Shown here one piece after another: positions 1-35,205 of a stretch of 35,205 nt of DNA (within the stretch, counting starts at the first letter, position 1; each line of letters starts with the position of its first letter). Made by a program: the position numbers and the translations under genes. This DNA is from an uncultured Clostridium sp. (lineage in GTDB: Bacteria; Bacillota; Clostridia; TANB77; CAG-465): contig CAZTVT010000003.1 of assembly GCA_964617175.1 (NCBI GenBank), forward strand, positions 1 through 35,205, in the 5' to 3' direction. Below the pieces are notes generated by a model. The model did not search any database. It saw nothing but the letters and a program-made list of their open reading frames with translations, and had not been told where the DNA came from.

Positions 1-978
1 GCCATTATCTGTTAAAATGTATTTAAAAACTCGTTTAAATAATTCTGAACCAATAATTCTTTCGATATTATCAAGTTCGGCTTTTACAGAGTCAGCAGAT
101 TTATCAGGTAATAGCCTAGCTATCATAAAATTAAAGTTTCTAAATAACATAGTTAGTAATACTTTACCTTTTTCAGATGTTCCAATTACAGTATCCATTT
201 CTACCACATTAACATTAGGTTTTTCTTCCAGTAATTTTTTGAAATCATCATAAGTTCTGCCAATTTTATAACTGTAATCTTTTTTTGACTTATTAGTATT
301 TTTATTACGTACCTTATATTTAATTTTTCTAGGTAAATCGATATTTTTTACAGATAATATTCCAGCATCTATATAATTGTACAAACAATTTACTTTGCAA
401 GGAATTTCGTCTTTATGATTTCTATATATGAGTTTAATAGATTGCCCTTGCTTTATTAAAGGAGAAATTAAATCATCAAGTTTTTTTAATTCTTCTGGTG
501 TGATATTAATACCCTGTCTTCTAGAGATAAGAGAATTTTCATATTTCTTTTTAGCTTCACTAGCAAAGTATATATATTTAATTTTTCTACATTGAGCATA
601 ACTATTACAAGCATTACACACGTAGGGAGGTTTTAATAGTTTCTCACATATTTGTAGTTCATATTGGGAGCAAATACTATTACATTTTCCACAGCGTCTA
701 CATTCAGAATGACAATTAGCATTACACAAGTTTTTAATATTGCAAAGTACTTTATGTTTACAATAATTAGTTTTGTTGTTAAAATTGGAAGGCTTGCGCT
801 CAGTTCGGTACTTTTTTACTTCCTTTGAAATGGTGGTTTTATGCTTTTGAATTTCATCAGCGATTTCGTAAAATTTAAAACCTGCTTTTAAAAGCTTTTC
901 AATATCTTCTCTGTTAAACAAGGTTAGATGCTTTTGATAAGCAGTATTTAATTTATTTTTCAATATTACCACCACCAT
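1..978 (-). mobile_element. IS30-family transposase gene, partial (3' end runs off the left edge of the window)
   Basis: Absent from the ORF track because it has no stop in the window. My minus-strand translation from ATG 978 reads MVVVILKNKLNTAYQKHLTLFNREDIEKLLKAGFKFYEIADEIQKHKTTISKEVKKY (N-terminal HTH typical of IS30 transposases). A Cys-rich block follows, then VVEMDTVIGTSEKGKVLLTMLF and ILTDNG at position 1, which fit the first two D residues of the DDE triad (DTV, TDNG). The frame is open over all 326 codons. Confidence 0.8.
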
Positions 979-1183
979 TCAAAGCACTATATAACTTTAT
1001 TTCAAGTTCAAGAAGGTAATGCTCAATTGTTTGTAGGTATTCTTCAGTACAAAGTGCGTAGTCAATTAGATCATCAAGATAAGCATTATATTTACCTGCT
1101 TTTATACTTCTTAAAAACTTTAACATTTCTCGTGTATGACATAGTGTATCATGTATAATTATTCTTATTTCTTCATCTATCAT
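953..1183 (-). CDS. Small hypothetical protein (76 aa) whose 3' end overlaps the transposase start by 26 nt
   Basis: ORF-track ORF with a GGAGA Shine-Dalgarno about 7 nt upstream of the ATG. Predicted helical, no motif recognised. It could be an IS-borne accessory ORF or a hybrid ORF crossing the IS end. Confidence 0.35.
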   Translation of the reverse strand: MIDEEIRIIIHDTLCHTREMLKFLRSIKAGKYNAYLDDLIDYALCTEEYLQTIEHYLLELEIKLYSALNGGGNIEK

Positions 1184-1382
1184 TTTTTATCTCCATTTCT
1201 AATATTAGATGAAACAACATAACAATTATACAATATACGTCCAAGACTAAATTCTACTTTAGGGTGGTATAATTTACTTTTAAACTTAAATAAGGTAAAA
1301 TAAGTTTTAATTTTAGTATTGTAAAAAAATAAAACTGATGATATAATATATTCACAATTTAGTGTATTAGGAGAGAATAGTT

Positions 1383-2345
1383 ATGAAGTTTGTACAGAAA
1401 AGTTCATTAGAATTAGGAGATGTTGTTTTACCTGATTTATTTATATTAAATTATATGCCACAACTTGAAAGTATAGATGTAAAAATTTACCTTTATATAT
1501 TATTTTTATCAAAAAAAGGCCTTGAAATCGATAAACCAGATCTTGCTAAAAAGTTAGGTATAACAGAACAAGAACTTTCTTTTGGATTAGAGAGACTTCA
1601 AGCTGAAGAGTTATTAGTAAGAACAACACATGGATATAACATACCAGATATAAGAGAAAATGAAATAAACAAGACATATATCCCTAAAATTGAGCCAAGA
1701 AGAACTAAAGTACAGACAGAACGAGATAGAAAAAGGATTGCAGCAGCTAGTGCAATAAATGAAAGTTTCTTCCAAGGAGTAATGTCTCTTGGATGGTATA
1801 CAGATATAAGCGCTATGTTTGAAAATTATTCATTTTCTGAAGAAGTAATGATTGCATTATTTCATTATTGTCAAGAAAGAAAAGCTTTAAATAAAAAATA
1901 TGTTCACGCGGTAGCGGAGAGTTGGTATAACGGTGGAGTGAAAACATTTGAACAATTAGAAGAATTTTTAGAAAACTATGATAATATGCAAAAAATAAAG
2001 CAAAAAATTTCAAAAGCTTTAAGACTTAATCGAAATTTGACAAAGTATGAAGAGCAATATATTGATGCATGGGTTAAAGATTATGGTTACGATTTTGATG
2101 TTATTGAAGAAGCTTTAAAACGTACAGTAAATAAATCTAATCCAACTATAAGCTATGTAAATGGAATTTTAGTTAACTGGCATAAAAAAGGATTTAAAAA
2201 TGTAAAAGATATTGAGAATGAAAATTCTACGTCACATACTGAAAGTACAAGTAGTTATAAAAGAACTACAGGAACAAAAACTAAATATCAAGATGTTAGT
2301 CAAAGAGAGTATACTAATTTAGAGTCATTCTATGATAATATGTAA
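1383..2345 (+). CDS. DnaD-domain replication initiation / primosome protein (Gram-positive DnaB/DnaD type)
   Basis: Two C-terminal DnaD/DnaB_2-like repeats (VHAVAESWYNGGVKTFEQLEEF and ISYVNGILVNWHKKGFKNVKDIE) after an N-terminal winged-helix-like region. AGGAGA RBS. Its stop overlaps the start region of the downstream helicase-loader gene, the usual dnaB-dnaI style pairing. Confidence 0.75.
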   Translation: MKFVQKSSLELGDVVLPDLFILNYMPQLESIDVKIYLYILFLSKKGLEIDKPDLAKKLGITEQELSFGLERLQAEELLVRTTHGYNIPDIRENEINKTYIPKIEPRRTKVQTERDRKRIAAASAINESFFQGVMSLGWYTDISAMFENYSFSEEVMIALFHYCQERKALNKKYVHAVAESWYNGGVKTFEQLEEFLENYDNMQKIKQKISKALRLNRNLTKYEEQYIDAWVKDYGYDFDVIEEALKRTVNKSNPTISYVNGILVNWHKKGFKNVKDIENENSTSHTESTSSYKRTTGTKTKYQDVSQREYTNLESFYDNM

Positions 2346-2356
2346 TGGAGGCGGCT

Positions 2357-3370
2357 ATGGATAATCAAGTATATAGAGAAATTTTAAAAAAAAGAGATAT
2401 AAAAAGACAAAGGAAGATTGATGAGGCTATTATTAAAAAGAAAAAGATATATAAAGATTATCCTGAGTTAGAAGAGATAGAAAGAGAAATAAACATGCTT
2501 GCACTTAATATAACCAGAAGTATAGTAGCAAGTGATGAGATTACAAAACAAATTGAAAAAGAAAACATGAAAATAAAGCTTGACAAACTTGAAGAAAAAA
2601 GGCATAAAATATTAAAAAAAATTGGTATAACAGAAAAAGATTTAGAACCTAATTTTGATTGTAAAGTATGTAATGATACAGGTATGGTTACTAAAGATAA
2701 TATAACTAGTTATTGTAATTGCTTTAATCAAGAAGTTTTAAATTATACATATAGGCAATCTAATATATTAAAATTAGCTGATGAAAATTTTAAGACTTTT
2801 GATAATTGCTATTATTCAAGTAAGCCTAATAAAGAAAAATATGGTATTGAAAAGTCTCCACTTGAAAATATAGAAATTATAAAAAATATAGCAATAGAGT
2901 TTTGTAAAAATATAAAATCAGAAAATCAGAAGAATTTGTTATTTACAGGCAATACAGGTCTTGGAAAGACTTTTATTTCTAATTGTATTGCAAAAGAGCT
3001 AATAGATAAAGGGCTTAATGTTGTATATCAAACATCTCCAATATTAATGGATCAGATTATAGATTATAAGTTCTCTTATGATAAGACAGAATCGCAAAAA
3101 GAAAAATATAATAAAATTTTTAATGTTGATTTGCTTATTATAGATGACCTTGGAACTGAGACAATGAATAATAATAAGTTTACAGAGCTGTTTAATATTA
3201 TAAATACAAGACTGCTAAATAATAAAAAAATGGTAATATCTACAAATTTAAGTTTAAATGATTTATACAATAGATACGATGAAAGAATTTTGTCAAGATT
3301 AATTGGAAACTTTATAATATGTAAGTTTATAGGTGAGGATATTAGATTAAAAAAGAAAAAAATAAAATAA
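2357..3370 (+). CDS. DnaC/DnaI-type replicative helicase loader (AAA+ ATPase)
   Basis: Walker A FTGNTGLGKTF, Walker B LLIIDDLGTE, and an N-terminal Cys cluster CKVCNDTG...YCNC. Start moved from 2345 to ATG 2357 because GGAGG at 2347-2351 sits 5 nt upstream of it. Confidence 0.8.
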   Translation: MDNQVYREILKKRDIKRQRKIDEAIIKKKKIYKDYPELEEIEREINMLALNITRSIVASDEITKQIEKENMKIKLDKLEEKRHKILKKIGITEKDLEPNFDCKVCNDTGMVTKDNITSYCNCFNQEVLNYTYRQSNILKLADENFKTFDNCYYSSKPNKEKYGIEKSPLENIEIIKNIAIEFCKNIKSENQKNLLFTGNTGLGKTFISNCIAKELIDKGLNVVYQTSPILMDQIIDYKFSYDKTESQKEKYNKIFNVDLLIIDDLGTETMNNNKFTELFNIINTRLLNNKKMVISTNLSLNDLYNRYDERILSRLIGNFIICKFIGEDIRLKKKKIK

Positions 3371-3373
3371 AAA

Positions 3374-3401
3374 GGTTGGATATAAAAAGTCCAATCTTTT
3401 T
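3374..3401 (+). terminator. Rho-independent terminator after the helicase-loader gene
   Basis: ggttgga / tccaatc stem (7 bp, one G-U) followed by a T5 run. Confidence 0.5.
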
Positions 3402-3614
3402 ACTTGATTTTACTTATATTACGTTATATAATACTGGCGAGAAAATTGATATTTTTTCTGAATTTAGAAGAAAATTTTTAATGATGAAGGAGAATATAGA
3501 CTATGAGAAAAAGAGTATACTATAATTAACAATGCTATTGATAATTTTATGGATAGCATAAAATTTTGAAGCGTATAAAAATTTAAAATCTAAATTAATT
3601 AAGGAAGGTTTTTT

Positions 3615-4055
3615 ATGCACATACTTTTTATTGATGATATGCCAGATATTAAAGTTAAGTCAGCTATTTACTATTTAGAGGCTAAGAAAATAAAATTTAG
3701 TTATACTATTTGTAAAAGTATTAATAGTGCGCTCAGGTATTTTGCAAAACATATTTCTGAAATTGACTTAATAGTTGTTGATTTTGGATTGCCTCAGTTT
3801 GATGGTGATAAAAGTTATATAGATCAATATGGAGGATTAGATGTTATTGATGAAATAGTGCTTCATAAAGAAGTAATAGATATTCCAATAATAATTAATT
3901 CTACAACAAAAGTTGAACCTAACGATGGCAGTACAGAAAAAGAATATTTTAGCTTTTACGCTCCTGCAATAATTGAACATGTTGATAAGCTTGATGGTAA
4001 GTGGCTGCTTGAATTTTTAAAAAGTCATTTCAAAGAAAAAATAGAACTCCTATAA
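3615..4055 (+). CDS. Stand-alone receiver (REC/CheY-like) domain protein, divergent
   Basis: ILFIDD (acidic pair after beta-1), DLIVVDFGLPQFDG (candidate phospho-acceptor Asp) and IPIIINSTT (beta-4 Ser/Thr) are laid out as in response-regulator receivers. There is no output domain. AAGGAAGG RBS. Confidence 0.45.
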   Translation: MHILFIDDMPDIKVKSAIYYLEAKKIKFSYTICKSINSALRYFAKHISEIDLIVVDFGLPQFDGDKSYIDQYGGLDVIDEIVLHKEVIDIPIIINSTTKVEPNDGSTEKEYFSFYAPAIIEHVDKLDGKWLLEFLKSHFKEKIELL

Positions 4056-4072
4056 CGGAGCTCTATTTTTTT
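4041..4072 (+). terminator. Rho-independent terminator overlapping the stop of the REC-like gene
   Basis: atagaactcc / ggagctctat stem (one mismatch), 6-nt loop, T7 run. Confidence 0.7.
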
Positions 4073-4148
4073 GGAATTTTTTTAACAGCTACTTTTTTTA
4101 TTTGTTTTTGTTAAAATATATGATAAAATAGTTATAGGTGAGTTAGAT

Positions 4149-4778
4149 ATGAAACAAAACATTATTTTTTTAATAAATAGTATACTAGCTGGAATTATGA
4201 TAGGTATTGGAGGAACAATTTTTTTGTCTTTAGAGAACAGAATTATAGGTTCTTTTATGTTTGCTATTGGCTTATTTGTAATAGTTAGTAATGGATTTAA
4301 TTTGTTTACAGGTAAGGTTGGATATGTCTTTGATAATAACTATAAATATTTAATTGAAGTATTTATTACTTTAGTTGGAAATTTTCTAGGTATATATATA
4401 GTGGGATTTGTATTAAAATACACAAGAATTTCAGAGTTAGTAATGAAAAAAGCTCAAATTATATGTGAAATTAAAATAGAAGACAATATTTTTAGTATAC
4501 TGATACTTTCTATTTTTTGTGGCTTACTCATGTATATTGCTGTTAATGGTTATAAAACAATTAAGAGTGATTTGGGTAAAAATTTAATTATTTTTTTAGC
4601 TGTTTCTACTTTTATACTTTGTGGATTTGAACATTGTATAGCAAATATGTTCTATTTTACAATATCAGAAATGTGGTCATTAAAAACAGTGGGATATTTA
4701 ATAATAATGATATTAGGAAATAGCATAGGTGGAGTTTTAATACCATTATGTAATAAATTGATAAAAAAATTATGCTAA
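4149..4778 (+). CDS. Short formate/nitrite transporter (FNT) family membrane protein
   Basis: Polytopic hydrophobic protein with FNLFTGKVG and GFEHCIANMFYF, which resemble the two FNT signature regions. AGGTGA RBS. Confidence 0.6.
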   Translation: MKQNIIFLINSILAGIMIGIGGTIFLSLENRIIGSFMFAIGLFVIVSNGFNLFTGKVGYVFDNNYKYLIEVFITLVGNFLGIYIVGFVLKYTRISELVMKKAQIICEIKIEDNIFSILILSIFCGLLMYIAVNGYKTIKSDLGKNLIIFLAVSTFILCGFEHCIANMFYFTISEMWSLKTVGYLIIMILGNSIGGVLIPLCNKLIKKLC

Positions 4779-4921
4779 TATTGTATATAAATATACTTGT
4801 TTTTTATATTTTAACATTAAAACATTAAAAAGGCACAATTCAAAATTTGACAAACGTTCAAAAATAATGTATAATATATCAGATAGAAAAAATATACTTA
4901 ATTGAAATTTCAAAAAGGGAG

Positions 4922-5752
4922 ATGAGAAAATTGGGAATTTTTTTAAAGTCTTTGGGCTTTCACGCACCTAATATGAGGTTTAAACCAACATCATGCTATC
5001 TTATACCAAGAAAAAATAAACTTTTGATATTGGATGTAGGTGTAGGTGTAAAAGATAAGTTGTTAAATTATTTTATAACTAACAAATTATTACCTGAAGA
5101 TATAGCAATAGTTATATCGCATAATCATATTGACCATGTAGCCGGTATTAGTGTAATTGGTGAATTTATGTTAGAATTTTATCCACATTCCAAAATTAAA
5201 CTTTTTATGAGTGACACATCAGAAAAGTATTGTGATTGGTATTATAACATTTTAAAAAAATATAGTTCAGTCTTTGAAGTGCAGGTAATAGATGAAAACT
5301 TTGAGTTTGAATTTGCTGACTTTAATGTTAAGTTTTGCAAAACAAATCATTGTGAAGATAAAATAAAAAGTTTTGCTACTAAAATATCTTGTGGCTATAA
5401 CTCTTTTGTTTATACCTCTGATATAGCATCTGTTGACAATGAATTAAAGAAATTCATTAAAAATTCTAATGTGGTTATGGTTGAGGCTGGTAATCCAATA
5501 AAGAGAATAATGACTCTTCCTGGATATCACGGTAGTACAAAAGAAAATGTGTACGAGGTTTTAAATAGCGGTGTAAAAAATGTTTATCTTACTCATTTAA
5601 AAGGTTGTTTTGATGAGAGTGATTACATTAATTCTCTTTATGAGGATACAAGGGAATATGTAAATGTTATTGGAACAGAAACTAGTTTTGATATATTTAC
5701 TGGGTTTATTTCACAGGAATATACTAAAAAGGTTTCAGCGTTGTTAGCTTAA
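4922..5752 (+). CDS. MBL-fold metallo-hydrolase
   Basis: HxHxDH motif in ISHNHIDHVAG, plus later His/Asp positions (TNHC, TSD, YHGS). The start is uncertain: GGGAG abuts ATG 4922, so in-frame TTG 4931 is an alternative. TTGACA-17-TATAAT promoter at about 4849-4877. Confidence 0.7.
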   Translation: MRKLGIFLKSLGFHAPNMRFKPTSCYLIPRKNKLLILDVGVGVKDKLLNYFITNKLLPEDIAIVISHNHIDHVAGISVIGEFMLEFYPHSKIKLFMSDTSEKYCDWYYNILKKYSSVFEVQVIDENFEFEFADFNVKFCKTNHCEDKIKSFATKISCGYNSFVYTSDIASVDNELKKFIKNSNVVMVEAGNPIKRIMTLPGYHGSTKENVYEVLNSGVKNVYLTHLKGCFDESDYINSLYEDTREYVNVIGTETSFDIFTGFISQEYTKKVSALLA

Positions 5753-5776
5753 AAAATGACTCGTGAATTAATTTCA

Positions 5777-6718
5777 CTAGTCATTTTTTCTTTTTCTTTC
5801 TATTTTTAGTATTTGTTCGTAAAGTTTCTCTTCACGTTCAGTAATACCATTTGGCATATCTATATGAACTTTAAGTAAAAGGTCACCTCTTTCTTCATCT
5901 TCTGAAATATAGCCTTTTTTCTCCACTTTTATAATTTCACCATCTTTTAAATGTTTAGGTAAAGATACAAAAATAGTTTCATTAAATAATTTTAATTTGT
6001 ATTTTCCACCCACAGCAGCAAGAGCTGGAGTTATGGTAATGTTTTTCTTTAAGTTTATTCCGTCTAATTTAAATTCTTTGTCTTGTAATAATTTTACATG
6101 AATAATTAAATCTCCATTTTTTCCACCATTTTTTCCTGGATTACCAAGTGCAGCTAGACGTATACTATCGCCGTTTTGTATACCTATAGGAACATTAACA
6201 GAAAAGGTGTTAAGTCCTGTTCTATATGATTTTATTGCAATTTTTTTCTCGGCGCCAAAGAAACCTTCTTCTAATGTTACTTCTATATTAGAAATTATGT
6301 CTTTACCTTTTTCAGGTTTTTGTTTTTGTCTCTTTTCGTCTTTTGTCGCATTTGGAGCGTTATTAATATCTCCAAAGTTTTGTGCATCATCTTTTTTTAA
6401 TCCAAGTATTGTACTTAATAAGTCATTTATAACGTTAACCCCTGATTTAAATTCATATTTTACATTTGAAAGACTTGAATCAGTATCGACCATGCCATAA
6501 CCATACCTTGCTACTTGTCTATCATATTTTTTTCTTTTTTCATCGTTAGTTAATACATCATAAGCCTCATTAATATCTTTAAACATGCTTTCGGCTTCTG
6601 GCGTTTTATTTGTATCGGGATGATATTTTTTAGCTAATGTTCTAAATGAATTTCTTATTTCATCACGTGTACTTTTTCTATTAATATTCAATATTTCATA
6701 GTAATTTTTATACTTCAT
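5777..6718 (-). CDS. J-domain co-chaperone of the CbpA/DnaJ class lacking the zinc-finger region
   Basis: N-terminal J domain YYEILNINRKSTRDEIRNSFRTLAKKYHPDTN with the HPD motif. C-terminal DnaJ_C-like beta domains (GDLIIHVKL, GDLLLKVHIDMP). No CxxCxGxG repeats. GGGGAG RBS. Confidence 0.8.
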   Translation of the reverse strand: MKYKNYYEILNINRKSTRDEIRNSFRTLAKKYHPDTNKTPEAESMFKDINEAYDVLTNDEKRKKYDRQVARYGYGMVDTDSSLSNVKYEFKSGVNVINDLLSTILGLKKDDAQNFGDINNAPNATKDEKRQKQKPEKGKDIISNIEVTLEEGFFGAEKKIAIKSYRTGLNTFSVNVPIGIQNGDSIRLAALGNPGKNGGKNGDLIIHVKLLQDKEFKLDGINLKKNITITPALAAVGGKYKLKLFNETIFVSLPKHLKDGEIIKVEKKGYISEDEERGDLLLKVHIDMPNGITEREEKLYEQILKIERKRKND

Positions 6719-6845
6719 ATATGCTCCCCTTTAATATTTCAACTTTTTTACATTATATCACAAATTCTTTAAAATACAATAATTTTAGCTTGCTTTTTTA
6801 TTTTTTTTCTAGTATAATAAAGTTGTATTAAATGGAGGTATGAAA

Positions 6846-9302
6846 ATGGACATTAATGATGAAAACTTTTTATCGTCACAAACAATTGTGCCTGTTAAAA
6901 TAGAAGAGGAGATGAAAAGGTCATATATAGATTATGCGATGAGTGTTATCGCATCACGTGCACTTCCAGATGTAAGAGATGGATTAAAGCCAGTTCATAG
7001 AAGAATACTTTATTCTATGAGTGAACTTGCACTTTGGCCAGAAAAACCTTTTAGAAAATCAGCAGGAATTGTAGGTGAAGTTATGGGAAACTATCATCCA
7101 CATGGTGATGCTGCAATTTATGATGCTTTAGTTCGTTTATCACAAGATTTCTCACTAAGATATCCAGTTGTAAATGGGCATGGTAATTTTGGATCAGTTG
7201 ATAACGACCCTCCAGCTGCTATGAGGTATACAGAGGCAAAATTACAAAAAATAGCACTTGAAATGTTAACAGATATAGATAAAGATACAGTTGATTTTGT
7301 GCCAAACTATGATGATAGATTAAAAGAACCATCTGTTTTACCAGCTGCGTTTCCATATTTATTAGTAAATGGCTCTTATGGTATAGCTGTTGGAATGGCT
7401 TGTAACATTCCGCCACACAATTTAACTGAAGTAATAGATGGTGTTTGTGCACAGATAGATAATCCTGAAATTACAAATGAAGAATTAATGCAATATATTA
7501 AGGGACCAGATTTTCCAACAGGAGCTACAATCGTTGGAAAAGAAGGTATAAAGAGTGCATATACTACTGGTAGAGGAAAGGTATGTGTAAGATCTAAGGC
7601 TGAAATTGAAGAAGATAGTAGAGGAAGATATAAAATTGTTGTAACTGAAATCCCTTATCAAGTTAACAAAGCCCAAATGATTAAAGATATAGCAAAACAA
7701 GTTCAAGACAAGGTAATAGAAGGGATATCTGATTTAAGAGATGAATCTGATAGAGAAGGAATTAGAATAGTATTCGAACTTAAAAGAGACGCAAATCCAA
7801 ATGTTGTTCTTAATTTATTGTATAAACATTCACAACTTCAAACTACACAAAGTATGTTAATGCTTGCATTAGTTGATAATCAGCCAAGAGTATTAAAATT
7901 AAATGAAATATTGCACTATTATATAAAGCACAGAGAAGAGATTGTTGTACGTAGAACAAAATTTGAACTTGCAAAAGCAGAAGCAAGGCTTCATATTTTA
8001 GAAGGTTTAAGAATAGCTATTGATCATATAGATGAAATTATAAAAATTATAAGAGCTTCTTATGATGACGCTGCACAGAGGCTTATGAAAAACTTTGGAC
8101 TTGATGAAATACAAGCTACAGCTATTCTTGAAATGAAACTTAAAACTTTATCTGGTTTACAGAGAGAAAAAATAGAAAATGAGTATAACGAGTTACTTGA
8201 ATTGGTTGCAAAATATAAAGCTATTCTTTCAGATGAACATTTAGTAACTAATATTGTAAAAGAGGAGTTACTAGCTGTAAAAGAAAAATTTGGTGATGAA
8301 AGAAGAACTGAAATAGTACATGGCGAAGGTGATATAGACATTGAAAGTTTAATTAAAGAAGAAACTAATATTGTAACGCTAACGCATTTTGGATATATTA
8401 AAAGAGTAGCTGCTGATGTATATAGAAGTCAGAAACGAGGTGGAAAGGGACTTACTGCAATGAGTACTCGTGAAGATGATTTTGTTGAACACTTATTTGT
8501 TACTTCTACGCATGATTATATTATGTTCTTTACAACAACAGGAAGAGTATTTAGACTCAAAGCATATGAAATTCCTGAAGCTGGAAGAACAGCAAAAGGA
8601 ATGGCTATTGTTAATTTACTTCAATTAGGTCAAGGAGAAAAAATTGCCGCTGTAATGTCCGTACATGATTATAATGATGAATTGTATGTTCTTATGGCTA
8701 CAAAAAATGGACTTATAAAGAAAACAAAACTTTCTGAATATGCTAATATTCGTAAAACTGGAATACAAGGAATCACTTTAAAAGATGATGATGAATTAAT
8801 TGATGTAAGACTTACTGATGGAAATACAAGTATAATAATGGTTACAAAGCAAGGTATGTCAATTAGATTTAAAGAGGAGGAAGTACGACCAGTTGGTAGA
8901 ACTTCTATGGGAGTTAAAGGTATAAATCTTGGAAAAGATGATAAAGTTGTTGGAATGGAACCTATAACTGCTAATGAAGACTATATATTAGCAATAACAG
9001 AAAATGGTTTTGGAAAGAGGACAGAGATTGAAGAATATAGAGAACAATCAAGAGCTGGAAAAGGAATATTAACATATAAAACAACTGCTAAAACTGGGCA
9101 TATTATAGGAGTAAAAATTGTAAATGATCAAGATGATGTTATGCTTATAACAGATACTGGTGTTGTAATACGTATAAATGTAAAAGATATAAGTGTACTT
9201 GGAAGAAATACACAAGGTGTAACTCTTATGAGAACATCTGATGGATGTAAAGTTGTTAATATGGCAAAAATTTTAAAAGAAGATGAAACTGATAATATAT
9301 AA
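6846..9302 (+). CDS. gyrA: DNA gyrase subunit A
   Basis: Canonical N-terminus ([31 protein letters not shown]) and catalytic region [11 protein letters not shown] GyrA-box QKRGGKG in the C-terminal domain argues for GyrA rather than ParC. Start moved to ATG 6846 (GGAGG at 6834-6838). TTGCTT-17-TATAAT promoter upstream. Confidence 0.9.
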
Positions 9303-9310
9303 CTTTGATA

Positions 9311-9346
9311 AAGTGACTAGTTTTTTTCTAGTCGCTTTACTTTTTT
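9311..9346 (+). terminator. Rho-independent terminator after gyrA
   Basis: aagtgactag / ctagtcgctt stem, T7 loop, T-rich tail. Confidence 0.7.
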
Positions 9347-9374
9347 AGTAAAAAATGATATAATGTATATAGTT

Positions 9375-9704
9375 AAAGTATTTCAAATAGTCGCTTGAGT
9401 GTGTCTCAAGAGGAAAGTCCGGACACCGCAGGGCAATAGTGCTAGATAACGTCTAGTGAGGGTAACCTTAAGGAAAGTGCAACAGAAAATAACCGCCATT
9501 TTATGGTAAGGGTGAAAATGTGAGGTAAGAGCTCACGGAATGCTATGGAGATATAGCATTGGTGTAAACCCCACTTGGTGCAACACCAAAAAAGAAAGGT
9601 TAAGACGGCCCGTCATCTTTCGTGGTTGGTGGCTTGAAGTATATAGTAATATATACTCTAGATAAATGACTATTTAAAACAGAATCCGGCTTATGAAATG
9701 CTTT
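9375..9704 (+). ncRNA. rnpB: RNase P RNA (type-A-like layout)
   Basis: Universal blocks GAGGAAAGTCCGGAC, GTGCAACAGAAA, GGTAAGGGTGAAA..GGTAAGAGCTCAC and ACAGAATCCGGCTTAT in the expected order. The ends pair as P1 (aaagtatttca / tgaaatgcttt). TGATATAAT promoter element just upstream. Confidence 0.9.
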
Positions 9705-9841
9705 AACTATTGTATATATGCGTAGCTTATCTATGATGGGCTATATTTTTATATAAAAAAGTCATATATAATTGACATTATTTTTTTTTTGTATTATACT
9801 TAAATATGTAAAGCAAAATTATTAAGAAATGAGTGATTTAT

Positions 9842-10540
9842 ATGGAATTTAAAGCGTTAGATGGAAAAAATGTAGAAATAGAAGTAAATGGTGAAAAATT
9901 TTTAAGACATGCAGTAAAGACACATTATATTAAACTTGGAGAAAATTATATTGATATTATTGAAAAATATGTAAAACCTATATATGAGGAAGATGACATT
10001 GTATCAATAAGTGAAAAAATAATATCTCTTTGTCAAAAAAGAGTAGTTTACAAAAAAGATATGAAAGTAGGACCACTTGCAAAATTTTTATCAAAGTTTG
10101 CAATGAGGTCTGATGCAGGATGTGGCGTAGATAACCCATACAAAATGCAATTTGCAATTAATCTTTGTGGTAGACTTAAGGTTATATGGGCTGCAATAGC
10201 AGGCGGAGTATGTAAATTGTTTGGAAAAAGAGGAGTTTTCTATGAAATTACAGGACCAGAAGTAAGTGGTCTTGATGGATTTTATGGACATGTTTTTGAA
10301 GATTATAATGATTTTGGTATAAGAATACCAGAAGATTCAACTGGTGTATGTAATGAAATATATGAAAAGTTAGGAGTTAAAGCAATGATTGTTGATGCTA
10401 ATGATTTTAATGCAGAAATATTAGGTAAGTCTGATGTTATAAAATATAACAATGAAGAACTTTCAAAAATGATAAAAGATAATCCGGCAGGTCAAGAAAA
10501 AACATTAACACCAATTGTTTTAATTAGGAGAAAAAAATAA
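9842..10540 (+). CDS. CofE-like (F420-0:gamma-glutamyl ligase fold) family protein
   Basis: Resembles the CofE-like family as I remember it: IVSISEKIISLCQKR, SDAGCGVDNPY, MIVDANDF. The ORF-track start is GTG 9833; ATG 9842 is preferred. Function in a non-F420 organism is unknown. Confidence 0.45.
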   Translation: MEFKALDGKNVEIEVNGEKFLRHAVKTHYIKLGENYIDIIEKYVKPIYEEDDIVSISEKIISLCQKRVVYKKDMKVGPLAKFLSKFAMRSDAGCGVDNPYKMQFAINLCGRLKVIWAAIAGGVCKLFGKRGVFYEITGPEVSGLDGFYGHVFEDYNDFGIRIPEDSTGVCNEIYEKLGVKAMIVDANDFNAEILGKSDVIKYNNEELSKMIKDNPAGQEKTLTPIVLIRRKK

Positions 10541-10613
10541 ATTTAAATATTTTGTTTAGGAATTAATATTTATTATATAGAATAATGTATAGTGTTAATA
10601 TTTGGAGGAGTTT

Positions 10614-19932: not shown

Positions 19933-20346
19933 AAACGAAATTGTAAAATAAATTGAATTGATTTTATGCTTTAGACTATTATTTAGTTTTTTAATGCTTG
20001 TTATAGCAACAACTATAACGTCATCCTCTCATTCAAAATTTAATTGATGTGCAAAAGCACACCTCATAAGTTTTGAATTCATGCGTCTAGCAATATAACT
20101 ATTCTATTTCAAACAGAAGTAAAAAAATAGAGGAAGCAATCGCCTAAAATACATAACTATACAGAAATTTTATATTGAGCTGATAACTACCGATAAATTT
20201 TAGATTTCCATACTATTGTTACAAAAACAATAATTAAATGCATATAATTATTTCGATAAAGCAAAATAATAAAGATAATCGAAAAATACGTTGTACCGTA
20301 AAAAATCTCAAAAAACAGCAAAATATTACGATATACCGTAAAAATG

Positions 20347-20375
20347 TTGACAAAATCATAAAAAAAGAGTAGAAT
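20347..20375 (+). promoter_or_regulatory. Sigma-A-type promoter of the AAA+ ATPase gene
   Basis: TTGACA, 17 nt, TAGAAT. Two copies of TACCGTAAAAA lie at 20294-20304 and 20334-20344; the second ends 2 nt before the -35 box. Confidence 0.5.
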
Positions 20376-20407
20376 TAATATAGATGTTAAGTAAGGAGGA
20401 AATCTTT

Positions 20408-21604
20408 ATGATAAAAAGAGAAAAATATTTAAAGAATATTAGAGGGTTTTATGATCAAGATTTAATAAAGGTAATTACAGGAATAAGAAGATCTGGAAAG
20501 TCAACATTATTAAAACAAATAATAGATGAATTAAAAGAGAGTGGAGTAAATAAAGAAAAAATAATATATATAAATTTTGAAGATATTGAAATGTCTTTCA
20601 TAAAAAATGATATGGATTTAAATGCTTATATAAAGAAACAAATAAAAGATGATGAAAAATATTATTTGTTTTTTGATGAGATTCAAAATGTAATCGATTG
20701 GGAAAGAGCAGTAAATTCATTTAAGGCAACAAAAAATGTTTCTATATTTATAACTGGTTCAAATAGTAATTTATTATCAGGAGAATTAGCAACTTTATTA
20801 GCAGGTAGATATGTATCATTTAAAATACAACCATTTTCTTTCAAAGAAGTTTGCGAGTTAAAGGGGATAGAAGATAAAGGCGAAATAGAAGAAGCATTTG
20901 AGGATTATATAAAATGGGGAGGAATGCCACAAAGATTTTACTTTAATGATGAACAAGAGACAAAAAATTATTTAATGGATTTATATGATTCAATTGTGGT
21001 AAAAGATATTATAAGAAGATATAAAGTAAAAGATATTGAATTGTTAAATAAAATTTTAGAATATTTAATGTCTACTCCAGCACAGCAATTTTCTGCAATG
21101 AATATTGTCAATTATTTAAAAAATGAAAATAGAAATTGTTCTAATGAAACATTGTATAATTACTTATCTTATATAACAAATTCTTTTATAATGAGTAAAG
21201 CGAAAAGGTATGATATAAAAGGAAAAAGAGTATTAAGTACAAACGATAAATATTATTTAACAGATTTAGGTCTTGGACAGGTAAAAAGTTCAATTAAAAC
21301 TAAAGGAAAAGGAAGTGTACTTGAAAATATAGTATATAATGAATTAATAAATAGAGGATATGAAGTTTTAGTCGGAAAATCTGATTCTTCAGAGATAGAT
21401 TTTATTGCTTCATATTTTGATGAAAAAATATATATTCAAGTAGCATATATTTTAGCAGATGATGACGTTATTGAAAGAGAGTTTGGTGCTTTTAAAGAGA
21501 TTCAAGATAACTATCCTAAATACGTTTTAACAATGGATAAATTAGATTTTTCGCAAAATGGAATAATTCATAAAAATGTAATAGATTGGTTATTAGAAAA
21601 GTAG
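20408..21604 (+). CDS. AAA+ ATPase of the AAA_14/DUF4143 (COG1373-like) type
   Basis: Walker A GIRRSGKST, Walker B YLFFDEIQ, and a C-terminal restriction-endonuclease-like segment LENIVYNELINRGYEVLVGKSDSSEIDFIA...IYIQVAY. Start moved to ATG 20408 (AAGGAGGA at 20393-20400). Confidence 0.7.
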   Translation: MIKREKYLKNIRGFYDQDLIKVITGIRRSGKSTLLKQIIDELKESGVNKEKIIYINFEDIEMSFIKNDMDLNAYIKKQIKDDEKYYLFFDEIQNVIDWERAVNSFKATKNVSIFITGSNSNLLSGELATLLAGRYVSFKIQPFSFKEVCELKGIEDKGEIEEAFEDYIKWGGMPQRFYFNDEQETKNYLMDLYDSIVVKDIIRRYKVKDIELLNKILEYLMSTPAQQFSAMNIVNYLKNENRNCSNETLYNYLSYITNSFIMSKAKRYDIKGKRVLSTNDKYYLTDLGLGQVKSSIKTKGKGSVLENIVYNELINRGYEVLVGKSDSSEIDFIASYFDEKIYIQVAYILADDDVIEREFGAFKEIQDNYPKYVLTMDKLDFSQNGIIHKNVIDWLLEK

Positions 21605-21634
21605 AAAAGATGTAACATATAAACTAGTTAGGTG

Positions 21635-22125
21635 ATGCCATATTTTATAGCAGATACTCATTTTAATTATGAAAATATAATAAAATACTGTGATAGATGT
21701 TAATTGTAAGTGAAAAATGGTCCAACTTATAATTAAATTTTTAGATGACATAATAATTCGAATAAACCTCTTAACCAATAAAAATAAAAATTTCTTATAA
21801 GTGTCAATACTTGATTTATCAATACAGTTTAGTATTGATACGTTAAGAAATTTTTATATAATTAATCGTTAGGTTATGTAACTTAGTGGTCCAAAATTCA
21901 ATTATAATAATGGACCATTTTGGACCATTTTTCATTCGGAAAATACAGTTGAACTTGGAAACTTAATATTAACACATGAACCAATTGAGATATTAGATGA
22001 TGGTAAAATTAATGTATTTGGACATATACATAACAAGCCATTAAATGAAAGATTTAATAAAGAAAATCATATATGTATTTCATGTGATGTTGTTTGACTA
22101 TACATCACAAAAAAATTAATATTGA
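21635..22125 (+). pseudogene. Destroyed metallophosphoesterase (YfcE-like) gene
   Basis: N-terminal fragment MPYFIADTHFNYENIIKYCDRC* at 21635-21703. C-terminal fragment VELGNLILTHEPIEILDDGKINVFGHIHNKPLNERFNKENHICISCDVV* ends at 22097, with a further frame break after it. The middle of the gene is missing or replaced by the inverted-repeat element. Confidence 0.65.
21711..21934. mobile_element. MITE-like non-autonomous element (224 bp) with perfect 15-bp terminal inverted repeats
   Basis: tgaaaaatggtccaa at 21711-21725 is the exact reverse complement of ttggaccatttttca at 21920-21934. A central long imperfect palindrome spans 21788-21853 (aaatttctta..tcaatact / agtattga..taagaaattt). There are extra ggaccatttt copies near the right end and no coding capacity. 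Confidence 0.55.
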
Positions 22126-22228
22126 GTAAAATATGAGTAAAATTTTAGTTGGCAAAGGATAAAAAACTGAAAGCATTGTTAAAATCCTGTATAATGGTTT
22201 TGCAACAAACTATTAGGAGGATATAGCA

Positions 22229-22315
22229 ATGCTTTCATTGACAAGTTTAATAGAAAGTGTAATAAATTTCAAGATTTTTGAACAAAAAATTAACCCAAAA
22301 ATTAAAGACATTTAG
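22229..22315 (+). CDS. Small ORF (28 aa), possibly an orphan gene start or a peptide
   Basis: AGGAGGA RBS 8 nt upstream of the ATG and a TATAAT box at 22190-22195. Reads MLSLTSLIESVINFKIFEQKINPKIKDI. No homologue recognised. Confidence 0.25.
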   Translation: MLSLTSLIESVINFKIFEQKINPKIKDI

Positions 22316-22364
22316 AATATATAAAGAGCAGGGAAATAGACAAAATAGAGTTACATTATATTGT

Positions 22365-22735
22365 CTATACATAAATTAATTCAATTAATACAGATTCTTC
22401 AGCACAATGCTTATAATTATTCATAATAATAAGTCTTACCCATTTTAATGGGCCAGTATTTTTCAACTCTTCATCAATAAGCTTTTTCTTTAGCATTTGT
22501 TTCATAAGTATTTCAAATCTTTCTTTAGCTCGTTTATCGGTTTTTGCGAGATGTTTTCTTAAAGTACCATTCATAAGCATTTAGTATATTCATTCTTTTT
22601 ATTATTTTTTAAATATTCTAATCTTAAATGACCGTACTTTCCAATTTGATAATCTTTTCCATATTTATCTTTTGCTAAATATAGATTAGGTAAATAATAA
22701 TATCCAACTTTATTATATGTAATTTTATTATTCAT
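22365..22735 (-). pseudogene. TnpV-like (transposon-encoded protein TnpV family) gene with one frameshift
   Basis: N-terminal piece MNNKITYNKVGYYYLPNLYLAKDKYGKDYQIGKYGHLRLEYLKNNKKNEYTK (ATG 22735). It is joined out of frame at about 22580-22582 to MLMNGTLRKHLAKTDKRAKERFEILMKQM...LKWVRLIIMNNYKHCAEESVLIELIYV. The IGKYG, W-V and EE..L.E.IY landmarks match my memory of TnpV of Tn4451-type elements. One A missing from an A-run would restore the frame. Confidence 0.6.
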
Positions 22736-22957
22736 TTCTAAAAAACCACTATAAATTAATTTTCACTACAAATTTTACTAAATAATTTATAACTTCACTC
22801 GACAATCTAATATAATAAAATTTTGGAAGAAGTCGATAAGAGCAACTTTGTCCTTATTAAATTTCTCCCAACCCGACATTTTTTATATATGTTTTCCACG
22901 AAACAAAAATGTAACTTTTGTGTAATCAAAAAGATACAATAAATTTGTTATGTAGGC

Positions 22958-22985
22958 TTGCGTTTTTTTTTTTTTAGTATATACT
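22958..22985 (+). promoter_or_regulatory. Candidate promoter whose spacer is mostly a T13 homopolymer
   Basis: TTGCGT (22958-22963), 16-nt spacer, TATACT (22980-22985). The T13 run occupies 22963-22975. The -10 box lies inside the palindrome AGTATATACT. Confidence 0.35.
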
Positions 22986-23093
22986 GTACGTGGTATAGAT
23001 ACAATAGAGAAATGTGATAGCCATTTTTATAGGACTAGGAATTGTATTTCCTTAGTATATACTAATTGTATGTGAAAAAGAGAGGTTGAAATT

Positions 23094-24152
23094 ATGGGAA
23101 GAATAAGAAATTTTTTTAATAGGATTTTTGGGAAAAATCAAAAAACATTAGGAGAGGCAAAACCAAGGGCACAAGGTGTTCCTTTAGATATTGCACCTCC
23201 ACAAAAGCCTGAGGTAAAAGAAGAAAGCTTTGATAATTTTAAAGAGGACTTACAAAAAAATACTATTCAGAAAAATGAAATGAGTTTTGATGAAACATTA
23301 GACTATTTTATACAACAACAAAAATTAGATCCAATATGTAAAAATCCTAGAGGTAGAGAAAAATTAGGAAAGATGCTAGAGCAAGTTCTTACAAAAGAAA
23401 AAGTAAAAGCAGAAGATGGAGTATATAATAAAAATTCGGTAGAATATGCTCTTGAAAGAAGTTTCGGTAAATCACCTGAATCTGAACGTGAGAGTATAAC
23501 ATTTGAGGATAGAGAATATTACTATTTTGAATCTGATAGAGAAAATAGTAAGATAGCACCAGGTTGTCAAAAAACAACAATAAGTGTAAATGAATATGAT
23601 GAATTAAGTGAAACAACTGAAGAAAGAAGTTCATATTCATATAATACTAGACCTGATGAAAAAAATAAACCAATTCAAGTTGTTTTTTCAAAAAGCGAAC
23701 ATCACTACCAAAAAACTGGAATTGAAGATAGAAAAATTGAACAAAGTTGTAGATTTGATAATATGCAAATGAGAGGAGAATATTATCAGGCAAAACCTAC
23801 TTTTGATTATGCTCTTTTAGACTATCATAATGAAAGTACAAAAAATTATCCTAATTATAAAGCTACCTTAGCACAAAGACATGATGGTATTCTAGCAGAA
23901 GTTCATGTTGTAGGTCAGGAAGGAAGAAATAAACATGTGTATCTGAATGCGGAACATGGGGTTGATGATTTAGTAGTTACTGATGAAAGTATAGACGCAA
24001 GAAATTATCTTGAAATGACAGATGAACAAAAAGAAGAGTTTAAGAGTAGGGCTACTAATGCTATATCAAGGTCAAAATACAAGGAGGCTCTAGCAGATCA
24101 GACACCAGGTGTTGATATGGAAGATATAGAAAAAAACAAGAGTAGAGATTAA
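23094..24152 (+). CDS. Hypothetical protein (352 aa), gene 1 of an uncharacterised three-gene operon
   Basis: Clean ORF with a GAGAGG RBS. Hydrophilic, no TM or signal peptide, no catalytic motif recognised. Shares two ordered sequence blocks with gene 2. Confidence 0.6.
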   Translation: MGRIRNFFNRIFGKNQKTLGEAKPRAQGVPLDIAPPQKPEVKEESFDNFKEDLQKNTIQKNEMSFDETLDYFIQQQKLDPICKNPRGREKLGKMLEQVLTKEKVKAEDGVYNKNSVEYALERSFGKSPESERESITFEDREYYYFESDRENSKIAPGCQKTTISVNEYDELSETTEERSSYSYNTRPDEKNKPIQVVFSKSEHHYQKTGIEDRKIEQSCRFDNMQMRGEYYQAKPTFDYALLDYHNESTKNYPNYKATLAQRHDGILAEVHVVGQEGRNKHVYLNAEHGVDDLVVTDESIDARNYLEMTDEQKEEFKSRATNAISRSKYKEALADQTPGVDMEDIEKNKSRD

Positions 24153-24169
24153 TAATATAAGGTGATTTT

Positions 24170-25099
24170 ATGAATTCAAATGATGTAATAGAGTTTATGG
24201 AGCAAAATTGTGGACTAAATCAAGGTTATGCAAAAAATCCAGCTGCATTAAAAAGAATGGCTATTGTAATAGATGAATTGAAAAAAGTTGGGATAACTAA
24301 AATTACAAAAAAAAATAAAGAACAAGTTCAGTATGTTGCGAATAAGTATGTAAGTAATGGTAACTTTTCTTATTCTAAAGGAGATAATGGCGGAATGATA
24401 GACTCCCATTATTGCACAGAACATTATGTTGGACATATTAATGAAGATGGTTCTTATGTGGAAACTAATACAAGAATTAATAAAATACTTCTTGACTCTC
24501 AACCTACACGTCAAGAAGAAAGTATAAGGACCTATAATAAACATGGCTTAGAAATGAAAAGAATAGAAAAGATTAAGGAATCTTTTAAAAATTCATCTGT
24601 TGAAGAAAAATATGAGATATCTAGAGATGAAGAAATGGTAACTTCTACTATAGTTGGTAGTAAGAAAATAGATGGCAAAGAATGTGGTGATATCACTCAA
24701 AAGGTTTTGTTATTAGATGAAGATCTCGCACCACAGACTATCATGGATTATGATGTATCATATATGAAAGGTTACTATGACGAAATGGAAAGACAAAGAG
24801 AAGATTTTAGTGAGGGAAGAGTACTTTCTGGAACACTTCTTGCTGTTGATGGTATAAAAGTAGAACGTCCTAATGAGTTTTATTTTATAAAAAGCAATTT
24901 TGACTATAATTGTATGGTTTCACCTGAGTTTAGAGAATCAGCTAAAGAAAAAGGACTATATAGAGAACCTACTACAAAAGTAAATAAAGGGAAAATGAAA
25001 GCTATATATCAAAGTGTATCACATAAAATAAATGAGGTTGCCGATAATTTTAATAAAAAAGTTAAAGGTGAACAAACAAAAACAAAAGATAGTATGTAG
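24170..25099 (+). CDS. Hypothetical protein (309 aa), gene 2, apparent divergent paralogue of gene 1
   Basis: AAGGTGA RBS, 17 nt after the stop of gene 1. Blocks NDVIEFMEQNCGLNQGYAKNPAALKRM and GTLLAVDGIKVERPNEFYFIKSN align with DETLDYFIQQQKLDPICKNPRGREKL and GILAEVHVVGQEGRNKHVYLNAE of gene 1. Confidence 0.6.
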   Translation: MNSNDVIEFMEQNCGLNQGYAKNPAALKRMAIVIDELKKVGITKITKKNKEQVQYVANKYVSNGNFSYSKGDNGGMIDSHYCTEHYVGHINEDGSYVETNTRINKILLDSQPTRQEESIRTYNKHGLEMKRIEKIKESFKNSSVEEKYEISRDEEMVTSTIVGSKKIDGKECGDITQKVLLLDEDLAPQTIMDYDVSYMKGYYDEMERQREDFSEGRVLSGTLLAVDGIKVERPNEFYFIKSNFDYNCMVSPEFRESAKEKGLYREPTTKVNKGKMKAIYQSVSHKINEVADNFNKKVKGEQTKTKDSM

Positions 25100-25108
25100 G
25101 AGGGAAAA

Positions 25109-25558
25109 ATGGAAATAACATATGAAAAGGCACTTGCAGAAGCTTTTGCAGTAATAATGAAATTAGAATTTAGTGATATACAAAAAATACCAGATGAGTT
25201 ATTAAATACTTTAAAAAATAATATGGATCAAGAGTATTATACTACATTAAATATAGATGAAGAATATATAGATAATAACCTGTCAGAAGATGCAAAAGGA
25301 ATATTAGGTCTTGTATATAGAGATTATCTTACAGATGAATCTGAAAGAAAAGAGCTTGTGGAAAGTGAAAATAAATCTGAAGAAGAATATCAAGAAGTTT
25401 TAAGAGATATGTTCCAATCTGATTTAGTATTTAAAAATAACGATACAAATGAAGAAAAAAAAGAAGTAAAGCAAGAAGTTAGAATGATAAAACAGGAAGA
25501 ATTAAAATGGTATGAAAAGTTAAAAATAAAAATAAAAAAGGCTTTAGGTATAAAATAA
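25109..25558 (+). CDS. Hypothetical acidic protein (149 aa), gene 3 of the operon
   Basis: AGGAGGG RBS, 9 nt after the stop of gene 2. Helical N-terminal part (IPDELLNTLKNNMDQEYY...AKGILGLVYRDYL), E/K-rich tail, basic amphipathic C-terminus. Confidence 0.55.
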   Translation: MEITYEKALAEAFAVIMKLEFSDIQKIPDELLNTLKNNMDQEYYTTLNIDEEYIDNNLSEDAKGILGLVYRDYLTDESERKELVESENKSEEEYQEVLRDMFQSDLVFKNNDTNEEKKEVKQEVRMIKQEELKWYEKLKIKIKKALGIK

Positions 25559-25572
25559 AAATTTAAAAAATT

Positions 25573-25602
25573 AGAAGTAAGGTATAATCTTACTTCTTTT
25601 TT
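25573..25602 (+). terminator. Rho-independent terminator closing the three-gene operon
   Basis: agaagtaag / cttacttct 9-bp stem followed by a T-run. Confidence 0.75.
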
Positions 25603-25733
25603 CATGCATATAACAAAAATGTTACAAGGTTACAAAAAAATGTCAAAAAAATTAAAAATATTTCAATAAAATGTAGAAATATTTTTTTGTACATGATATA
25701 ATGTTTATAAATTTGGATTTTGAGGTGAAATAT

Positions 25734-26435
25734 ATGAATGATAAGAGAATTTTAATAGTTGACGATGAAAAACCAATAGTAGATATATTAAAATTTAATT
25801 TAGAAAAAGAAGGATTTACTACAACAGTGGCATATGATGGAGAAGAAGCTATAAATATGGCATTATCTGTAAAACCCGATCTTATACTCCTTGACCTTAT
25901 GTTACCAAAAGTAGACGGATTTAATGTATGTAAAGAAATAAGAAAACATCTTACTTGTCCTATTATAATGCTTACTGCAAAAGAAGAAGTTGTTGATAAA
26001 ATAATTGGTCTAGAACTTGGCGCCGATGATTATATGACAAAACCTTTTAGTATTAGAGAAGTTATTGCAAGAATAAAGGCTAATTTAAGAAAACATGTTT
26101 TACCAGAAGATGAAGATAATAAAAAATTGTCTAAGAATAAGATAAAAATAAAAGATATGGTAATAGATCCTGAAAGATATATAGCAATAATTGGAGATAA
26201 AAAAATTGATCTTACTATAAAAGAGTTTGAACTCCTTAAAATGCTTTCATCTGCACCAAATCAAGTGTTTACTAGAGAGCAAATATTAAGAGGTGTATGG
26301 GGATATGATTTTTATGGAGATGCAAGAACTGTTGATGTTACAATAAGACGTTTAAGAGAAAAAATCGAGAAAAGTTCTGCGGATCCACAATATGTTCAGA
26401 CAAAAAGAGGAATGGGGTATTACGTTTCTAATTAA
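25734..26435 (+). CDS. OmpR-family response regulator, WalR/YycF-like
   Basis: KRILIVDDEKPIVDILKFNLEKEG...DLILLDLMLPKVDG...IIMLTAKEEVVDKIIGLELGADDYMTKPFSIREVIARIKANLRK is very close to my memory of B. subtilis WalR. Winged-helix C-terminus ends in RGMGY. Start moved to ATG 25734 (GAGGTGA RBS); a TGATATAAT extended -10 lies upstream. Confidence 0.85.
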   Translation: MNDKRILIVDDEKPIVDILKFNLEKEGFTTTVAYDGEEAINMALSVKPDLILLDLMLPKVDGFNVCKEIRKHLTCPIIMLTAKEEVVDKIIGLELGADDYMTKPFSIREVIARIKANLRKHVLPEDEDNKKLSKNKIKIKDMVIDPERYIAIIGDKKIDLTIKEFELLKMLSSAPNQVFTREQILRGVWGYDFYGDARTVDVTIRRLREKIEKSSADPQYVQTKRGMGYYVSN

Positions 26436-26456
26436 TAATCTTATAGGAGAAGTTTT

Positions 26457-27848
26457 ATGAAAAGTTCTATAAAAGTAAATATTAAGATTATAAATATATT
26501 GATGGTAGTTATAGTATATATAACTACTATCCTTTTATGCGGAAAAGTTATAGATACAAATAATATCTTTGCGATTTCTAATATAATAATATTATTAATT
26601 TTTATTTTAATTTCATTTATTCTAAATAGTATATTATCTAAAATGATAACGTTGCCTTTAAAAAAAATAGAAAAGAATATGAGACTTGTAGCAAATGGTA
26701 AGGTAAGTGAGCCTAAACATTTAGAAGAATATACTAAACTTACTGAAATAAGAGATTTTACAGATGCATATATGGATATGTTCCAAATAATAAAGAAAAA
26801 TAGCTTTGATCTTACAGGTCAACAAAGTAAGACTGAAATAATACTGGAACATATGGCAGATGGTGTTATAGCTTTTAATATTTCAAGACAGGTTATACAT
26901 ATAAATAAATCAGCATTTAGGTTGCTTGGTTTAAGTTCTACTGATGATACTTTTGAAAAAATAGTTAAAAGGCTTAAAATTAATCTTGATTTTGATAAAG
27001 TAATGTATTTACCTAATTACAAAACTATTGAGGCAAAAATTACTGTCGCTGGAAATTCTTTAAACATTGTATTTGTACCATTTTTTAGCGATAATTTAAC
27101 TCCAATGGGCGTTATAATGATGGTAAGAAATATAACAGAGAATGTTAAATTAGATAATCTAAGAAAAGAATTTGTTTCGAATGTATCACATGAACTAAAA
27201 ACACCTCTTACGTCAATAAAAGGGTATTCAGAAACTATGATGAATGGCGATCTTACATATGCAGAAATTCAGAAATTTTCTAAGGTTATAAATCAAGAGG
27301 CTAATCGAATGGGAAGGCTTGTTTCAGATCTTTTGCAATTGTCAAGGTTTGACTATAAAAAAGTTAGTTGGAAAAAGATGATGTTTTCTCTTGATGAGCT
27401 TGCAGAAAATGTTTGTGAAAAAATGAAAATACAAGCAGATCAAAAAGGTCATAAACTAGAATGTATAATAAGTAATACGCCACCTCAAGTATATGCCGAT
27501 AGAGATGCTATTGAGCGTGTAATAATAAATATAGTAAGTAATAGTATAAAATATACACCAGATGGAGGTATAATTACTGTATATGTAGGTTCTGTAAATT
27601 CTAATGCATATTTTAAAGTGGTAGATAATGGTATAGGGATACCCGCTAAAGATTTAGATAGAATATTTGAAAGATTTTATAGAGTAGATAAAGCAAGAAG
27701 TAGAAAAGCCGGAGGAACTGGGCTTGGACTTTCCATAGTAAAAGAAATGATAGAAGGAAATAACGGTACTATTGACATAAGGAGTGAAGTTAACAAAGGA
27801 ACAGAAGTAATTGTGACATTACCAACTAAAATTGATACCAAAAAATAA
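26457..27848 (+). CDS. Sensor histidine kinase (two TM, PAS-like, HisKA, HATPase_c), WalK/PhoR-like
   Basis: H-box FVSNVSHELKTPLTSIKGY, N-box IVSNSIKYTP, G1 VVDNGIGIP, G2 GGTGLGLSIVKE. Two N-terminal hydrophobic helices. Confidence 0.85.
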   Translation: MKSSIKVNIKIINILMVVIVYITTILLCGKVIDTNNIFAISNIIILLIFILISFILNSILSKMITLPLKKIEKNMRLVANGKVSEPKHLEEYTKLTEIRDFTDAYMDMFQIIKKNSFDLTGQQSKTEIILEHMADGVIAFNISRQVIHINKSAFRLLGLSSTDDTFEKIVKRLKINLDFDKVMYLPNYKTIEAKITVAGNSLNIVFVPFFSDNLTPMGVIMMVRNITENVKLDNLRKEFVSNVSHELKTPLTSIKGYSETMMNGDLTYAEIQKFSKVINQEANRMGRLVSDLLQLSRFDYKKVSWKKMMFSLDELAENVCEKMKIQADQKGHKLECIISNTPPQVYADRDAIERVIINIVSNSIKYTPDGGIITVYVGSVNSNAYFKVVDNGIGIPAKDLDRIFERFYRVDKARSRKAGGTGLGLSIVKEMIEGNNGTIDIRSEVNKGTEVIVTLPTKIDTKK

Positions 27849-27859
27849 AAGGAGAGCAT

Positions 27860-35205: not shown

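Follow-up and report, generated by a model that had tools for sequence, protein, structure and literature searches.

WalRK is an essential cell-wall regulator of Firmicutes. The wal operons that have been studied contain lineage-specific accessory genes, including those for WalH, WalI and WalJ in Bacillus and WalA in C. difficile, and the WalR consensus quoted there for B. subtilis is the direct repeat TGTWAH-N5-TGTWAH (PMC9210968). Cargo of defence islands and hotspots is a second kind of described system with which the present locus can be compared, and the PDC entries of PADLOC are experimentally unproven candidates (bioRxiv 10.1101/2024.01.29.577857). Here, we describe a cassette of three genes (g1, g2 and g3) in a window of 35,205 nucleotides, the whole stretch of DNA that was analyzed, from an uncultured Clostridium sp. 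The cassette lay between murI and a WalRK-like two-component operon in every locus found, and the hosts are related species, probably of one genus, of uncultured low-GC gut Clostridia.

The cassette resembles the Wal accessory genes in that it is lineage-specific, adjoins walR and walK, and has WalR-consensus repeats nearby. In contrast to those genes, it is transcribed separately and has a terminator of its own, it is missing from some strains (L109, L110 and L118), and its proteins contain no transmembrane segment, lipoprotein signal or exported domain. No sequence similarity of g1, g2 or g3 to any Wal accessory family was found in Pfam or NCBIfam. A classification as Wal-operon accessory proteins was rejected because of the separate terminator, the lack of a hydrophobic segment and the strains without the cassette. 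The cassette also resembles defence-island or hotspot cargo (e.g., the neighbouring candidate PDC-S01); it occupies a fixed gap between core genes, is strain-variable, comes in alternative modules, has moved between species, and shares the gap with mobile-element debris and with PDC-S01 itself. It differs from such cargo in that its proteins have neither a match among the 5027 PADLOC models nor an effector domain, and in that it was found at one site in one species group.

Table 1. Features of the cassette and its surroundings in the window.
Feature	Position	Strand	Description
Accessory DNA between murI and the cassette promoter	19936-22878		ATPase, MITE-like element, ORF fragment, TnpV
DUF4143/AAA_14 ATPase	20384-21604	+	Pfam and PADLOC matches
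MITE-like element	21711-21934		Perfect 15-nt inverted ends, 21711-21725 and 21920-21934
ORF fragment, 55 aa	21930-22097		Beside the MITE-like element
Frameshifted TnpV gene	22365-22735	-	Both halves match PF14198
WalR-type direct repeat TGTAAC-N5-TGTAAT	22910-22926	+	Perfect consensus match
Putative sigma-A promoter	22958-22985	+	TTGCGT, T-rich 16-nt spacer, TATACT within TAGTATATACT
Second copy of the ...TTAGTATATACT block	23042-23063	+	Direct repeat D4
g1	23094-24152	+	ORF, 352 aa
g2 (class I)	24170-25099	+	ORF, 309 aa
g3	25109-25558	+	ORF, 149 aa
Intrinsic terminator	25573-25603	+	11-bp stem, 3-nt loop, T-run
WalR-type half-site array upstream of walR	25599-25626	-	Perfect box 25610-25626; overlapping boxes with one mismatch
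walR-like response regulator	25734-26435	+	NCBIfam YycF, 331 bits against a cutoff of 340
walK-like histidine kinase	26457-27848	+	NCBIfam WalK, E = 1e-103

The original prediction, made from the sequence of the window, described three ORFs separated by 17 nt (g1-g2) and 9 nt (g2-g3), each with its own Shine-Dalgarno site and all closed by a clean terminator, and each of these features was recovered (Table 1). The Shine-Dalgarno sites were GAGAGG, AAGGTGA and GGAGGG, the last of which overlaps the stop codon of g2. The terminator is of the Rho-independent type, with a hairpin at 25573-25597 followed by the T-run TTTTTT; the hairpin energy was -12.2 kcal/mol (z = -4.8), and none of 200 shuffled sequences folded as well. 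The same hairpin was retained upstream of walR in the operon-less strain L109. From this arrangement, g1, g2 and g3 appear to be co-transcribed from their own predicted promoter to their own terminator. In the upstream alignment, most haplotypes retained the promoter block TAGTATATACT before their first gene, both where this was g1 and where it was a class II g2. The TTAGTATATACT repeat copy was located inside a leader insertion of approximately 65 nt, which was present in the window row alone of the upstream alignment.

As had been predicted, the three proteins contained no recognizable domain; searches of Pfam, NCBIfam, PHROGs, PADLOC and PDB sequence profiles gave nothing for g1, g2 or g3, and the comparison with the 5027 models of PADLOC-DB 2.0 gave no match at E ≤ 1. 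No enzymatic, nucleic-acid-binding or pore-forming domain was recognizable in them, and none of the ATPase, nuclease, protease, TIR, SIR2 or transmembrane effector domains was present. The expected absence of transmembrane and signal motifs was also found, with a maximum Kyte-Doolittle 19-mer below 1, and there was no lipobox in any of the three proteins.

The g1 protein begins with an amphipathic helix (residues 2-14) and a disordered linker (residues ~15-57), continues with three helices (residues 65-124) and a beta-rich core, and ends in C-terminal helices followed by an acidic tail that is conserved. Its AlphaFold2 model was confident (pLDDT 82, pTM 0.76), and Foldseek revealed no match at E ≤ 0.001 in PDB or BFVD, where the best E-values were 0.09 and 0.05, respectively. 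The model suggests that g1 is a soluble beta-rich protein of unmatched fold. A helix was placed at residues 3-12, and pLDDT was low at residues 8-57. The N-terminal 12-mer showed a hydrophobic moment of 0.69, the highest of any window in g1, and a net charge of +3 to +4. The leader RIRNFFNRIFG was near-invariant across the family and was confined to this locus in 1.8 Mb of retrieved DNA. MinD, FtsA, SepF and Noc carry terminal amphipathic membrane-targeting helices, and the g1 sequence and model share the moment, charge and flexible linker of such helices; in particular, the g1 helix is short, terminal, Phe-rich and positively charged, with the flexible linker after it, and its hydrophobic moment (0.60-0.69) was at least that of the reference peptides computed alongside. 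This likeness lies in the physical properties of the helix only, and in its globular part g1 has no relationship to MinD, FtsA, SepF or Noc.

In g2, the first ~60 and last ~70 residues were conserved across two classes (I and II), and the middle was variable. The class I protein of the window showed 26-30% sequence identity to the class II proteins (333 and 342 aa) found at the same position. Only 4 cluster representatives of g2 were present among 1.84 billion proteins, and its AlphaFold2 model was poor (pLDDT 49). The description of g3 as an acidic protein agreed with its pI of 4.6; its tail, predicted to be basic and amphipathic, was indeed basic but not helically amphipathic (hydrophobic moment of 0.19).

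The original prediction also regarded g1 and g2 as a tandem paralogue pair, and this proposal failed BLASTP, hhalign and permutation tests. The BLASTP comparison gave E = 0.16 in a register unlike the proposed blocks, and hhalign of the family profiles gave a probability of 0.15-0.5%. When hhalign was applied to the N-terminal sub-domains alone, the register of the first proposed block was regained (g1 residues 63-125 with g2 residues 1-62), and the score of 12.7 was reached by 12 of 120 column-permuted controls. The two proteins were alike solely in the order of their secondary-structure elements, with an offset of approximately 62 residues and with g2 represented by its pLDDT 49 model. Since there was no significant sequence or profile similarity, homology between g1 and g2 was not supported; the true paralogues are the two g2 classes, which stand in tandem only in L105.

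To describe the distribution of the cassette, related loci were compared; the haplotype sample was small and was mostly ascertained via g1 or g3 homologues. Strains L109, L110 and L118 belong to the species of the window, with flanks 97-98% identical to it, and carry none of the three genes. Strain L112 of the same species carries a class II g2 gene instead, and strain L111 has the window haplotype. In another species, L001 and L011 have flanks that are 99% identical, with class II g2 and g3 in L001 and g1, class I g2 and g3 in L011. In L017, L018 and L022, the closest relatives in the sample, walR comes after murI across a gap of 120-300 bp, and no homologue of g1, g2 or g3 is present. These comparisons agree with the predicted accessory rather than core nature of the genes and give good support to the conclusion that the three genes are an accessory cassette, variable from strain to strain, in a recombination hotspot that is bordered by murI and the walRK-like operon. 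Such strain-level presence and absence at a conserved site that collects mobile and defence-type genes is what is seen for cargo of the defence-island type. The cassette family was confined to a few closely related species, and its host is uncultured.

The three genes did not behave as one unit. Whereas g1 was found without g2 and g3 in L015, L097 and L100, g2 and g3 were found without g1 in L001, L006, L101, L107 and L108. Co-occurrence of all three genes, which had been proposed as a check, thus did not hold; g3 followed g2 in every locus whose sequence extends past g2. The cassette is composed of two separable modules, g1 alone and the closely spaced g2-g3 pair. Both modules stand in tandem in L105, where a g3 remnant lies between them and g1 is frameshifted. 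In L015, a second g1-type protein of 362 aa shares its first ~75 residues with g1 and has a different body, and a truncated 5' copy lies beside its gene. Intact reading frames were present in many independent metagenomes. No relatives of g1 or g2 were found among IMG/VR viral contigs, and tblastn gave no match for g3 in phage and plasmid records; a phage- or plasmid-borne family was rejected on these results. Since the cassette family was seen at one chromosomal site only, in one group of related species, it shows no association with known defence systems beyond one candidate neighbour.

That neighbour is the upstream DUF4143 AAA+ ATPase, which had been predicted and which matched PADLOC candidate PDC-S01 with E = 4e-157. 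The predicted TnpV remnant was likewise present, frameshifted and with both halves matching the family profile. For the gene said to be wrecked by a MITE-like element, the element itself was found with perfect inverted ends, and what lay beside it was a 55-aa ORF fragment. The entire 19936-22878 segment was absent from L011, in which g1 comes 133 bp after murI. Elsewhere, the cargo of the murI-walR gap included diverse DUF4143 ATPases in both orientations, TnpV and, in L015, a Bro-N island; in more distant relatives, murD-like genes fill the same gap.

Comparison of the window with L011 or L001 gave dS values of 0.19 for g1, 0.81 for g2 and 0.04-0.125 for g3, with 0.76-1.07 for the flanks. The g3 genes of the window and L001 were 97% identical in amino acids and 98% in nucleotides, with a dS of 0.04. 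Nucleotide identity between the window and L011 fell to 0.57-0.81 precisely over g2, and the identity profile broke sharply at both borders of this gene. These values indicate that g1 and g3 were exchanged between species recently and that g2 is an old divergent cassette between them. It is g2 that is the exchangeable part, with two deep classes plus divergent alleles. The omega values were 0.2-0.44 between species and 0.08-0.32 within haplotypes; g1, g2 and g3 are all under purifying selection and are therefore functional, and the recent spread of g1 and g3 across species suggests a selectable benefit. Within haplotypes, g2 showed ordinary purifying selection and no arms-race signal.

The downstream genes were housekeeping genes as expected, with walR-like and walK-like genes and tatD. 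The Shine-Dalgarno site and family alignment favour 25734 as the probable start of walR, which has a promoter-like site separate from that of the cassette, and no extracellular sensor domain is apparent in this WalK. The WalR-type box at 22910-22926 precedes the start codon of g1 by 168 nt and the -35 element by ~31 nt. With the B. subtilis consensus, two perfect boxes were found in the 35 kb, against 1.14 expected, and both flank the operon; nine loci together contained 20 perfect boxes, of which 17 were located in the two intergenic regions. The half-sites are AT-rich and quasi-palindromic. At the same upstream place, L006, L097, L015 and L112 have perfect boxes, which are missing there in one species (L001, L011 and L105); the upstream box travels with the cassette. 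The cassette thus has, as a sequence match, the direct repeat in the promoter region that marks a WalR regulon member. The array upstream of walR was kept in every cassette-carrying locus, in the operon-less L109 and L118, and in the relatives L017 and L018, and the relative L022 had no WalR-type boxes upstream of walR. These conserved putative boxes hint at autoregulation of walR. To our knowledge, such autoregulation has been reported to be absent in other Firmicutes.

The function of the cassette can be inferred with low confidence only, and our best guess is a membrane-associated conflict or defence-type system. We tentatively favour, as a possibility, a system acting at the membrane against phages or mobile elements, in which g2 is the specificity subunit, g3 the constant partner and g1 the membrane-tethered component. 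The invariant amphipathic helix and flexible linker would tether g1 to the cytoplasmic face of the membrane, the conserved ends of g2 would provide its contacts with g3 and leave its variable middle domain exposed as a specificity surface, and the WalR-type boxes would make expression responsive to the condition of the envelope. A bolder form of this proposal, which we consider rather doubtful, is an as yet undescribed type of immune or conflict system that acts at the membrane and consists throughout of proteins with new folds, with a hot-swappable g2 between g1 and g3 and with WalR-type boxes that would wire expression to envelope damage or remodelling. In a still more exotic variant, g1 and g2 would be the two subunits of a bacterial pseudo-symmetric heterodimer resembling CapZ.

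However, a role in the cell envelope would account equally well for the WalR-type boxes and for a location between murI and walRK. The cassette could be a lineage-specific cell-envelope or division module of the WalR regulon, whose peripheral-membrane proteins would act from the cytoplasmic side to modulate wall synthesis, division or WalK signalling. Its constant place beside a YycF-like regulator and a WalK-like kinase, the murD-like genes in the same gap of more distant relatives, the perfect boxes before walR in all cassette loci and, in four species, in the cassette promoter as well, the resemblance of the g1 helix to those of SepF, Noc and MinD, the precedent of lineage-specific accessory genes in studied wal operons (PMC9210968) and the purifying selection on all three genes are consistent with this role. 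We nevertheless consider it doubtful, as the whole cassette is missing from some conspecific strains and from the closest relatives in the sample, and as it has its own terminator outside the wal transcript and no transmembrane segment, lipobox or signal peptide, unlike known Wal accessory proteins; deep allelic classes, module swapping and recent transfer between species would also be unusual for division or wall-synthesis factors. A humbler explanation is that the three are orphan genes restricted to this lineage, whose role is minor or conditionally neutral and which persist and shuffle only because the murI-walR gap tolerates insertions. The very narrow distribution, with the 4 g2 representatives in the protein collection, the dispensability of the genes in natural strains, the decayed neighbours, and the frameshifted or remnant copies (g1 and the g3 remnant in L105, the 5' fragment in L015) fit this explanation, which is nonetheless unlikely given omega well below 1 for all three genes within and between species, intact frames in many independent metagenomes, the confidently predicted g1 fold, the invariant N-terminal leader and conserved promoter, and the recent cross-species spread of g1 and g3.

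The original prediction combined an old tandem duplication of g1 and g2 with a single toxin-immunity or anti-defence unit, in which g3 would be the neutralizer. In its favour, g1 (offset by ~62 residues) and g2 have three helices, beta hairpins and C-terminal helices in the same order, helix 1 is followed in each family by a loop with an invariant KNP, and the restricted hhalign regains the proposed register. Several features of the locus also resemble polymorphic toxins: the conserved promoter and N-terminal ~75 residues common to g1 and the 362-aa protein with a different body, the truncated 5' copy in L015, and the conserved ends of g2 around a variable middle, with recombination breakpoints at its borders. 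On the other side are the failed alignment and permutation tests described above, the low-confidence g2 model, and the occurrence of g1 without g2 and g3 and vice versa. Furthermore, g3 was 97% identical where g2 was 26% identical; a cognate immunity gene would be expected to do the reverse of what g3 does, which is to remain constant when the class of g2 changes. As no toxin domain, secretion signal, or secretion apparatus or partner was found and g3 did not co-vary with g2, a polymorphic toxin-immunity cassette was not supported, and we judge the combined proposal very unlikely. We consider it extremely improbable that g2, alone or with g1, is a scaffold like capping protein or like PUR/Whirly proteins, which would bind a filament end or single-stranded nucleic acid through its beta-sheet face and C-terminal helix. 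CapZ chains have three helices, three strands, a helix, four strands, a long helix and a C-terminal helix, and the predicted order of elements in g2 fits this order. The adjacent g1 and g2, like CapZ alpha and beta, share no sequence similarity and have the same order of secondary-structure elements. When the g2 model was compared with the PDB using Foldseek, CapZ alpha and beta chains made up most of the top 25 matches (E = 2e-3 to 0.2), and Pur-alpha and a ThermoDBP-related protein were also among the matches. However, these matches are unreliable because the pLDDT of the model is so low, with TM-scores of about 0.13; the g1 model (pLDDT 82) did not have CapZ among its top matches, and Pfam and PDB profiles gave no sequence-level support.

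Whether the cassette serves in conflict or in the envelope, g1 provides a confidently predicted fold that is unmatched in PDB or BFVD. If the envelope role is true, WalRK would have in the cassette a cytoplasmic accessory that strains can do without, and this in a lineage in which WalK seemingly has no outside sensor. If the tentatively favoured conflict system is true, the cassette would represent a new defence or competition family without known domains, from abundant uncultured human-gut Clostridia whose immune repertoire is scarcely charted, and it would be a natural case of a specificity cassette swapped between conserved partner genes.

The genes g1, g2 and g3 were found to form a tightly packed operon in the gap between murI and walR, with intergenic gaps of 17 nt and 9 nt, a Shine-Dalgarno site before each gene and a closing terminator hairpin, the energy of which was equalled by 0 of 200 shuffled sequences. 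This layout agreed with the original prediction, as did the upstream setting, in which domain matches and inverted ends identified a DUF4143/AAA_14 ATPase, a MITE-like element and a TnpV gene broken in two by a frameshift. The window ATPase matched the profile of the putative PADLOC candidate PDC-S01 with an E value of 4e-157. DUF4143/AAA_14 genes in this gap differed between strains of one species, were present in either orientation and were often split; the copy in strain L109 gave no tblastn match from the window DUF4143 protein.

Coordinates of the features in the window and in homologous loci (L-numbers)
Feature	Locus	Coordinates	Strand	Description
g1	window	23094-24152	+	352 aa; Shine-Dalgarno GAGAGG
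g2	window	24170-25099	+	309 aa, class I; Shine-Dalgarno AAGGTGA
g3	window	25109-25558	+	149 aa; Shine-Dalgarno GGAGGG, overlapping g2 stop
Terminator hairpin	window	25573-25597		after g3, then T-run; -12.2 kcal/mol, z = -4.8
DUF4143/AAA_14 ATPase	window	20384-21604
DUF4143/AAA_14 ATPase	L109	11201-12514
DUF4143/AAA_14 ATPase	L112	11643-12530
DUF4143/AAA_14 ATPase	L113	11641-12915
MITE-like element	window	21711-21934		~224 bp; perfect 15-nt terminal inverted repeats TGAAAAATGGTCCAA / TTGGACCATTTTTCA
Break in megablast homology to L111 (same haplotype)	window	21698-21938		region of MITE-like element
Conserved cluster	window	12490-16298		just upstream of dnaX
VirD4-like gene	window	13947-14306, 14401-15447		split
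WalK residues 1-61	window	26457-26640		two hydrophobic segments
Perfect WalR-type box	window	22910-22926		upstream of promoter
Perfect WalR-type box	window	25610-25626		upstream of walR
WalR half-site array	window	25599-25626	-	upstream of walR
WalR half-site array	L017	11443-11470		upstream of walR
WalR half-site array	L018	4331-4358		upstream of walR
Inverted repeat of TGTAAC half-sites	L097	5855-5885 / 7258-7288		31 nt, 87-90% complementary, around lone g1
Equivalent inverted pair	window	22876-22891 / 25607-25622		only 16 nt
Leader	window	22964-23063		second TTAGTATATACT block
Compound locus	L105	1583-5447		frameshifted g1, class I g2, 38-aa g3 remnant, class II g2, intact g3
g1-type genes and island	L015	2265-7000
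murI	L111	10774-11537		called as two ORFs (124 + 117 aa); frameshift or assembly error
recR to cassette	L107	2643-2912		no murI

Homologous loci were found as metagenomic contigs through g3 and g1 homologues. Their neighbours were the same as in the window, namely dnaX, ybaB, recR and murI to the left and, to the right, the genes of a YycF/WalR-like response regulator (331 bits, with the cutoff at 340) and of a WalK-like histidine kinase, and tatD. The content of the murI-walR gap varied between contigs.

Content of the murI-walR gap in homologous loci
Loci	Gap content
L011-14	g1, g2, g3
L001-5, L101-102, L108	333-aa protein, then g3
L006-10	342-aa protein, then g3
L107	332-aa protein, then g3; murI missing
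L097-99	g1 alone
L100	short g1 without N-terminal leader
L015	two g1-type genes around Bro-N island; without g2, g3
L105	frameshifted g1, g2, g3 remnant, 332-aa protein, g3

The 332- to 342-aa proteins (class II) proved to be g2 homologues with only 26-30% identity to class I, as the type in the window is called here (E = 5e-23 to 8e-30). Conservation between the classes covered ~60 residues at the N-terminal end and ~70 at the C-terminal end, and the middle was variable. In this sample, g3 came after g2 of either class wherever the sequence continued, class I g2 always had g1 before it, and g1 was able to occur alone. The operon therefore consists of two modules, g1 and g2 plus g3, and the three genes did not behave as one unit as had been proposed, since g1 was found alone and class II g2 with g3 was found without g1. 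The compound locus of L105 looks like a possible substrate for the simpler haplotypes through recombination between its repeated g3 or g2 ends. In L015, the second g1-type gene (362 aa) had nothing in common with g1 beyond the promoter and the N-terminal ~75 aa; a truncated third 5' copy with a stop codon was also present, and the inverted island encoded a Bro-N protein and three proteins without Pfam domains.

Comparison of L001 with L011, which have 99% identical flanks and are therefore the same species, revealed class II g2 and g3 in the former and g1, class I g2 and g3 in the latter, the replaced segment running from the promoter to ~105 bp before the g2 end. Because the first sample had been ascertained through g1 and g3, the window's own species was re-sampled through its exact RecR protein. 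Three strains with flanks 97-98% identical to the window (L109, L110 and L118) were without g1, g2 and g3 and had another DUF4143 gene, in split form; from 25549 onwards they were again homologous to the window. Another strain, L111, had the window haplotype with 100% amino-acid identity in all three proteins, and L112 carried a class II g2. The empty strains and the other module in L112 bear out the prediction that the operon is accessory rather than core. In the nearest relatives detected among reference genomes (L017, L018 and L022), murI was followed by walR across a gap of 120-300 bp with no homologue of g1, g2 or g3 between them. The view that the site is always occupied was rejected as an ascertainment bias, since the RecR-based sampling turned up empty strains.

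Divergence of the window from L011 or L001
Genes	dS	Nucleotide identity	omega
Flanking genes	0.76-1.07	74-88%	0.03-0.26
g1	0.19	91%	0.44
g2	0.81	75%	0.27
g3	0.04-0.125	96-98%	0.2-0.28

The 100-nt identity profile showed sharp breaks at both g2 borders. Together with the low dS of g1 and g3, these breaks show a recent exchange of g1 and g3 between species, with g2 as an old, divergent cassette between them. The g3 protein was 97% identical to that of a species in which murI was 69% identical. A core status for g3, with conservation on a par with that of RecR, was rejected, as its high identity results from recent transfer (dS 0.04-0.125 vs 0.8-1.1 in the flanks). Within haplotypes, class II g2 showed omega values of 0.32 and 0.08 in the two species. 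The genes are therefore functional and subject to purifying selection, and hypermutation of g2 under positive selection was unsupported.

The original prediction of no recognisable domain was upheld: searches of g1, g2 and g3 against Pfam, NCBIfam, PHROGs and PADLOC gave sub-threshold noise only, and sequence-profile searches of the PDB with the three family alignments gave nothing. The match of g3 to DUF5752 (E = 1e-3, the same across members) was below the cutoff and uninformative. As also predicted, none of the three proteins contained a hydrophobic stretch fit for a transmembrane segment or signal peptide. An exhaustive HMMER search of 1.84 billion representatives with the g2 profile returned 4 cluster representatives, all from one small family; the g2 family is thus tiny. 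No relatives were found in viral contigs with g1 and g2 or in phage and plasmid records with g3, and no RNA family was found by Rfam in 19800-25900. The GTDB genome scan gave no match with g3; with RecR, its best match showed 87% identity, in uncultured Clostridia MAGs.

The g1 N-terminus, MGRIRNFFNRIFGK, was near-invariant across the g1 family and confined to this locus within 1.8 Mb of fetched DNA. No other part of the protein had a helical hydrophobic moment as high as that of this 12-mer (0.69), the net charge of which was +3 to +4. It was followed by ~45 residues of low model confidence and a confidently predicted core (pLDDT of the g1 model 82). The terminal helices that target MinD, FtsA, SepF and Noc to the membrane show this pattern. 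Foldseek searches of the g1 model against the PDB and BFVD gave no match at E <= 0.001; the best matches (E = 0.09 and 0.05) were above this threshold and comprised assorted beta-barrels and GFP sensors. The g3 protein was acidic with a basic tail, as described before, but the tail was not amphipathic as a helix (hydrophobic moment 0.19), and a membrane-targeting helix was unsupported there.

Most haplotypes had, ahead of their first gene and regardless of which one it was, a conserved block of CTTGCGT, a T-run and TAGTaTATACT, a putative sigma-A promoter. In the window leader, the second TTAGTATATACT block lay 78 nt after the first, in a window-specific insertion of ~65 nt, and AGTATATACT formed a perfect palindrome. 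The Bacillus subtilis WalR consensus TGTWAH-N5-TGTWAH (PMC9210968) was matched perfectly at only 2 sites of the 35 kb window vs 1.14 expected for its whole length, a number not in excess; across nine loci, 17 of the 20 perfect boxes lay in the cassette-upstream and walR-upstream intergenic regions, and it is their location rather than their number that stands out. Four species had the cassette-upstream box, as did L112, in which it moves together with the cassette; it was missing in L001, L011 and L105. Every cassette-carrying locus had half-site arrays 70-120 nt upstream of walR, and so did L109 and L118, which lack the operon, and the relatives L017 and L018, an arrangement suggestive of walRK autoregulation in the lineage; the relative L022 had no WalR-type box. 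In L097, the two arrays form the inverted repeat around g1, which may reflect shared regulation or insertion history. The TGTAAC arrays might be the inverted ends of a mobile cassette, but this idea was not adopted, because the right-hand array also exists in relatives and strains without the cassette.

Because few residues lie between two closely spaced hydrophobic segments read from its sequence, the WalK-like kinase appears to have no extracellular sensor domain. The conserved cluster near dnaX contained three small ORFs and a 249-aa protein, all of them without Pfam domains, together with a VirD4-like coupling protein of the CD1115 family; the VirD4-like gene was also split in same-species strains and was intact (502 aa) in related species.

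There is good support for the view that the cassette has two modules, is functional, dispensable and exchanged horizontally, lies in a hotspot adjoining walRK, and has g2 as its exchangeable part. As for its role, the earlier proposal of a tandem paralogue pair with a toxin-immunity function is among the less likely readings. BLASTP aligned g1 with g2 at an E value of 0.16 and not in the register of the proposed blocks, and hhalign of the family alignments gave a probability of 0.15-0.5%. When hhalign was restricted to the N-terminal sub-domains, the register of the first proposed block was recovered (g1 63-125 vs g2 1-62), but its score of 12.7 was reached by 12 of 120 column-permuted controls, and the claim of paralogy failed on significance. 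The two models were generally similar in architecture, with three helices (65-124 in g1, 3-60 in g2) followed by hairpins, long beta hairpins in g1, and C-terminal helices in g1 and helices in g2; a KNP in the loop after helix 1 was invariant within each family. This predicted likeness is a lead, not a test, because the g2 model is poor (pLDDT 49). A CapZ/PUR-like scaffold is likewise less likely: the top PDB matches of the g2 model were chains of CapZ, both alpha and beta (E = 2e-3 to 0.2), with Pur-alpha also present, and the possible resemblance was kept as a lead only because the TM-scores were ~0.13 and the model is poor. Near-neutral orphan genes are also a less likely explanation, the omega values indicating purifying selection.

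Our tentative preference is for a membrane-acting conflict system directed against phages or mobile elements, a reading that is possible rather than probable, because of the strain-level presence and absence, the deep allelic classes, the inter-species spread and the company at the site (the ATPase with its match to the candidate PDC-S01, TnpV and the Bro-N island). Counting against it are the absence of known defence domains in the three proteins, of viral or plasmid relatives and of a sign of positive selection. The main rival, somewhat less likely, is a WalR-controlled envelope or division accessory, which agrees with the position, the WalR-type boxes and the amphipathic helix of g1 but not with the dispensability and module swapping of the cassette. 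The protein families are new, one of them with a predicted fold without a match; as variable hotspot cargo that undergoes cassette exchange, the unit is of a familiar kind.
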